The notes under the pieces were generated by a model that was given only the letters and a program-made list of their open reading frames with translations, did not search any database and was not told the DNA's origin. A stretch of 64,000 nucleotides of DNA, taken from positions 3,872,001-3,936,000 of the forward strand of contig OY970325.1 of NCBI GenBank assembly GCA_963717145.1, written 5' to 3'. Positions 1 through 64,000 of the stretch are shown here, one piece after another (the stretch's first letter is position 1; the number at the start of each line of letters is the position of its first letter). The position numbers and the translations under genes are program-made. The stretch is from an uncultured Armatimonadetes bacterium (GTDB lineage: Bacteria > Armatimonadota > UBA5829 > DTJY01).

Positions 1-1021
1 TCCTCGATCTTGGCGATGTTGTGCGCCACGTCGTAGATCTGCCTCATCCCCAGCTTGTGCGGCCCCTTGCCGAACACGTGCGAGAACGCTTCCCGGGTCC
101 AGTGAGCCATCGCCTGACGGTTCGCCCACGCGTAGTTCGCGGCGCAGGCCATCGCCGCCAGGTACTGCTTCCCCTCCGGCGATTTGATCGGCGCGCAGGC
201 GAGCTGGCGGTCGGGCACAGTGATGCCGTACTTCTTCATCGCCTCCTGCATCACGACCAGGTAGTCGTCGCACACCTGATATCCGAGCCCGCGCGAGCCG
301 CTGTGGATCATCAGGACCACCTGCCCGACGTGGTCGATCCCCATGATCGCCGCCCGGTCAGGATGGTAGATCTCGTCGACGTACTGAATCTCCAGGAAGT
401 GATTCCCGCTCCCGAGCGTGCCGACCTGCGGTTGCCCGCGCTTGATCGCCTTGTCGCTGACCGCCGCCGGATCGCGCCATCTCGAGCTGTCCATGCTCCT
501 CGGTGACCTCGATATCCTCTGCCCAGCCGTAGCCCTGCTCGACCGCCCACTTGCCGCCCCTGCGCATCACGTCCCGGAGCTGCTGCTCGTTCAGACGGAG
601 ACGACCCTCAGAGCCGACGCCCGAGGGGATGTCGCTGAACAGGGCGTTCACTAGGTCCTGCATCTTCGGCTCGACCTGCGCGCGCTCGAGGTCGGTCCGA
701 AGCATCCGGACGCCGCAGTTGATGTCGTAGCCGACTCCGCCGGGCGAGACGACGCCGGTCGTCGAAGTCCATCGCCGCCACCCCGCCGATGGGGAAGCCG
801 TAGCCCCAGTGGATGTCCGGCATCGCCATCGACCGCCCGAGGATGCCCGGCAGGAACGCGACGTTCGCCACCTGCTCCGGCGCCTGGTCCTCCCGGATGC
901 TCGCGAGGAGACGCTCGGAGGCGTAGATCATGCCGTCCACGCGCATGCCCGGCTTGTACGACTTCGGTATGAGCCAGCGGTCCTCGCCGGCTTTTTGCAG
1001 CGGCCCATTCCACTCAGGCAT
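1..1021 (-). CDS. rtcB: RtcB family RNA ligase; 3' end runs off the window; two apparent +1 frameshifts (~757, ~475)
   Basis: ATG at 1021 after GGAGGA. Joined frames give [50 protein letters not shown] and YDVAHNIAK, all RtcB motifs. Confidence 0.93.
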
Positions 1022-1033
1022 ATGTCCTCCGGA

Positions 1034-1140
1034 GAACACAGAAGCACGGAAGGGAAAGGAATGGAGGAATGGTTTGTGGTTTGTGGAAAAACCATTGATC
1101 ATTCCTGGCCTTCCGCTTTTCCCTCTGTGTTTCTGTGTTC
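1034..1140. repeat. Imperfect inverted repeat (CACAGA/CACGGA ... TCTGTG type) between the GT4 gene and rtcB
   Basis: GAACACAGAAGCACGGAAGGGAAA (1034-1057) pairs with TTTCCCTCTGTGTTTCTGTGTTC (1118-1140). Confidence 0.7.
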
Positions 1141-2507
1141 TATCCCTTCCAATCGCTCTGCTCGAATTCGGACCAGACGCGGCCGTAGACCTCGGCGGTC
1201 TGCTCGGCGATGTGCGTCCAGTTGAACACGTCGGTCACCTTCCTGTACGCATTCTCGACCATCATCTTCGCCGTGTACGGGTTCTTCAGCATCTGACTTA
1301 TCCCCCACGCCAGCGAGTCCGGATTGTCCGACCAGGCAGTGAGCCCGGCGACCCCGTGATCCACGACTTCCCGCAGGCCGCCCACGTCGGTCACGACAAC
1401 CGGAACCCTCGCCGCCATCGCCTCGAGCGCCACGATGCCGAACGGCTCGTAGAGGCTCGGGTAGACCGCCACGTCGATCACGCTGTAAAGCTTGACGAGT
1501 GTCTCGTCATCGATGTACCCGGTAAAGTATACCCGATCGTTCAGTCCGAGTTCGTTCACCCGCCGGATCAGATGGTCCTTGTTCCCGCCGCCGACGATCA
1601 CGAGCTTGCAGTCGTTGTACGCCTCGCGGATGATCGGGAGTGCCTCGATCAGGACCTGCACGCCCTTCTCGTGGACCATCCGCCCGACGAAGAAGATGAT
1701 CTTCTCCTCCGGCTTGGCAAAGTAGCTGCGGAATTCGGCCTTGTCGAACTCGATATCGAACTTCTCGGGGTTGATGCCGTTCGGGATCACGTCGATCTTG
1801 TCCGGCGGAACTTCGAGGACGCCGGCGATCTCTTCCTTCATGTAGTCGCTGCAGCAGATGACGCGCCACGACTCGAAGGCGAGTTCCCGCTCGATGTCGT
1901 GGATGTAACGCTGGAGGTCGGTATGGATCCCACTGTTGCGTCCGTGCTCGGTGGCATGGATCGTCGAGACGAGCGGGATGTGATGCTTGTGTTTGAGGTT
2001 CTTGCCGCAGAACTGGGTGAGCCAGTCGTGCGCGTGCAGGACCGTCGGCGAGTTACGGGGGACGGAGTGCAACTCCATCCCCAACCCCCGGGTGTTGTCA
2101 GGGACGGAGCCGGAATATGAGTTGGGGATGGAGTTGCACTCCGTCCCCCGCAGCTCGGTGTTGTTGGGGATGGAGTTGCACTCCGTCCCCCGCAGCTCGG
2201 TGTTGTTGGGGATGGAGTTGCACTCCGTCCCCCGTAACTCGCCCTCCAGCAACTCATCGACCCGTTTCTCGATCGAGACGTTCAGATTATGGATCGAGTG
2301 GACGAAATCGTCGCCGGGAGCGGCGGCCACCCGGTGGACGCGGAGGTTTCCGTCCTTCTCATCGGCGGGCGCATCCGGATGCTCGCAGGTGACGACTTCG
2401 ACCTCGACGCCGTTTGCCGCGAGCGCCTGGCTCAGGTCGTATACGTGCCTGGCGATCCCACCGACGATCTTCGGCGGGTACTCCCAGCTCAGCATCAGCA
2501 CGCGCAT
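1140..2507 (-). CDS. Glycosyltransferase family 4 (GT-B fold) with a ~66-aa in-frame repeat insertion
   Basis: [57 protein letters not shown] upstream of ATG 2507. Confidence 0.93.
2047..2243. repeat. Intragenic REP-like array: one inverted copy plus three tandem copies (42-bp period) of GTTGGGGATGGAGTTGCACTCCGTCCCCCG
   Basis: 2047-2085 is the exact reverse complement of 2205-2243 (39 bp); tandem units start at 2121, 2163 and 2205. Confidence 0.95.
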
Positions 2508-2584
2508 GCGTTTCTCCCTAACGTAGCCTGGCCCTTGATGGGCATTCTTGCGGTATGCGTGTCGGACGCCCATAAAGGGCCAGG

Positions 2585-3199
2585 CTACGGCTCTGTAGCG
2601 GGCTCACTTGGGACTCCCAACTGGCGATCCTCCCCGATCCGGCACACCGGGCATATCCCCTCCGGATCGTTCTGGAGCGCGCCGCACGACGAGCACTCCG
2701 TCCAGCCGCGCCCGGTCTTCCACTTCTCGACGCGGGCGGCGGTTTCCAGCAGGCGTCTCACCCTGTCCGCAAGATCAGGAGGAACAGACCGAGCGGTCTC
2801 CTCCAACTCCCCAAGTTCCGCGTCCGTGAGCCGAATCCCTCCAAGATCGACGGCTTCCTCATCGTCGGCCTCGGGAGCGAGTCCACGAGACCGCGAGACG
2901 CGGCCGACCTTGAAGATGATCTCCTTGATGACCTTGCCGCCGAGTCGCTTGTTCAGGCGCGACATGATGTCGGCCTTCATGAAGGTGAGTTCGTTCGCCC
3001 AGACCGGGCTCTTGGTCGTGACGAAGAGCTTGCCCTCGGTGATGAACTCGGGCTGGGCGGCGGCGGACACCTGCTTCCCGACGATCTCGTCCCACACGAG
3101 AAGCGCGGTCTGCTCCTTGATCTTGGCTTCGAGTTTGTGGGCCTTGAGCGAATCCCCGAGGAACTTGCCGAGGCCCTGCATGCCGGCATTGATTCTCAT
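2585..3199 (-). CDS. dciA: DciA/DUF721 family protein with C-terminal zinc ribbon
   Basis: WDEIVG..V..AQP..GKLFV..SPVWANEL..I..RLN..IKEIIFKVG; CSSC..CPVC; directly downstream of recF. Confidence 0.8.
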   Translation of the reverse strand: MRINAGMQGLGKFLGDSLKAHKLEAKIKEQTALLVWDEIVGKQVSAAAQPEFITEGKLFVTTKSPVWANELTFMKADIMSRLNKRLGGKVIKEIIFKVGRVSRSRGLAPEADDEEAVDLGGIRLTDAELGELEETARSVPPDLADRVRRLLETAARVEKWKTGRGWTECSSCGALQNDPEGICPVCRIGEDRQLGVPSEPATEP

Positions 3200-3210
3200 G
3201 TGGCGCCCTT

Positions 3211-3318
3211 TGGAGTGCGGAAGCGAAGTCTGCCGTAGGGGCGATCCTTCAACGGTCGCCCGTTACAGGACCGTTGGGCGACCGTTGAAGGATCGCCCCT
3301 ACGGCAGACTCCGCTTCC
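3211..3318. repeat. Composite hairpin: GTAG-type REP pair within a TGGAGTGCGGAAGC-type element, overlapping the recF 3' end
   Basis: GTAGGGGCGATCCTTCAACGGTCGCCC ... GGGCGACCGTTGAAGGATCGCCCCTAC, flanked by GGAAGCGAAGTCTGCC and GGCAGACTCCGCTTCC. Confidence 0.9.
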
Positions 3319-4422
3319 TCCACAACCATTCCCTTCCCGACCTTGAATACCTTTCCCTGTCTGACGAACTGCTCGTCGAAGAACTTGAGGCTCGTGGTGG
3401 TGGCGAATGTCTGGCAGCGACCGATAGTCAGCTCGAAAACGTGCGCCCGGCGATCCTCGTCCAGGTCGGTCATCACATCGTCCAGCAGCACGATCGGCGG
3501 CTCCTGGGCGGTCTCCTCCATCATCTCGAGTTCCGCCAGTCGCAGACTCAGCGCGACCGTCCGCTGCTGTCCCTGCGAGCCGTAGGTCCTGACATCCATA
3601 CCATTCGCCGTGAAGACCATGTCATCCCTCTGAGGGCCGACGAGCGTGACACCACGGCGCAGTTCCTCGGACCGGACCTCCCGCAATCTGTCCGCGGAAC
3701 CGCTCAGCGATCTCGGACGATTCGATCCTGCCGATGCTCGGCTTGTACTCGATGTCGAGGTTCTCCTCATCATCGGTGAGCTTCGAGTGGATCACCCTCG
3801 CCAGATCGGTCGCGCGCCTCAGGAATGCGAGCCGGCGTTCGAGGATCTGACTCCCGTAGAGCACGAGCTGCTCGTCCAGCACGTCTAGAACTCCATCGCA
3901 GGTTCCGCGCTGTGCGAGGTCGCGGAGAAGCTTGTTCCGCTGCTCCAAGACCTTTTTGTAGTTGACGAGGAGGTGGCAATACTGAGGCTGGAGTTGGCTG
4001 ATCTCCAGATTGAGGAACTTCCGGCGCTCCGATGGCTCGCCGGCGACGATCTCCGAGTCCTGAGGGCCGATGAAGAGCGCGTTTACCTGGCCGAGAAGGT
4101 CCGCGAGTCGGGTCTGTCGGATCGTATTGATCTTGACCTGCTTCTTCTCCGTGCGTCCGATGACGACCTCGACCTCGATGTCGTTCTGCTCCCGACGCGC
4201 GACATCACCGACGATGCGCATGAAGTCCGCATCCCACAGGATCAGCTCAGAGTCCTTCCCTGCGCGCCACGATCGGGCAGTCGCGAGGAGATAGATCGCC
4301 TCCAGGATGCTCGACTTCCCCTGCGCGTTCTTACCCACGAGTATGTTCAGGCCCTCACCGGGATGCAGGGTGAGTTCCGAATAGCATCTGAAGTTCTGAA
4401 TGCCGAGAGATCGAATATGCAT
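3249..4422 (-). CDS. recF: DNA replication/repair protein RecF; one apparent +1 frameshift at ~3693
   Basis: FRCY, GKNAQGKSSILEAI and ERRKFLN in one frame; TLVGPQRDD, YGSQGQQRT and LLDDVMTDLD in the next. Removing one G restores FRDRLREVR. Confidence 0.95.
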
Positions 4423-4429
4423 GTCAGGT

Positions 4430-4719
4430 AAGAGGGTGGGTTATCCACCCATCCGAAACACATGAAAAGAGAATTCTGGTTAGTGGTTATGGTTATGTAA
4501 GGTCGTGGACATTGTTGATAACCACTGCGGATGGTCGGGGGCCAAACATGTCGGTTACAACTTCTCCGGTTTAGAACTTGCACAGGTGGGTATGTTTACA
4601 ACTCACTCCCCGATTGTCAGCGACGGCGTGGCAAGCTATCGACTTTGCCGACGTTATCCACAGCCGGCATTTACCCACGGGCCCATCAACAGGCTACCAG
4701 GCCGGTTATCAACACCTTC
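4430..4719. promoter_or_regulatory. Probable oriC (DnaA-box cluster) between dnaA and recF
   Basis: Perfect TTATCCACA at 4654-4662; near matches at 4441 (TTATCCACC), 4513 (reverse TTATCAACA), 4671 (TTACCCACG) and 4706 (TTATCAACA); AT-richer tract ~4455-4500. Confidence 0.8.
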
Positions 4720-4803
4720 GGCCCGTAGGGGAGGGCTTCAACGCCCTCCTGGGACGACCCCGATCCGCATACGGGAGGGCGTTGAAGCCCTCCCCTACGG
4801 GCC
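4720..4803. repeat. GTAG-type REP pair (30-bp perfect arms) just downstream of dnaA
   Basis: GGCCCGTAGGGGAGGGCTTCAACGCCCTCC (4720-4749) and its reverse complement (4774-4803). Confidence 0.92.
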
Positions 4804-4816
4804 GGCCATACAGAGT

Positions 4817-6205
4817 CTAATATCTCCCAGCCCTCAGGTCATCCGCGAGCTGATCGACGGTTTGCTTGAGGGCATCATCCGCCTCCATGAGCTTCTTGAC
4901 CCGTCCGCACGCATGCACGATCGTCGCATGGTCCCGCCCGCCGAACGCCTTCCCGATCGCGGCGAGAGGGAATGCCGTCAGCTCCCGGCAGAGATACATC
5001 GCCACGTGCCTCGGCGTGATCAGTTCCTTCCTGCGCGCCGAACTCACCAGGTCGTCGATGGAAATGCCGAATCGCTGGGAGATCACCCGCTGCACCGCGT
5101 CGATCGTCAACTCGGTGCACTTCTTCTCGATGAGATAGCGGTGGATGATCTCCTGCGCGGTCGCCGGTGTAAGGCGCGTCTTCATCAGCGAGCCGTACGC
5201 TATGAGTGTCACCAGTGCGCCTTCGAGCGCCCGGACGTTCGTCTGGATCAGGGTCGCGACTTCCAGAAGGACTTCGTTCGGCACCTGCGCTTCCTCCAGG
5301 TCGGCCTTTCTCTGCAGGATCGCTAGCCGCGTCTCGAAGTCGGGGGGCGCGAGGTCCGCGACGAGTCCCGACTCGAATCGGGAGCGCAGTCGTTCCTCGA
5401 CGGGCTGCAGGTCTCTCGGCGCGCGGTCGCTCGAGATCACGATCTGTTTGCCCGTCTGGAGGAGCGCGTTGAATGTGTGGAAGAACTCCTCCTTGGTCCG
5501 CTCTTTCGCGGCCAGGAACTGCACGTCGTCGACCAGCCAGACGTCAATGCTTCGATACTTGCGCCGGAACTCCTCGGACCGGTGGTCTCGGAGCGAGGAG
5601 ACGTACTGGAAAGTGAAGGTCTCGGCGGAGACATACGCCACCTGTTTCGCGGGTTGGGTCTCGATGACTCGCTGAGCGATCGCCTGGAGGAGGTGGGTCT
5701 TCCCCAGTCCGGATCCGCCGTACAAAAAGAGAGGATTGTATACCTTGCCCGGCCTCTTCGCCACCGCGATGCAGGCCGCGTGCGCCAGACGGTTACACGG
5801 TCCCTCGATGAAACTCGGGAAGTCGTACTTCTCGTTCAGAGGCTCGGAGAGCGTGCTGATGGAACTCTTTGCAGGCTGTTTCGCCGACTCCTTCTGCTGC
5901 ACCTGTTCCGGCTTCGACTGCTGTTCAGGCGCGTTGACGAAAACGATCTCGATCTCACCCTCGATGTTCGCTTCGAGGGCGGTCTTGACCAGTTCAGAGT
6001 ATTTCTGGAGGAAGATGCGGGCCAGTTCGCTCGCGGCCCCGATCGTGACCGTGACGCCGTCCGTGGCGATCGGTCTGGCGGTCCGGAAGAAGCTTTCGAA
6101 GCTCGGACGGTTGATCTCGGGGGCAAGCAGTTCCAGGGACTTCTCCCAGGCCCGCCTGAGAACCACAAGCGCATCGTCGTCTCCGAGATGGAGCTGGTCC
6201 TGCAC
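4817..6205 (-). CDS. dnaA: Chromosomal replication initiator DnaA
   Basis: YNPLFLYGGSGLGKTHLL, DDVQFL, EEFFHTFN, RLRSRFESGL, GGRDHATIVHA. Confidence 0.99.
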   Translation of the reverse strand: MQDQLHLGDDDALVVLRRAWEKSLELLAPEINRPSFESFFRTARPIATDGVTVTIGAASELARIFLQKYSELVKTALEANIEGEIEIVFVNAPEQQSKPEQVQQKESAKQPAKSSISTLSEPLNEKYDFPSFIEGPCNRLAHAACIAVAKRPGKVYNPLFLYGGSGLGKTHLLQAIAQRVIETQPAKQVAYVSAETFTFQYVSSLRDHRSEEFRRKYRSIDVWLVDDVQFLAAKERTKEEFFHTFNALLQTGKQIVISSDRAPRDLQPVEERLRSRFESGLVADLAPPDFETRLAILQRKADLEEAQVPNEVLLEVATLIQTNVRALEGALVTLIAYGSLMKTRLTPATAQEIIHRYLIEKKCTELTIDAVQRVISQRFGISIDDLVSSARRKELITPRHVAMYLCRELTAFPLAAIGKAFGGRDHATIVHACGRVKKLMEADDALKQTVDQLADDLRAGRY

Positions 6206-6373
6206 TTCCTTTGCCTCCGAATGACCTCTCGTGGAACTCGCCCGCTAACGGACATGTCGGGCTGGTTCGGCCATTATAGCAAATCTACCGGAACCAGGTA
6301 AAACATTTTCTGGCGGTTGGACGTAGCTGGTTTTCCTTGATAGGTCACGGATGTCATTCGGCTGCAGGCCTCT

Positions 6374-6412
6374 GCTACCGAAGCATCGTGGTTGTTAGAT
6401 GCGTTCGCCCTG
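6374..6412. repeat. Single degenerate arm of the palindrome at 24029-24119
   Basis: GCTACCGAAGCATCGTGGTTGTTAGATGCGTTCGCCCTG versus GCTACCGAAGCATCGTCGTGTCTTGATGCGTTCGCCCTG (24081-24119). Confidence 0.85.
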
Positions 6413-6433
6413 ATTCGGCTGTTGCGATACTTG

Positions 6434-7900
6434 GTAACAGTTCAGGCTTAGGGATTATTTTGTCTGTAAGAAGAAGGAACCTGCTGGGAGCGTCTCGAAC
6501 CAAGGAGTGTGAGCGAGCAATCCAAGCCGACATACGAGGAGCTTGAGGCCAGGGTCAGCCAGTTGGAAGGTCTAGTTCCCCAACTCGTGGCGCGTATCGG
6601 CGACCTGGAGAAGGAGAACGAAGACCTTCGCGCCAGGCTTTCCGGCGGTGATGGCAGTTCCCCATCCGTGCCTGACTGGGTGAAGCCGAACCGCAAAGAG
6701 CGCCGGGCAGCTGAACGAAAGAAGCGCAAGAAGTCGTTCGTGCGCAGGCGGGAGACACCCACCCGTGTAGTCGAGCACGCGCACTCGAAGTGTCCGGACT
6801 GCGGCCGAGCGCTCACAGGGGGCACGGTAAAGAGACTCCGCCAAGTCATCGACATCCCCATCGTGCCTGTGGACGTAGTCGAGCACAGGTTCATCGCCAG
6901 AAGATGCGGATACTGTGGCAAGAGTCATGTGCCGAAGGTTGACCTTTCCGGCCAGGTTGTAGGCAAGCATCGGGTAGGCGTGAACCTGATGAGCCTGATA
7001 TCGTATCTTTCGACGGTAGGTCGCATGACAAAGCGGACGATACAGGGATTGCTGAAGGCTCTGTATGGTCTTCGGCTCTCTGTGGGAGAGATAAGCGAGA
7101 TATTGCACACGGTGGCAGACTGTGGCAAAAAAGAGAAAGAGCGACTACTCTCGCTTGTACGTGGAAGCCCATACATAAACGCAGACGAGACGGGCTGGAG
7201 AGAGGATGGGCTGAACGGATACATCTGGACCTTCTCCACTAAGAACGTGCGCTACTTCATCTACCGGCGGAGTCGGAGTGGAGAGATCCCGAAGGAAACG
7301 ATAGGCGGCGACTACGAAGGGGTAGTGGTAACGGATTGCTATGCCGGATACAACCCGGTAGTTGCAGACCGCCAGATATGCTGGGCACATCTGGCCAGGG
7401 ATCTGCACAAACTGAAGGAGAGGAACGCGGACGACACGGGCGTCATCGCATGGGCGGATGCGGTGAAGGGTGTTTACGATCGGGCAAAGGAGTTCCGGAG
7501 CAAGAAGGCGGAGGTTCGCAAGTGGAAGCGAGTACTCTTCGAGGAAGAGGTAGAGGCGCTCTCAGGTCCGTATGTCGGCTCAGATGCTCCACAGCAGACG
7601 CTGGCAAAGAGATTCATAGATCGCTTGCACGAGTTGTTCATGTTCGTAGAGTACCCGGAAGTACCGTCGGACAACAATGGCGCAGAACGAGCGCTGAGGC
7701 CGTGCGTGATCGCGCGCAAGGTATGCGGCGGGACGAGAAGCGAGAAGGGTTCTGAGACAAAGATGACGCTCATGAGTCTGTTTGGCACATGGCACGTCAG
7801 GGGTCTGGACATGCTCGAATCATGCAGGCAACTGCTCGCAGGCAAGTCTGTCCTCTTCCCTGCCTGATCAAACTCGTTATCCCCAAGCGTGAACTGTTAC
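6434..7900 (+). mobile_element. Single-ORF IS66-family element (copy 1) between dnaA and rpmH
   Basis: Ends GTAACAGTTCA ... TGAACTGTTAC; GATACTTG at 6426-6433 and 7903-7910 (8-bp duplication with 2 extra nt on the right). Confidence 0.93.
6509..7867 (+). CDS. IS66 family transposase
   Basis: Coiled-coil N-terminus, CPDC..CGYC, ADETGW, VTDCYAGY, QICWAHLAR, DNNGAERALR. Confidence 0.95.
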   Translation: MSEQSKPTYEELEARVSQLEGLVPQLVARIGDLEKENEDLRARLSGGDGSSPSVPDWVKPNRKERRAAERKKRKKSFVRRRETPTRVVEHAHSKCPDCGRALTGGTVKRLRQVIDIPIVPVDVVEHRFIARRCGYCGKSHVPKVDLSGQVVGKHRVGVNLMSLISYLSTVGRMTKRTIQGLLKALYGLRLSVGEISEILHTVADCGKKEKERLLSLVRGSPYINADETGWREDGLNGYIWTFSTKNVRYFIYRRSRSGEIPKETIGGDYEGVVVTDCYAGYNPVVADRQICWAHLARDLHKLKERNADDTGVIAWADAVKGVYDRAKEFRSKKAEVRKWKRVLFEEEVEALSGPYVGSDAPQQTLAKRFIDRLHELFMFVEYPEVPSDNNGAERALRPCVIARKVCGGTRSEKGSETKMTLMSLFGTWHVRGLDMLESCRQLLAGKSVLFPA

Positions 7901-7907
7901 ACGATAC

Positions 7908-7936
7908 TTGCCAGTGCCAAACGCGTGTGGTATAAT
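7908..7936 (+). promoter_or_regulatory. Sigma70-type promoter of the rpmH operon
   Basis: TTGCCA-N17-TATAAT with extended TG; the -35 overlaps the IS66 target duplication. Confidence 0.8.
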
Positions 7937-7960
7937 GCCACTCTGTGGAGGTAGCTTGTC

Positions 7961-8098
7961 TTGTCCAAGAGAACATTTCAGCCTAAAGTCAGACGACGGT
8001 TCCGCGTCCATGGTTTCATGGGGCGGATGGCGTGCGCCGGCGGACGAAGCGTGATCCGAGCCCGCCGCGCCAAGGGCAGAGCAAAACTGACCGTATAG
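7961..8098 (+). CDS. rpmH: 50S ribosomal protein L34 (not in the ORF track)
   Basis: TTG start after [50 protein letters not shown]. Confidence 0.97.
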
Positions 8099-8115
8099 GA
8101 TTGCGTTGACCTTCC

Positions 8116-8195
8116 CCTTCTCTGACCGTAGGGGAGGCCTTCAACGGCCTCCCGCTCAGGAGGCCGTTGAAGGCCTCCCCTACGGTCAGAGAAGG
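8116..8195. repeat. GTAG-type REP pair (37-bp perfect arms) between rpmH and rnpA
   Basis: CCTTCTCTGACCGTAGGGGAGGCCTTCAACGGCCTCC, 6-nt loop, reverse complement. Confidence 0.93.
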
Positions 8196-8215
8196 AGAAG
8201 GGTGCGGAGGAGCAC

Positions 8216-8572
8216 ATGCTGCCCAGGGAACAGAGGCTCACCGCCCGGAGGGATTTCAAGAGAGTCTACGCCGGCGGTCGGGCATTTACCAACAGGCTTC
8301 TGGTCCTCAGGGTGCTCGGAAAGAACGGAGGGCAGGTTGCCAGATTCGGTTTCTCGACAAGCTCGAAACTGGGGAATGCAGTACTGAGAAACCGAATGAC
8401 GAGGCTCCTCAGGGAGTCGATCAGGTCGCTCGCGGGAAAGATATGCTATGCAGGTTTCGATGCGGTTGTCATCGTGCGGCCGCCGGCCCGCGGAGCGGCT
8501 CTTGTGCAGATAACAGAGGCTGTGGAGGACCTTCTCCGGAAGGCGAAGCTCCTCGAGGGCGACCCTCCATAG
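8216..8572 (+). CDS. rnpA: Ribonuclease P protein component
   Basis: RL..RRDFKRVY, RFGFSTSSKLGNAVLRNRMTRLLRE; canonical position after rpmH. Confidence 0.96.
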   Translation: MLPREQRLTARRDFKRVYAGGRAFTNRLLVLRVLGKNGGQVARFGFSTSSKLGNAVLRNRMTRLLRESIRSLAGKICYAGFDAVVIVRPPARGAALVQITEAVEDLLRKAKLLEGDPP

Positions 8573-8611
8573 TTGGGGCGGGAGTTTAACTCCCGCCCCA
8601 ACTATGGAGGG
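8563..8611. repeat. GTTG-type palindrome (22-bp arms) overlapping the rnpA stop
   Basis: CCCTCCATAGTTGGGGCGGGAG-TTTAA-CTCCCGCCCCAACTATGGAGGG; resembles the repeat inside the GT4 gene. Confidence 0.85.
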
Positions 8612-8660
8612 CAAGGGCCATGCGGCGCACAAGCGAAACAGGATCAAGCCAGGGAGTAGA

Positions 8661-8879
8661 TTGCGGCACGTTCTAGTGTTCTTCATACGTGTTTATCAGA
8701 AGGCGACCGGGTTCAAGCCAAGAACCTGCCGATACGAGCCGAGTTGCTCGGAATACGCAGCTCAGGCCATACTAAAGCATGGCCCCGTCAAGGGCATCGG
8801 CATGGCGGCCTGGCGCATCCTACGCTGCAATCCCTGGAGCCCCGGGGGAGACGACCCCGTGCCTGATCCTCTCCGCTGA
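8661..8879 (+). CDS. yidD: Membrane protein insertion efficiency factor YidD (start uncertain; ORF opens at 8604)
   Basis: IRVYQ..CRYEPSCSEYA..HG..KG..RILRCNPWSPGGDDPVP. Confidence 0.95.
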   Translation: MRHVLVFFIRVYQKATGFKPRTCRYEPSCSEYAAQAILKHGPVKGIGMAAWRILRCNPWSPGGDDPVPDPLR

Positions 8880-8931
8880 CCGCCGCCCAATCTAGCTCCA
8901 AGCAATAGTTCTGTATTAACTTGAGGGAATA

Positions 8932-10122
8932 ATGAATCGTTCTACCACAATATGGCTCATCACGATGATAGCGATGATGCTGGCCTTCTACTACATCCTG
9001 CCGAGGACGCAGCCCAAGGCCCCTCCGAAGCCGGCCGGCGTCATGCTTCAGCAGGCCGAGAGCCAGGCCGGCAAGGCGGGCACTGACGAAAAGAAGCTCA
9101 AGGCGGCGGTCGGCGCGTATGACAAGGTCATCGGCGCGCACAAGGGAACCGAGCAGGCCGCGGAGGCTAAGCTCCGAACCGCCATCATCTACGAAACGAA
9201 GCTCAACAACCACAACAAAGCCGTCCAGACCTATCAATCGGTGATCAAGGAGTTCAAGAATAAGCATTACGCCGCCGCCACGATCGCCACGACGCGGCTG
9301 GATAAGCTCCGCCTCGCCACGGACATCAAGAATCGCCCGCATCCGCTCTACAGGTTCATGGACTTCTTCGTTGCGCTGACGGGGCGCAATCAGGCATTCA
9401 GCTATTTCTTCGCCCTCGTGCTGGTGACCCTCATCTTCAAGCTCATGGTGACCCCGCTCACCCACGCGCAGTTCAAGAGCATGCGGGAGATGCAGAAGAT
9501 CCAGCCGTTCGTCAAGGAACTCCAGGAGAAGTACAAGGGCGATCAGAAGAAGATCGGCGAGGAGACGATGGCCCTGTACAAGGAGCACGGCGTCAACCCG
9601 TTCAGCAGTTGCCTGCCGTTGCTGGTGCAGATGCCCGTGCTCTACATGCTCTACTGGATGGTCCGGCTCTATGAATACCAGTTCGTGCAGGCGCACTTCC
9701 TCTGGATCGGCAGCGGACTTGCTCACAAGTACCCGGGTATCGTCGGAGGAAATCTCGCCGAGCCCGACATCCCACTGCTGGTGTTATACACGATCAGCAT
9801 GATAGTCTCGCAGCGAATGACCGTAATGGACCCTTCGCAGGCCCAGCAGCAGAAGATGATGGCGTACACGATGCCGGTGCTCTTTGCATTCATCTTCTAT
9901 AGCTTCCCGGCGGCATTCATGCTCTACTGGCTGGTTTTCAACATCATCAGCACTACTCAGCAGTTCCTCATCATGAAGAAGCCGCTCCCGGAGAAGAGTG
10001 CGGTGGCCGTGAAGAACGGCGATGAAGCGACTGAGCAGCCCGTGAAGCTGGTGGAGGAACTGCAGAAGGCGTCCGCAGGTCGGCCGTCGCAGAGCGCCCG
10101 CCGTCGCAGAAAGAAATACTGA
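8932..10122 (+). CDS. yidC: Membrane protein insertase YidC with a helical (TPR-like) extracytoplasmic domain
   Basis: MQKIQP..LQEKYK, MALYKEHGVNPFSSCLPLLVQMP, FLWI, PAAFMLYW. Confidence 0.95.
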   Translation: MNRSTTIWLITMIAMMLAFYYILPRTQPKAPPKPAGVMLQQAESQAGKAGTDEKKLKAAVGAYDKVIGAHKGTEQAAEAKLRTAIIYETKLNNHNKAVQTYQSVIKEFKNKHYAAATIATTRLDKLRLATDIKNRPHPLYRFMDFFVALTGRNQAFSYFFALVLVTLIFKLMVTPLTHAQFKSMREMQKIQPFVKELQEKYKGDQKKIGEETMALYKEHGVNPFSSCLPLLVQMPVLYMLYWMVRLYEYQFVQAHFLWIGSGLAHKYPGIVGGNLAEPDIPLLVLYTISMIVSQRMTVMDPSQAQQQKMMAYTMPVLFAFIFYSFPAAFMLYWLVFNIISTTQQFLIMKKPLPEKSAVAVKNGDEATEQPVKLVEELQKASAGRPSQSARRRRKKY

Positions 10123-10217
10123 GTTGGTTCACGAGGCCGCGCGCGACGGTCTCTGACATAGATCGGTCCCGGCGATCGGGACTCGGTCGGGGTGAATATC
10201 AGGGGGAATGGGGAAAA

Positions 10218-11366
10218 ATGACCAGTATAGAACAGACCGGCAAGACGATCGATGAGGCAACTCAGAAGGCCCTAAAGCAGCTCGGAGTCATCGAAGACGA
10301 CGTGGATGTCGAGATCCTCGAGGAAGGCGCGAGGGGGTTCCTCGGACTCGGACAGTCTCCGGCAAAGGTGAGAGTGTCTTTGAAGCAGAGACCCAGGTTC
10401 GAAGCGGCTCCTGAGCCTCCGCAGCGCGAAAGGCGTCCCAGGCAGAGGCAGGCTCCGAGAGAGGACCGCCCGTCTCGTGAGCAGCAGCCTCCAAGGGAAG
10501 AGCGCCCCGCTCGGGAGCAGGCTCCGAGGCAAGAGCGTCCGCCCAGGCAGCGCCCTCCGCGGGAGGAGCGTCCCGCGCGCGAACCGCAGCCCCCCCGAGA
10601 GCAGCAGGCTCCCAGGGAAGAGCGTCCGCCGAGGCAGCGCCCTCCGCGGCAAGAGAGACCCGCCCGAGAGCCTCAGGCCCCCAGGGAGGAGCAGCCCGTC
10701 CGAGAGCAGCAGGCTCCCAGGGAAGAGCGTCCGCCCAGGCAGCGCCCTCCGAGGCAGAGGCCCGCGCCGAAGGACCGCCCGGAGCCTCAGCCGGCCGCTC
10801 CCGCACCCGAACCGATAAGTGCGGCGCCGGTCGCGCCGGTTGCGGCCGTTCCGACGGCTCTTCCGCCGCCGCCCCTCGCACCGGTTGCAGCGATTCCGAT
10901 GGAAGAGATCTTGAAGCAAGCCGCCGAGATCAGCCGCGAAGCTCTGCAGCACATCGCCGACGGGATCGAAGACGGTGCCAAGGCAAGTGTCAAAAGCATG
11001 GAGGACAACCAGGTCGTGCTCGAGATCCTATCCGGCGAACCGGCGACCATAATCGGCAAGCATGGACAGACGATCGACGCGATCCAGTACCTCGTGGGAG
11101 TCATGACCAACAAGCGGCTTCCGGAGAAGGTCCGGGTGGTAGTCGACGTTGAGGGATATCGCAGTAAGCGCGAGGAGGCCCTGACAAACCAGGCGCACTT
11201 CCTTGCCTCGAAAGTCAAAGAGACCGGGGAAGAGGCGGTGCTCGAACCGCTTCATGCGAACGAGCGCCGGATCATACACAGCGCGCTCGCCGACGATCCC
11301 GATGTCTACACTTACAGCGAAGGTGAAGAGCCCGACCGCCATATAGTCATCTCACCGAAGAAATGA
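10218..11366 (+). CDS. jag: Jag/EloR (KhpB) RNA-binding protein with a long R/E/Q/P repeat linker
   Basis: Jag_N (GKTIDEA..EILEEG..GFLGLG), KH (IIGKHGQTIDAIQYL), R3H (ERRIIH..SEGEEPDRHIVI). Confidence 0.95.
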   Translation: MTSIEQTGKTIDEATQKALKQLGVIEDDVDVEILEEGARGFLGLGQSPAKVRVSLKQRPRFEAAPEPPQRERRPRQRQAPREDRPSREQQPPREERPAREQAPRQERPPRQRPPREERPAREPQPPREQQAPREERPPRQRPPRQERPAREPQAPREEQPVREQQAPREERPPRQRPPRQRPAPKDRPEPQPAAPAPEPISAAPVAPVAAVPTALPPPPLAPVAAIPMEEILKQAAEISREALQHIADGIEDGAKASVKSMEDNQVVLEILSGEPATIIGKHGQTIDAIQYLVGVMTNKRLPEKVRVVVDVEGYRSKREEALTNQAHFLASKVKETGEEAVLEPLHANERRIIHSALADDPDVYTYSEGEEPDRHIVISPKK

Positions 11367-11371
11367 TCGAA

Positions 11372-11449
11372 TGGGAGCATGGGAGTATGGGGGTATGGGA
11401 GAAGTACTCCCACACTCCCATACTCCCACACCCCCATACTCCATTCCCC
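11372..11449. repeat. Inverted octamer tandem array, (TGGGAGTA)n ... (TACTCCCA)n
   Basis: TGGGAGCATGGGAGTATGGGGGTATGGGAG followed by TACTCCCACACTCCCATACTCCCACACCCCCATACTCCA; fills the jag-mnmE spacer. Confidence 0.9.
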
Positions 11450-11450
11450 C

Positions 11451-13079
11451 ATGTTCATCGAGGAGACGATCTCAGCCATAGCCACACCGATCGGTGAGGG
11501 CGGAATCTCTGTCATTCGGATCAGCGGGCCGAATGCGATGCAGGTGGCTGCGCGAGTCTTCCAGACGGCTTCCGGGATGCCGCTCGATGCCTATCCCACC
11601 AATTCGGCTCACTATGGCGCCGTCGTCGGCCCCGAATACCGCGAGCGGATCGACGACGGCATCCTCACCATCTTCCGGGCCCCACACAGCTACACCGGCG
11701 AGGACTCCGTCGAGATAAGTTGTCACGGCGGCATGGTCCCCTCGCGCAACGTCCTCGAGGCGACTCTCCGCGCCGGCGCGCGTCTCGCCGAACCCGGCGA
11801 GTTTACCAAGCGCGCATTCCTCAACGGCCGGCTCGACCTCGTCCAGGCCGAGGCCGTTCTCGACATCATTCGCGCCCGGACCGACGAGTCGCTTCGGGTC
11901 GCCAGGCGTCAGATGGAGGGCGCTCTCTCCGCCCAGATCCGCGCGCTGAGGGAGGAACTGCTCGGCGTGATGGCCGGCATCGAGGCGGCGATCGACTTCC
12001 CGGAAGAGGTGGCCGAGGTGCCCTTCGAGTCGGTCGCCGCATCGCTCCACGACGCGATCAGCCACGTCTCCGGCCTGCTCGACACCGTCTCGTGCGGCAA
12101 GATCTATCGCGAGGGCATCCAGACAGTCATCGCCGGGCGGACGAATGTCGGGAAGTCGAGCCTCCTGAACGCGCTCGTCCGGGAGAGCCGCGCGATCGTG
12201 ACCCCGATCCCCGGCACGACTCGCGACCTGATCGAGGAGACGATCAACATCCGAGGCATTCCCGTGCGGACGATCGATACCGCCGGCATCAGGGCGACCT
12301 CCAGCGTCGTCGAGCAAGCCGGCATCGACCGCACGCGACGCACGATCGAGCAGGCCGACCTGATCCTCGCGATGCTCGACGCCTCGAAAGGGCTCTCCAA
12401 GGCCGAGAAGGACCTCCTTCTGAGCCTGTCACCCGGCTCGCCACCGGAAATGGAATCACACAGGCACAGACAACAAGGAGAAGATCACGGCCAATCCGGC
12501 ATTCCTCCGTGCCCTCCGTGCCTCCGTGGTTCAAACTCCGAGAGTGTCCCTGTTCCCCCCTCTCCCACTCCCGCCCTCCCCCCCTCGCCTTTGCCCCCTC
12601 TCCCCCTCTCCCCATCCTCCGCTCAGTGGCCGCCGCGCATCCGAGGTTCCGCATCCCGGCTGATCGTCGTGGTCAACAAGATCGACCTCCTGCGCCAGGA
12701 CGATGCCGAGGCGCTGCTCGAGAAGATCCGCGGATGGATCGGGAAGAACATCGCCGGCAACCCGCCCGTGATCGGGACCGCCGCGCCGTCGAACGAAGGG
12801 ATCAAGGAGCTTGAGGACCTCATCGTCGAGACTGTCATGTCCGGGGGAGTCGCCTGCGCCGAGGGAGCGGTCGTCTCGAACGTCCGGCACAGCCGCGCGC
12901 TCGAGGAAGCCCGGCTCTCGCTCCAGCACTGCCTCCGAACCGTCGCCTCGAACCTCCCGCTCGACTTCATCAGCATCGACCTCCGTGCCGCCGTCGACAC
13001 CCTCGGCCGCATCACCGGCGAGACCGCCACCGAAGACGTCATCGACCGCATCTTCTCCGACTTCTGCATCGGGAAGTAG
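11451..13079 (+). CDS. mnmE: tRNA modification GTPase MnmE with a ~75-aa insertion in the G domain
   Basis: TISAIATP.GEGGI.VIRISG, GEFTKRAFLNGRLDL, GRTNVGKSSLLN, PGTTRD, DTAG, NKID, FSDFCIGK. Confidence 0.97.
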   Translation: MFIEETISAIATPIGEGGISVIRISGPNAMQVAARVFQTASGMPLDAYPTNSAHYGAVVGPEYRERIDDGILTIFRAPHSYTGEDSVEISCHGGMVPSRNVLEATLRAGARLAEPGEFTKRAFLNGRLDLVQAEAVLDIIRARTDESLRVARRQMEGALSAQIRALREELLGVMAGIEAAIDFPEEVAEVPFESVAASLHDAISHVSGLLDTVSCGKIYREGIQTVIAGRTNVGKSSLLNALVRESRAIVTPIPGTTRDLIEETINIRGIPVRTIDTAGIRATSSVVEQAGIDRTRRTIEQADLILAMLDASKGLSKAEKDLLLSLSPGSPPEMESHRHRQQGEDHGQSGIPPCPPCLRGSNSESVPVPPSPTPALPPSPLPPLPLSPSSAQWPPRIRGSASRLIVVVNKIDLLRQDDAEALLEKIRGWIGKNIAGNPPVIGTAAPSNEGIKELEDLIVETVMSGGVACAEGAVVSNVRHSRALEEARLSLQHCLRTVASNLPLDFISIDLRAAVDTLGRITGETATEDVIDRIFSDFCIGK

Positions 13080-13273
13080 GTGGCCTGTGCGCCCCTGGAG
13101 TTGCACTCCCATTCCGTCCAGCAATGGAAAGTTGGGCAACCCGGGGAGATGAGAGTTGGGCTTAGGCATGGAGCGCATGTATGGGAGGACAATGGTGCTA
13201 GCCTGGTGAATGAACCACTGTCCATACGATCCACAATTGGTTATCAAGGATCATTCGCGTAAGGGGATGATGC

Positions 13274-14445
13274 ATGCGTATCTCCAGGAGAACTAGTGGT
13301 GGTAGGGGTGAGTACGAGATCAGTGGCGAGTTGCCAGGCGGCGAACAGCCCAGGGATTTGCTCGGTCGAATCATCTGTCTCGATCTTGGACTGGGGCAGA
13401 TCATCAACACGGGGGTGACTCTCAAAGAGCAAGGCGGCAAGATGCGCCTGAGAAAAGAGGACGCGCTCATGCAGGTACCCCGACAAGTCGCGGCGGTACT
13501 TCTCTTGCCAGACCCTGTTCGCGCTGACGAAGCGCTGGGAGCCGGTGCGCCGGTCATTCAGCGCAACAGGTATGCCATTGAGCATCTAATGGTGAATCGA
13601 GCCCTGTCCATCCCTCCTAACTTGGCCGTATTGCGCATACCATCTATCACTGTCGTAAACCGCTCTTATCAGGGAGAAGAGGTATCGGTCGTGGAGCGAG
13701 CGGCCCAGTTGCGGAACGTATGGCAGGAGAGTGACAAGTTCCCAGTCGAGATAGCGGATCTGTTGTCTGATCATCACCAACAGGTGGAAAGATCACAGAT
13801 GATCGGGCCTCCCGCTGAGTCGCTGGTCAGCGCCCTCCAGAGAAGTGTCAGCGAACGCAGCTCCGACCTTGGCATACTCTATAGCGAGGCCGGCGATGTG
13901 CTGCCCGCCCTTACCGAAGCACTTCACTTGGAGATCCCCCACCGTTGCTGGGATTCGAGGACATAGATATCGAAGACTTGGCTCTCAGACGCAGGACAGT
14001 GAAAGAGTGGAGAAGATGGGTGAATGCTCGAGGGCCCGCAAGCGCGCGATTTCGGCAGAGAGTGCGAAACGCCTATAGTGCGACGTGTTTGGTGTGCGGC
14101 GAACGCTTCCCGCCGACTCCGGTCAACCCAAGTCCTGGCGTTGACGCAGCTCACATCCTGCCTTGGAGGGAGTATGAACTCGACGATGTATGTAACGGAC
14201 TCTGCCTATGCAAGCTGCATCACTGGGCGTTCGATGAAGGCCTGATTCGTATCGACCATGCGGCTGGGCAGTACGAGACTATTGTGCTAGACGAGACCCG
14301 CGATATCGTGCTTCGCCACGACCCCAGTTTCAGCATGGATGTCTTGATACAGGCAACCGGTCCTATACCGCAGGACAGGTTGCCTGTAGACAGACGGCAG
14401 TGGCCTCGCCCAGACTTCCTTCAGGCCCTTGGGCAGTACCTCTAG
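13274..14445 (+). CDS. Putative HNH restriction endonuclease; one gene split by a one-base deletion in the C-run at ~13936-13940
   Basis: Adding one C joins EIP to PLLGFEDID. C-terminal CLVC..DAAHILPW..NGLCLCKLHHWAFD; convergent with a C5 MTase. Confidence 0.8.
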
Positions 14446-15403
14446 CCTCTGGACCGTGCTGTATCTCGCCATTCATATACTTGGCTATTCGCGATCCGAG
14501 CCACTCCGCTACCGATACTGTCACCGCGTTCCCGATCGCGTGGTAACGGAGAGTGTCGAGTTGTGCGGCGTCCATGATGGGGGCCTCTGGTATGGTCCAG
14601 CCTACGGGAAAGCCCTGTATCCCCTCGCACTCCCTTGGCGTGAGGCGACGTACTCTACCATCGGGATATGTTACATATGTGCGGCTCCAGTCCGTCCCGG
14701 TGTGACGGGCTGAGCATGCATATAGGCAGTAAGCTACCCGTTGAACTATGGGCCCTTTGACAGAATCTCCAAGGCTTTCCTTAAAGGGGGAAACAGAGAT
14801 CTCCCCATCTCGTCCGTTCTTCTCAGCATGCCTCTTGCTGCATTCGGGCTCAAAAAGTATGTCTCCGGGACCTCTCCAGTCTCGATGACATCCAACAATG
14901 TAGACTCTCTTACGTGACTGGGGCACTCCGAAGTCCTTGCTGTTAAGCACACGCCACCCCACGCCATACCCGAGGTTGGCCAGTGTGCGAACGACGACTC
15001 CGAAATCCCGTCCTCCGTGGCTAGAGAGCAGACCTGGAACATTCTCGATGACGAAAACTCTGGGACGGCCCTCTCCAAGAAGTCTAGCAAAGTCATGAAA
15101 GAGTCCAGATCTGGCCCCTCCAAGCCCTGCTCGTGGGCCCATTCGTGCAAGTGAGACGTCTTGGCAGGGGAATCCTCCAACCCACACATCTGAAACAGGG
15201 ATAGCTGCATTGGTGACCTCCTTGATATTGCGCGCGAAAGGCACATCAGGCCAATGACGCCTAAGGACTTGTTGGCAGAAGGTATCGATCTCGCACTGCA
15301 AGCTGACCGTGAAGCCAGCCCTCTCAAACCCCAGGTCCAGTCCCCCTATGCCCGAGAAGAAAGATGCCACCCGCCATCTGTTAGTGGGAGGATTCATACT
15401 CAC
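14363..15403 (-). CDS. DNA (cytosine-5) methyltransferase (alpha frame)
   Basis: FFSGIGG (I), GGFPCQ (IV), ENV (VI), QSRKRVYIVG (VIII), RRLTPRECEGIQGFP, AIGNAV (X). Confidence 0.96.
   Translation of the reverse strand: MSMNPPTNRWRVASFFSGIGGLDLGFERAGFTVSLQCEIDTFCQQVLRRHWPDVPFARNIKEVTNAAIPVSDVWVGGFPCQDVSLARMGPRAGLGGARSGLFHDFARLLGEGRPRVFVIENVPGLLSSHGGRDFGVVVRTLANLGYGVGWRVLNSKDFGVPQSRKRVYIVGCHRDWRGPGDILFEPECSKRHAEKNGRDGEISVSPFKESLGDSVKGPIVQRVAYCLYACSARHTGTDWSRTYVTYPDGRVRRLTPRECEGIQGFPVGWTIPEAPIMDAAQLDTLRYHAIGNAVTVSVAEWLGSRIAKYMNGEIQHGPEARGTAQGPEGSLGEATAVCLQATCPAV
14746..15210 (-). CDS. Nested alternative-frame ORF (154 aa), M.EcoHK31I beta-polypeptide-like
   Basis: AAGGAGGT 5 nt before ATG 15210; lies entirely inside the MTase gene in another frame; ends STLLDVIETGEVPETYFLSPNAARGMLRR..LFPPLRKALE. 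Confidence 0.75.
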   Translation of the reverse strand: MQLSLFQMCGLEDSPAKTSHLHEWAHEQGLEGPDLDSFMTLLDFLERAVPEFSSSRMFQVCSLATEDGISESSFAHWPTSGMAWGGVCLTARTSECPSHVRESTLLDVIETGEVPETYFLSPNAARGMLRRTDEMGRSLFPPLRKALEILSKGP

Positions 15404-15809
15404 CCCTTATTTGAGTCTCCAAGCGGTGCAGCAACGCATTAGCATCAGATATCTCGCACTCCCATACCACAACAGGTTTCCAGTTGATCGCCTGTAAGGC
15501 GGCTAGGTTTGCCACATCCCTTGATCTGACCCTGTCGAGCTTTCGGTTCCAGTAGTCCGTATTGCTCTTGGGACGCCGTCCGTCTCTACACTCATCATGT
15601 CCATGCCAGAAACACCCATGGACAAACACAGCCGCCTTGTAGCGCGGCAACACGATATCGGGTTTGCCCGGTAATGACTTTCCATGCAGACGGAATCTGA
15701 ACCCAGCGTTATGCAGGAGTCTGCGAACGGCCATCTCTGGCTGGGTATTGACCGATCTTATCCTCCCCATTATCCTGCTGCGTTGTTCGGGAGTGAAGGT
15801 ATCTGTCAT
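15381..15809 (-). CDS. vsr: Very short patch repair endonuclease
   Basis: MTDTFTPEQRSRIMGRIRSVNTQPE, LPGKPDIV, FVHGCFWHGH, YWNRKL, VVWEC. Confidence 0.96.
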   Translation of the reverse strand: MTDTFTPEQRSRIMGRIRSVNTQPEMAVRRLLHNAGFRFRLHGKSLPGKPDIVLPRYKAAVFVHGCFWHGHDECRDGRRPKSNTDYWNRKLDRVRSRDVANLAALQAINWKPVVVWECEISDANALLHRLETQIRGEYESSH

Positions 15810-15973
15810 TCTTCTGCTGTTCTTTCTGGTGGCTACCACGGACTGACCGGAGACAAGGTGTACGGGGTCCCGCATTATTGCGACACGATCCGCAGGCGTA
15901 CGCCAGATCCCCGCGGCCACCCACTGGAAGTATAGCTCAGTGTCCGCAGGTTTGCAAGACATCTTCTCCCGGA

Positions 15974-16002
15974 AAAATGGGGACAGGCACAATACTTACA
16001 GT
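15974..16002. repeat. GGGACAGGCAC-type repeat arm
   Basis: GGGACAGGCACAATACTTACAGT; near-identical at ~32685-32707; paired copy at 61925-62009. Confidence 0.75.
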
Positions 16003-16090
16003 ATCGCCAACATTCCGACTCGATATCGTCACGGGTAGCCTCCCTATGGAACTCCGGCAGGAGGCGATTTCTTAGGCGGCTGCAAATGGG

Positions 16091-16137
16091 CAACTTCTGT
16101 GGAGGTGGGTCATCCCGGCCCGCCTCCACAGAAGTTG
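16091..16137. repeat. Hairpin downstream of the UroD-family gene (REP-like, possibly a terminator)
   Basis: CAACTTCTGTGGAGG ... CCTCCACAGAAGTTG; a related half copy CCCGCCTCCCACAGAAGT at ~46811-46828. Confidence 0.7.
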
Positions 16138-16151
16138 TGCAGGGCTGTACC

Positions 16152-17258
16152 CTACCTGTGATCCATCTCACACACCCGGCGGCGGTAGTGGAGGTAGTTC
16201 TCGAAGCTGACCTCGATCGGGACGCCATGATCGCAGGTCGGGTAGTATCCTCCGCGCTCGACCATCGCCGGCATGATGTGCGCCAGCATCGAGTCGATCG
16301 CGTCCTTCCCCGCCGCGAGCACCCGCTTGTCGATCCCGCCGGACATCATCAGGTCCGGGTACTGCCTGCCGATCTCGACCACGTCGCACCCGCTCGCGAC
16401 CTCGAACGGCGACATCCGCGTCATCCCTAGCTCCAGATAGAGCGGGATCGCGGGCCGGCAGTCACCGTCGGTATCGATGTGCAGCCAGATCGAGCGCCCC
16501 TGCCTCGACCGCGCGTTGCCGATTAGCTGCTGGTAGTAAGGCATGAGGAACTCGCGGAACGTGTCTGGCGAGATGAGCAGCCCGTGGTTGTAGCAGATGT
16601 CCTCCGCCATGAAGATCTCATCGATCTCCGCCACCGCCTGAACCCTCGCCAGCCCGGCGTCCATGATGTCGAGCCATCCCTGCATCGCCGCGTGGATGAC
16701 CTCCGGCATGTCATAGAAGGCAAAGAGAAGGTCCTCCGGGCCGATGATCGAGCGCAGATACATGTACCCGCCGATCAGATACTGGCTCATGATGCCGTTC
16801 ACCGAGTCCGTCGTCCGCCGCGCATCCGTGACCCGGTCCGCGAGGCCCTCCCATCGCGACTCGACCGTCGGATCGAGCCTCGGAGCGACGGCCTCCCAGT
16901 CGGCCATGTTGCTGACGGCATGCTTCAGGTAGTCGGGCATGAACCCGTGCCGCCTGCCCTTGAAGACCTTCAGGTGCCGGCCGGCGACGTCCTGGATGAT
17001 CTCGTGGTCGCCGATGACCTCGATCACCTTGGCCTCGAACGGCGGGAGGAACGGCGGCTCGCACCATCCGAGGCCGAGGCCGGAGCCGAAGATCGCCTGG
17101 GGGTCGTACATGAAGAGGTTCGTCTCCTGCCAGTCCTCCGGCAGTCCCTCGCCCTTCCATCGCTCGATCGCTTCCGGCCAGATCGAGAACTCCGCGCGGT
17201 GGAGATGGTCCACCGGCCGGAATTCATACGTCGCCCGCATCCGCTCGCCTGGGGTCAT
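16152..17258 (-). CDS. Uroporphyrinogen decarboxylase / methyltransferase superfamily protein
   Basis: [48 protein letters not shown]. Confidence 0.85.
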
Positions 17259-18538
17259 GGTATCTCTAGTGCCTTTTCCGCCGCTTCGATCGTGCGGTCG
17301 ATGTCATCGTCCGTGTGGGCGTTCGAGACGAACGCCGCCTCGAACTGGCTCGGGGCGAGGTAGATCCCCTGGTCGAGCATCGCTCGGAAGAACGAGGCGT
17401 ACTTCGCCGTGTCGGAGGTCTTGGCCGTCGCGTAGTCCGTGACCGGCTGATCGGTGAAGAACGCGGTCATCATCGAGCCGACCCGGTTGATCCGCATCGG
17501 GACGTTACGGCTCACGGCCGCCTCGAGGAGCGCATCGGCGAGGCGGTAGGTCCTGCGGTCGAGGTCGTCGTAAGGCTTCTTGTCGCGGAGGATTCGGAGC
17601 GTCTCGATCCCCGCCGCGACCGCGACCGGATTCCCCGAGAGCGTCCCCGCCTGGTACACCGGCCCGAGCGGCGCGACCTGCTCCATGATCTCGCGCCGTC
17701 CGCCGTATGCGCCCATCGGCATCCCGCCGCCGATGATCTTCCCCAGAGTCGTCATGTCGGGGGTCACGCCGAACAGCTCCTGCGCGCCTCCATATGCGAG
17801 CCGGAAGCCGCTGATCACCTCGTCGAAGATCAGGAGGACGCCGTGCTTCTGCGTCAGCTCCCGGAGGCCCTCCAGGTAGCCCGGCTTCGGGGGGACGACG
17901 CCCATGTTGCCCGCGACCGGCTCGACTATTAGGCATGCGATCTCCTTGCCGGTCGAGTCGAAGAGCGTCCGGACGGCGTCGATGTCGTTGTACGGGAGCA
18001 CGATCGTGTCGGAGGTCGCCGCTGCGGGCACACCGGCGCTGTCCGGGATGCCGAGGGTCGCCACGCCCGATCCGGCCTTCGCCAGGAGGGAGTCGCCGTG
18101 CCCGTGGTATCCGCCCTCGGCCTTGACGATCTTGTCGCGGCCGGTGAACCCTCGTGCGAGCCGTACCGCGCTCATCACGGCCTCGGTCCCGGAGCTGACG
18201 AGGCGCACCATCTCCACGGAGGGCACCGCCTCGACGATCATCTTCGCCAGCACGACCTCGCCCTCGGTACTCGCGCCGAATGTCGCCCCATGCTCGGCGG
18301 CCTTCGTGACCGCGAAGACGACCTGCGGGTGGGCGTGCCCGAGGATCAGCGGTCCCCACGAGCAGACGTAATCGACATACTCGTTGTCATCCACGTCCCA
18401 GATGTGCGAGCCCTTGCCCCGGTGGATGAAGATCGGGCCGCCGCCGACCGCCTTGAACGCCCGGACCGGGCTGTTTACCCCGCCGGGGATGTACTTCTGT
18501 GCCTCTTCGAAAAGCCGTTCGGATGTCCTTGTGTTCAT
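17255..18538 (-). CDS. hemL: Glutamate-1-semialdehyde 2,1-aminomutase
   Basis: [62 protein letters not shown]. Confidence 0.98.
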
Positions 18539-18637
18539 GTCATACCTTCCTTGCTCCGATCTCCAGACGACTCCTGTCGTTGGCGGCCAGCCATCGACGA
18601 CAGGAGTCGTCTGGAGATCGGTCGCGCGTTGTCCGGG

Positions 18638-19609
18638 TCATTCATCACGCTTCGCCGCTTCGATGATCTGGAACGCCATCTGCAGCGTCTTCACATTGTC
18701 CTCGATGGAGCATTCGGGCGTCCTGTCCTCCTCGATCGCCGATGTGAACTCCCGAAGCACGCCGTTCCTGGTATACGCCGGCGGGTCGATCTCCGGGCCG
18801 TCGATCTCCGTTTGCTGACCGTCTCTGATGATGGACGACATCACGCCATCGGTGAGCAGTGCGCCGCGCTCGAACTCCAGATGCCAGCGCCCGTACCAGT
18901 CGGTTTCGCCGTGATGCGCTGCCCATCCTGCGAAGTAGTTCACCGTCACCTCGCCGGGGAACTCCATCACGCATTCCGCGCACGCATCCGCCTTCGTCCA
19001 GCTCCAGGGCGGGTTCCAGGTCTTCGCCCATATCTTCTCCGGTTCGGCGCCGATCGCAAACCTCATCAGGTCCAGGTGGTGGACGCACATCCCGAGGACG
19101 AGCCCATGAGGCATCTCCACGATGTGATGGCCCTGCATGTTCTCCGCCATGTGGTAGTAGACGTTCATGTATCCGAGCCCGCCAAGCTCGCCGGATGCGA
19201 TCGTCCGGCGCATGAGTTCCGATCCCGGGTACCAGCGGTAGTTCTGCCCGACCATGAGCTTGATTTTGCTCTGCCGATGCGCCTCCAGGATAGCCGTCAT
19301 CTCATCAGGGTAGATGGTCAGCGGCTTGTCGGCGAGGACGTGCAGGCCTGCGTCCATCGCGGCGATGATGTCCCCGGCGCGCCCCTTGTCCGGCGGGGTT
19401 AAGATGAACGCGGCGTCGGCCTCGACGTTCCCGAGCGATTCGTCGAGCGTGGCGTAGCACGATCCCGGTTCCGCGCCGAGGTCACTGACGGCATGATCCA
19501 GCGCGGCCGGATTCACGTCCACCCACGCGGCGATATCCCATCCGCCGTCACGGATCACCCGCGTCCAGCTCGATCCCCATCCACCGAGTCCGACAACGAT
19601 TGCTCTCAT
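18638..19609 (-). CDS. Gfo/Idh/MocA family oxidoreductase
   Basis: VVGLGGWG, HVLADKP, VGQNYRW, HHLDLMR. Confidence 0.9.
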   Translation of the reverse strand: MRAIVVGLGGWGSSWTRVIRDGGWDIAAWVDVNPAALDHAVSDLGAEPGSCYATLDESLGNVEADAAFILTPPDKGRAGDIIAAMDAGLHVLADKPLTIYPDEMTAILEAHRQSKIKLMVGQNYRWYPGSELMRRTIASGELGGLGYMNVYYHMAENMQGHHIVEMPHGLVLGMCVHHLDLMRFAIGAEPEKIWAKTWNPPWSWTKADACAECVMEFPGEVTVNYFAGWAAHHGETDWYGRWHLEFERGALLTDGVMSSIIRDGQQTEIDGPEIDPPAYTRNGVLREFTSAIEEDRTPECSIEDNVKTLQMAFQIIEAAKRDE

Positions 19610-19721
19610 GCCTTGCTCTCCGAGATATGCATGGCACTAGTTTACCAGAGGATCGGTTGGATTGGAAGCAGCAGGTCTGAAGGAATAACATCCTGAGACG
19701 GACAATGGTGGATTACCAAGT

Positions 19722-20207
19722 ATGCGGAGGAAGGTGTTGGCGAAGAGGACACTTCTGGTTGTATCAGCGATTCTTGTGGTAGCAGCGGTGATCTGTGGCT
19801 GCAGTTCCGGCAGCAAGATCGCCCAGGACGCGGTTCTGGCGCGAGATATCCTTGATTCAGTCTACGCGGGCTCCCTGACACCGCTCAGAGCGAAGATCGA
19901 TCCTACCTATGCCAAGATGATGCCGGATTTCGTGTCCGCAGGGACAGCATCGGTACTCAAGAAGGACTTCGGTCAGAGCAAGTCGGTCGCGTTCAAATCG
20001 TCCAGGAGGATTCAGTTGGGCGCAACCCAAGCGATCTGGACGGTGAGCGGATCTATTGCCTCTTATGAGATGAAGCTGGTTTTCGATAAGTCGGACAAGC
20101 TGATAGACATCGGTTTCAAGCCGGTGTCGGATCCAAAGTGGTCTACGGCGACCGAGATGGGGATCAGCCATGCGAAACAGCAGAAGAAGGCCGGGGCCGG
20201 TCGGTAA
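19722..20207 (+). CDS. Hypothetical lipoprotein
   Basis: Basic N-terminus, hydrophobic core, ICGC lipobox-like motif. Confidence 0.6.
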   Translation: MRRKVLAKRTLLVVSAILVVAAVICGCSSGSKIAQDAVLARDILDSVYAGSLTPLRAKIDPTYAKMMPDFVSAGTASVLKKDFGQSKSVAFKSSRRIQLGATQAIWTVSGSIASYEMKLVFDKSDKLIDIGFKPVSDPKWSTATEMGISHAKQQKKAGAGR

Positions 20208-20232
20208 GAGAGTCGGCATCAATCGCGGTTGA

Positions 20233-21570
20233 TTACCCCAGAACCGCCTTCACGACCGCGCAGATGTCCCCGACCACCGAGCGGAGTTCGTCCATGTCGG
20301 GACCCTCGGCCATGACGCGGATGAGCTTCTCCGTGCCCGATGCCCGCACGAAGACCCGTCCCTTGCCCTTGAGCCGTTCCTCGCCCGCATGGATCGCCGC
20401 CTGGACTTCCGCGTTCTGCTCCCAGCCGGTCCGATCGCGGACAGGGACGCTTTCGAGCAACTGCGGGAACTCCTCCATCTGTCCCGCAAGCTCCGAGAGC
20501 GACTTGCCGCTCTCGATCATCACGTTCAGCACCTGAAGCGCGGTGATCATCCCGTCGCCGGTCTTCGTGTACTCGCCGAAGATCAGGTGCCCCGACTTCT
20601 CGCCGCCGAGCATCGCCCCTCGACGCCTCATCTCCTCCGAGACATATCGGTCGCCGACCGCCGCGCGCGCCAACTCGATCCCCGCGTTCTTGAGCGCCAG
20701 TTCGAGGCCGATGTTGCTCATCACCGTGCCGACGACCACGTTCCCCGGCAGACGTCCCTGCTCGGCCATGTGGAGGCCGCAGAACGCCATCACGTGATCG
20801 CCGTCGACCAGGTTGCCCTCCGCGTCGGAGAGAATCGCGCGGTCGGCGTCGCCGTCGAACGAGAAGCCGATCGTCGCGTCCGTCCCGGCGACCAGCTTGC
20901 GGATCCGGTCGGTATGGAGAGCGCCCCCATCACGGTTGATGTTCTCACCATCCGGCTGGGCATTGATGACTGCCACCGCCGCGCCAAGTTCTGCGAAGAG
21001 GTGAGGGGCTATGTTGGACGCCGAGCCGTTCGCGCAGTCGATCGCGATGCTGATCCCGTCGAGCCGATGAGGGAACGTCCGCTTCAGATGCTCGATGTAG
21101 CGGTCCACGAGGAAACTCGCGCGGTACATGCGGCCGACGCCCGGGCCGTCGGGGAACGGAAGCTCGTCGAACCGCCCGACTTGCGCCTCGATCTCGGCCT
21201 CGATGTCATCGGATAGTTTGTGGCCGTCCGGGCCGAAAAACTTGATCCCATTGTCGCGCATCGGATTATGGGAGGCCGAGATGACCACGCCTGCATCGGC
21301 GTCGATCAGCCTGGCGAGGTATGCGACCGCCGGGGTGGGGATGACACCGACGAGGTGGATATCGACGCCAAGCGCGCAGACTCCCGCCGCGAGCGCGCTC
21401 TCCAGCACGTCGCCCGAGATGCGAGGGTCGCGACCGACGAGGATCTTCGCGCCCTCATGTTTGCTGCGCAGGACGTATGCCGCCGCCGCGCCAAGTCGAA
21501 GCGCCAGGTTCGCGCTCAACTCGGTATTCGCCACTCCGCGCACGCCGTCCGTTCCAAAGAGTCGTTGCAT
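20233..21570 (-). CDS. glmM: Phosphoglucosamine mutase
   Basis: LFGTDGVRG, ISASHNP, DGDADR, GGEKSGH, RASGTEKLIRVMAE. Confidence 0.97.
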   Translation of the reverse strand: MQRLFGTDGVRGVANTELSANLALRLGAAAAYVLRSKHEGAKILVGRDPRISGDVLESALAAGVCALGVDIHLVGVIPTPAVAYLARLIDADAGVVISASHNPMRDNGIKFFGPDGHKLSDDIEAEIEAQVGRFDELPFPDGPGVGRMYRASFLVDRYIEHLKRTFPHRLDGISIAIDCANGSASNIAPHLFAELGAAVAVINAQPDGENINRDGGALHTDRIRKLVAGTDATIGFSFDGDADRAILSDAEGNLVDGDHVMAFCGLHMAEQGRLPGNVVVGTVMSNIGLELALKNAGIELARAAVGDRYVSEEMRRRGAMLGGEKSGHLIFGEYTKTGDGMITALQVLNVMIESGKSLSELAGQMEEFPQLLESVPVRDRTGWEQNAEVQAAIHAGEERLKGKGRVFVRASGTEKLIRVMAEGPDMDELRSVVGDICAVVKAVLG

Positions 21571-21587
21571 TCGGGACTCCGATCAGG

Positions 21588-21629
21588 GGAATGAAAAATG
21601 CAAAATGAAAAGTTCAAAAGTCAAAATGG
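21588..21629. repeat. Heptamer tandem array (AAAATGC-like) 3' of the four-helix-bundle gene
   Basis: GGAATGAAAAATGCAAAATGAAAAGTTCAAAAGTCAAAATG. Confidence 0.9.
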
Positions 21630-21649
21630 CGGACGCGGAGGTCCGATGG

Positions 21650-22018
21650 TTAGCGAGATGGCGCGTTGGATTTCGCCGTAATGATCGATTGCGCGACAAT
21701 CTTGCATAGTTGCTCAGCTTCGGAGAGCGCCGATCTGCAATCCACTCCGGACTTGAGTTCCGCGTGCTTGATCAATCTTAGCCAGAATCTCGATTCCCTG
21801 AGTTCCTTGAGGGCGATCCGCAGCTTGTGAATGAAGTCGGCCCGACTCTCTGCCGCACAAGCTTCCTCGTAATTGGCAGCGGAGGATGTGCCGGATCTCA
21901 GAAGCTGTCCGCCAACATGTCTACCGGCGGTAGTTCTGGGGAGAGCGTTCACAACCCGCACGACCTCCACCGCAAAATCGAACAGCCTATCTTCTAGCTT
22001 AGGCACGTCCTCGCGCAT
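21650..22018 (-). CDS. Four helix bundle protein (TIGR02436 / 23S IVS protein / Avd-like)
   Basis: LEDRLFDFA..V..LP..GQLLRSGTSSAANYEEA..AESRADFIHKLRIALKELRESRFWLRLI. Confidence 0.92.
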   Translation of the reverse strand: MREDVPKLEDRLFDFAVEVVRVVNALPRTTAGRHVGGQLLRSGTSSAANYEEACAAESRADFIHKLRIALKELRESRFWLRLIKHAELKSGVDCRSALSEAEQLCKIVAQSIITAKSNAPSR

Positions 22019-22045
22019 AGTTCACCTAGCCTCTGAGACTGATCT

Positions 22046-22090
22046 GCAATTTTGCATTTTGCACTTTACACTTTGCATTTTTCATTTTCC
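22046..22090. repeat. Heptamer tandem array (GCATTTT-like), inverted relative to 21588-21629
   Basis: GCAATTTTGCATTTTGCACTTTACACTTTGCATTTTTCATTTTCC, abutting the cdaR stop codon. Confidence 0.9.
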
Positions 22091-23047
22091 CTATCCGCCC
22101 TCTGCCACGCCGATGCGGACCGTGATGATGGCGACTCGTCCATTCGCGAGCGATGATCCCGGAGGTGCGATGAGTTGAACGCGCTGGGAGAATGTCTTCG
22201 TATGAGGGCCGAGTGCAAGCGGCTCCGTCGATACCGTGCTGATCTCCATCAGCCGTTCCGGGCGGCCGTTCAGCGTGACCGACTGCGGTTTCACCTCGAT
22301 GCCGACGACCTTGTAGGGGAACGCGGGCCGGCCCGCGATGTTCGGGCTGACGAAGACCACCTTGCTGACCGGCGCTCGTTCGAGTTCAAGACGCACCCGG
22401 GCATTCTGCGCGCTGATCGTGACGCCGCCGACCTCCTGCCCCGCTTCGTCAACCGCCTTCATGGGCAGTTCGGCGTCTATCACGCCTCGATCGGACTTGG
22501 TCGCCGGATCGATGGTGACAACGACTCGGCTGACCTTCCGGACCTGTTCCGCCTTGCCGGACACGTTCACGGTACCGGGCGAGATCACCGGGGCGCTGAA
22601 CCTGAAACCCACCGGCGGCGATGATGTGAACTCAGTCTCGACCTTCGCCGACTTCCGCGCTGTTCTCTCGATGTCGATCACTACCTGGGCCGGAGACGGA
22701 GCGGTGGAGACGAGGCCGGTGTAGCCCTCGGGGAGTTTCGCAATCACCGGCAGCCGATAGTGACCCTCGCGCTTCTGGTTCAGGAAGACGTTCGCGGTCA
22801 CCGAATCCGGCTCGGCGACTATCGTGTCGATGTATTCCTTGGGGCCTTCGAGCGTGACCTTGACGAGCTGCGGCTTCGATGTGATCACCAGGCCGCCGCC
22901 CAGGTTGCGCATCGTCACGGGAAGCGACAGTTCACGAGTCACCCGTGCGGCTTGGCGTCCCTGGTCGACGTACTGGTTTACGTACGCCCAGACCAGTATG
23001 GCTATCAGCAGCGAGAGCAGTTTGTAGCCGATGTTATGCTTGATCAT
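22091..23047 (-). CDS. cdaR: CdaR/YbbR family regulator
   Basis: N-terminal KLLSLLIAILVWAYV helix followed by YbbR-like repeats; ATGA overlap with cdaA. Confidence 0.88.
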   Translation of the reverse strand: MIKHNIGYKLLSLLIAILVWAYVNQYVDQGRQAARVTRELSLPVTMRNLGGGLVITSKPQLVKVTLEGPKEYIDTIVAEPDSVTANVFLNQKREGHYRLPVIAKLPEGYTGLVSTAPSPAQVVIDIERTARKSAKVETEFTSSPPVGFRFSAPVISPGTVNVSGKAEQVRKVSRVVVTIDPATKSDRGVIDAELPMKAVDEAGQEVGGVTISAQNARVRLELERAPVSKVVFVSPNIAGRPAFPYKVVGIEVKPQSVTLNGRPERLMEISTVSTEPLALGPHTKTFSQRVQLIAPPGSSLANGRVAIITVRIGVAEGG

Positions 23048-23937
23048 TTCGTTCTCTGGCCGAGACCATCGCTTCCGGTCCAAACCTTCGATAAAGCGGT
23101 CGAGACTCTGCGGCGCAGATGCGATCTGGCATCCCCATCAGGGCCGGCCTGGAACAGGCTGAGCAGTTTCGCTTTCGTCTGCTCGGGGGTCAGCCCTCGC
23201 AGCAGAAGGCCCTCGGTGGAGATGGAAATCGTGCCGGTCTCCTCGGATACCACCAGCACTACCGCGTCGCTCTGTTCAGTGACGCCGACAGCGGCCTTAT
23301 GCCTGGTATGGATCATCGTGCCGATCCTCGGGCTGTCACTGAGTGGGAGGATGCACCCCGCGGCTACGATCCGGTCGCCTCGTACGATCACCGCGCCGTC
23401 GTGCAGAGGGCTACCGGGGTGGAAGATGGTTCTCAGCAACTCGGACGATACTTCGGCGTCGATCGCTTTCCCGGTGGCCAGTATTGTGTCGAGGCCGACC
23501 TCGCGCTCGACGACGATCAGGATGCCGGTCTGCGATCTCGACGCATCGGTGGCGACCTGGGTCAGCTCTTCCACGAGGTTGTTGATGTCCTCGCGGCCAA
23601 GCATGACGAAGCCGTCGCCGAGGAACTTCAGGCGTCCGACCTCCTCGAGCGCGTGCCTCAACTCCGGGTAAAACAAGATGACGAGAGCGACAGGGCCGAG
23701 TGGGAGGAATACCTGCAGCAGCCAGTTGAGCGCCTGCAGGTTGAGCCATTTGCTGATGACCACGGCGAGGGAGAAGATGCCCAGTCCCCAGAGGATCTGC
23801 CAGGCCCTCGTCCCTTTGACGAGCATCATGAGCTTGTAGGTCACGACGGTGACGACGAGTACGTCCGCGACCGTCGTCAGCAGACTCACGTAGTTCACAT
23901 CGGCGAGTTGCGAAAACCAGCCAATAATGGCTCCCAT
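23044..23937 (-). CDS. cdaA: Diadenylate cyclase CdaA
   Basis: Three TM helices, PELRHALEEVG, SPLHDGAV, GCILPL, TRHKAAVG, VSEETG. Confidence 0.95.
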   Translation of the reverse strand: MGAIIGWFSQLADVNYVSLLTTVADVLVVTVVTYKLMMLVKGTRAWQILWGLGIFSLAVVISKWLNLQALNWLLQVFLPLGPVALVILFYPELRHALEEVGRLKFLGDGFVMLGREDINNLVEELTQVATDASRSQTGILIVVEREVGLDTILATGKAIDAEVSSELLRTIFHPGSPLHDGAVIVRGDRIVAAGCILPLSDSPRIGTMIHTRHKAAVGVTEQSDAVVLVVSEETGTISISTEGLLLRGLTPEQTKAKLLSLFQAGPDGDARSHLRRRVSTALSKVWTGSDGLGQRTK

Positions 23938-24028
23938 CCTGCTGCTCCCAATAGTGAAATTCGGTGGAATCTCACCGGGAAAGTATATCATAGGCGCTGT
24001 GCATAATCAACACGAGTCGCAAACCTCC

Positions 24029-24119
24029 CAGGGCGAACGCATCAAGACACGACGATGCTTCGGCAGCAGAGCGAAGTGGCGCTACCGAAGCATCGTCGTG
24101 TCTTGATGCGTTCGCCCTG
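24029..24119. repeat. Long palindrome, 35-bp perfect arms
   Basis: CAGGGCGAACGCATCAAGACACGACGATGCTTCGG (24029-24063) and its reverse complement (24085-24119). Confidence 0.95.
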
Positions 24120-24151
24120 CAGACCTTCCTTCTGTTCTACAGACCGTTTGG

Positions 24152-24180
24152 TTGCACTACGAGTCTGAATACGGTATGAT
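24152..24180 (+). promoter_or_regulatory. Sigma70-type promoter
   Basis: TTGCAC-N17-TATGAT upstream of the deacetylase gene. Confidence 0.6.
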
Positions 24181-24215
24181 CAGGGTGTGACTCATCATCC
24201 CGTCGAGGCTGACCT

Positions 24216-25124
24216 ATGACAGGTTATACCAAACATGGCAGGTTGATCATCAGCGGGGGGCTGGTCGTGTTTCTTCTTGCATCGGTCCTGTCCCTGATGA
24301 TCGTCCGTTCGAACGCCCTCCATGCGAATCGCCCGCACTCCAGTCAGTCTCCCGCGAACCAGGTGACTTCGGTCGCGCCTCAGAAGCATCCGGCTCAGAC
24401 CGTGCCGGTCAGCGAAGCCACTTCGAAGCCCAGTCCTCCTCACACTCCCACGTCAAAGGTCACTGTGCGGACCCCCATGGACCTGGTAGTCGAGGCAAGC
24501 ATCCTCAGGCAGGGCGACCCGGAATCGAAAATGGTGGCGCTGACCTTCGATGACGGTCCGCATCCGGCCTATACCCACCACTTGCTCGCGATTCTCGATC
24601 GCTATCACGTAAAGGCGACATTCTTCGTGGTCGGCAAGATGGCCGCAAGACACCCCGAGTCAGTCCGGGAGATATTCGATGCCGGGCATGTCGTCGGCAA
24701 CCACACGTGGGGTCACCGACGTCTATCCAAGTTGTCGGACCCATCGATCGCCGCCGAGTGGGAGCAGTGCCGGGCGATCCTGTACTCCATCACCGGCGAG
24801 CGCGCTGTCTACTGCCGGCCGCCGGGATGCTCCTCGAGTGCGGATGTCGTCCTTTCCGCCGGGCGTCAGGGGATGACCACGGTGCTCTATACCGTCAACG
24901 GGAGGGACTACTCGCTGCCCGGCAAGAACGTGATCCTGAATCGGTTGCTCAGCCTGGTAAAGGGCGGCGATATCATCCTGCTGCACGACGGCGTTCAGCA
25001 AACGATCGACATCATGCCGAAGCTTATCGAAACCCTCGAATCCCGCGGGTACGAATTCGTGACTGTAGCGCAGATGGATGCATCCCACCCGCCGTCAGCG
25101 AGCCCCAGCCGAGAATCTGATTGA
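24216..25124 (+). CDS. Polysaccharide deacetylase (CE4/NodB), membrane-anchored
   Basis: ALTFDDGP, ATFFVVG, GNHTWGH, RPPG, IILLHDG. Confidence 0.93.
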   Translation: MTGYTKHGRLIISGGLVVFLLASVLSLMIVRSNALHANRPHSSQSPANQVTSVAPQKHPAQTVPVSEATSKPSPPHTPTSKVTVRTPMDLVVEASILRQGDPESKMVALTFDDGPHPAYTHHLLAILDRYHVKATFFVVGKMAARHPESVREIFDAGHVVGNHTWGHRRLSKLSDPSIAAEWEQCRAILYSITGERAVYCRPPGCSSSADVVLSAGRQGMTTVLYTVNGRDYSLPGKNVILNRLLSLVKGGDIILLHDGVQQTIDIMPKLIETLESRGYEFVTVAQMDASHPPSASPSRESD

Positions 25125-25149
25125 CCGGACGGCGAGGATAGGGTATAAT
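25121..25149 (+). promoter_or_regulatory. Sigma70-type promoter
   Basis: TTGACC-N17-TATAAT. Confidence 0.8.
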
Positions 25150-25235
25150 GCCTCTGGTCCCCCCGCACAAAGCTTCACGCCTCCTGCCGTCATGTTGACG
25201 AGCGGACGGTGAAAGTAAGGCAAGGCGTTTTCCCC

Positions 25236-28200
25236 ATGGGCAAGTTGGCGTTCGCGGTACTGCTATTCCTGCTAACCTGTTCTGTCCTCCTCGCGGGCGG
25301 GGGGAGACACAACGTGTTGGTCGTGGTGAATGACAACAGCCCTGTGTCGAAGGCGATCGGCGAGTATTACCGCGCAGCACGAAACATCCCTCCGGCCAAT
25401 GTCTGCCACATCACGTGCTCCACCGACGAGTACAACAGCGACAACTTCGAGAGCGAGATCCTCTATCCTATCGAGAGTTACCTGACTGCGCACGGCCTCG
25501 TGAACCAGATTCAGTATATCGTGCTGACCAAAGGCATCCCACTGAAGGTTTCTTCCACCGGCAACTCCGTCGACAGCAGCCTGTCCCTCGCGTTCCAGAG
25601 GTGGAGCGATGGGGTTAGCCCCTGCATCGAGCGTGCCGACAACCCGTATGTTGCCGTGGACCGAGACTTCGGCGCGTTCAGGGATTCGAGCGCCAACAGG
25701 ATCCCCTGGAGCACTCTTACGCCGCTCCGGGACATTGCTCCCAGAGGCGATGGCGCTATCTTTGCTGTTGGAGGCCGTTTCATCGCCCGGAGCACCAATG
25801 GAGTGGACTGGGAGGAGATGCCTGAGGCCGGCTGTTCCGAGGTGCTGACGCCCCTGACCAGGGCCTATTTCCTCAACGCCACGACAGGTTGGGCGGTTGG
25901 AGAACGGGACACCATCCTGAGGACGGTTGACGGTGGCTCGACCTGGCAGAGAGTCCGAGGTGGGCAGTCATCGGACGAGACCACGCTGTCGGCGGTCTGG
26001 TTCACTTCTGCGACGAACGGGTGGGTTGTCGGGGAAGATCAGTATGGCGAGCCGTTGGCCCTCCATAGCACAGACGGAGGTGTCACCTGGGCTCCGCAGT
26101 CGATCGGCGCCACAAACCCACTGCAAGACGTGTTCTTCACGGACAGCCTGAACGGCTGGGTGGTCGGCGATGCGGATATGCTCCGGTCGACCGATGGCGG
26201 AGAGACTTGGGTATCCGCACGAAACGGCGCGCCGGAGGGAATGCTCAGCAGAGTCTTCTTCGCCGACGCCGACAATGGCTGGGCGACCGGCGCTGAGACT
26301 CTGCTGTGCCGCACCGTAGATGGAGGCGACACGTGGGTGAGGCAGCAGATCCCGGGGCTGCTCGAGCAGACACTGATGGACTGCCATTTCATCGACAGCA
26401 ACACCGGATGGATCGTCACCAACTGCGCTTACGACGAGGGGGAGACCTCGAGCGGGCGGCTTCTGCGCACCACGGATGGCGGCGTCACCTGGACCACTCT
26501 TCAGTCCGGTGAGGTCGATCGGCAGGCCGTCTACTTTGCGGATTCACAGACGGGTTGGTATGTTCAGGCAAGGTCCGACGAAGAACCCTGGAACAACGTC
26601 ATCTACAGGTCGACGGACGGCGGAGCCGGCAGGACAAGGGTTTTTGCCAACCATCCGTGGACGGTGAAGCTCATGTACCTTGTGTGCCGCCTCGATTCCT
26701 ATGAGACCGACACCAGAGACGGCGGAAACGGCGTCCCGGATGACATCGAGGACATGATCGCCGGCTCACTCGCGCCTGATCCGACCGGGCAGTTCGTCAT
26801 CGATGCATCCACAGGCAACTACCAGAGCGGCAATCTCTCCCTGGCAGATACTGCGAGTCGGCTTCTCAGTCGTGGTCTGAACGTGCTCTTCGATCAGAGC
26901 TGGAAGTTCGTGAGTGGCGCTTACCCGGGCATCGGCCAGGTTGCCGGATACGCCGGTTGGGGGAGCAACGACGGGGGGTCATTGTGGAGTTCCGAGTGGG
27001 GCAAACCGAACTTCGCCTGGAAGCCGGGTTCGATCGCCATGTGCTACGTGTCGTCCGACGGCCGATCGTTCAGTAAGCCGCCCGCGTATCTCCGTTGCTC
27101 ATCGAATTCCATACTTGACGAAGGCCGGTCTTTCAGTAATTCGAATGTCATCCAGCTATACAACGTCTATTCCGGCTGGGTTGCGAAACTCCATGATCCG
27201 AGCGGCGACGTCGTTTCCAGCGCGTCCTTCGCGAGCGGCGGGATCGAACTCCCCTGCGCCGGTCCTGCGGAAGGGTACATCCAGGTCTACCGGCCTGATG
27301 GGGTCGCTCCGATATGTGGCGGCAGATACCCCGCCTCCGGCACTGCGACGCTGGTGGGAGGAAGGGCGTACAGATACTCGACCGGGCAGTCCCTCATAGC
27401 GGACTACATCTCTGAAGGCTGTTCCGCCGCCGTGGGCTCCGTGGCCGAGCCGGGGTTCAGGTGCACATACCCGGAACTGACCTTCCCCAGGTACGTGGAC
27501 GGCTATATGTGGGCGGAAAGCGCCTGGATGGGCATAACGTCCACGCCGTGGATGTATCTCGCTGTCGGCGATCCGCTCATGGCGCCCTACGCGACTCCTC
27601 CTTCGGTGAGCATCACCTCGCCCGGACTCGACGGCCAGGTGCTCAACGGCACAGTGGAAGTGGAGGTGACGGCCGCGGATGCGCAGGGGATCGCCAGGGT
27701 CGAGCTATGGGTGGATGACAGGTATCACAGTGCCGTCGCCGGCCCCGGACCGACATTCAGCCTGCCGCTCGACACGGAGTCTCTTTCCGATGGCCCGCAT
27801 ACCCTGGAGGCGATCGCATACGAGGCGGGCAAGGTCGCCACTCAGGCTTACGCGCTGAGGTCGGTCATCACGGCGAATGCGGATTCGGTGACGGACCTGT
27901 TCAGCGTGCCCGATGGAATTCCCGTGCACTTGCAGGCCGCCACTGTCAGCAGAGTGTTTCCATCCACCGGCTACATCTACGTCCAGGAGGGTCAGGCCTC
28001 AGGCATCAGAGTAGTCTCCGGCGAGCTGCCCGCGGAGGGCGAAGTAGTGAGTGTCGTCGGGGTGCTCCACACCGGCGCAGGGGCCGAAAGATACATCGAG
28101 ACCGATACCCTCACTGTCACGTCCGGCGGCGGATCGATCCCGCGCGCGGTGGGCATGGGGAACGGCTCACTCGGAGGGAATTCCCTGGGCAGCGCATCGG

Positions 28201-28472
28201 GCATTTGCAGACGGGCGAAGCCGACCGGTCTCTACAATATCGGCCTCCTCGCGGAGACCTGGGGCAGGATCACCAGCGTCGGGACGGACTACTTCTACAT
28301 GAGTGACGGCAGCGACGCCGGCGGCGTCAAGGTGACATGCTATGGATTCGCCCCGCCCTACGCCATCGGCGACTACGTCAGGACGACCGGCATCAGCTCG
28401 ATGGACGGCGGATTCCGCGCCCTCCTCGTCAACAAGTCCGCAGATGTGCGCCTGCTTTCCCCGAGCCCCTAG
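25236..28472 (+). CDS. Secreted multidomain protein: TIGR03790-like domain with inserted YCF48/BNR propeller, Ig-like domain and shared C-terminal domain
   Basis: Signal peptide; NVLVVVN.NS..S.AIGEYY..AR.IP, YIVLTKGIP, YLVCRLD, GWGSND, VGDPL; repeated T.DGG.TW Asp-boxes; PSVSITSP. Confidence 0.75.
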   Translation: MGKLAFAVLLFLLTCSVLLAGGGRHNVLVVVNDNSPVSKAIGEYYRAARNIPPANVCHITCSTDEYNSDNFESEILYPIESYLTAHGLVNQIQYIVLTKGIPLKVSSTGNSVDSSLSLAFQRWSDGVSPCIERADNPYVAVDRDFGAFRDSSANRIPWSTLTPLRDIAPRGDGAIFAVGGRFIARSTNGVDWEEMPEAGCSEVLTPLTRAYFLNATTGWAVGERDTILRTVDGGSTWQRVRGGQSSDETTLSAVWFTSATNGWVVGEDQYGEPLALHSTDGGVTWAPQSIGATNPLQDVFFTDSLNGWVVGDADMLRSTDGGETWVSARNGAPEGMLSRVFFADADNGWATGAETLLCRTVDGGDTWVRQQIPGLLEQTLMDCHFIDSNTGWIVTNCAYDEGETSSGRLLRTTDGGVTWTTLQSGEVDRQAVYFADSQTGWYVQARSDEEPWNNVIYRSTDGGAGRTRVFANHPWTVKLMYLVCRLDSYETDTRDGGNGVPDDIEDMIAGSLAPDPTGQFVIDASTGNYQSGNLSLADTASRLLSRGLNVLFDQSWKFVSGAYPGIGQVAGYAGWGSNDGGSLWSSEWGKPNFAWKPGSIAMCYVSSDGRSFSKPPAYLRCSSNSILDEGRSFSNSNVIQLYNVYSGWVAKLHDPSGDVVSSASFASGGIELPCAGPAEGYIQVYRPDGVAPICGGRYPASGTATLVGGRAYRYSTGQSLIADYISEGCSAAVGSVAEPGFRCTYPELTFPRYVDGYMWAESAWMGITSTPWMYLAVGDPLMAPYATPPSVSITSPGLDGQVLNGTVEVEVTAADAQGIARVELWVDDRYHSAVAGPGPTFSLPLDTESLSDGPHTLEAIAYEAGKVATQAYALRSVITANADSVTDLFSVPDGIPVHLQAATVSRVFPSTGYIYVQEGQASGIRVVSGELPAEGEVVSVVGVLHTGAGAERYIETDTLTVTSGGGSIPRAVGMGNGSLGGNSLGSASGICRRAKPTGLYNIGLLAETWGRITSVGTDYFYMSDGSDAGGVKVTCYGFAPPYAIGDYVRTTGISSMDGGFRALLVNKSADVRLLSPSP

Positions 28473-30514
28473 TCCCGACTTCCGCCATTCTGCCTAATCA
28501 GCAGCATAAGAGTATACGGATCCACGATCTCGACGTCCGCGCCTTTGGGGGATGCCTTGATCGCCTCGAAGAGCGCCTTCTGCATGGACGGCGTCCAGAG
28601 GATGTCGCGGAAGATGAAGAACACCGGCTCGGCGGACGGGTCCTTGCTCCTCGACCGCTCCTGTGCGACCCGTTCGAGCACTAACTGCGCCGACTGCTCC
28701 GGGCCGTGCACCAGGTCGTCGGACATCCGGATGTACGGCAGCCCCTTCCGGACACCCCAGCGGGCGATCTTCTGCGCCACGATCCCCGCCGGCGAGAACT
28801 CGGCGTAGGCATCGAGCGTCTCGTCCGACATCGGCGGCGCGTACCCGTCGATGATGAACCCCGTGAGCGAGAGGTCCCACTGCTTGTAGTACCGCTTGCA
28901 GTGCTCGGCCCACGTACGGACTCCCGACGGAAGGCCGGAATACTCCCGCGGCTCCTGAAGGTGGCCCGGGTTGACGTACCCCGCGCCGACATCGCCCGCC
29001 ACGAAGAAGTCGAGGTCCGACTTGTGCTTCCGCGAGTAAGCCATCCCAACCGCAAACCGGTCCGCGAGGTTCGGATTGAACGCCCAGCCGAGTGGAATCG
29101 TCCCGCGCGCCGGGTCGTCCCACAACTCAGGGAGCTTCTGGTAGAGCCAGGCCGCCGAGTCGTAATCGCCGACATAGATCGTCACGTACGACTTCGGCGC
29201 GACCTTCCCCTCGGCGGTGACGTACCCCTTCGCCCTCAGGTCATCGAGCGTCGGGAGCTTCTGCGGATAGCGGGCATCGAGGGGATAGTGCTGGTAGACC
29301 GACGCGTTCGCCATGCACCCGATCCCGAGCGCGTCGGCATCGACGAATGCGTTGAAGCAGGAGGTGACCTCGGCCATCCGCCACTCGGTCGGGACACCGC
29401 CATGCTTCCCGCCGGACGCGTGACTGTCGGTGTACTTCTTGTCCCACGGGGTGAACCCGCCGACGTGGATCATCTTCTTCCCGGCCACACGATCGTATGC
29501 CGAGCGCAGGATCGCCTGGAGTGTCCGCAGGTCGGTCCCCAGCGGCTGATCCGGGTCATCGACCGGCGTCTCGTCGTCCCACGGCCCGAGGTCGAAGAAG
29601 AACGCCTTGTGCGCGATGAAGTAGTCGTGGTTCGAGAGTGTGTGGTTCGGAACGTATCCCCCGGGCTGCTTGAGCCAGTAGGCGTCCATGTAGTAGCCGA
29701 TCCTGGTGGGATCGCACCTGCCGGTGTCGAGGTACTTCTCCTTCGCCCAGATCAGGGCGTCGCACTTCGCACTCCCGGTCGATGCAGTCTTGCTCCCGGG
29801 GATCGTGCCCTTGCCGGTGAAGATGCTCGTGCCGTCCGGATTGACGAGCCACTCCTTGACGGGAAGCTTCAGATCGGCGGTGAGGTGATGGTAGAGCGAG
29901 CCCGGATCGGGATCGAACCGCACGCACGCCAGGTCCTCGACGCCGGCGATCGTCGATGCGACGTTCGAGGTGGCGGCGACCTTCTCATCGTAGACCACGA
30001 GGCCCTTGATGTCGCCCTTGAACCGCTCGATCAGCGCATCGAGGTCCGCGATCTCCTCCAGCCCGTACTCCGCCAGCCACTCCGAGTCCCCGGATGGTTG
30101 TAGGGGCGTGCCTTGTGCCGCCTGTTGATCGCCTGTCACCGCCGGGTCCTGATCTCGCGAGGCGGCACAAGGCACGCCCCTACAACCATCCGGGGTCGGA
30201 CCGCCCTCCCGGAACTTATCGAACCAATACCGGTCGATGCTCCCGTTCTCGCCGCCGACGAAATAGAGGTACAGGCGCGGCCCCTTCCGGTTCACGATCC
30301 CCTGGACCGACGATACGAAATGCGCATCGTCCCAGACCTTCCGGCGCTCCTTCGGGTCGTCACGGTTGAGCTTCAGCGTGTAGGTCAGGTCGAAAGTGTA
30401 GAGGGTCTTCGCCTCCGACCGCGGGGCAGTCAGGCACAAGGCGAGCAGGATGGCAAATATGAACATGAGCGACAACACAGGCCTCCAAATATCATTCTGG
30501 CCCAGTTGTACCAT
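28469..30514 (-). CDS. GxGYxYP-type putative glycoside hydrolase with an in-frame REP insertion (start uncertain)
   Basis: Signal peptide; VQGIVNR..PRLY, YVGDYDS, RGTIPLGW, GDVGAGYVNP. Confidence 0.75.
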   Translation of the reverse strand: MVQLGQNDIWRPVLSLMFIFAILLALCLTAPRSEAKTLYTFDLTYTLKLNRDDPKERRKVWDDAHFVSSVQGIVNRKGPRLYLYFVGGENGSIDRYWFDKFREGGPTPDGCRGVPCAASRDQDPAVTGDQQAAQGTPLQPSGDSEWLAEYGLEEIADLDALIERFKGDIKGLVVYDEKVAATSNVASTIAGVEDLACVRFDPDPGSLYHHLTADLKLPVKEWLVNPDGTSIFTGKGTIPGSKTASTGSAKCDALIWAKEKYLDTGRCDPTRIGYYMDAYWLKQPGGYVPNHTLSNHDYFIAHKAFFFDLGPWDDETPVDDPDQPLGTDLRTLQAILRSAYDRVAGKKMIHVGGFTPWDKKYTDSHASGGKHGGVPTEWRMAEVTSCFNAFVDADALGIGCMANASVYQHYPLDARYPQKLPTLDDLRAKGYVTAEGKVAPKSYVTIYVGDYDSAAWLYQKLPELWDDPARGTIPLGWAFNPNLADRFAVGMAYSRKHKSDLDFFVAGDVGAGYVNPGHLQEPREYSGLPSGVRTWAEHCKRYYKQWDLSLTGFIIDGYAPPMSDETLDAYAEFSPAGIVAQKIARWGVRKGLPYIRMSDDLVHGPEQSAQLVLERVAQERSRSKDPSAEPVFFIFRDILWTPSMQKALFEAIKASPKGADVEIVDPYTLMLLIRQNGGSRD
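30088..30195. repeat. Intragenic GTAG-type REP pair (36-bp perfect arms, 36-nt spacer, 108 nt)
   Basis: CCCCGGATGGTTGTAGGGGCGTGCCTTGTGCCGCCT and its reverse complement (30160-30195). Confidence 0.95.
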
Positions 30515-30611
30515 GCCCAGGCATCGAGATGCAAGAGCGAGCGCCTACAGCCGCACATCAACCGTCTGGTTGTCCGCTTGGCCTCGCAGTTTGCTTGACA
30601 AACACACAACA

Positions 30612-31973
30612 CGTGTTGCCTCATTTAACTTTGTTACCGAAACGCCATTCGTTGCGTCATTGATAATGTTACCAAGTAGTGTGTTCAAGTATGTCAGATC
30701 GGCTCTTGATCGCCGCTCAGGGCCGCGCCTTGCTCGCTTTCGATCTGTCTTTATTCGGCATCCTGTCAAGCTTTGATGATAGCCTGTGGATGCGTCTTAG
30801 TAGCTCCACCGGGTTCGTCGCTCTACGTTCTTTATCGAGGCGATCCTTTGCTTCATCGTCAAGCCATCCTTCAACACTTATCAGCTTGCGGTACGGCGTC
30901 ATCGCAGGCTCATAGCGTTTGATCACTTTACTCCCAATCCGCTCCTTTTCTTTAAGACGCATCATGGGCTGACAGAAGTTGTGATACGCCACGATCAGCG
31001 GATATATCGCCTTTAGTACCGCAAGCTGCTCGTCCGTCTCGAATCGCCGGTAACCTATAAACTGCCGGACTACGCTCCAGTTCTTCTGCTCTACATGACA
31101 TTGATCGTTCTTCTTGTAAGGCCGACTGCGCGTAAACGTGATCCTGTGCGCTCGACAGTACTTGTTCATGTGATGGTTGATGAACTCGCCGCCGTTGTCG
31201 GTATCTATGCCTCTGACTGCAAACGGTGCGCTCTTGGACGCGGACTGCACCGCAAGCACGGTTCCGTGCTCCCCTCGGCCTTTCATTCCATCAAGCGCTA
31301 CCCATCCGGTCGCTACATCAGTCATAGTCAAAGTATACAGGAACTCTCCGCTCCCGTCACCTCCGCAATGACCCACCAAGTCCATCTCGAAGAACCCAGG
31401 CTCAGCTTCATCCCAGTCGGCAAACGTCCTCACCGGGATCTGAGACCGAAGCAGTGTCCCCGGCTTTGTTAAGGTCCTCCCTGTTAGCGATAGGGCAGAC
31501 CGCTCCTTCTTCATCAACCTGTCGATGCTCGACGCGCTGATCGAGTTAAGCAGCCTCTCTTCTTCTGGTGTAACCGTTATCTCCCCGAATGACTCCAGTA
31601 TGGGTAGAAACTCAGTCAGAAACGGCTGCAGACGCTTACCGCACGCGTAGAAACTCGCAGCCCAGAGTGTCTTCAGCTTGTGGGCTATCGGCTCGTATTT
31701 CGACTTCCTTGCGCGTCTCACTGGACTCCTCGCTGGTGGAACTCCTTTCGCGAACAGCCTCACCAGCGACTTCCTGTGGTAACCGGTCAATCCCTGGACT
31801 TCACTCAATACCAGCTTCTTCTCCGATTTGGTGGCTTTGCCATATTCTTTGCGTTTGCGCCTCACGACTTCTCTTACGGATGCAGTTGTCATCTTCTCCA
31901 TGCCTCAGTTTCGGTAACATTCTTATCTGAGGCAACGTTTCCGTTTCGGTAACATCGTTCGTGAAGCAATTCG
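30612..31973 (-). mobile_element. ISNCY-type IS (possibly ISLbi1-like) with tandem subterminal repeats and a 5-bp target duplication
   Basis: CAACA at 30607-30611 and 31974-31978; ends CGTGTTGCCTCA and TGAAGCAATTCG; two GGTAACA-N7/8-TGANGCAA units at each end in inverted orientation. Confidence 0.88.
30717..31901 (-). CDS. DDE (rve-type) transposase
   Basis: TGYHRK, PGFFEMDLVGHCG, TDVATGW, DTDNGGEFIN, SRPYKKNDQCHVEQKN. Confidence 0.93.
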   Translation of the reverse strand: MEKMTTASVREVVRRKRKEYGKATKSEKKLVLSEVQGLTGYHRKSLVRLFAKGVPPARSPVRRARKSKYEPIAHKLKTLWAASFYACGKRLQPFLTEFLPILESFGEITVTPEEERLLNSISASSIDRLMKKERSALSLTGRTLTKPGTLLRSQIPVRTFADWDEAEPGFFEMDLVGHCGGDGSGEFLYTLTMTDVATGWVALDGMKGRGEHGTVLAVQSASKSAPFAVRGIDTDNGGEFINHHMNKYCRAHRITFTRSRPYKKNDQCHVEQKNWSVVRQFIGYRRFETDEQLAVLKAIYPLIVAYHNFCQPMMRLKEKERIGSKVIKRYEPAMTPYRKLISVEGWLDDEAKDRLDKERRATNPVELLRRIHRLSSKLDRMPNKDRSKASKARP

Positions 31974-32048
31974 CAACATATGCTATAATAGCAACCGTAG
32001 GCTAGGATAGATGCCACCAGAGCACAGCCTAGGCAAGGAGTGTCGATC

Positions 32049-32648
32049 ATGAAAAGATTGATGTTGTTCCTACTGCTGGTTTTCATCACCGTCTTGGCCC
32101 TCCCCGGCCCGTCCCACGCCGTGCAGCTTCAGCAGGGATGGTATGCAGAGTTCGCCTACATCGTCCTAGGAGGCTCTGCGTATCCGGACCAATACTGGGA
32201 TGTGAGTTGGTACGCGACCAGCCCAACAGGCCAGTTCGGCCCCCTTACAGTTGCGGCGAGTTCTCCAGCAACCTCGTATGGACGCAGGTTGACGATAAGC
32301 CAAACGGCCGAGGTGGCAAGCGGCATGATTTTCGAGGACTGGGGCACGTACTCGTCGTCCGCGCCGTACTATGATCAGATACGGTTCAGTTGGCGAACAA
32401 ACTACGACGCCCGAGTGCTTCAACTCAGAATGTACCAACACCGGTCCGGTTGGGCAGAAGATCAACTTCTCTGGACCCAATCTCTTTCAGAGGCGGCGGT
32501 GAACCGTGAGACACTGTGGACAGGAGTTCAGTCGGGCGATAGCGTTGTGTTCAGACTCGTCGTGGTCCCGGAGCCGTCCGGTCTTTCTCTGATAGCCACG
32601 GGACTCTTCCTCATGATGTGTAAGATCAGGAGGAGGCGGCTCGCATGA
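32049..32648 (+). CDS. PEP-CTERM sorting-domain protein
   Basis: Signal peptide; C-terminal VPEPSGLSLIATGLFLMMCKIRRRRLA. Confidence 0.92.
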   Translation: MKRLMLFLLLVFITVLALPGPSHAVQLQQGWYAEFAYIVLGGSAYPDQYWDVSWYATSPTGQFGPLTVAASSPATSYGRRLTISQTAEVASGMIFEDWGTYSSSAPYYDQIRFSWRTNYDARVLQLRMYQHRSGWAEDQLLWTQSLSEAAVNRETLWTGVQSGDSVVFRLVVVPEPSGLSLIATGLFLMMCKIRRRRLA

Positions 32649-32723
32649 GGTCATTGCAGAGAGCTGCATTGGTGCTGAAAACCAGGGACAGGCACAGTAT
32701 TTACAGTTTGTTCACGATTACTT

Positions 32724-32867
32724 CTACCTGTCGTCATGGATTTTCCTCGGGCGACCGTCTGGACGAAGGATAAGCTCCCTCCCGAGCGGCTTTGAGATCC
32801 TCCCCACAAACGCTTCATCCCCGCATGGAAACCCGACCTGTGTCCGAAGTCTGATCCCCTTCTCCTG
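32724..32867 (-). pseudogene. C-terminal remnant of a REP-associated tyrosine transposase (RAYT-like)
   Basis: Minus frame reads QEKGIRLRTQVGFPCGDEAFVGRISKPLGRELILRPDGRPRKIHDDR*; GTGCCTGTCCC repeat ~30 nt downstream; no start codon or HUH motif. Confidence 0.6.
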
Positions 32868-32872
32868 AACGG

Positions 32873-33943
32873 CTATTCCTTGGCGCGGTGACCGCGGAGC
32901 ACGCCGGCAACGCGGTTTCGCCTGGCCTCGAGTGCCAGGGTGAGCGGTGTCTTCCCCTTGTCATTCCTCGCATTGACATCCGCGCCGCGCTCGATCAGCA
33001 ACTCGGCTGTCCGGTCGTTGCCGTTCGACGCAGCCTCGTGCAGAGGGGTGTTCCTGGTGAAGCGTGTCACAGCGTTGACATCCGCGCCGTGGTCGATGAG
33101 TAGTCCAGCGATGGCCGGATTGTCCTGTCCGGCGGCAATATGGAGTGGGGTATTGCCGAAGTGGTCGGTCGGGTTAGGATTTGCCTTGCGCGCGAGCAGC
33201 AGCGCCACGGCCTGCGCGCTCCGCGACTGGACCGCCTTGTGCAGAGGCTTCTGGCCGGTTACGGAGGGTGGATCTGTCTTCGCGCCGGCATCCAGCAGCA
33301 GCCTCATCATCTGCACGTCGCCATCCGCTGATGCCTCATAGAGTGCGGTGCCGTTGCGTCCGGGGCGATCGACCTTCGCGCCGTGTCTCAGGAGAACGGC
33401 CGCGGCTTCCGCGGAACCATAGTCGGAAGCCACATACAGCGGGGCGTTCCCAACGCCATCGCCTTCGTCCACCTTGGCCCCTGCGCGGATCAGCGCGTCC
33501 ACGGTGGAAGCATGATTCCCCCACGCCGCGAGGTAGAGCGGCGTGTGGCCCAGATAGTCCTTCGCATCCACTTCCGCTCCCCTCTTGATAAGAAGCCTGA
33601 CCATCTCATCGCTGCCCTGAGTCGCAGCGATGTCGAGCGGGGTGCAGTTCGACCGGTCCCTGGCATTCACATGCGCGTTGCGAGCGAGCAGAATCTTCGC
33701 GAGCTGCTGATCACCGTACCGTGCCGCGATATGGAGCGGAGTGCCCTCGCCGCCCTCCCCGGCGTTTGCGAGCCCGGGTCTGGTGCGGAGAATCGCCTCA
33801 ACCCTGACAACATCGCTCCGTTTCGCCGCACCAATGATCGCCGGTTCGCCCGACCCCCAGTACCAGAGACCATACAGTACGGCGAGCACGAGAGCAACCC
33901 GCCATGCTGCGCGAAACCTCCTTCTTGCCGTGGTATCGCTCAC
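32873..33943 (-). CDS. Ankyrin repeat protein with N-terminal membrane anchor
   Basis: About nine TPLH.AA..G..V..LL..GA.VN repeats after a TM helix. Confidence 0.95.
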   Translation of the reverse strand: MSDTTARRRFRAAWRVALVLAVLYGLWYWGSGEPAIIGAAKRSDVVRVEAILRTRPGLANAGEGGEGTPLHIAARYGDQQLAKILLARNAHVNARDRSNCTPLDIAATQGSDEMVRLLIKRGAEVDAKDYLGHTPLYLAAWGNHASTVDALIRAGAKVDEGDGVGNAPLYVASDYGSAEAAAVLLRHGAKVDRPGRNGTALYEASADGDVQMMRLLLDAGAKTDPPSVTGQKPLHKAVQSRSAQAVALLLARKANPNPTDHFGNTPLHIAAGQDNPAIAGLLIDHGADVNAVTRFTRNTPLHEAASNGNDRTAELLIERGADVNARNDKGKTPLTLALEARRNRVAGVLRGHRAKE

Positions 33944-35236
33944 TTCTTGCGCTCCTTCGCGCCGTGGCGGAGTAGAAGCTCCTCCACCTCGCGGGTCTCG
34001 CCGACTCCGGACCTGGGATACCTACCTCCGCGCCTGCGGAGGTAGTCCAGCGGCGTCCATCCCGAATCGTCCTGCGCATTGACATCGGCTCCGTGCGCGA
34101 TCAGCTCCTCGACTATCGCTTTCCAGTCCTTCCCGCCGCGCATGATTGCCCGGTGGAGCGTCGAGCCACCCCACGTGCCACGGACATTGGGATCAGCCTT
34201 CAGGTCGAGAAGGACCTTGACTGCGGGCAGTTGTCCCGAACTGACTGCATAGATCAGATTGCCGTCGATATCTTCCGAGTCAGGTCTTCTGGCAGCGATT
34301 GCCTTCATGGCCTTGACGTCGCCGAGTGCCACGGCATCCATCATCTCAAAGCGCGGAGACTGCTTGCCGCCATGCTTGCGGAGGAAGGAGATCATATCGA
34401 GCTGCTTTCTGAGGCACGCGGAATCCATCGGAGTCTTGCCGTCGCCGTTCCTGAGGTTCACATCCACTCCGTGAGCAAGGAGCAGCGCCACCATCTCCTG
34501 CCTGCCGTTCCCGGCTGCGGTGTGCAACGGCGTATCCTCGTAGGCGTCTTCTACTCTGGGATCAGCTCCATGAGCGAGCAGTATGTCCGCAGCCTCCTTG
34601 CCACCGGATACTGCGGCCGCCTTCAGGGGAGTCTGGCCCTGATTGTCAGTGGCATCGACCTCGGCGCCTCGTGCGATCAGGAACTTGACCATACCTGCCT
34701 TGTTGGCTGCCCGCGGCCGAATGCAGGGCGGTTCCCAGATTGGGCGAGGACAAGGTGCTGTTCCTGGCATTCACATCGATGCCGCTATCGAGCAGCATCC
34801 TCACGGTCTCGATGTCTCCGATGCGGGCCGCCCCCTGCAATGCGGCTCCGGGATTTCCGGCGCGCGCATGTCGCTCGATGAGAAGCTTGATAATCTCGGG
34901 ATGAGGCCTGTAGTACCCTCGGCTGAGCGCCATGTCGAGGATGGTCTCTCCGGCCGCATCGGCGGCGTTCACGTTCGCGCCGTGATCGAGGAATACCTTG
35001 ACCGTCTGCACGTCTCCAATCGAGATTGCCGTGCAGATGATCGGCGTGCCGGATGTGCCCCGTTCGTTTGCGCGCTCGGGATTCGCTTTGAGGATTGCGT
35101 TGAGCTTGGCGGTATCACTGTGGAGGACAGCCCGCTGCAGGTCGTTCATCTTGATCCGGTGGGAGCAACCGATCGAAGACACGACGCACAGGACCGTAAG
35201 CACGATTCCCGCCCGAAGCCTGGATGATCCGCTCAT
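33940..35236 (-). CDS. Ankyrin repeat lipoprotein; apparent +1 frameshift at ~34710
   Basis: Lipobox-like SIGC; ankyrin repeats continue across ORFs 34646..35236 and 33940..34770; removing one G gives ALHSAAAANKAG. Confidence 0.88.
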
Positions 35237-35264
35237 GTAGCGCCTCCAACCGAGATGTGAACGG

Positions 35265-36548
35265 CTATTCCTTCGCGCCGCGGGAGAGGAGCAGCTTCTC
35301 CAGCGGCTGGAACTCGGGCTTCAGGGGGACGCGACCGCCTCCCATCGGCCTGATCGGGGAGAGGAACTTGTACAGATAGGCAAGCGGTGTCAGGCCGTCT
35401 TTGTCCTTCGCATTGACGTGCGCGCCGTGATCGAGCAGGAATCGGGCCAAGTCCTCCTGCCCGGTCGCGACCGCGGAGTGAAGGGGCGTCTGCTTCACTC
35501 CGCCTCGGATGTTCACGTCGACTCCAAGCGCCACGAGCTGCTTGACGGCATCCAGGCGGCCGGTGTAGGCCGCATAGTGCAGAGCGGCGTCCCCGTTGAT
35601 GATCTCAGCGGCAGACGACGGCCTCGACTTGACGATCCTGTCGATCTCCTTCGTCTCGCCGAGTGCGATCGCGTCCCGTAGCGCCCACCGCTCCGAAGGC
35701 TTGCTTCCGAACTTGCGAAGCGCGACGATCGTATCCGGCTTGCTTTGACCGCCCGCGGCAACATCGAAAGGAGTCCGACCATCGAGATTCCTGGGATTGG
35801 GATCCGCGCCGTGGCCCAGCAACGTCTCCGCCATCTTCGTCCGGCCGAACCGCGCTGCTCCGTGCAGAGGAGTGTCGCCCGTCTTTGCCACCGCGTTGAT
35901 CTTGGCGCCGTGGGCGAGCAGCATCTTGCCGATCTGCGTGTAGATCGATTCGGCAGCGATATGGAGCGGCGTGCGCCCGGTGCTGTCGGATGCGTTCGCG
36001 TCGGCCCCGTGAATCAGCAGGAATTCGACCATATCGGGCCTGTTCGCTGCGACAGCCGCATGGAGGGGGGTGCTCCGCTCCTCTCCGCGTTGGGTCTCCG
36101 CCTTGACATTGATCTCGGTGCCGCGTTCGAGCAGGAGTTGAGCGACCTCCACATGCCCGGACCAGGCCGCTCTCCGGAGGAGCATGCGCGGATCCCGCAG
36201 CTTGGCGTGCTTCGCGAGCAGCGTCCTCATGACCGACGCGTATCCCTCATAGGATGCCACCTCGATTGGCGTCTCTCCTCGAGAATTGGTCGCCTCGACA
36301 TCCGCGCCGTATTGGAGCAGGACATTCACGACCTGTTGATCGCCTGCCCGGGCCGCTATGTGCAGCAAGGTGTCACCCTTCGGGTCCCGCTCGTTCACAC
36401 GGTCGGGGTGCGACCTGAGGATCTTCTCGGTTCTGCCGATGTCTCCCGATATGACGGCCTGCCTGATCTGACTCTTGGCGCACCCGATGACCAGCAGGCA
36501 AACGACCAACCCGATCGCGGCGAGGCTCGATGGCCTGAGCAACCTCAT
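35265..36548 (-). CDS. Ankyrin repeat lipoprotein
   Basis: Lipobox-like VIGC; multiple TPLH.AA repeats. Confidence 0.95.
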   Translation of the reverse strand: MRLLRPSSLAAIGLVVCLLVIGCAKSQIRQAVISGDIGRTEKILRSHPDRVNERDPKGDTLLHIAARAGDQQVVNVLLQYGADVEATNSRGETPIEVASYEGYASVMRTLLAKHAKLRDPRMLLRRAAWSGHVEVAQLLLERGTEINVKAETQRGEERSTPLHAAVAANRPDMVEFLLIHGADANASDSTGRTPLHIAAESIYTQIGKMLLAHGAKINAVAKTGDTPLHGAARFGRTKMAETLLGHGADPNPRNLDGRTPFDVAAGGQSKPDTIVALRKFGSKPSERWALRDAIALGETKEIDRIVKSRPSSAAEIINGDAALHYAAYTGRLDAVKQLVALGVDVNIRGGVKQTPLHSAVATGQEDLARFLLDHGAHVNAKDKDGLTPLAYLYKFLSPIRPMGGGRVPLKPEFQPLEKLLLSRGAKE

Positions 36549-36814
36549 ACTTTACCTCCGGCGGGCGGAACCGGTCGCATTCTCACGGCTCGCTCCGCAT
36601 CAGTCGCATGTGGGATGTGACACACTTTTATACCTCTTTACACGAGGCCTGTCAACACCGGGCCGCCGGATCGCGTGACCAATCCCGGTATAATTACCAG
36701 TTTTTTCAGAATAGCGTTGACGGCTGCTACCCGCGGGTGTACACTAAGAGAGTCTACGACTGCGCCACCAGCAGCCGAGCGGCAGTACCCAATGCCCTCC
36801 AGGAGGTACGAGCA

Positions 36815-39800
36815 ATGAAGCACGGCCCAGCACTGGCAGTTCTCGCTGCACTCACTCTTCTCATCTGCACCGTTCCCTGTTCCGCGGGGACTGTGTACGT
36901 CAAGTGGGACTCCCCCGGTCCGACGTTCGACGGCACGTCATGGGACACGGCGTTCCACACGGTCCAGGAAGGCCTCAATGCGTCTGTCTCAGGCGATGAG
37001 GTCTGGGTCGCCCGCGGCACGTATGTCGAGCGCATAACCATGAAAGCCGGAGTAGTCCTATATGGTGGATATTCAGGCTCAGGAACGGCCAGAGACATGG
37101 GCATTTACCTCACCGCTCTCGAAGGCACGGGGGGCTTTCCGGTGATACTGTGTGGCGCAGGGATTACCACTACTACCGTGATCGATGGGTTCACCATCCG
37201 GTACGCGGATACTACCACTGTCACGAACGCCTATGGGATCTCGTGCAACAGCGGCTCACCGACTATCACTAATAACACGATTGTGGGCATGCCAGGTTAC
37301 GGGATATACGTTGCATCCTCCGCTGTCCCAGTGATCGCGAATAACATGATTCTGGGGAATGCCGGGAATGGGATAGGCGGCGGCGCTGGTGCCTCTCCCA
37401 CCATCACGAACAATATTATTGCGGGGAACGGCAATAATGGGATAGTATGCAGCGGCACTTCAACTGTCACGAATAACACAATTACGGGCAACAATAGCTC
37501 AGGAGTATCCTGCTCCTCAGCCTCGGCAACTGTGTCGAACAACATCGTGGCCTTCAACTGCAAGGGAATCACCAGTCTTGGAGGCATTCCTACTCTTTCG
37601 AACAACTGCGTGTACGGCAACACGAGCTACAACTACTCCGGTCTCTCTGCCGGAGTCGGGGATGTCTCGGTCGACCCTCTGCTGGCGGACAAGGCCTATG
37701 CGAATGCTCATCTCCAGCTCAGTTCGCCGTGCATCAATGCCGGCTCGAATGGCGCGCCCGGGCTTCCTTCGACCGACATGGACGGCCAGTCCAGAGTGCA
37801 GGATGGCACAGCGGACATCGGGGCCGAACGAGTGTGATGCCATTACGGTCTGGCCTGCCGGGCCGAATGCCATCGTGCGGGTCAGCCCATCCGGCAATGA
37901 TGCAAACGACGGCTCGTCCTGGGCACTTGCAAAGAAGACTATACAGGCGGGAATCAATGCGGCCAAGGCGCTGCGCGGCGACGTGTGGGTCAAGGTGGGC
38001 ACCTACGAAGAGCCCATCTTCCTGCAGGCGTATGTATACCTCTACGGGGGCTTTGCCGGAACGGAGACATTGAGATCGCAGAGAGATTGGATCGCAAACC
38101 AGACGGTACTGAATGGTGCATCCGTCACCGCGCGGAGGACGGGCTATCGGGCGAGTACGATAGACGGGTTCCTGATTCAGGGCAACAGCGGGGTGTCCTG
38201 CGCCTACTCATCGCCGATTATTGCCAACAACACGATTTCCACGCGAATGTATGGGATAGATTGCGCGAACTCCTCCTCGCCGATCATAGCAGGCAATAAT
38301 ATCTCATGGAACAAGACAACCGGATTGGGCTGCAACGCTTCTTCTCCGACTGTGACCGGCAACACTATAGCATCGAACCCCAATTATGGCATATACTGCC
38401 AGAACTCCTCCGCACCGACCATAGTCAATAATGCGGTGAAGGGGAACGGCAACTGCGGAATATATGCCACAGCCTCGCCCCTCACGGTCACCAATAACAC
38501 TATAACCGGAAACGGCGACGCCGGGATACGGTGTTCCAGCTCTTCATCTGTGATATCGAATAACATACTTGCATTCAACTTTGGGGGGGTATACAAATCC
38601 GGAGGAACTCCTACCCTTCGGAACAACTGCGTGTACGGCAACACGAGCTACGACTACTCCGGCATATTGGCCGGGGCCGGTGATATCTCGGCCGATCCTC
38701 TCTTCGCAAGCGCGGAGTATCCGAGTGTTCACATCCAGCCAGGATCTCCGTGCAGGAACGCGGGCTGGAACGATGCGCCCGGGATTCCACCCATCGACAT
38801 CGACGACCAGCCGAGGATACAGCCGGCGGGCGGAACAGTGGACATAGGGGCGGACGAGTCGGACGGTACGGTCTGGCCCGCCACTCCCGCCATGATCGTG
38901 CGGGTGAGCCCCTCCGGCGACGACGCGAACGACGGGTTGACCTGGGCTTTTGCCAAGTTGACGATACAGGCAGGGATCGAGGCTGTGAAGACTCTTGGTG
39001 GAGACGTTTGGGTGAAAGCGGGCGTCTACAACGAACGCATCACCTTGAAGACCTATGCGCACGTCTTCGGCGGCTTCGCGGGCTCGGAGACGCTGAGGTC
39101 ACAGAGAGACTGGACTGTCGATCAGACAATACTGGATGGCGGGGCCGGGGGGCCGTTGTTACTGCCAGTGGTCTAGGCCAACAGACGAGCACAATCGACG
39201 GGTTCACGATACGCAACGGCCTCGGTTACCAGGGAGCATCCGGGATAGCCCTTGCCCACGCTTCGCCTGCCATCAGGAACAACATCATCACCGCCAACAA
39301 TGGCTTTGGGGTGAGTTGTGCTTCCTCCAACCCCGTTGTCACGGACAACCTCATCGTGGGGAATACCGGTGCCGGGATTGCCTGCTTCGGTGCCTCGCCG
39401 ACCATCACGAATAACACAATCGTGGCGAACACAACGAATGTCTACGGTAGCGGCGGGATATACATGCTGTGTGAATCGTCGCCGGCTATCTCAAACAACA
39501 TCGTGGCATTCAACTCCGCAGGTATGTTGGGCGAATGCTACCCAGTCGACCCAGAGAGTCCTCCTCCTCCCCTTCCCACACCGAAGCTCAGGAGTAACTG
39601 CGTATATGGCAACACCAGCTACGACTACTCCGGCGTCACCGCCGGACCCGGGGATATCTCGGTTGATCCGCTGTTCGTGAACCGGGTCGGCGGCGATTAC
39701 CACCTGAGCCTGCTCTCACCATGCATCAACTCAGGCTTGAACCACTACGTCAGCAGCACATGGCTTGATATGGATAGAGAGCCGAGGGTACTGCCCATCG

Positions 39801-40453
39801 GTGGCACCGTGGACATCGGCGCTGACGAGTACGGCCTGCACACGGTCTACTCGCCGGACGAAGCTAAGGAGTTGCTGTCCGACGGAAGCGAAGTCTATCT
39901 CTCGGCTAACGGTCCGATGATAGTTACGGCCAGGTTCGGCGGCATGCCGGCATACTATGTCGAGCAGTCGAACAAGGCATCGGGAATGCAGTGTCGCGGA
40001 CTCGCGCTGCTGGATCCGGGCCAGAGTGGAATCATGCACGGCACAATGGACACTATCGACGGCGAACGCACGCTAGTGGACGCGTCCGTAGTCACCGGCT
40101 CCCTGTCCACAAGTCCGATCCCCGATCCGCTCAGCATGCCCAACCGGTCCGTTGGTGGCGGGAGTCTGGGGCTGCAGCAAGGCATCGTGGGTGCGGCGGA
40201 TCTGAACAACATCGGCCTCCGGGTATGGAGCACTGGCAAGGTGACCCACACGGACAGCGGCTTCTTCTACATCGACGACGGCTCGGGCATGGACGACGGT
40301 TCAGGGCATCTCGGAGTGAGGGTCACGACCGAGGGGCTGTCGATGCCTGCCTTCGAGTCCTATGTCAAGGTCACCGGCGCGAGTTCGTGCTACAAGCGTG
40401 ACGGCGATCTCTTCCGGCTCATTCGGGCAACCGAGATCACGCCCGTGCCGTGA
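36815..40453 (+). CDS. Large secreted protein with three tandem parallel beta-helix modules and the shared C-terminal domain; two apparent frameshifts (~37827, ~39150)
   Basis: AGGAGG before ATG 36815; three units of DG.SW..A..TIQ.G..VWV..G.Y.E..SPTI.NN.I..SPC.N.G..DIGADE across ORFs 36608, 37578 and 38750. Confidence 0.88.
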
Positions 40454-40483
40454 ACCATCTCGTATCAGGAAGCAGATAGCACA

Positions 40484-40512
40484 AGGGGGCGGAGTCCAAC
40501 TCCGCCCCCAAC
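40484..40512. terminator. GC hairpin between convergent genes (GTTG-type repeat, likely terminator)
   Basis: GGGGGCGGAG-TCCAA-CTCCGCCCCC followed by AACTTT. Confidence 0.65.
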
Positions 40513-40546
40513 TTTATTAGTCCAATCCGTCTGATTCGTGTTTCCC

Positions 40547-41530
40547 CTACCGCTGGATGCGCGATCCCCCGCCCTTGAGGAGGGTCTCGACCTCCTCGAG
40601 CGTCGCCCAGTTCAGGTCGCCGGGGATCGAGTGCTTGAGCGCGGAGAACGCCGTCCCGTAGTCGACGCCCTTCTGAACGTCGCCGGTCAGATAGCCGTAG
40701 ATGAACCCCGCGGTGAACGAGTCGCCGCCGCCGACGCGGTCGATCAGCTCGCAGGGGTACGTCGCGCTCTCGTAGAGCTGCCCGTTCGAGAGGGCAAAGG
40801 CCGACCAGTTGTTCCTCAGCACTGAGAGGTCTTCCCGCAGGGTGATCGCCACCACCTCGAAGCCGAACCGCTCGTTCAGCTTCACCGCGACCTCCTGGTA
40901 GCTGTCCTCCCGGATACCGAAGACGACGCCCGTGTCCTCCTCGGTCGTGATCAGGATGTCGACGAACTCCATCATCGGGACCTGGCACGCGTTGGCCTCC
41001 TCGGGCGTCCAGAGCTTCTTGCGGTAGTTGACGTCGTAGCTGACCTTCGCACCGGCCGCCTTCGCCGCCTTGATCGCCTCGAGAGTCGCCTCCGCGCACG
41101 ACTTGCTGAGCGCCGGGGTGATCCCGCTGACGTGGAAGAGCTTGCAGCCCTCGAACGCCTTCGCCCAATCGACCTCGCCGGGTGCGAGGGTACTGATCGC
41201 CGAGCCCGCGCGGTCATAGAGGACGCTCGATGCCCGCGGGTTCGCGCCGAACTCGAGGAAGTAGATGCCGACGCGGCCGGACTTGCTCCACACGAGGTTC
41301 GACGTATCGACTCCCTGCTCGCGTGCCTTGTTGCGGACCATACGGCCGATCGGGTTCTCCGGGAGCTTGCTGACCCACGCGCTCTCGAGCCCGAGCCGTG
41401 AGACCCCGACCGCGACATTCAGCTCTCCGCCGCCGACCTTTGCGTCGAACGAGTTCGTCTGCTCCAGCCGATGGAAATCCGGCGGCGACAACCGCAGCAT
41501 TGCTTCTCCAAGGGTAACTACCTCAGTCAT
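40547..41530 (-). CDS. kdgK: PfkB sugar kinase, 2-dehydro-3-deoxygluconokinase-like
   Basis: GEAMLRLSP, GGGELNVA, HVSGITPAL, YDVNYRKKLW, DRVGGGDSF; eda lies in the same gene run. Confidence 0.85.
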   Translation of the reverse strand: MTEVVTLGEAMLRLSPPDFHRLEQTNSFDAKVGGGELNVAVGVSRLGLESAWVSKLPENPIGRMVRNKAREQGVDTSNLVWSKSGRVGIYFLEFGANPRASSVLYDRAGSAISTLAPGEVDWAKAFEGCKLFHVSGITPALSKSCAEATLEAIKAAKAAGAKVSYDVNYRKKLWTPEEANACQVPMMEFVDILITTEEDTGVVFGIREDSYQEVAVKLNERFGFEVVAITLREDLSVLRNNWSAFALSNGQLYESATYPCELIDRVGGGDSFTAGFIYGYLTGDVQKGVDYGTAFSALKHSIPGDLNWATLEEVETLLKGGGSRIQR

Positions 41531-41588
41531 TCTCCCCTCCTACTCCTACTCATACTGTGATCCTGCCCCGTTTTCGTGGACAGATCAC

Positions 41589-42458
41589 CTAGGCCGCTCG
41601 TTCGAGAGCGGCCGCCTCGAAATCGGCGGGACTCCGATAGCCGAGGCTCGAGTGGAGTCGCTGTCGATTGTAGAACACTTCGATGTACTCGAAGATATCA
41701 GATCTCGCTTCCTCTCGTGAGGAGTATGTTCGATGATGTATCAGCTCGGCCTTAAGCGTCGCAAAGAAGCTCTCCATCGGGGCGTTGTCATAGCAATCCC
41801 CGGCGCCGCTCATGCTGGCTCGAATTTCGTAGGCTTCGAGAAGCCTACGAAATTCGCCGCTCGCGTACTGACACCCTCGATCCGAATGATGGATGACTTC
41901 ACCGACCGGTCTTCTGTTCTTGTATGCCATCCTGAGCGCCTCACTTGCGAGCACACTCCCAAGCGTCTCTTTCATCGACCAGCCCACTATCTGGCGCGAG
42001 TAAAGATCCATCACCGCCGAAAGATAGAGCCAACCCTCACGGGTATGCACATACGTTATGTCGCTTACCCAGACACTGTTCGGTCTGGCTACCTCGAAGT
42101 TTCTCTTGAGCAGATTCGCCGCCACAGGCTGGTTGTGCCTGGAGTTAGTCGTAACACGGAACTTCCGCTTCTGTCTTGCGCGGATTCCGTTTGCTGTCAT
42201 GAGCCTGGCCACACGGCCTCTGCTGCAGGTCTCACCCGCCTGCCGAAGCCGTATGTGAACCCTCGGGCTACCGTAGGTGTCTCTGCTCTCGGCGTGGACC
42301 TCCCTGATCCGTGTGAGCAGCTTCTCGTTCTTCCTGGCGCGATCGCTTTCGGGACGCCCCTGCCACGCGTAGTAGCCGCTCCGGCTCACACCGAGCACCC
42401 CGCAGATCGTCCCGATCCTGAAGCGACCGTCTTGAGCAGCGATGAAGGCGTACTTCAC
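41589..42458 (-). CDS. IS3 transposase OrfB
   Basis: YGSPRV, WVSDITY, HHSDRGCQY, GDCYDNAPMESFF, YNRQRLHSSLGY. Confidence 0.96.
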   Translation of the reverse strand: MKYAFIAAQDGRFRIGTICGVLGVSRSGYYAWQGRPESDRARKNEKLLTRIREVHAESRDTYGSPRVHIRLRQAGETCSRGRVARLMTANGIRARQKRKFRVTTNSRHNQPVAANLLKRNFEVARPNSVWVSDITYVHTREGWLYLSAVMDLYSRQIVGWSMKETLGSVLASEALRMAYKNRRPVGEVIHHSDRGCQYASGEFRRLLEAYEIRASMSGAGDCYDNAPMESFFATLKAELIHHRTYSSREEARSDIFEYIEVFYNRQRLHSSLGYRSPADFEAAALERAA

Positions 42459-42736
42459 TGCTGCTCCCTCGCAAAGTACGCCGCCGCTTTTTTTAATATG
42501 TCTCTCTCCTCTCGGAGGAGATCGTTCTCCTTGCGGAGACGCTTCACTTCGTCCTCAAGGGACTCTCTCTTCCTGGGATCGATCTCTCCCAGGCTCTCCT
42601 TGTACTTCCTGATCCAGGCGTCCAGGCTGTTGATGTTGACTCCCAGTTCCTTTGCGATCCGAGCTTTGCTCGCCCTGCCGGAAAAAGCCAACTTCACCGC
42701 CTCCGCCTTGAAGCTTTCTGAATACTGCCTCTTCAT
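42455..42736 (-). CDS. IS3 transposase OrfA
   Basis: YSESFKAEAV HTH, ERDILKKAAAYF. Confidence 0.95.
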   Translation of the reverse strand: MKRQYSESFKAEAVKLAFSGRASKARIAKELGVNINSLDAWIRKYKESLGEIDPRKRESLEDEVKRLRKENDLLREERDILKKAAAYFAREQQ

Positions 42737-42806
42737 CTTGGGTCACCTCATCTCTTATTATCCGGTGCCCACTAATTCGAGGCAAGATCACTGTTCGCCG
42801 AGCCGT

Positions 42807-43688
42807 TCACCTCACCGGCGCCTTGAGTTGCTTGACAGTCGCCGGCGGGATGTCCATCAGATAGAGCTTCACGGGCTCGGTATCCTGATGGTATGGCCCA
42901 CTCCACCAATACTGGCTCATATCTGGCGATACCCTCATAGCGTACGTAGAGTCGGGTAACTTTATGCGCCTCGTCCCCATGGTCGACAAGTCGATCATCT
43001 CCGTAATGACTTCACCGGTGTTGGTCAAATACCAGACATGATAGATAGCAATACGCCGAGAAAGGTAGATGAACTTTGCAGAAGCACGAGGATTTGCCAG
43101 CGAGGCTGATGTGAGCATCCGGTCTGTACCGTCCTTCATCAGATAATGATGGTAATGCTCATGCCGGTCTACATAGATAAAGCCGCTGCCGTCGGCACTC
43201 GTTATGACAGCAACGCTTTCATCTCGGATCTTTGCTACTGACAGGTCTGACGGATTGAGAAGATACATGGAACGATTCTCAGTCCGACCGAATAATCGTG
43301 TGAATACTATCTTGTCCGTAGTTAGCCAGTATACGGCCTGTATCTCGTCAGTCGCGGAGAGCACGCATCTTCTTTGACCGCCCTTCAGATCTGCTATATA
43401 CATGCCTTTGCCACGGCATTGAAAGACTACTGCTTTGCTGTCTGGCGAGAGATCAAATCCCTCTGCTTCCGGCAAGCGGTACATCTGACGCTTCCCGGTA
43501 TTCACGTCATAGCGGCAGATACCGGTTTCGCCTCTAAAGTAGTATAGTGCCTGACTATCTCTCGACCAGACAGCGCTAGTGACATTCTTGTCGACGATGA
43601 TCTCGCCAGGGCGAGTTCCTGAACAGCCTGCGGCAAGTAAAGCCGTGATGCATGCCGCGAATAGCATTCCTAGCTGGCGAGCCTTCAT
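42807..43688 (-). CDS. Lipoprotein, probable TolB-like beta-propeller; lower GC than neighbours
   Basis: GGAGGA before ATG 43688; LAAGC lipobox; WSRDS, LSPDS and VSPD blade motifs. Confidence 0.65.
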   Translation of the reverse strand: MKARQLGMLFAACITALLAAGCSGTRPGEIIVDKNVTSAVWSRDSQALYYFRGETGICRYDVNTGKRQMYRLPEAEGFDLSPDSKAVVFQCRGKGMYIADLKGGQRRCVLSATDEIQAVYWLTTDKIVFTRLFGRTENRSMYLLNPSDLSVAKIRDESVAVITSADGSGFIYVDRHEHYHHYLMKDGTDRMLTSASLANPRASAKFIYLSRRIAIYHVWYLTNTGEVITEMIDLSTMGTRRIKLPDSTYAMRVSPDMSQYWWSGPYHQDTEPVKLYLMDIPPATVKQLKAPVR

Positions 43689-43720
43689 GGATTCTCCTCC
43701 TGCGAAAGCCAGGTGCGTTC

Positions 43721-43788
43721 CAGGGCGAAGCATTGGCGACGAACCTGCCAGGTTGGCACAGAGCGAAGGGCCAATGCTTCTCCCCTAC
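43721..43788. repeat. GTAG-type REP pair whose GTAG contains the stop codon of the M55 gene
   Basis: GGGCGAAGCATTGGC ... GCCAATGCTTCTCCCCTAC. Confidence 0.75.
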
Positions 43789-44564
43789 AGCCGCAGGTAT
43801 GCTTCTTCCACCGTATCCGCCGTCGTCTCGACCGTGCGGGCGTCGATCACGCGGATATCCGGTCGGGCGAACCCGTTCGGTACGGTGATCCGCTCGACCA
43901 TCTCCTTGCGGAAGGTCACCGGCCGCTCGATCGGCATCGGCCCGATCGAGCCGATCCGCCCGATCGCCTCGCGAGTCTTCTCCTCGATCAGCTTGTGCGC
44001 CACATCGAGCGAGAGCATCCTCGCGCCCTGGCACGACATCCCGACCTTCACCTGGCAGGTGACGACGCCCGGGATCCAGTCGGAGGCCTCCGCGCACGCC
44101 TTGTCGTCGCCGGAGACCATGATCACCGGCTTCCCGAAGTCGGATGCGACCCCGGCGTCGAGCCCGATCTCGCCGACCTTGCGCCCGTTGAGCCAGTAGT
44201 TCTGCACCGTCTTGGACGACATCGTGTGCTCCAGGAGTGCGCCACGAGTGCCCGCCATGGCATGGTAGCCGAGCAGGATGAGCGCGTCGCACTCATCGAT
44301 CCCCGGCAGCCGTCTCGGAGTCGAGCCCTGGATGACCTCCGCGCGCGGGTCGAGTTCGGCGGTGATGAAGTGGTTGCCCGACCCGTGACCGTCGCGCACG
44401 ATGACGCCGTCAGCGCCCGCGTCGAAGCAGGCTCGGATGCAGGCGTTCGCGTCCCAGGTATAGTAGCGCCGTGCATCCTGATAGAGCTTCCCCTCGGACA
44501 GCACGTGATCGCTGCCCGATATCCCGCTGATGCCTTCCATGTCTACGAAAATGAGTATCTTCAC
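43785..44564 (-). CDS. M55 family metallopeptidase (D-aminopeptidase DppA-like)
   Basis: VDMEGISG, DGHGSG, LGYHAMAG, LEHT, GEIG, SGDD. Confidence 0.92.
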   Translation of the reverse strand: MKILIFVDMEGISGISGSDHVLSEGKLYQDARRYYTWDANACIRACFDAGADGVIVRDGHGSGNHFITAELDPRAEVIQGSTPRRLPGIDECDALILLGYHAMAGTRGALLEHTMSSKTVQNYWLNGRKVGEIGLDAGVASDFGKPVIMVSGDDKACAEASDWIPGVVTCQVKVGMSCQGARMLSLDVAHKLIEEKTREAIGRIGSIGPMPIERPVTFRKEMVERITVPNGFARPDIRVIDARTVETTADTVEEAYLRL

Positions 44565-45214
44565 CTGCTGCTCCTGAACTCCTTGACGATCTCACGGAAC
44601 TTCCGAGCCCGGTCGGTGATCTCACCGAAATCACCGGACGCCATCAGCTTCTTGTCGATCAGAGCGCCGCCGACCCCCAGACAGACCGCGCCGGCTTCGA
44701 GCCACGACCGGGCAGTATTCAGATCGACGCCGCCGGTCGGCATGAACGGTATGTCGGGGAACGGTCCGTGCAGGTCCTTGAAGTAGCTCGGTCCCATCAC
44801 GTTCGCCGGGAATATCTTGATGATATCGCCGCCCGCCTGCCAAGCCGTGATCACCTCGGTCGGAGTGAGCGCGCCCGGAAAGACCGGGACATGTCTCGAC
44901 TTCGCCATCTCGATCGTCGCGAGGTTCGTGCTCGGGCTCACGATGAACTGAGCGCCGGCATCCACCGCACTCGATGCCATCTCGGGTGTCAGGACGGTCC
45001 CCGCGCCGAGGATCACATCGTCGCTCAGCCTCGATGCCAGCGCCTCAATGATCCACAGGGGGTTCGGGACTGTGAATGTCACTTCGATCACGTTCACGCC
45101 GCCCTGAAGTGCGGTTTCGATCGCCTTCAGTATCTGCTCCTCCGATTCGCCGCGCACCACTGCCGCGATCCCGCACTCGAGTATGCCGTCGAGGATATGC
45201 TTCTTGTCCTTCAT
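44561..45214 (-). CDS. eda: KHG/KDPG aldolase
   Basis: AVVRG, IEVTF, GAGTVL, FIVSP, PGALTPTE, KIFP, MPTGGV. Confidence 0.94.
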   Translation of the reverse strand: MKDKKHILDGILECGIAAVVRGESEEQILKAIETALQGGVNVIEVTFTVPNPLWIIEALASRLSDDVILGAGTVLTPEMASSAVDAGAQFIVSPSTNLATIEMAKSRHVPVFPGALTPTEVITAWQAGGDIIKIFPANVMGPSYFKDLHGPFPDIPFMPTGGVDLNTARSWLEAGAVCLGVGGALIDKKLMASGDFGEITDRARKFREIVKEFRSSR

Positions 45215-45275
45215 TGTTCTCCCTCCAAGCCATGGTAAGCGTATCATCCATCCCGCCGATGAGTCAACAAAGCAT

Positions 45276-46751
45276 GTAACAGTTCAGGCTTGTGGATCAT
45301 TTTGCGAGAGCAGTGAGAGTTTTTCCGACATTGTCGGCTTGCAATAGGAAGGACCCTTGGCCGGGCGGGTGGAACATGCCTGTGTGGAAGAGTTCGACGG
45401 TCTGACAAGAGAAGAATTGGTGGGCATTGTCCTGGAGCAGCGGGAGATGATCCAGCGTCTCGTCAAGGAACTGGAGGATCTCAAGGCAAAGCTCTCGGGT
45501 GGCGGCAGTTCCACCCCCATACCTGACTGGGTCAAGCCGAACCGCAAAGAGCGCCGGGCAGCCGAACGAAAGAAGCGCCAGAAGTCGTTCGTTCGCAGGC
45601 GGGAGACCCCCACCCGTGTAGTCGAGCATGCGCACTCGAAGTGTCCGGACTGCGGTCGGGCACTCACGGAGGGCACGGTAAAGAGAGTCCGCCAGGTTAT
45701 TGATATACCGATCGTGCCTGTGGACATAGTCGAGCACAGATTCATCGCCAGAAGATGCGGATACTGTGGCAAGGCGCATGTGCCGAAGGTTGACCTGTCG
45801 AGCCAGGTTGTAGGCAAGCATCGAGTAGGCGTGAACCTGATGAGCCTGATATCGTATCTTTCGACAGTAGGCCGTATGACAAAGCGAACGATACAGGGGT
45901 TGCTGAAGGCTCTGTATCGTCTTCATCTCTCTGTGGGAGAGATAAGCGAGATATTGCACACGGTGGCAGGCTGTGGCAGAGGCGAGATGAAGGGACTTCT
46001 ATCGCTTGTACGCGGAAGTCCATACATAAACGCAGACGAGACGGGCTGGAGAGAGGACGGGCTCAACGGATACATCTGGACCTTCTCCACTAAGAACGTG
46101 CGATACTTCATCTACCGGCGGAGTCGGAGCGGAGAGATACCTAAGGAAACGATAGGCGGCGACTACGAAGGGGTGGTGGTAACGGATTGCTACGCCGGAT
46201 ACAACCCCGTAGTTGCAGACCGTCAGATATGCTGGGCACATCTGGCCAGGGAACTGCACAAACTGAAGGAGAAGAACGCCGATAACCCGGACGTCATATC
46301 ATGGGCGGATGCGGTGAAGGGTGTTTACGATCAGGCAAAGAAGTTCCGGAGCAAGAAGGCGGAGGTTCGCAAGTGGAAGCGAGTGCTCTTCGAGGAAGAG
46401 GTAGAGACGCTCTCAGGTCCGTATGTCGGCTTAGAGGTTCCACAGCAGGTGCTGGCAAAGAGATTGACGGATCGCTTGCATGAGTTGTTCATGTTCGTAG
46501 AGTACCCGGAAGTACCGTCGGACAACAATGGCGCAGAACGAGCGCTGAGGCCGTGTGTGATCGCCCGCAAGGTATGCGGAGGCACACGAAGCGCGAAGGG
46601 TTCCGAGACAAAGATGACGCTCATGAGTCTGTTTGGCACATGGCACGTCCGAGGGCTGGACATGCTCGAGTCCTGCAGGCAACTGCTCGCAGGCAAGTCT
46701 GTCCTCTTCCCCGCCTGATCAAACTCGTTATCCCCAAGCGTGAACTGTTAC
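45276..46751 (+). mobile_element. Single-ORF IS66-family element (copy 2)
   Basis: Ends GTAACAGTTCA ... TGAACTGTTAC; 8-bp duplication CAAAGCAT at 45268-45275 and 46752-46759. Confidence 0.96.
45357..46718 (+). CDS. IS66 family transposase (start possibly GTG 45384)
   Basis: Nearly identical to 6509..7867 from PDWVKPNRK onward. Confidence 0.95.
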   Translation: MAGRVEHACVEEFDGLTREELVGIVLEQREMIQRLVKELEDLKAKLSGGGSSTPIPDWVKPNRKERRAAERKKRQKSFVRRRETPTRVVEHAHSKCPDCGRALTEGTVKRVRQVIDIPIVPVDIVEHRFIARRCGYCGKAHVPKVDLSSQVVGKHRVGVNLMSLISYLSTVGRMTKRTIQGLLKALYRLHLSVGEISEILHTVAGCGRGEMKGLLSLVRGSPYINADETGWREDGLNGYIWTFSTKNVRYFIYRRSRSGEIPKETIGGDYEGVVVTDCYAGYNPVVADRQICWAHLARELHKLKEKNADNPDVISWADAVKGVYDQAKKFRSKKAEVRKWKRVLFEEEVETLSGPYVGLEVPQQVLAKRLTDRLHELFMFVEYPEVPSDNNGAERALRPCVIARKVCGGTRSAKGSETKMTLMSLFGTWHVRGLDMLESCRQLLAGKSVLFPA

Positions 46752-46846
46752 CAAAGCATACCCAAAGAGCGCAAAACGTGCTAGAATGGGGCACGTCTGA
46801 GGCGGCCTCGCCCGCCTCCCACAGAAGTAAGGAGTGACCCATCATC

Positions 46847-48022
46847 ATGACATCAAGACTTGCCGTGACAGCGATCCTGCTGATTGCCCTCGCTGCCGGG
46901 ACCGCAAACGCCGCCGCGCCGGAGTTCCGAGCCATCCAGATCCACCATTGGATTGACGGAGGGCTCAGCCCGGAACAGATCGACGAGACGATCAAGTGGG
47001 CCAAGCAGGCCAACATCAACGTTCTCCAGTTCCAGGTCAGACGCGTTGGTGACGCCTACTATGACTCGGCCCATGAGCCTCGCGCGTCCAACATCAGGGG
47101 CGATGCCGACTTCGATCCCCTCGGATATGTGATCAAGAAGGGCCACGCGAACGGCATGCAGGTCCATGCCTGGATCAACACCTATCGCACGTGGACCGGC
47201 AAGAACGCCCCGGCCAATCCGAAGCACGTCGTCAACCAGCATCCCGAGTGGCTGAGCAAGAGCCTCGACGGTGCGTCCTCCAATGGCGAGGGCACCTACC
47301 TCGATCCGGGAGCGCCGGGCGTCCGCGAGCATCTGGTCAAGCTCGTCACCGATATACTGTCCAAGTACGATGTCGATGGCGTCATGCTCGACTACGTTCG
47401 GTACCCCGGACGCCAATGGGGTTACAGTGATGCTGCTGTAAGCGCTTTCAACGCCAAGAACGGCTCCACAGGCAAGCCGGCTGAGACTGATGAGAAGTGG
47501 TGTCAGTGGCGGCGAGACCAGGTGACGGCGACCGTTAGAGCAATCAACAAAGAGATCAACCGCCTCAAGCCGTGGGTGACGCTCTCCGCTGCGACGATTC
47601 CCTGGGGCGCCTGCCCGGAGGATTTCAAGAAGACCGACGCGTATGGTTACGTCTTCCAGGACTGGCGGGCCTGGATGGAGGAGGGGATCATCGACATCAA
47701 CCTGCCGATGAACTACAAGGATCCGGCGAACGAGAAGCACGTTCCGATGTACACCGGCTGGCTCGACGGGATGAAGAGGTGGTCCTACGAGCGGATGGCC
47801 GCTTCGACTATCTCGGTGGCCAAGGGGAACACAGACGGAGCTGTCAAGCAGGTGCTGGAGACCCGCAAGAAAGGCCTCGGGATCGTCGGATTTGCATTCA
47901 GCCAGGGTCCCACGAAAGCCGATCTCGCCGCAAAGCTCCGGGCATCCGTCTTCACTGAGCCCGTTCCCGTGCCGAAGCTCTCTTGGAAGCCCGAACGCAA
48001 GGCGACTGAGCCGGCGAAGTAG
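46847..48022 (+). CDS. Secreted glycosyl hydrolase-like 10 (GHL10/DUF187) protein
   Basis: EFRAI, FQVR..GDAYY, FDPL, VHAW, YDVDGVMLDYVRYP, QDW..W. Confidence 0.88.
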   Translation: MTSRLAVTAILLIALAAGTANAAAPEFRAIQIHHWIDGGLSPEQIDETIKWAKQANINVLQFQVRRVGDAYYDSAHEPRASNIRGDADFDPLGYVIKKGHANGMQVHAWINTYRTWTGKNAPANPKHVVNQHPEWLSKSLDGASSNGEGTYLDPGAPGVREHLVKLVTDILSKYDVDGVMLDYVRYPGRQWGYSDAAVSAFNAKNGSTGKPAETDEKWCQWRRDQVTATVRAINKEINRLKPWVTLSAATIPWGACPEDFKKTDAYGYVFQDWRAWMEEGIIDINLPMNYKDPANEKHVPMYTGWLDGMKRWSYERMAASTISVAKGNTDGAVKQVLETRKKGLGIVGFAFSQGPTKADLAAKLRASVFTEPVPVPKLSWKPERKATEPAK

Positions 48023-48079
48023 GGGCGGTGCTTCAATGCCCGCCCGGAGGAACGGGAGGCCGTTGAAGGCCTCCCCTAC
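48019..48079. repeat. GTAG-type REP pair starting at the GHL10 stop codon
   Basis: GTAGGGGCGGTGCTTCAATGCCCGCCC ... GGGAGGCCGTTGAAGGCCTCCCCTAC; the right arm matches 8159-8183. Confidence 0.85.
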
Positions 48080-48083
48080 AGCT

Positions 48084-48806
48084 ATGAGCGCTTCTCCAGG
48101 AGAGATACTGTCTTGCGGAGCCGCCGAACTGGGTATCACCCTGGATGACAACCAGTTGCAGCGGTTCGAATCGTTTACCAGGTTGCTGACCGAGTGGAAC
48201 AGCAGGGTGAATCTCACCCGCATCATTGATCCCTGTGAGATCGCGGTCAAGCACTACCTGGATTCGCTCAGTCTGCTGTCGGTAATCGAGATGCCGGTCG
48301 GGTCCCGCGTCATGGATGTGGGATCCGGCGCGGGGTTGCCGGGGATTCCGTTGAAGATCGCTCGCCCGGACCTGAAGGTGACGATGCTCGATTCGGTCCG
48401 TAAGCGGCTGGTGTTCATAGAGGCTGCTCTGCGGGAACTTGGGATAGAGGACGCCGAGTTGGTCCACGCGCGAGCCGAAGATGCCGCCCGTGATCCGGCA
48501 TACCGTGAGAGCTTCGACTTCACGGTATCACGCGCGGTTTCCCGATTGGCGGTCCTGTCCGAGCTGTGCATTCCCTTCTGCAGAGTCGGCGGATGGTTTG
48601 TCGCGTACAAAGGTCCGGACCCGTCCGAAGAGATCTCCGCGGCCGAGAACGCGATCGGCAAGCTCGGAGGAACGATGGCCCGTGCGGCATCCCTGTCGAT
48701 CCCGCGCGGCGATGCACGACGAACACTGGTCTTGATCCGAAAGGAGCGCCGGACGGGTGCCGCCTATCCGCGAAAAGCCGGCGTACCGGAACGGGAGCCC
48801 CTCTAG
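48084..48806 (+). CDS. rsmG: 16S rRNA m7G527 methyltransferase RsmG (GidB)
   Basis: WNSRVNLT, KHYLDSL, DVGSGAGLPGIPL, RAED, SRAV, YPRKAG.P. Confidence 0.95.
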   Translation: MSASPGEILSCGAAELGITLDDNQLQRFESFTRLLTEWNSRVNLTRIIDPCEIAVKHYLDSLSLLSVIEMPVGSRVMDVGSGAGLPGIPLKIARPDLKVTMLDSVRKRLVFIEAALRELGIEDAELVHARAEDAARDPAYRESFDFTVSRAVSRLAVLSELCIPFCRVGGWFVAYKGPDPSEEISAAENAIGKLGGTMARAASLSIPRGDARRTLVLIRKERRTGAAYPRKAGVPEREPL

Positions 48807-48839
48807 GAGCGGATTTCAGTCCGCGAAAGGAGATACAAG

Positions 48840-49358
48840 ATGGCCCAAGTTCGCAAGCTGATAGGCCTGCTGCTGGTCATGGCAGCTATCATCGGTGTAC
48901 CTGTGGCGTACCACGTCTTCAGTTCGGCGACCGATCGCATTCTAGCGTTTTCGTCGCTGCCTTCACCGCCGCTCGATGTATACCCTTTCCTCGCTGCTTT
49001 CTTCATGGTGATCGGGCTCTTCTGGGTCTTCTGGGCATACTCCTACCTGCACTTCGTGGGGCTCGGCTCTCCCGTTGAAGTATTCCGAGTCGCGCTGCAT
49101 CCAACGGAGCTGCTGGTGACGACGGGCCCTTATGCCTACACGAGGAATCCCATGTTTCTGGGGCTGCTATTCGTGCTGCTCGCGGTCGCTCTGTATGGCA
49201 AGTCTATTACCGGATTGGCGCTGCTGCCGATCATCGCCATCGCCGGCCTGGAGTATCTGCGCGTGTACGAAGAGCCTGTCTTGAAGGAGCGATTCGGTCA
49301 GGAGTACAGCAGTTACCGGAAGTCCGTTCCCGCTCTGTTTCCGAGGAACAGACGGTGA
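48840..49358 (+). CDS. Isoprenylcysteine carboxyl / phospholipid methyltransferase family membrane protein
   Basis: LVTTGPYAYTRNPM, EEPVL..RFGQEY..Y...VP. Confidence 0.85.
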   Translation: MAQVRKLIGLLLVMAAIIGVPVAYHVFSSATDRILAFSSLPSPPLDVYPFLAAFFMVIGLFWVFWAYSYLHFVGLGSPVEVFRVALHPTELLVTTGPYAYTRNPMFLGLLFVLLAVALYGKSITGLALLPIIAIAGLEYLRVYEEPVLKERFGQEYSSYRKSVPALFPRNRR

Positions 49359-49363
49359 GAGTA

Positions 49364-49419
49364 TTGCATTCCGGGGCGCGCTGTGTTATTGTATGGCAAA
49401 ATCGTGAATAACTGCACAA
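49364..49419 (+). promoter_or_regulatory. rex promoter with downstream Rex-operator-like site
   Basis: TTGCAT-N17-TATTGT (49364-49392); TCGTGAA-TAAC-TGCACAA (49402-49419), two mismatches to TTGTGAA-N4-TTCACAA. Confidence 0.7.
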
Positions 49420-49446
49420 TACTGCCACACAAGGGAGAGTGAGACT

Positions 49447-50073
49447 ATGGGGGCTCGGCAGACCAAGGTACCGATTCCGACGCTGGAGCGACTGGCAACT
49501 TACCTTCGCTACCTCAATGACCTCGAAGCAACCGGAGTGGATACGATCTCATCCGCTGAGATGGAGGAAGCCACCGGCATTCATGCTGCCCAGTTTCGGA
49601 AGGATCTGTCGTATTTCGGGGAGTTCGGGAGACCGGGGATTGGATACAATGTCTACGACCTGCAAGCTCGTCTGGCGAAGATCCTGAAAGTGGAGAAAGA
49701 GCAGCCTGTGATCATGGTCGGCGCGGGCAACCTCGGATCGGCGCTGGTCGGGTTCCCCGCTCTGCGTCGCCACAACTTTCATATCGTCGCTGTGTTCGAC
49801 AACAATCGCAGCAAGATCGGCAAGCGGCTCTGGGACCTCGAAATACTGGATATCCGGAAGCTCGCAGAGGCAAACGCAAGTTTGGGAGCAAGCATTGCCA
49901 TAATAGCCGTTCCCGCCATTGCTGCTCAGACAGTCACGGACCAACTGGTGGATGCCGGTGTCAAGGTCATCCTGAATTTCGCGCCAACGACTATCCGCGT
50001 TCCTGAGCACGTCGTTGTACGTAACGTTTGCTTCATCCAGGAACTCGCCGTCCTTTCGTACCACCTCACATGA
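49447..50073 (+). CDS. rex: Redox-sensing transcriptional repressor Rex
   Basis: TLERLATYLR, QFRKDLSYFGEFG..GIGY, VGAGNLG, ILNFAP. Confidence 0.97.
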   Translation: MGARQTKVPIPTLERLATYLRYLNDLEATGVDTISSAEMEEATGIHAAQFRKDLSYFGEFGRPGIGYNVYDLQARLAKILKVEKEQPVIMVGAGNLGSALVGFPALRRHNFHIVAVFDNNRSKIGKRLWDLEILDIRKLAEANASLGASIAIIAVPAIAAQTVTDQLVDAGVKVILNFAPTTIRVPEHVVVRNVCFIQELAVLSYHLT

Positions 50074-50110
50074 GCCTTCGCGGCCACTGAAGCCCTCCCT
50101 GGACTCAATG

Positions 50111-50143
50111 AAAAACGGCCTGCCCTGTATAGGGCAGGCCGTT
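50111..50143. terminator. Intrinsic terminator between convergent genes
   Basis: AACGGCCTGCCCT-GTAT-AGGGCAGGCCGTT with an A-run on the left (U tail on the minus strand). Confidence 0.8.
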
Positions 50144-50174
50144 CAATTCGCGTCCTTGCAGTCGGTATGGAAGT

Positions 50175-50843
50175 CTAAGTTGAGGCTGCCGGCACGATCA
50201 GCGCCAGGTTATCCCTCAGGCTATTTACCCAGTAGCCATGCCACGGTTCGAGCATCACAGAGTCGCCCCAGTCGTCATCGAGGCCCATGCTCATCAGGCT
50301 CTGGGAACTGCTGTCGTACCAGAAGGTGAAGGTTCTGAGCCAGCTGTTGTCCCGAGCATAGGACAGAGGAACGGTAGCTGTGCCGTCGGTGATCTCGACC
50401 GTATTCCAGTTCACCGGATAGGAGAATGGGCAGCCGATGATACTCCAGCCGGTCTTGGGCAGGCTGATCCACATGTCCGTGTCATCGTTGTCGGTTATGC
50501 CCTCGAAAGAGATCACATTGGTGTCGCTGCCGGTCAACTGCAGCCAGTATCCGTCCGTCAGAAGCATGTTACCGAAGGCGTCCGGAGTGTACTGGTCATA
50601 CAATAGGATCGACTGCGTGGCTGCATCATAGCGGTAGAGTCCCCCTGCAAGAGCATTGGGACACCCAGGGAATACCAACTGAGGATCAGGCGAAGTTGGT
50701 ATCGCCGGAAGCGAGATCAGGTTCCAGCCCATGTTGATCGGTCCGGGGTCCCCAGAACTCACTGTTTCGATCGCTGCGCCGGCGGGCACACAAAGCATCA
50801 CGATAACCAGCAGACTCAGCACCATCATTGCAGATCTTCTCAT
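50175..50843 (-). CDS. Secreted hypothetical protein with two GW..I..P / GYW half-repeats
   Basis: Signal peptide, GAGG RBS; GWNLISLP..GYWL and GWSIIGCP..GYWV. Confidence 0.75.
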   Translation of the reverse strand: MRRSAMMVLSLLVIVMLCVPAGAAIETVSSGDPGPINMGWNLISLPAIPTSPDPQLVFPGCPNALAGGLYRYDAATQSILLYDQYTPDAFGNMLLTDGYWLQLTGSDTNVISFEGITDNDDTDMWISLPKTGWSIIGCPFSYPVNWNTVEITDGTATVPLSYARDNSWLRTFTFWYDSSSQSLMSMGLDDDWGDSVMLEPWHGYWVNSLRDNLALIVPAAST

Positions 50844-51310
50844 TTTGGCCTCACCTCGTTTAAGAATGTCTGGCAGAAGACAAAAACCGTGTGACAGGTC
50901 GTACGCGAATCACCTGCTGAACCGGAAAAAGTATACCCAATTGCCGAGAACCTGTCAATGACGCAAGAACATTACACGCGCTACGGCGGAACAGGCAGCA
51001 CCGCCAGTAAGCTCTATACTCTAGAGAGTGTAACGCTTTTTCCGCCGCGAGTCAACTGGTAAAAATACCAGAATCAGGTTATAACGGTTGAAATGCGCCG
51101 GATTCCGGTATACTTACTTGCGGCAGGATGCGCCCAAGTGTTAGACAACTCCTGGTGGACTATAGTTCCACGCGCAACCATAACGTGCTACGCTTCAGTC
51201 TGTTTATACCCAATCCGGCAACGTTCAAACCGGTGGATTGATGAGTTTGTGGGCAAGCGAGTATGCGCACGTGTATTGCGCAGTGTACACTTGGCTGTGA
51301 AGCGGGAGAA

Positions 51311-51385
51311 TGGTGGGCCCACTCGGATTCGAACCAAGAACCAACCGGTTATGAGCCGGTCGCTCTGCCATTGAGCTATGGGCCC
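51311..51385 (-). tRNA. tRNA with CAT anticodon, most likely tRNA-Ile2
   Basis: GGGCCCATAGCTCAATGGCAGAGCGACCGGCTCATAACCGGTTGGTTCTTGGTTCGAATCCGAGTGGGCCCACCA folds as a cloverleaf with encoded CCA; paired 1-72 and no GGG/CCC anticodon stem argue against fMet. Confidence 0.93.
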
Positions 51386-51418
51386 GCTGCTGCCGGAGCA
51401 AAGCCATCGAGCACCGAT

Positions 51419-51447
51419 AGGATACCCGAATTCGGCCTTTCAGTCAA
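51419..51447 (-). promoter_or_regulatory. tRNA promoter
   Basis: TTGACT-N17-TATCCT on the minus strand. Confidence 0.7.
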
Positions 51448-51594
51448 GCTCATCCGGGCATCCGATAGATGAGGCAGAGCAACGCGAAACTTTTTGATGT
51501 GCCAATCCGTCTAGTAACTGAGCCGAATCGCAAGCAGACCACCGCATGCCGATTGTTAACGAGGGCAAACCCGGCTCCAGCAGAGGGGAATGAG

Positions 51595-52380
51595 ATGGGC
51601 AAGCGTTTTATCTTTGTGACCTTGGTTGCGTTGTCAGTGCTTCTGCCGCGTTGCCTGTGGGCCGCGGCCAATGATTGGAGGACGAGTATCACGGCCGACA
51701 ATGGTTTTGGCGGGGGCAGTGGGGTCAGTGCGCAGATGGGAGTGACTCCCACCTCTGTGGATGGGCCTCGCTCTGTGGACAGCCCTCGTGAGGAACGTAC
51801 TGCAAGAGAGGATATGCAAGCGTACTACTTCCTCGATGTTCCTCAGCAAGGTCGGTATGTCGCGGCTATCATACCTGGCGATGCATGGACATGGACGAAG
51901 GATATCATGTCCCCGGCGAGCCCCGCATCGTATCCGAATTCGATCAAGAGCTGGGAACTTCGGCTAGGAGCCATGCCACATGCGACCAGCGATCCCATGA
52001 GGATAGGTTTCTATGCCCTCAGTGCGGGGATGCTGCCCCCTTCGATGGTCGGCGGGCTCGCGGTGGCATACAGGCTGATCATGGTCGACAACAAGGGCAT
52101 GCCCGGTGCTCCCCAGAACGGAAAGGTATGGGACCTGCCTACACCAACGACCCATTCCTCGAGTCCCTACTGGACCCTCCCGCAAGCTGACTGGCTTCCC
52201 ATCTTGAAACTGAGCGCGGGGAGTCACCAGGCAATGATCTCCGAAGGCTACCAGATGCGGTTCGAGCAGTACCAGTTCAACGTGCCCGCTCAAGAGGTCG
52301 TTCCCGAGCCGGCCGGTCTGTCGGTGCTGGGGATCGGCGTTGTCGGCCTGGTGGGCTTGGCGATGCGCAGGCGGAGATAA
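51595..52380 (+). CDS. PEP-CTERM sorting-domain protein
   Basis: MGKRFIFVTLVAL signal peptide; VPEPAGLSVLGIGVVGLVGLAMRRRR. Confidence 0.92.
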   Translation: MGKRFIFVTLVALSVLLPRCLWAAANDWRTSITADNGFGGGSGVSAQMGVTPTSVDGPRSVDSPREERTAREDMQAYYFLDVPQQGRYVAAIIPGDAWTWTKDIMSPASPASYPNSIKSWELRLGAMPHATSDPMRIGFYALSAGMLPPSMVGGLAVAYRLIMVDNKGMPGAPQNGKVWDLPTPTTHSSSPYWTLPQADWLPILKLSAGSHQAMISEGYQMRFEQYQFNVPAQEVVPEPAGLSVLGIGVVGLVGLAMRRRR

Positions 52381-52384
52381 GCAA

Positions 52385-52408
52385 GAAGGGCGGCTTTCGC
52401 CGCCCTTC
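52385..52408. terminator. Hairpin between the PEP-CTERM gene and rpoD
   Basis: GAAGGGCGGC-TTTC-GCCGCCCTTC. Confidence 0.7.
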
Positions 52409-52411
52409 ATA

Positions 52412-53534
<1,123 letters not shown>

Positions 53535-53545
<11 letters not shown>

Positions 53546-55370
53546 TAGCGTTCATCCCCTCATGGGCACTCTCATCCGAGACTTTTCCCGATTCCTTCAG
53601 AAACGCCCTGAATCGCTTCATAGATTCGTCACCCGGACCCTCTACGGGATCGATGACTCCATTCTTGATGCGCGGCTCGAGAAAATCATGTGTTCGCAAG
53701 CTCTTCAGGCGCGCTTTCTTTACGGCCGACGCACACCCGCGCAGCCACTCCTCCGTCAGCGGAGGCCCCTCGCCGGATACCGCAAGCTCGGCGATGATCT
53801 TGCCGGCAGCGGGACCGACCGTTTCCAGGAGGCTTGGCACGTTGACCGAACCCTCTTTGGCGATCATCTCGAGCACTGCGGCACATGCTTCGCGCCCTGC
53901 CTCGGTGGCAAAATCATCAGCGGATACGGTCTCGACCAGGACTCCGGTCCATTCGCTGCCCTGAATCAGGGCCAGGAGCACGCTCTTCTCAGCGCTCCCG
54001 AGCCTGACATGTTCCTGCGATGGACCTGCGGGGGCTGCGTCTCTGTGAGCGCCTGGCCGACCGGATGCGGCGCTCCGTTGAAGAAGCCGATCGATCTCCT
54101 GCCGTATGTCGTTCTCCGCGATCCGTCCGGTCTCCCAGTTCGGGTGGTTCCGGCCGACCGCGAGGCTCTTTATGTATCTTTCCCGTTCCAGAGTCGAAGG
54201 AATCTCCGCCAGGATGTGGACGGCGTCATTCAGCAGGGCACTCCGTCCGGCGGCCGTCGATAAGTCGTGTTCCTCGGCCAGCAGATGCAGCCGGTAGTCT
54301 ATGATCGGCAGCGCATCCGACGTGGCCGATGCAAACGCGGCCGTCTCTCCCCTGCGAAGAAGGCTGTCCGGGTCGTCACCTTTCGGCAGCCGAGCTATGC
54401 GCACGTCGAATTCGGCATCCATGAACATCGCCGCTCCTCGAAGAGCGGCCTTCATCCCGGCGGAATCCGCGTCGTAGGCCAGCACTATCTTCTTGGTATA
54501 GCGCGAGAGAACTCTTGTGTGCTCCAGTGTCAGCGCCGTGCCGAGCGTCGCCACGCAGTTGCCGAATCCCGCCTGGTGGGCGGCGATGACGTCCGTGTAG
54601 CCCTCGACGACCAGAGCAGACTCGTCGGACGCGATCTTCTTTCTGGCAACGTTGAGGCCGTAGAGCGCCTTGGTCTTGCTGAAGAGCGGCGTCTCCGGCG
54701 AGTTCAGATACTTCGGCTGGTCATCGGGGTCGATCGCTCGGCCGCCGAAGCCGATGACTCGTTCCTGAATGTCAAGGATCGGGAAGACTATTCTGTGTCT
54801 GAACCGGTCGTAGTAGCCGCGATCGCCTTTGATCAGCAGGCCGGCCTGAGCCGCATCGTCCGGGCTCACCTTCTTCTCGGCAAGGAAACGGGTCAGCCCG
54901 TCCCATGCGGGGGCCGCGTAGCCCAATCGGAATTCATCGATTGTCTGATCGGCCAGTCCGCGTCCGCTGAGATACGCTGTCGCAATCTGCGTGCGCTTCA
55001 GCAGGGCGGCGTAATAAACCGCAGCGAGACTATTGATTCTACTCAGAAGCTCCCTGCGGCTTGTTTGGCGATCGCTAGAGCGTGTCAGCTCTACTCCGGT
55101 TTTCTTTGCGAGCCGTTCCAGAACTTCGGCGAAGGTCAGGTTCTCGATCTTCATCAGGAACGAGAACACATCACCGTGTTCTCCGCACCCGAAGCAGTGC
55201 CAGGACTGGAACTCCTCGCTTACGTTAAAGGATGAAGTTTTCTCGGCATGAAACGGACAGAGGCCCTTGTAGCTCTTGCCGGCGCGTTTGAGCGTTACGT
55301 ACTCGGATATGATATCGAGTATGTTGATCCGGCTTCGGATCTCTTCGACTGAATCCCGCGAGTCGACCAC
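53535..55370 (-). CDS. dnaG: DNA primase
   Basis: [48 protein letters not shown]. Confidence 0.98.
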
Positions 55371-55383
55371 ACGGAGTCACCCG

Positions 55384-56016
55384 TTAATCCATGAATGCGA
55401 TAGTGATACCCACTACCTGATTGCCGACCAGTGTGAACGCGACTCGGTCCGAGTTGGCGTATCTCAGCACCATGTTTATCCCCGATATCGAGTGCGATTC
55501 CGGGAACCCGTAGGCCAGAATGACCTCTTTGTAGGTGTCGCCGAGAGTTATCCCTTTGGCGGTCTTCATCCCGGACCACTCTACTCCAAACGCAGCGATC
55601 TGCAGCACCAGGCCCTTGCTATCCAGTATGAACTCGAGCGTCTTGTTCTTGGCGAAATTGTAGACCCAGATGACCTCTCTGCCACCGGCCTGGGTCTGCT
55701 GGGGCATTCCCATATTCGGCCCGAATCCCGGGGGCGGCTGCATGCCCATCCCCGGCGGGGGAGTCTCTATGGGCGTCCCCATTCCTGGCGGGGGCGTCTC
55801 CATGCCGAACGGCGAACCGTTCATCGGGCCCATAGCCGGACCGCCGCCACCGCCGGGTCTCACTTCGGAGGGGTCGCCATACTTCTGGATAATGCTGAAC
55901 GCAGATCTGGCCAGCTTGATGCCGCCTAACTGGATCTCCGCCGCCGATGCAGCAGTTGTGACCACAAGGAACGCCGCGACGAAAATGATAATTGCGATGC
56001 TAGACTTCCGAGACAC
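55384..56016 (-). CDS. Secreted hypothetical protein with a Pro/Gly/Met-rich insert
   Basis: Signal peptide; two YG.P motifs; repeated PPPG; co-oriented upstream of dnaG. Confidence 0.65.
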   Translation of the reverse strand: MSRKSSIAIIIFVAAFLVVTTAASAAEIQLGGIKLARSAFSIIQKYGDPSEVRPGGGGGPAMGPMNGSPFGMETPPPGMGTPIETPPPGMGMQPPPGFGPNMGMPQQTQAGGREVIWVYNFAKNKTLEFILDSKGLVLQIAAFGVEWSGMKTAKGITLGDTYKEVILAYGFPESHSISGINMVLRYANSDRVAFTLVGNQVVGITIAFMD

Positions 56017-56228
56017 GAGTTACCCTCGCTTTCCGCTTCCATTCAAGTAGGAAGCTTCAACGGTATGCGCAGAATCTCCTTCTTTGCACGGTGAAATATT
56101 TGCCTCGATCAGCCAGTCGTGCAACAGCGTCGCCCCACGCTGGAGCTTTGCGCGCGATTGACCAATCATACTAATATGACGAGCTTCGTCGCGCTATAGT
56201 TCCGACGGTGAGGGAACGAGGCAAAAGG

Positions 56229-56258
56229 TTGACCGTGAGTTGTCCGCCATGCTATAAT
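56229..56258 (+). promoter_or_regulatory. Sigma70-type promoter of the kinase gene
   Basis: TTGACC-N18-TATAAT with extended TG. Confidence 0.7.
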
Positions 56259-56323
56259 ATGCGAGCACGACAAAGGCCTGATGGATTGCCCCCCACTCGG
56301 ACTGAAAGGTAGTTTTAGCAGTT

Positions 56324-58045
56324 ATGGTTGAGCACGAGGCCCTGGCACTGCTCCAGAAGGAAATCGAGGAGAAGACTCGGTATATCACAGCTCTGGAGAA
56401 GGCCAATAAAGAGCTTGAACAGAGGATCCGCAGCTCCTCCGAAGCGGGCGAGCCCGCACCGATTACTGAACTCGATGAGACCCTGAAGCGGTTCGTTGCT
56501 AAGACGGCCGCGATCTTGCAGGCCGAGAAATGCGTCTTCATGCTCCTCGACAAGGACAAGGGCGAACTGGTCGCCACGAGGCCCGCGTACGGCCTGAGTG
56601 ACGACGACGTGAGGAAGTTCAGGATCCGCGCAACCGATGGCGTTTCGGGAGAGGTCTTCCGAGAGGGCAAGCCGGTCATTCTCTACGATGCCGTCGCCGA
56701 TGAGCGCACCATGAAGGAAAACGTGACGCTCCTGGACGTGCGCAACGGCGTCTGCGTCCCCCTGGTCGTCGAGAAACGCGACGATGAGAACCGCGTGATC
56801 GAGACGAACACCATCGGCGTTCTCCACGTCTTCAACAAACGCTATGGTAATATCTTCATCGAGGAAGACGTCCGTCTCCTCGAACGCCTCGCTCGAAATG
56901 CTACCGCCGTCATCCAGAACGCTCAGATGTTCCGTGAGGTCGTCGAGGAGAAAGAAGAACTCGAGCACATCATCGAGAGCGTCTATGCCGGTCTGCTAAT
57001 GGTGAACCGAGAGGGCCGGATAATGCAGGCGAACGCGTCGGCCCGCGAGATGCTCGGCATCCAGAGCAAGGATATCAGCAGGCTCTACTACGAGATCATC
57101 GAGGATGCAAAGGCCAAGGAGATCGTGTCCAGCGCCCTCGAGTCCGGCGAAGAGACCGCCGGTGAGGTCTCGCTTATCCGCCCTGATGAAGAAGAGGAGC
57201 ACATCTACCAGGTCCAGACTGCTCTGGTCAGGGGCGAGGACGCATCCGTCATGGGTGCAGTCGCAATCTTTAACGATATTACCGAGCTTCGCAACATCGA
57301 GCGCATGAAAACCGCGTTCGTCTCCACGGTTTCGCACGAACTCAGGACTCCCCTGACCTCGATCAAGGGGTTCGTCTCCACACTGCTGGCTGATGCCGAC
57401 GGTTACTACGACCTGGAGACCCAGCGTGAGTTCTACACGATCATCGACATGGAATGCGACCGTCTGACCAGGCTGATCAGCGACCTCCTGAACGTGTCGA
57501 GGATCGAGGCCGGACGCGCGCTCGATCTCAACCCGAAGTCCGTGGACCTGTACACCCTGTCCGAAAAGGTCATCAGCGTCCAGAGGTCCTACACCAACAA
57601 GCATGAACTGATACTGAGCCTGTCGGAGGGCATCCCATCCATTATTGCCGACGAGGACAAGGTCGATCAGATCCTGACCAACCTGATCAGCAACGCCATC
57701 AAATACTCTCCCAAGGGCGGCGATGTCACGATCACCGGCGGCTTCTCCGACGGCTTGGTGACCATGAGCGTATCCGACCAGGGCATGGGCATCCCCAAGG
57801 AGCACATGGGCAAGGTGTTCGAGAGGTTCCATCGAGTCGATAACAGGGATACCAGGCAGGTCGGCGGAACAGGCATCGGGCTCTACCTGGTCAAGCACCT
57901 GGTGGAGGCACATGGCGGCAAGATCTGGATCGAAAGCGAAGTTGGCAAGGGCTCGAGCTTCATCTTCACTCTTCCACTGAAGCCTCCCTGCGTGGTGGAA
58001 GAGGAGAAGGAGGCCCAAGAGGCCGCGGCCGCCGGCGCTCCCTAG
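56324..58045 (+). CDS. Cytoplasmic GAF-PAS sensor histidine kinase
   Basis: GAF and PAS domains; [37 protein letters not shown]. Confidence 0.95.
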
Positions 58046-58075
58046 CGCACCACATAGCTATTCCAATCAGAAACC

Positions 58076-58190
58076 ACCGTCAGTCCTGAGTGCGCCGGTG
58101 AATGACGGCGTGTATCGAAGGACGGCATTGCTGCACCGAGCCGTCCTTCGATACACGCCGTCATTCACCGGCGCACTCAGGACTGACGGT
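58076..58190. repeat. Perfect 51-bp-arm inverted repeat with 13-nt loop
   Basis: 58076-58126 is the exact reverse complement of 58140-58190. Confidence 0.97.
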
Positions 58191-58232
58191 ATGGGCTTGC
58201 TTAGGAGCGAAGGACGTAACGGCCACTACCCG

Positions 58233-58691
58233 ATGATGACTCGTGAAACCGTCAGAATCCTCGTTCAGAGAGTGCCGGGGGCCGAAGACCTCCCACTGCC
58301 CGACTACGCGACCTCCGGCTCGGCCGGAATGGATCTCCTCGCCGCAGTAGACTCGGATGTCGTTCTCCAACCCGGCGAGCGCGGGCTCGTCTCCACCGGA
58401 ATACGCGCCGCGATCCCCGAAGGCTTCGAAGGCCAGGTGCGACCGAGGAGCGGACTCGCGCTTCGGAACGGCATCAGCATGGTCAATTCCCCCGGAACCA
58501 TCGACTCAGACTACCGAGGCATCATCCAGGTGATAATGATCGACCACGGCGACGAGCCGTTCATCGTACGCAGAGGTGATCGAATCGCCCAACTGATCTT
58601 CGCCCCGGTCGCCCGCGCGGTTCTCGTCGAGAGCGGCGAACTCCCCGATACCTCCAGGAACGACGGCGGCTTCGGCCACACCGGAGTGTAA
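58233..58691 (+). CDS. dut: dUTP diphosphatase
   Basis: [38 protein letters not shown]. Confidence 0.97.
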
Positions 58692-58753
58692 GGAGTATGG
58701 GGGTGTGGGAGTATGGGCGATCCGGACACTCCCATACTCCCACACCCTCGCAC
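58692..58753. repeat. Inverted octamer array (TGGGAGTA type)
   Basis: GGAGTATGGGGGTGTGGGAGTATGGG ... CACTCCCATACTCCCACACCC. Confidence 0.85.
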
Positions 58754-58761
58754 TCCGCATG

Positions 58762-60261
58762 GTAAGAGTTCACGATCATTGATAATCTGAGGAAGGTACC
58801 CCAGGATCGGCTGTCGAATGGTAGGTTGTGAACGATCTCGGCAACCTATCAAGAGAAGAACTGATCGGCATCGTCTTGGAGCAGCACCAGGCGATCCGAG
58901 AGCAGCATCAGGCCGTCCTGGAGTTGCGTGAAGGTGTAGACACCCTGACCGAACGCGTCCGAGCGCTTGAGAAGGAGAATGAAGAACTCCGGTCCAAGCT
59001 CGGTGGCGGCGGCAGGACGATACCTGCCTTTGTGAAGGCAAACCGGCCCGAGCGCAAGAAGAAGGATCGCAAGAAGCGGCAGAAGTCGTTTGCCCGCTTG
59101 AGGGAGACCCCCACGGAGATCGTGGAGCACGCGCTCGACACCTGTCCCGACTGCGGCAGGAAGCTCTCCGGCGGCACGATGCATCACAGCCGGCAGGTGA
59201 TCGAGATACCGGTGATGCCGGTCAGGATCATCGAGCACCTGGTGATCGGACGGTACTGCGGAGTCTGCCACAAGATACACGTGCCGAAGCTCGACCTCTC
59301 CGAAGAGGTGGTCGGGACACACCGGGTGGGCATCCGGCTGATGAGCCTGGTGAGCTATCTCCACACGGTCGGTAGAATGCCGGTCGAGCGTGTGCAGAAG
59401 CTTCTGGAATCACTCTACGGTCTGCATCTCGGGCGCGGAGAGATCACAAAGATACTACATACGGTAGCATCCATGGGGAAGTCGGAGGTAGAGAAGCTTC
59501 TTCATGCGGTGCGGGGAAGCCCTGCGGTGAACGCGGATGAGACCGGCTGGCGGGAAGACGGGAGGAACGGATACATCTGGAGCTTCTCGACGCCACGCGT
59601 GCGCTACTTCATCCGAGACAAGAGTCGGAGCGGAGAGGTCGCAAAGGATGTGCTGGGAGAGGACTACGGCGGTGTAGTCGTAAGCGACTTCTACTGCGGT
59701 TACAACGTGCTCTTGGGGCGGCATCAGCGGTGCTGGGTGCACTACCTGCGGGACTTGCGAACGCTCGTCGAGGCGAACCCTGACAAGAGAGGGGTAGCAG
59801 TCTGGGTCGGCAAGGTCAAGGCCGTTTACAGACGCGCGAAGAGATATTCGAACGAGGAGTCGAAGGCTCGGCACGAGCAGCGGATCGCATTCGAGGAAGA
59901 GTTGCTTCGACTCGCCAGACCATATGTGAAGCGGGATGTTCCGCAGAGGATACTCGCTGAGCGGATCGAGAGATTCCTGCCGGAGCTGTTTGTCTTCGTA
60001 GAATGTCCGGAAGTACCAAGCGAGAACAACGCGGCCGAGCGAGCGATCCGGCCTGCGGTAACGGCTCGCAAGATCAGCGGCGGCACACGGTCGGCCAAGG
60101 GATCTGAGACCCGCATGGCGCTGATGAGTCTATTCGGGACCTGGCACTTGCGTGGTGAAGATGCGATGGAGTCATGCCGGCGGATGCTCATGGGCGTTCC
60201 TCAGACACCCGCGACCGATCCAGCCTGACAAACTTCACTATCAACGATCGTGAACTCTTTC
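58762..60261 (+). mobile_element. Single-ORF IS66-family element (copy 3, divergent)
   Basis: 23-bp IRs GTAAGAGTTCACGATCATTGATA and GAAAGAGTTCACGATCGTTGATA; 8-bp duplication TCCGCATG at 58754-58761 and 60262-60269. Confidence 0.96.
58828..60228 (+). CDS. IS66 family transposase
   Basis: CPDC..CGVC, ADETGW, VSDFY, QRCWVHYLR, ENNAAERAIR. Confidence 0.95.
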   Translation: MNDLGNLSREELIGIVLEQHQAIREQHQAVLELREGVDTLTERVRALEKENEELRSKLGGGGRTIPAFVKANRPERKKKDRKKRQKSFARLRETPTEIVEHALDTCPDCGRKLSGGTMHHSRQVIEIPVMPVRIIEHLVIGRYCGVCHKIHVPKLDLSEEVVGTHRVGIRLMSLVSYLHTVGRMPVERVQKLLESLYGLHLGRGEITKILHTVASMGKSEVEKLLHAVRGSPAVNADETGWREDGRNGYIWSFSTPRVRYFIRDKSRSGEVAKDVLGEDYGGVVVSDFYCGYNVLLGRHQRCWVHYLRDLRTLVEANPDKRGVAVWVGKVKAVYRRAKRYSNEESKARHEQRIAFEEELLRLARPYVKRDVPQRILAERIERFLPELFVFVECPEVPSENNAAERAIRPAVTARKISGGTRSAKGSETRMALMSLFGTWHLRGEDAMESCRRMLMGVPQTPATDPA

Positions 60262-60336
60262 TCCGCATGCAGGGTATTGACGCACAAGCCGAGAAGCAGT
60301 AATCTGGTACTGGATCTCCGAGCTTGGAACGATACC

Positions 60337-61353
60337 ATGTCCACTTGCCCGAAATGCACAGCGCCCATACCGCCCGACGCCAAGTTCTGCACCGAGTGCG
60401 GGACGCCCATGCCTGCGGCTGAACCGCCGGAGACCGTCGATCCGTGCCTCGATGAGGCGCATACCGCCCTCGCCGCCGCCAATCTCCTGAAGCTGAGAGG
60501 CGAGTGGCAGGGCGCCATCGACAAATGCATGCTCGTCCTCTCCCTGGATGAGGATGATGCGGCCGCTTACTCGCTCCTCGGCGACATCTATCGGGATCAG
60601 GGGCAGTTCGGCGAGGCGATGCATTGGTACAGGCTGGCTCTCGATCTCAATCCCGACAGCCCCGCCAACAAGACAAAGCTCGAACAGACCATGGCCAGTT
60701 CCCTGACGGAACGGGCGCCGAAACGCGACAGGAAGGCGGAGGCGATCCTGACCGCCAAACGAGTGCTCGCCGAATCGGCGCTGGCGATAGGGCTACTGCT
60801 CATCATAACCACCATCTGGCCGATGATATTCCGTCCGAAGATCGGCTCTGAGACGCCTCCTGACCGGCAGTCCGAGGTGCCGCAGAGGTACCGGCTGCCG
60901 ATGATCACCGACAACGGAGAAGCCACGCAGACTCCCGCGAATCCGGCCGCCGAAGTGTCCATGTCGAAGCGCGAGGACGCGCTCTTCCAGGCGCTCAACG
61001 CGTCGCCGGTATTGATACAGCGTAATCTGCTGGTACGAAGCATTCTGATAGATCCGAGAAACCGTTCGGCGGTGATCACTGTGCTCTGCCCTCAGACTGT
61101 TCAGGGGACCGCAACCGAAGCTCTCGTTCGCAGCAGCCTGATCGTGCTGCGAGAGGCGTGCTTCAAGGAGCACGGCCTCGATCGCTTCACCGTGAGGGCC
61201 ATGTACGATGGATCGGGCAGCAGGCCGGCGGAGATCCGGTTCGTGGCCGATGCCGAGCGCAACTCGGTGCTGTCGATCGGCCCTGAGTCCGCCGAGTACG
61301 CTCAGCTCGTAGGGGTGCTGCAGAACCCGTGGTGGGCCGCGGGGGACAAATAG
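60337..61353 (+). CDS. Zinc-ribbon plus TPR membrane protein
   Basis: CPKC..FCTECG, TPR helices (AYSLLGDIY..A..WY..AL.LNP), one TM helix; TTGACG-N17-TAATCT at 60277-60305. Confidence 0.8.
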   Translation: MSTCPKCTAPIPPDAKFCTECGTPMPAAEPPETVDPCLDEAHTALAAANLLKLRGEWQGAIDKCMLVLSLDEDDAAAYSLLGDIYRDQGQFGEAMHWYRLALDLNPDSPANKTKLEQTMASSLTERAPKRDRKAEAILTAKRVLAESALAIGLLLIITTIWPMIFRPKIGSETPPDRQSEVPQRYRLPMITDNGEATQTPANPAAEVSMSKREDALFQALNASPVLIQRNLLVRSILIDPRNRSAVITVLCPQTVQGTATEALVRSSLIVLREACFKEHGLDRFTVRAMYDGSGSRPAEIRFVADAERNSVLSIGPESAEYAQLVGVLQNPWWAAGDK

Positions 61354-61354
61354 T

Positions 61355-61391
61355 GTGGGAGTATGGGAGTATGGGAGTATCGGAGTGTGGA
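61355..61391. repeat. Half (unpaired) octamer array (TGGGAGTA)n
   Basis: TGTGGGAGTATGGGAGTATGGGAGTATCGGAGTGTGGAGG, running into the RBS of the next gene. Confidence 0.85.
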
Positions 61392-61394
61392 GGC

Positions 61395-62654
61395 ATGATT
61401 GAGCCGAGAGATCGTATGATCCGCGTCCTCTCCGGCGAACGAGTCGATCCGCCACCGGTCGTGCTCCACAGTTGGGGCGACTACAAGGTCGAACTCGCCG
61501 GCCACGATCCGAAGTTCCAGTACTATCAGGGCGGGCGGGAGCTTGCTGAGATCGAGCGGACCTTCTACGAGCGGTTCCGGCCCGATTGGATGCACCTCGG
61601 TTCGGCGGGCTGGAAGGGATTCTGGGATCGCGCGCGTAAGGTCGAGGACGGCAAGGTATTCCTCGCGAGCGCCGACGGGAGTCGCTGGATCGAGGTCAGA
61701 GCCGACTACGGTCTCTCCGACTACAGCGATGTTCCCTGGTGGGGCAAGGGCCCGACCCTCAAGCTCGAATCGAAGGCCGAGATCGACGAATTCTTCGCCG
61801 CCATCGCCACCACCGAGCAGGGCATCATCGAGTCCGGCCGCTTCGATCACATGAGGATGCTTGCTATGGAGTGCGGAAGCGGAGTCTGCGGAGCTTCCGC
61901 TTTCGATCCGCCGGAGACCACGACAAATGGGGACAGGCACGATTTCCGCTCAGTTTCCGAACGGGGAAATGAAACAGATCCTGAGCGGAAATCGTGCCTG
62001 TCCCCATTTTTCCCATTTTTCCTCGCCATCAACGACGGCGCGCCGGGATCGTGGATCCACGGCTGGTCGTTCGAGGACACCGCCATCGCCTGCATCGACA
62101 AGCCCGACCTGGTGGCGTACTGCATATATAAGGACTGCGAGCGGTTCCTGACCGACGTCCGAGCCGCCAAGTCATGCGGCGCGGACGCCTACATCTTCTC
62201 CGAGGGATTCCCCGGGAGCCTCGACAACATCTCACCCGCGATGCACGAGCGGCTCGAAGGTGATACGAAGCGGTGGTTCTACGCCGAGGTCCGGAAGATC
62301 GGCCTGCTCCCGATCGGCTACTGGCTCGGCGACGTGCGCCCGAACATGCGGCTGATCAACAGCCTCGACATGGCCGGGTTGATGATCGAGGAGAGCAAGA
62401 AGACCTTTGTGCTTGATCCAGTGGAGATCCGCCGCATGCTTCGCCCGGAGGTCTGCCTCTTCGGAAACGTGGACAGCACGCTCCTCCGCCGTGGGAAGCC
62501 GGACGATATCCGCACGGAGGTCCGCCGGCAGTTCCGTACCGCCGAGCACGGTCCCTTCATTCTCGCGAACGGCAGCCCGATCGTCCCCGGCACCCCACCC
62601 GAGAACCTCGATGCCTACATGGATGAGGCCAGACTGCACACCACGGGCCGCTGA
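61395..62654 (+). CDS. Uroporphyrinogen decarboxylase superfamily protein with a ~50-aa in-frame repeat insertion
   Basis: PRDRMIRVLSGERVD.PPV, CLFGNVD, G.PDDIRTEV, FILANG...PGTPPENL. Confidence 0.85.
   Translation: MIEPRDRMIRVLSGERVDPPPVVLHSWGDYKVELAGHDPKFQYYQGGRELAEIERTFYERFRPDWMHLGSAGWKGFWDRARKVEDGKVFLASADGSRWIEVRADYGLSDYSDVPWWGKGPTLKLESKAEIDEFFAAIATTEQGIIESGRFDHMRMLAMECGSGVCGASAFDPPETTTNGDRHDFRSVSERGNETDPERKSCLSPFFPFFLAINDGAPGSWIHGWSFEDTAIACIDKPDLVAYCIYKDCERFLTDVRAAKSCGADAYIFSEGFPGSLDNISPAMHERLEGDTKRWFYAEVRKIGLLPIGYWLGDVRPNMRLINSLDMAGLMIEESKKTFVLDPVEIRRMLRPEVCLFGNVDSTLLRRGKPDDIRTEVRRQFRTAEHGPFILANGSPIVPGTPPENLDAYMDEARLHTTGR
61867..62009. repeat. Intragenic composite: TGGAGTGCGGAAGC hairpin plus GGGACAGGCAC-type pair (29-bp perfect arms)
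   Basis: GCGGAAGC..GCTTCCGC (61873-61900); AAATGGGGACAGGCACGATTTCCGCTCAG (61925-61953) and its reverse complement (61981-62009). Confidence 0.93.
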
Positions 62655-62683
62655 CTGCCGGTCGGAAGCACGACGCATGATTG

Positions 62684-62780
62684 TCCCCCGTAAGAAGGGG
62701 GACCGGCCTCTGGGCCGAGGGGGTCTTGTCCTGCGAACCTCCCCCGGCCTGCTGGCCGGCCCCTCCTTCGTAAGGAGGGG
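62684..62780. repeat. Nested palindromic element (CCCC..GTAAG..GGGG type)
   Basis: TCCCCCGTAAGAAGGGGGACCGGCC ... GGCCGGCCCCTCCTTCGTAAGGAGGGG. Confidence 0.6.
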
Positions 62781-62796
62781 CGCAGACGCAGACCAC

Positions 62797-62825
62797 GAAA
62801 AAGAGGGCGAGGTTGCCCTCGCCCC
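62797..62825 (-). terminator. Intrinsic terminator of the beta-barrel gene
   Basis: Minus strand GGGCGAGG-GCAA-CCTCGCCC-TCTTTTT. Confidence 0.75.
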
Positions 62826-62894
62826 ACGTGAGGAGGTTCGATGTCCGGATCTCCCACGAAACCCGGACACCTTGTGCGCTGGTCAGGGATATGT

Positions 62895-64000
62895 CTAGAA
62901 GCCTGTCGACCAGGCGAGACGCCAGAGGTTGAACATGCCGTCGTTGTTCGGGTCGATCTCGTCATTCCAGTCCGACAGCGAATATTCGATGAGGACGCGC
63001 TCCCTTTCGGTCAGGTTGCGGGTGAACCCGATCGTCCATCGGTTGTCTCTCACCTCGACGGGATTCCAGACCCTCAGGAAGAGTCGGATCGCCCGGTACG
63101 AGCACGCCGACGTTCATCCTGCCCGTGGATTTCGACGTCAGGAATCGCCAGTACAACTGGGATTTCGGCGACGTCGCATAGTTCAGGCCGACCGAGAATT
63201 GCCTGTTCCGTGCATTATACGGAACGTCTGCGGTCGAGACAGGATCGAGAGCATGAGGAGCGAGTTCCCAGAGCGTGGTCGCATCGATCCGCGCAGCGGA
63301 AGCAAGAACATCGAGGGTCAGCTTGCCATTGATGCCATACCATGCTCCCAACATAGTATCGGTGAACTTGCTGTCGAGCCCCGCGTCATCCCGCTTCTCG
63401 TCATGCAGGCGGTGGTAGTCGCCGTAGAAGACAAGTCGGTCGTTGTATAGATACGTGGCATTCAAGCTCGCCTTTTTCCGACCGCCGGGAGAGCTCTTGA
63501 AGGCGGCATTGTCGATGTTCCAGTCCTCCATCTTGCCTGAGAGGCTCAGCTTCCAGTTCGGATTGTAGCGGAAACTGGCGCGCCAGATGTTCGAGGTAGT
63601 CGTCGCATTCATCAACTCGTCGAGGTCCGGGTCATCCGGGAAACCGTTTGCCAACGTCCGCTCGGTCTTCTTGCCCTCGTATCCGACGCGGATGAGAGCC
63701 TTACGTATCCCCGTATAGCCGGATTCAACCTCCACGGACCGTTCTCTTCGACTGAGCGCTATGTTCGTCGGCGGATCTCCTGGGGCATCAATCACCGGGC
63801 CCATGTGGTTGTCCAGCTCGTAGTCCCGGTATCTTCCGGTAAGCGTGAGCGCTCCAGTAGCCAGAAAAGTGAGGGCGGCATTGGTCGAGTTCAGATCGAC
63901 GCTCCTGCCATTTACGAGGCTCTCGGTCTTGTTCGTTCTCTCACGCTGGATATGCACGCCCGTGAAGTACAGACGGTCTGACAGACGGCTCCTCGCTCGA
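62895..64000 (-). CDS. Outer-membrane beta-barrel protein, possibly MtrB/PioB-like; 5' end off the window; apparent +1 frameshift at ~63072
   Basis: Amphipathic strands (LTLTGRYRDY, WRASFRY, FSVGLNY); the corrected frame ends FNLWRLAWSTGF* with a terminal Phe; frame is open to the window end. Confidence 0.65.

Follow-up and report, generated by a model that had tools for sequence, protein, structure and literature searches.

The methyltransferase M.EcoHK31I recognizes the site YGGCCR and is made up of two polypeptides, α and β. In the portions of the published accounts available to us (PMC2836561, PMC3404938), its β polypeptide lies wholly in another frame of the α gene, and both are needed for methylation. 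The same portions describe that alternative internal Met codons can start β and that N-terminal deletions of β reduce the activity but do not abolish it. [quoted passage not shown] M.AquI was the only other natural two-polypeptide C5 methyltransferase in the literature searched, a search that had REBASE and most subscription journals outside its scope. In the available part of PMC3404938, M.AquI has its break in the variable region. It thus resembles the system described here as a natural two-polypeptide enzyme but differs in having a simple break, with motifs I–VIII on α and IX–X on β, and no long dual-coding overlap. The same part of PMC3404938 reports that M.HhaI, M.SssI, and M.BspRI tolerate a break in the variable region and can assemble their fold from the resulting polypeptides, although these splits are artificial, unlike the natural α and β considered here.

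The locus lies in a 64 000-nucleotide stretch of DNA from an uncultured Armatimonadetes bacterium, which we refer to as the window. The features discussed below are as follows.

14363..15397, minus strand: α, C5 cytosine DNA methyltransferase CDS, 344 aa plus stop (PF00145, TIGR00675).
14746..15210, minus strand: β, overlapping CDS of 154 codons in frame +1 of α, over α residues 63–217.
15216..15223, minus strand: Shine–Dalgarno sequence AAGGAGGT, 5 nt before the β ATG; K59-E60-V61 in the α frame.
14749..14913, minus strand: C-terminal domain of β, residues ~100–154 (LxDVIET..VP..YFLSPNAA.G.LRR....GR.LFPPLR..LE), conserved independently of α.
15381..15809, minus strand: Vsr very-short-patch repair endonuclease (PF03852, 1.5e-32); its stop overlaps the α start by 17 nt.
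13274..14445, plus strand: HNH restriction endonuclease, convergent with α (HNH_2, PF13391, 3.8e-12), in two frames.

The α gene runs on the minus strand from ATG at 15397–15395 to the stop at 14365–14363. Its product matches PF00145 (5e-60, 204 bits against a cut-off of 22) and TIGR00675 (1.8e-63, 215 bits against a cut-off of 100.65) and shows motifs I (FSGIGG), IV (GFPCQ), VI (ENV), VIII (QSRKR), IX (RRLTPRECEGIQGFP), and X (GNAV). The alignment to α covers residues 13–173 and 255–323 of M.HhaI, so motifs I–VIII and IX–X are present, and all ten C5 methyltransferase motifs, including a clear motif IX, are found on α. Residues F76-P77-C78-Q79, E118-N119-V120, and Q160/R162/R164 are invariant among 45 sequences. 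With profile scores above the curated cut-offs and the PCQ, ENV, and QxRxR elements in place, α is a C5 cytosine methyltransferase. A preliminary description of this DNA had noted motif IX/X-like segments in α and a short variable region. Motifs IX and X are indeed present, but the shortness is only moderate, as the variable stretch left unaligned has ~61 residues, compared with 82 in M.HhaI. A motif division of the M.AquI type is ruled out here, since α alone has the ten motifs. With these motifs and a size close to that of M.HhaI, α might, to judge from its sequence, act without β.

The inner ORF is preceded on the minus strand by AAGGAGGT at 15223–15216 and a spacer at 15215–15211. It begins with ATG at 15210–15208 and ends with TAG at 14748–14746. 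Rereading of the sequence and its translation reproduced exactly the earlier statement that AAGGAGGT-N5-ATG (15223–15208) opens a 154-codon ORF inside the methyltransferase CDS. The product has 154 residues and ends in ...STLLDVIETGEVPETYFLSPNAARGMLRRTDEMGRSLFPPLRKALEILSKGP; its reading frame lies wholly within the α CDS on the same strand, in frame +1, at an offset of 187 nt. A mechanical ORF list starts this frame further upstream, at TTG 15327, to give 193 aa; we have taken the ATG at 15210 as the start because the relatives place the start there. No significant family was found for β in Pfam, in NCBIfam, or among PDB sequences. It contains no canonical C5 methyltransferase motif and has no PF00145 match, and its sole match in the family searches was to phrog_16143, 'DNA methyltransferase' (1.7e-8).

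The inner same-strand gene in another frame, 14746–15210 within 14363–15397, is the likeness to M.EcoHK31I. The difference, as far as the available portions of the M.EcoHK31I accounts go, is that motif IX is here on α, aligned to M.HhaI 255–323, and not on β. Since the layout is the same and the motif distribution is not, and since the comparison rests on published descriptions of layout and motifs, we regard the present locus as a variant of that kind rather than a proven member of the family. A blastn search of α against complete E. coli genomes, directed at an M.EcoHK31I-like copy, gave no match.

For comparison, 79 loci with relatives of α were taken from species-representative genomes, 52 of them with 50–76% identity to α (L001–L052) and 27 with 26–40% (L053–L079). 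Among the close loci, 49 contain a methyltransferase ORF with FPCQ, and L044, L047, and L051 gave none. In 46 of these 49 genes, as in the window gene, the +1 frame runs without a stop for 152 codons or more over the same region; in the other three, L048, L049, and L050, the internal +1 frame is closed. The longest ORF in the +2 frame over the overlap region among the close relatives is 49 codons. In the distant FPCQ methyltransferases, the +1 frame is open for just 3–43 codons in 15 of 16. The exception, L055 (37% identity), has unusually long open stretches in both frames, 266 codons in +1 and 133 in +2, which sets it apart from the remaining 15 distant controls.

An open frame of this kind could arise by chance in a moderately GC-rich gene, with its apparent conservation imposed by α. 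The α gene does have a GC content of 56%, and the N-terminal two thirds of β follow the conserved motifs of α. The synonymous codons of each of the 47 β-bearing genes were therefore shuffled within the gene, 2000 times per gene, as a null model. The shuffled genes have a mean of 3.6 stops in the +1 frame over the β span, whereas the natural genes have none in 45 of 47, and the remaining two have one stop each, at the edge of the fixed span. The control in the +2 frame gave 8.15 stops observed and 8.16 shuffled. For the window gene, the 2000 shuffles gave a mean of 4.81 stops in the β frame and zero stops in 0.15% of cases, compared with zero observed. Stops in the β frame of close homologues, for which the earlier account had proposed a check, are thus absent from 45 of the 47 genes. 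The frame is also open in genes of 43–48% GC, and the β-bearing genes are spread over many phyla. By these counts, the β ORF is not a chance open frame. Together with the codon periodicity and the in-frame fusions described below, the shuffles, the +2 control, and the retention of the ORF at 43–48% GC make a chance origin highly improbable.

The 47 genes were aligned by codon, and the mean pairwise identity was obtained for each codon position. The identity at the third position of α codons is 0.26–0.39 outside the overlap and 0.44–0.85 within α residues 58–222. The reduced synonymous variation in α that had been suggested as a check over 14746–15210 thus takes the form of a strong suppression across exactly that span. 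At α residues 178–207, position 3 is more conserved than position 1 (0.85/0.79 compared with 0.60/0.50), a periodicity to be expected from a stronger constraint on the +1 frame than on the α frame. In amino-acid identity, β residues 122–143 reach 0.77/0.69, while α has 0.37/0.44 there. Upstream, α is more conserved than β, for example, 0.92 compared with 0.50 at motif IV. Since α dominates upstream and β at residues 122–143, independent selection acts on the C-terminal ~55 residues of β. For β residues 1–100, the constraint on motifs IV–VIII of α appears largely to explain the conservation. The dispensable N-terminal residues of M.EcoHK31I β, as described in the available portions of those accounts, fit the weakly constrained N terminus of β here.

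The start of β is at a conserved place in 42 of the 47 genes, with ATG in 40 and GTG in 2, situated 38, 35, or 32 nt ahead of the codon for F in FPCQ; the other five genes have no start codon at this site. Directly upstream of the start there is an in-frame stop in 27 of the 42 genes. A Shine–Dalgarno-like tetramer occurs at −17 to −4 in 28 of the 42, compared with 15.5% of other positions in the same genes. It is missing from 14, including the Bacteroidota genes and several from Betaproteobacteria. The α residues E60 and V61, whose codons contribute to the Shine–Dalgarno sequence, are common in the β-bearing clade and absent from three fused sister genes. Both the ATG and the Shine–Dalgarno sequence, which the preliminary description had asked to be sought in homologues, are accordingly found again, the start in 42 of 47 and the tetramer in 28 of 42.

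The conserved start bears on the possibility that the β frame is entered by ribosomal frameshifting from α, to give fusion proteins and no free small subunit. The database proteins P0099 and P0152 change between the α and β frames in midsequence, and P0152 also changes back. Their passage from the α frame into the β frame is what frameshifting would give, and a phage relative has its motifs spread over two frames. However, the two chimeras are single records, and their frame changes are probably assembly indels or frameshift-correcting gene calls, which is the simpler explanation. An α(I–VIII)-β fusion made in this way would be without motifs IX and X, and an ATG and a Shine–Dalgarno sequence are conserved at the head of the ORF. 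Furthermore, M.EcoHK31I β expressed separately complements α, according to the available part of PMC2836561. We therefore consider frameshifting quite improbable.

The three close relatives with a closed +1 frame have the domain elsewhere. L048 (Brevibacterium aurantiacum), L049 (Vibrio bivalvicida), and L050 (Erythrobacter sp.) are ~50% identical to α. With lengths of 497, 427, and 442 aa, respectively, they carry a β-like domain in frame behind motif X. They thus resemble α with the C-terminal domain of β added, but differ in having the domain in frame and the +1 frame closed. An hhalign comparison of the β alignment with the L049 tail gave 98.5% probability (E 2e-15) over β residues 73–154, and the fused relatives have no counterpart of the first 36 β residues. 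A region-restricted search found 12 further fused proteins (P0286–P0297). The AlphaFold2 model of the L049 fusion has a mean pLDDT of 87.8 and a pTM of 0.90, and in its C-terminal domain the block means of pLDDT are 87–95 across most of residues 340–420. All matches of the fused model in a Foldseek search were ordinary C5 methyltransferases, M.HhaI (5e-22) among them, with no aligned ranges given. The occurrence of the same domain in frame in one lineage and in the +1 frame in another is hard to explain without translation of the +1 frame.

A different layout was found on a viral contig, L080. At 2501–3480, motif I, a β-like region, a low-complexity linker, and motif IX share one 311-aa ORF. 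A 97-aa ORF in another frame contains motifs IV–VIII and ends right after VIII, and an 88-aa ORF contains motif X. P0217, P0279, P0253, and P0272 were grouped with this layout, and in P0217, P0279, and P0253 motif I, the β-like region, and motif IX share one frame. We rejected the interpretation of these motif I-β-motif IX proteins as fusion enzymes, as the L080 DNA has motifs IV–VIII and X in another frame. The three-frame layout could represent three subunits, frameshifting, or decay.

The α and β polypeptides were modeled together, as the earlier account had proposed. The predicted complex scored 0.83 (runs 0.84, 0.81, and 0.83), while the best of three controls scored 0.00. Of 157 solved complexes, 116 attain that mark, as do just 2 of 215 mismatched pairs, a calibration that holds only roughly here, the input being our own alignments A2 and A3 with 45 rows each. 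The rows of A2 and A3 derive from the same DNA, which gives trivial co-variation, but the overlap offset of 62–63 is not where the best contacts fall. The three runs share at least 65% of their contacts, and the partner pLDDT is at least 69; with an unrelated partner, the pLDDT of β dropped to 53. In the predicted interface, β residues 37–150 contact α residues 121–165 (motifs VI–VIII), 174–222 (variable region), and 236–260, the last of which takes in motif IX and the final part of the variable region. Predicted contacts are closest between β 77–83 and α 124, 132, and 146–150, and between β 118–120 and α 248–253. Residues 1–36 of β make no confident contact with α in the model.

We consider it likely that this is a dual-coding gene, in which α and a separately translated β, completing the target-recognition domain, form an α-β heterodimer. 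In the mechanism that we propose, one mRNA would give α from frame 0 and β from frame +1 by independent initiation, with β translated from its own Shine–Dalgarno sequence and the ATG at 15210. The C-terminal ~90 residues of β would pack on α beside motifs VI–VIII, the shortened variable region, and motif IX. There, β may complete the small domain, the one responsible for target recognition, and the working enzyme would be the α-β heterodimer. The first ~40–60 residues of β, encoded over motifs IV–VI of α, are probably a weakly constrained leader. The open frame, the start, the synonymous suppression, and the predicted complex support the two-polypeptide reading of the preliminary description. 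From them, we infer the separate translation of β, its binding to α, its role in DNA recognition or activity, and the need for it in catalysis.

Of the 79 loci searched, 33 have a Vsr gene close to the methyltransferase. The HNH gene of the window is in two frames, 13274–13966 and 13945–14445, with a frameshift at a C5 run at 13936–13940, and in 41 of 44 related loci it is one intact ORF of ~380–390 aa. A type II restriction–modification system with Vsr has an intact adjacent endonuclease, and in the window the HNH gene is frameshifted. The frameshift could be due to inactivation, phase variation at the homopolymer, or sequencing error. The α and HNH genes converge, and their 3′ ends share 83 nt in the window (14363–14445) and likewise in L001 (3935–4017). 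The region 13200–16200 has a GC content of 54–58%, compared with 62–70% in the flanks, which suggests that the block of Vsr, methyltransferase, and nuclease is a horizontally acquired restriction–modification island. Upstream, a 566-aa ORF at 11379–13079 on the plus strand contains a Pro/Ser-rich low-complexity stretch of ~80 residues (…SPGSPPEMESH…PPSPLPPLPLSPSS…), the flanking sequence of which presumably resembles the tRNA-modification GTPase MnmE.

It is conceivable that β is real and selected yet dispensable for catalysis, and serves as a modulator of specificity or activity or couples α to Vsr or the HNH nuclease. The ten motifs are all on α, the nuclease is always at the locus, and Vsr is often there. 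However, in the sister genes the methyltransferase itself carries the domain as a fusion, and phage methyltransferase genes also contain it in stretches where no nuclease of this kind is annotated. The predicted interface would place β on the small-domain region of α. We regard a dispensable β as unlikely, though less so than frameshifting.

The heterodimer reading would apply well beyond this locus if the domain has the same role elsewhere. Gene callers had been expected to miss such a two-polypeptide methyltransferase, which is partly true. For β, 153 homologous ORFs of similar length were called, but the expectation holds for their annotation, as nearly all are unnamed or 'hypothetical protein', and two are named methyltransferase. 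Cluster representatives of β number 1748 at E ≤ 1e-3 and 321 at E ≤ 1e-10. EDSPAKTS, the +1 reading of GFPCQDVS, occurs in many diverse representatives, which therefore overlap motif IV as well. Matches to the C-terminal domain of β lie under annotated methyltransferase genes in 315 plasmid and 128 phage records, and in the phage records listed, only dmt, dam, or methylase is named beneath the match. A P1-like E. coli plasmid (L160, 2225–2713) carries in the +1 frame of dmt an ORF of 162 codons, with an hhalign probability of 98.3% to the β domain, and phage P1 itself (NC_005856.1, 66713–67198) has the same ORF with 99.4% identity. In every one of the five records inspected, the match lies in frame +1 relative to the annotated CDS, and the inner ORF is left unannotated. 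An ATG-started ORF of 131–162 codons is present in four of them, the P1-like plasmid, mycobacteriophage Omega gp127, Caulobacter phage BL94, and Streptococcus phage Javan105. In the fifth, CobraSix, there is a stop near the start of the match and no clean inner ORF. Phage P1 Dmt, Omega, BL94, and Javan105 are alike in a +1 ORF that ends 30–60 codons beyond motif VIII and has the same C-terminal domain, but their α genes are just distantly related to that of the window.

The plasmid matches H1–H30, from the Bacillus cereus group, Clostridioides difficile, and Enterococcus, cover β residues 2–135 at 31–34% identity and fall under dcm genes of low-GC plasmids. In the available part of PMC4722110, the specificity predicted for a B. 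anthracis prophage methyltransferase is that of M.EaeI/EagI. Taken with the low-GC plasmid matches, that part of PMC4722110 is an indirect hint of a link between the β-bearing genes and the M.EcoHK31I/EaeI group.

The literature searched, with REBASE and most subscription journals outside its scope, gave no report of a widespread β family or of the inner ORF of P1 dmt. The inner-gene arrangement has been proven once before, for M.EcoHK31I, and is apparently far commoner than annotated. On balance, we lean slightly toward the view that β represents a very large family of genes, almost entirely without annotation, that overlap the C5 methyltransferase genes of bacteria and phages on the same strand, including those of P1 (dmt) and Omega. 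In bacteria, few long overlaps between genes on one strand have solid evolutionary support, and annotation pipelines do not permit them. In β, we have a long overlapping gene with a clear functional rationale that is directly testable.

If this view is correct, many enzymes taken to be monomeric would be obligate heterodimers, with a target-recognition domain partly encoded in a second frame. The domain would also have shifted its frame and position in evolution, as an internal +1 gene, a C-terminal fusion, and part of the three-frame phage layout. If β is needed, the annotated CDS would still work, as β rides along with it, but codon-optimized genes would lose β and could fail. Prediction of specificity from α only would then be incomplete, and studies of the methylome or host range of P1-type phages may overlook a subunit. 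The overlapped, fused, and three-frame members provide a natural series for the evolution of dual-coding regions.

Follow-up and report, generated by a model that had tools for sequence, protein, structure and literature searches.

The described systems closest to the locus analysed here are the open reading frame (ORF)-bearing intervening sequences (IVSs) of 23S rRNA genes, as in Coxiella burnetii and Leptospira, the RAYT genes with their REP/BIME (REPIN) repeats, the Avd proteins of diversity-generating retroelements (DGRs), and the intergenic heptamer arrays of Beggiatoaceae; the STRR of cyanobacteria are another class of dispersed heptamer repeats. The Coxiella IVS is described as an RNase III-cleaved insert with a 28-bp terminal stem and three tandem heptamers upstream of an S23p ORF, which is itself reported as decaying (PMC4990558). 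RAYTs are flanked by inverted REPs that coevolve with them (PMC2817692). PF05635 proteins resemble Avd, which forms a pentameric barrel and, in the DGR complex, binds both RNA and the reverse transcriptase (PMC10053308; 10.1101/2023.10.23.563531). The TAACTGA arrays of Beggiatoaceae are intergenic, have spread without an evident mechanism, and have been proposed to play a regulatory role; they are almost only direct repeats, with one inverted set, and a term search of the main text of that report gave no hit for 23S, S23, or intervening sequences (PMC4679880). In the literature covered, which took in few subscription journals, we found no general description of a heptamer-armed cassette outside rRNA.

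The locus lies in a window of 64,000 nt (the whole stretch of DNA analysed) from an Armatimonadetes genome that is available as one contig and 98% complete (the source genome, G000). Matches to TIGR00159, the YbbR domain, TIGR01455, and TIGR02436/PF05635 bore out the original prediction of a cdaA-cdaR-glmM setting with an enclosed 122-amino-acid ORF (Table 1). The two arms around this ORF, each 53 nt long, with 79% complementarity and a spacing of 409 nt, are the region's best inverted repeat, and carry period-7 arrays that read on the + strand as AATGCAA-type units on the glmM side (5.6 copies) and as ATTTTGC on the cdaR side (5.7 copies). All genes of the cassette region are on the - strand, and the mRNA therefore has an AAAATGC arm after the cdaR stop and a GCATTTT arm before the glmM ribosome binding site (RBS), the arrangement originally predicted with unit letters taken from the + strand. 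The cassette reached an arm score of 53, against a maximum of 25 among 124 control windows with slightly different flank lengths. Its region folded at z = -3.26, with 0 of 100 shuffles equally good, and the likely glmM RBS (GGAG) remained mostly unpaired in the predicted fold, the stem ending just before it. Because the cassette follows the cdaR stop and does not occupy the RBS of the next gene, it would affect the mRNA, if at all, only as a by-product. The insertion is probably incidental for the cdaA-cdaR-glmM operon. By eye, we saw no transposase in the ORF list around the cassette and no target duplication at it, as had been noted at the outset, and no transposase was seen within the 260-nt flanks of the four PF05635 matches of the genome. 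The locus (L002) lies outside the 16S and 23S rRNA genes, which rules out an rRNA IVS by location, and the search of Rfam returned no match in it; its flanks are cdaR and glmM.

Table 1. Positions of the cassette, its flanking genes, and related features (window numbering unless a contig is named)
Feature	Position	Strand	Basis or remark
Upstream arm (mRNA order)	22043..22095	-	About 5.7 AAAATGC-type heptamers (array 22049-22088); stem overlaps the cdaR stop codon
Four-helix-bundle gene, 122 aa, TIGR02436/PF05635, S23p/Avd-like fold	21650..22018	-	ORF list and profile matches
Downstream arm (mRNA order)	21581..21633	-	About 5.6 GCATTTT-type heptamers (array 21590-21628); complementary to the upstream arm
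Likely glmM RBS, GGAG	21577..21580	-	Just outside the stem; unpaired probabilities 0.51-0.98
cdaR (YbbR-domain protein), upstream flank	22091..23083	-	ORF list and profile match
glmM (phosphoglucosamine mutase), downstream flank	20233..21570	-	TIGR01455
cdaA (diadenylate cyclase)	23044..23991	-	TIGR00159
Gene-less hairpin, 8-mer GAGTATGG family	11371..11442	.	4 nt past the upstream stop; related 8-mer hairpin at the junction in the sister-genus genome
GxxExxY genes with inverted flanks	G000:C1:2092697-2093173, 4778438-4778779, 2416458-2416802		Arm scores

At this site the cassette is not an rRNA IVS, and it is neither a RAYT nor a DGR; in build it resembles an IVS, in behaviour a REPIN system. 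It shares with ORF-bearing 23S rRNA IVSs the protein family, a terminal inverted repeat with the ORF in its loop, and the presence of heptamers, but it lies between protein genes, both of its arms are heptamer arrays, and it lacks the G·U signature of an RNA stem. Furthermore, whereas the Coxiella ORF is decaying, the four-helix protein is under purifying selection at the two cassette sites common to the source genome and its closest relative, a sister-genus genome with 85% GlmM identity (G001; pN/pS 0.062/0.615 and 0.144/0.641), and gene-less copies abound in the source genome. With RAYT/REPIN systems it has in common a small gene within covarying inverted repeats, many gene-less copies and, in the source genome, post-stop position, strand symmetry, and shared junctions. 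Unlike RAYTs, the protein is an all-helical four-helix bundle rather than an IS200-like (Y1) tyrosine transposase, Y1_Tnp matches lying elsewhere in the genome; the arms are tandem 7-mers rather than palindromic REPs with a GTAG tag, and the empty copies do not track the presence of the gene. As in Beggiatoaceae, the repeats are intergenic tandem 7-mers, and TAACTGA-like units occur as empty hairpins in the source genome and as the arms of one sister-genus cassette.

Profile searches assigned the 122-aa protein to TIGR02436 (E 3e-25; 88.4 bits against a cut-off of 24) and to PF05635 (E 5e-16; 59.3 bits against a cut-off of 33.8), which was its sole Pfam match, and returned no transposase family. 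GC3 of the gene is 0.63, compared with 0.84 for glmM and 0.79 for cdaR. The predicted structure consists of four long helices (pLDDT 92) and finds its best fold matches in 2RLD and 2GSC, whereas Avd (4DWL) ranks 12th; it has the same fold (TM 0.72) at 15% identity, in agreement with the expected kinship to Avd. Judging from the five chains of the 2RLD structure and from print on 2GSC and Avd, the cassette protein is predicted to form an Avd-like homopentamer. Residues Q38, E52, E72, and E75 are invariant across 37 aligned sequences, including the three other paralogues of the genome; we know of no catalytic function for this protein or its fold. Unlike Avd genes of DGRs, the cassette gene has no reverse transcriptase beside it or elsewhere in the source genome, where the absence of a PF00078 match rules out a DGR accessory gene.

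Inverted arms were the rule around four-helix genes, as the original prediction had anticipated for paralogues. All four PF05635 genes of the source genome have them, each with its own unit (GGGTTAT, AAAATGC, TGATGGT, and TTCGAAA; scores 80, 53, 48, and 55, respectively). Scores of at least 30 were obtained at 13 of 15 four-helix loci in the sister-genus genome, at 17 of 25 testable loci from elsewhere in the class (26 fetched loci were used, and one with short flanks was left out), and at 55 of the 67 homologues that could be tested, which came from many phyla, compared with 0 of 124 shifted control windows. The homologues were drawn from the closest 80 in GTDB genomes, 67 of which had enough flank, and the arm period was 7 in 53 of the 55 that were armed. 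Arm similarity increased with protein identity (Mantel rho 0.52, reached by 0 of 999 permutations, kin not being independent). In a quick tree of 56 rows, an AACATCG-type clade of 30 rows spans Verrucomicrobiota, Kiritimatiellota, Thermodesulfobacteriota, and Myxococcota (SH-aLRT 98), and the nearest rows to the query mostly carry A-rich units resembling AAAATGC. Since the Mantel test and the tree both rest on non-independent kin, they show that gene and arms travel together and do not imply that the protein reads its unit. A distant protein that is only 38% identical over 71 aa also has AAAATGC arms, which argues against a strict unit-protein code. Two AAAATGC-type cassettes of relative G024 (L050 and L063, on G024:C94) are 2 kb apart in an otherwise distant protein clade, one of them with an internal stop. 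The heptamer-armed four-helix cassette is real and widespread.

Comparison of 17 glmM loci from relatives placed cdaR directly upstream in nine, and none of the 17, hence none of the nine syntenic ones, has the four-helix gene. At the sister-genus junction, a GTAG-type REP-like hairpin takes the place of the cassette (by eye). Two studies yielded contigs that match the window at 87-92% identity and connect either glmM, arm, and gene or gene, arm, and cdaR, none covering the entire cassette. Absence from all nine syntenic relatives and presence in the 87-92% identical ones indicate a lineage-specific insertion that was thereafter kept in place. Junctions of cdaR and glmM without the gene, which the original prediction had proposed to look for, were found in these relatives, and the opposite pattern, a gene syntenic between cdaR and glmM across the clade without repeats, was not seen. 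Excision at this site was considered and rejected: among the joints listed, those linking the arms via 12-24 other letters have sides of only ∼30 nt and read as empty hairpins from other loci. The flanking genes of 13 of the 15 sister-genus cassettes are adjacent in the source genome. The 13 matched junctions there comprise five that are tight and empty (gaps of -4, -4, -4, 11, and 14 nt), two with the same cassette and unit, and six with another hairpin (by eye). Within the window, the counterparts of a REP-like hairpin (2507-2585) and of a 4-nt gene overlap (44561-44564) are full four-helix cassettes in the sister-genus genome. Cassettes thus come and go at orthologous junctions, and the idea of a minimal mobile cassette delimited by inverted arrays of short period gains support from the four armed paralogues, the nine gene-less syntenic relatives, and this turnover.

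The source genome further contains 154 similarly built hairpins without a gene. Inverted tandem 6-9-mers make up their arms, stems have a median of 33 bp, and the diverse loops a median of 14 nt; a second detector again returned 154, and none when applied to 1.5 Mb of shuffled sequence. The largest families are ATGGTTG (54 empty copies and one full cassette), GAGTATGG (40), TCGTAC (11), and AAATTCG (9). The 8-mer GAGTATGG and the TCGTAC families have no full partner cassette in this genome, a TCGTAC cassette being present in the sister-genus genome. The AAAATGC unit of the cdaR-glmM cassette has one empty hairpin only, at a junction where the sister-genus genome holds a full cassette of another unit. 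Cognate gene-less copies therefore range from 54 (ATGGTTG) through 9 (AAATTCG) to 1 (AAAATGC), next to orphan families. CCGG occurs near the centre of 53 of the 154 hairpins, in several unit families and over a background of 18%, which suggests shared masters. An AAATTCG hairpin is nested inside CACGGAGG arms at G000:C1:978946-979078, and heptamer arms at a sister-genus junction (L204; matching source-genome position 418139) surround a GTAG REP doublet, both suggesting insertion into older hairpins. More 7-8-nt arrays, some without a detected partner arm, lie in the window at 1057-1139, 12504-12616, 58692-58717, and 61352-61390. Other repeats of the window are a 42-nt tandem repeat (2121-2241; 2.9 copies, 97% matches), a 36/87-nt repeat region (10448-10757), and the repeated segments of a 1087-aa predicted secreted protein (25209-28472, - strand).

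Hairpin placement was assessed with home-made calls of 4379 genes, among which the cassette gene itself is missing. They put 104 hairpins in co-directional gaps, 18 in convergent and 14 in divergent gaps, and 18 inside called genes. Depletion from divergent gaps is weak (14/136 versus 472/2773) and depends on these calls. Among the co-directional hairpins, 81 of 104 begin at most 17 nt past the upstream stop, whereas an own-gap null gave a mean of 55 and a maximum of 66 in 1000 draws; in roomy gaps (at least 60 free bases) the figure is 22 of 41, versus 4.7 expected. Flank matches at the 154 hairpins gave no sign of target duplication (mean 3.93 nt versus 3.97 nt shuffled; at least 6 nt in 11 versus 9.3), and this agreement with the shuffled null, along with the lack of a transposase family matching the protein, ruled out a DDE-type IS or MITE. 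Across 385 orthologous junctions in 1.2 Mb of the sister-genus genome (∼4.5 Mb in total), a stem is present in the source genome at 29 of 37 junctions with a tandem hairpin in the sister genus and at 125 of 348 others (odds ratio 6.5, or 4.1 when restricted to roomy co-directional gaps), as scored by a classifier that gives some false positives in GC-rich flanks and reads wider flanks in the source genome. Ten junctions have a tandem hairpin in both genomes, six with unrelated and four with related units (by eye). Such reuse may reflect tolerance of insertions rather than targeting. Hairpin density is 29 per Mb in the source genome and 18 per Mb in the sister-genus genome; six other relatives, which have 4-13 four-helix genes, together yielded only 1 hairpin in 600 kb sampled, and seven relatives without the gene together yielded 0 in 600 kb sampled. 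The nominal correlation of density with four-helix gene number over 15 genomes (Spearman 0.54, p 0.04) rests on the source genome, the sister-genus genome, and one hairpin in G009, and is therefore not counted as support. The bloom of hairpins is confined to two genera, no bloom being seen in the other relatives, and is not tied to the presence of the gene.

If selection acts on a stem as part of the transcript, G·U pairs should be tolerated more often than A·C pairs on the sense strand. Their numbers were 152 versus 152 in the 122 empty hairpins whose sense strand is known and 68 versus 84 in the 55 full cassettes, compared with 17 versus 0 in tRNA acceptor stems and 6 versus 1 in terminator-like stems. 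The wobble pairs likewise showed no leading/lagging strand bias (198 versus 178, p 0.33), with an origin guessed from weak GC skew. Given that neutral decay of the arms would also produce a 1:1 ratio, this symmetry weakens the case for RNA-level selection and neither excludes it nor proves a DNA-level function. The original prediction had spoken of a mobile or RNA-processing cassette; its first half is supported, and the counts lend no support to the second half at these mRNA sites. Of 151 GTAG REP doublets in co-directional gaps of the source genome, 110 begin at most 17 nt past the stop, and their G·U and A·C pairs number 34 and 36. Since they share post-stop position and strand symmetry, the heptamer hairpins behave like REP doublets.

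On balance, we give about an even chance to the reading that the cassette is a RAYT/REPIN-like DNA element in its protein-carrying form, with a protein of pentamer fold that binds the arms of its cassette. The four-helix protein, as a predicted Avd-like pentamer, would likely bind these arrays when they form a single-stranded DNA hairpin or a cruciform, and would help to place the cassette and its gene-less miniatures just behind stop codons. Strands might be cut through its invariant Gln/Glu residues or by a nuclease borrowed from the host or another element. Landing in a 23S rRNA gene would lead to survival as an IVS, given that the stem can be removed by RNase III, as in Coxiella (PMC4990558); rRNA IVSs would then be one landing site of the cassette, seen in one relative (G023). 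Counting against the DNA-element reading are the lack of target duplication, a bloom unlinked to gene presence, the GAGTATGG and TCGTAC families with no full partner in the source genome, the single empty copy of the cassette's own unit, the AAAATGC arms around a distant protein, and the long persistence of cassettes, which stay at the site in 87-92% identical relatives and occupy two sites common to the source and sister-genus genomes.

Other small genes of the source genome are built in a similar manner. Its three GxxExxY genes, whose protein is unrelated, have inverted flanks (scores 37, 39, and 47), two of them with clear 8-9-nt tandem units, and at least five of its seven Y1-transposase matches have REP-type flanks (by eye). 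RAYT-like Y1 genes lie at G000:C1:242007, 827258, 3783917, 4479024, and 5159789, each with its own REP family. Small genes of three kinds thus sit between inverted arms in this genome, each kind accompanied by similarly built gene-less hairpins; by analogy, the heptamer hairpins would have the four-helix protein as their factor. The same genes provide for an unlikely alternative, in which RAYT, a GxxExxY nuclease, or host recombination spreads the hairpins and the four-helix protein either rides inside or binds the arrays to tune the flanking operon genes. The armed GxxExxY genes and several RAYT-like genes could serve as its agents; a lineage-specific bloom untied to four-helix gene count, the persistence of cassettes under purifying selection, and the regulatory role proposed for intergenic heptamer arrays in Beggiatoaceae (PMC4679880) are also in its favour. 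However, a tandem-array hairpin lies within 1.5 kb of none of the seven Y1 matches, which led us to reject RAYT as the direct partner of the heptamer hairpins; genomes G004 and G024 have armed four-helix cassettes and no GxxExxY match; and each four-helix gene keeps its own unit across phyla, as a plain passenger need not.

We regard as improbable a cassette acting at the RNA level, with arms that pair in the transcript, a loop excised by RNase III or the Avd-like protein, and spread via an RNA intermediate. Consistently with such a cassette, the stem is stable (-44.3 kcal/mol for the sense arm duplex, and the z score given above), the median stem is ∼33 bp for periods 6-8 (its lower end being set by the detector), hairpin position is tied to stop codons, and the source genome encodes RNase III, the enzyme that cuts the Coxiella IVS with its heptamers upstream of the ORF (PMC4990558). 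Avd, moreover, binds RNA in the DGR complex (10.1101/2023.10.23.563531). However, the antisense duplex is equally stable (-46.1 kcal/mol), the sense strand has no G·U excess, and DNA-level REP doublets have the post-stop position as well. Retromobility through a resident reverse transcriptase was rejected, given that PF00078, present in 7 of 31 genomes, has no match in the source or the sister-genus genome. An RNA-functional stem may nevertheless be found in relative G023, where a PF05635 ORF lies inside both matched 23S rRNA genes (L051 and L062, at about 1430-1870) and the insert has a 19-bp stem with three G·U and no A·C pairs (by eye; a single case). We take the insert site to be the tip of helix 68, apparently not helix 45 as in Coxiella. 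In this single case, the contrast between a G·U-bearing rRNA stem and the symmetric stems of mRNA sites is the one expected if rRNA is a landing site that needs an RNA-functional stem. Lastly, it is very improbable that the empty hairpins are former full cassettes whose gene was deleted between the arms, with no independently moving miniatures: diverse and short loops, the sole empty AAAATGC hairpin at a junction with a full sister-genus cassette (of another unit), and own arms that match slightly better than those of other copies (a comparison biased by detection) are in keeping with such relics, but the 54 ATGGTTG copies beside one full cassette would require dozens of past full insertions of one unit, the central CCGG suggests shared masters, and the movement of full cassettes would still need explaining.

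Strand symmetry and the comparison with REP doublets point to DNA first. In the source genome, only a few full members, this cassette included, stand beside ∼150 gene-less hairpins, and the cassette is likely a so far unrecognised kind of mobile DNA that also has miniature copies. A bolder version of the preferred DNA-element reading, which we hold only tentatively and on the doubtful side, is that of a widespread bacterial class of mobile DNA with an Avd-like pentamer as its only protein and no transposase fold, which would recognise its own arrays, cut or anneal strands via the invariant Gln/Glu residues, seed itself and its miniatures behind stop codons, and be the source of ORF-bearing rRNA IVSs and dispersed 7-base repeats, possibly also of the Avd of DGRs. 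If true, this would offer a testable agent for the spread of ORF-bearing rRNA IVSs and an origin for dispersed heptamer repeats, a function for a very common but functionally uncharacterised protein family, and a mobilising protein without a known transposase fold.
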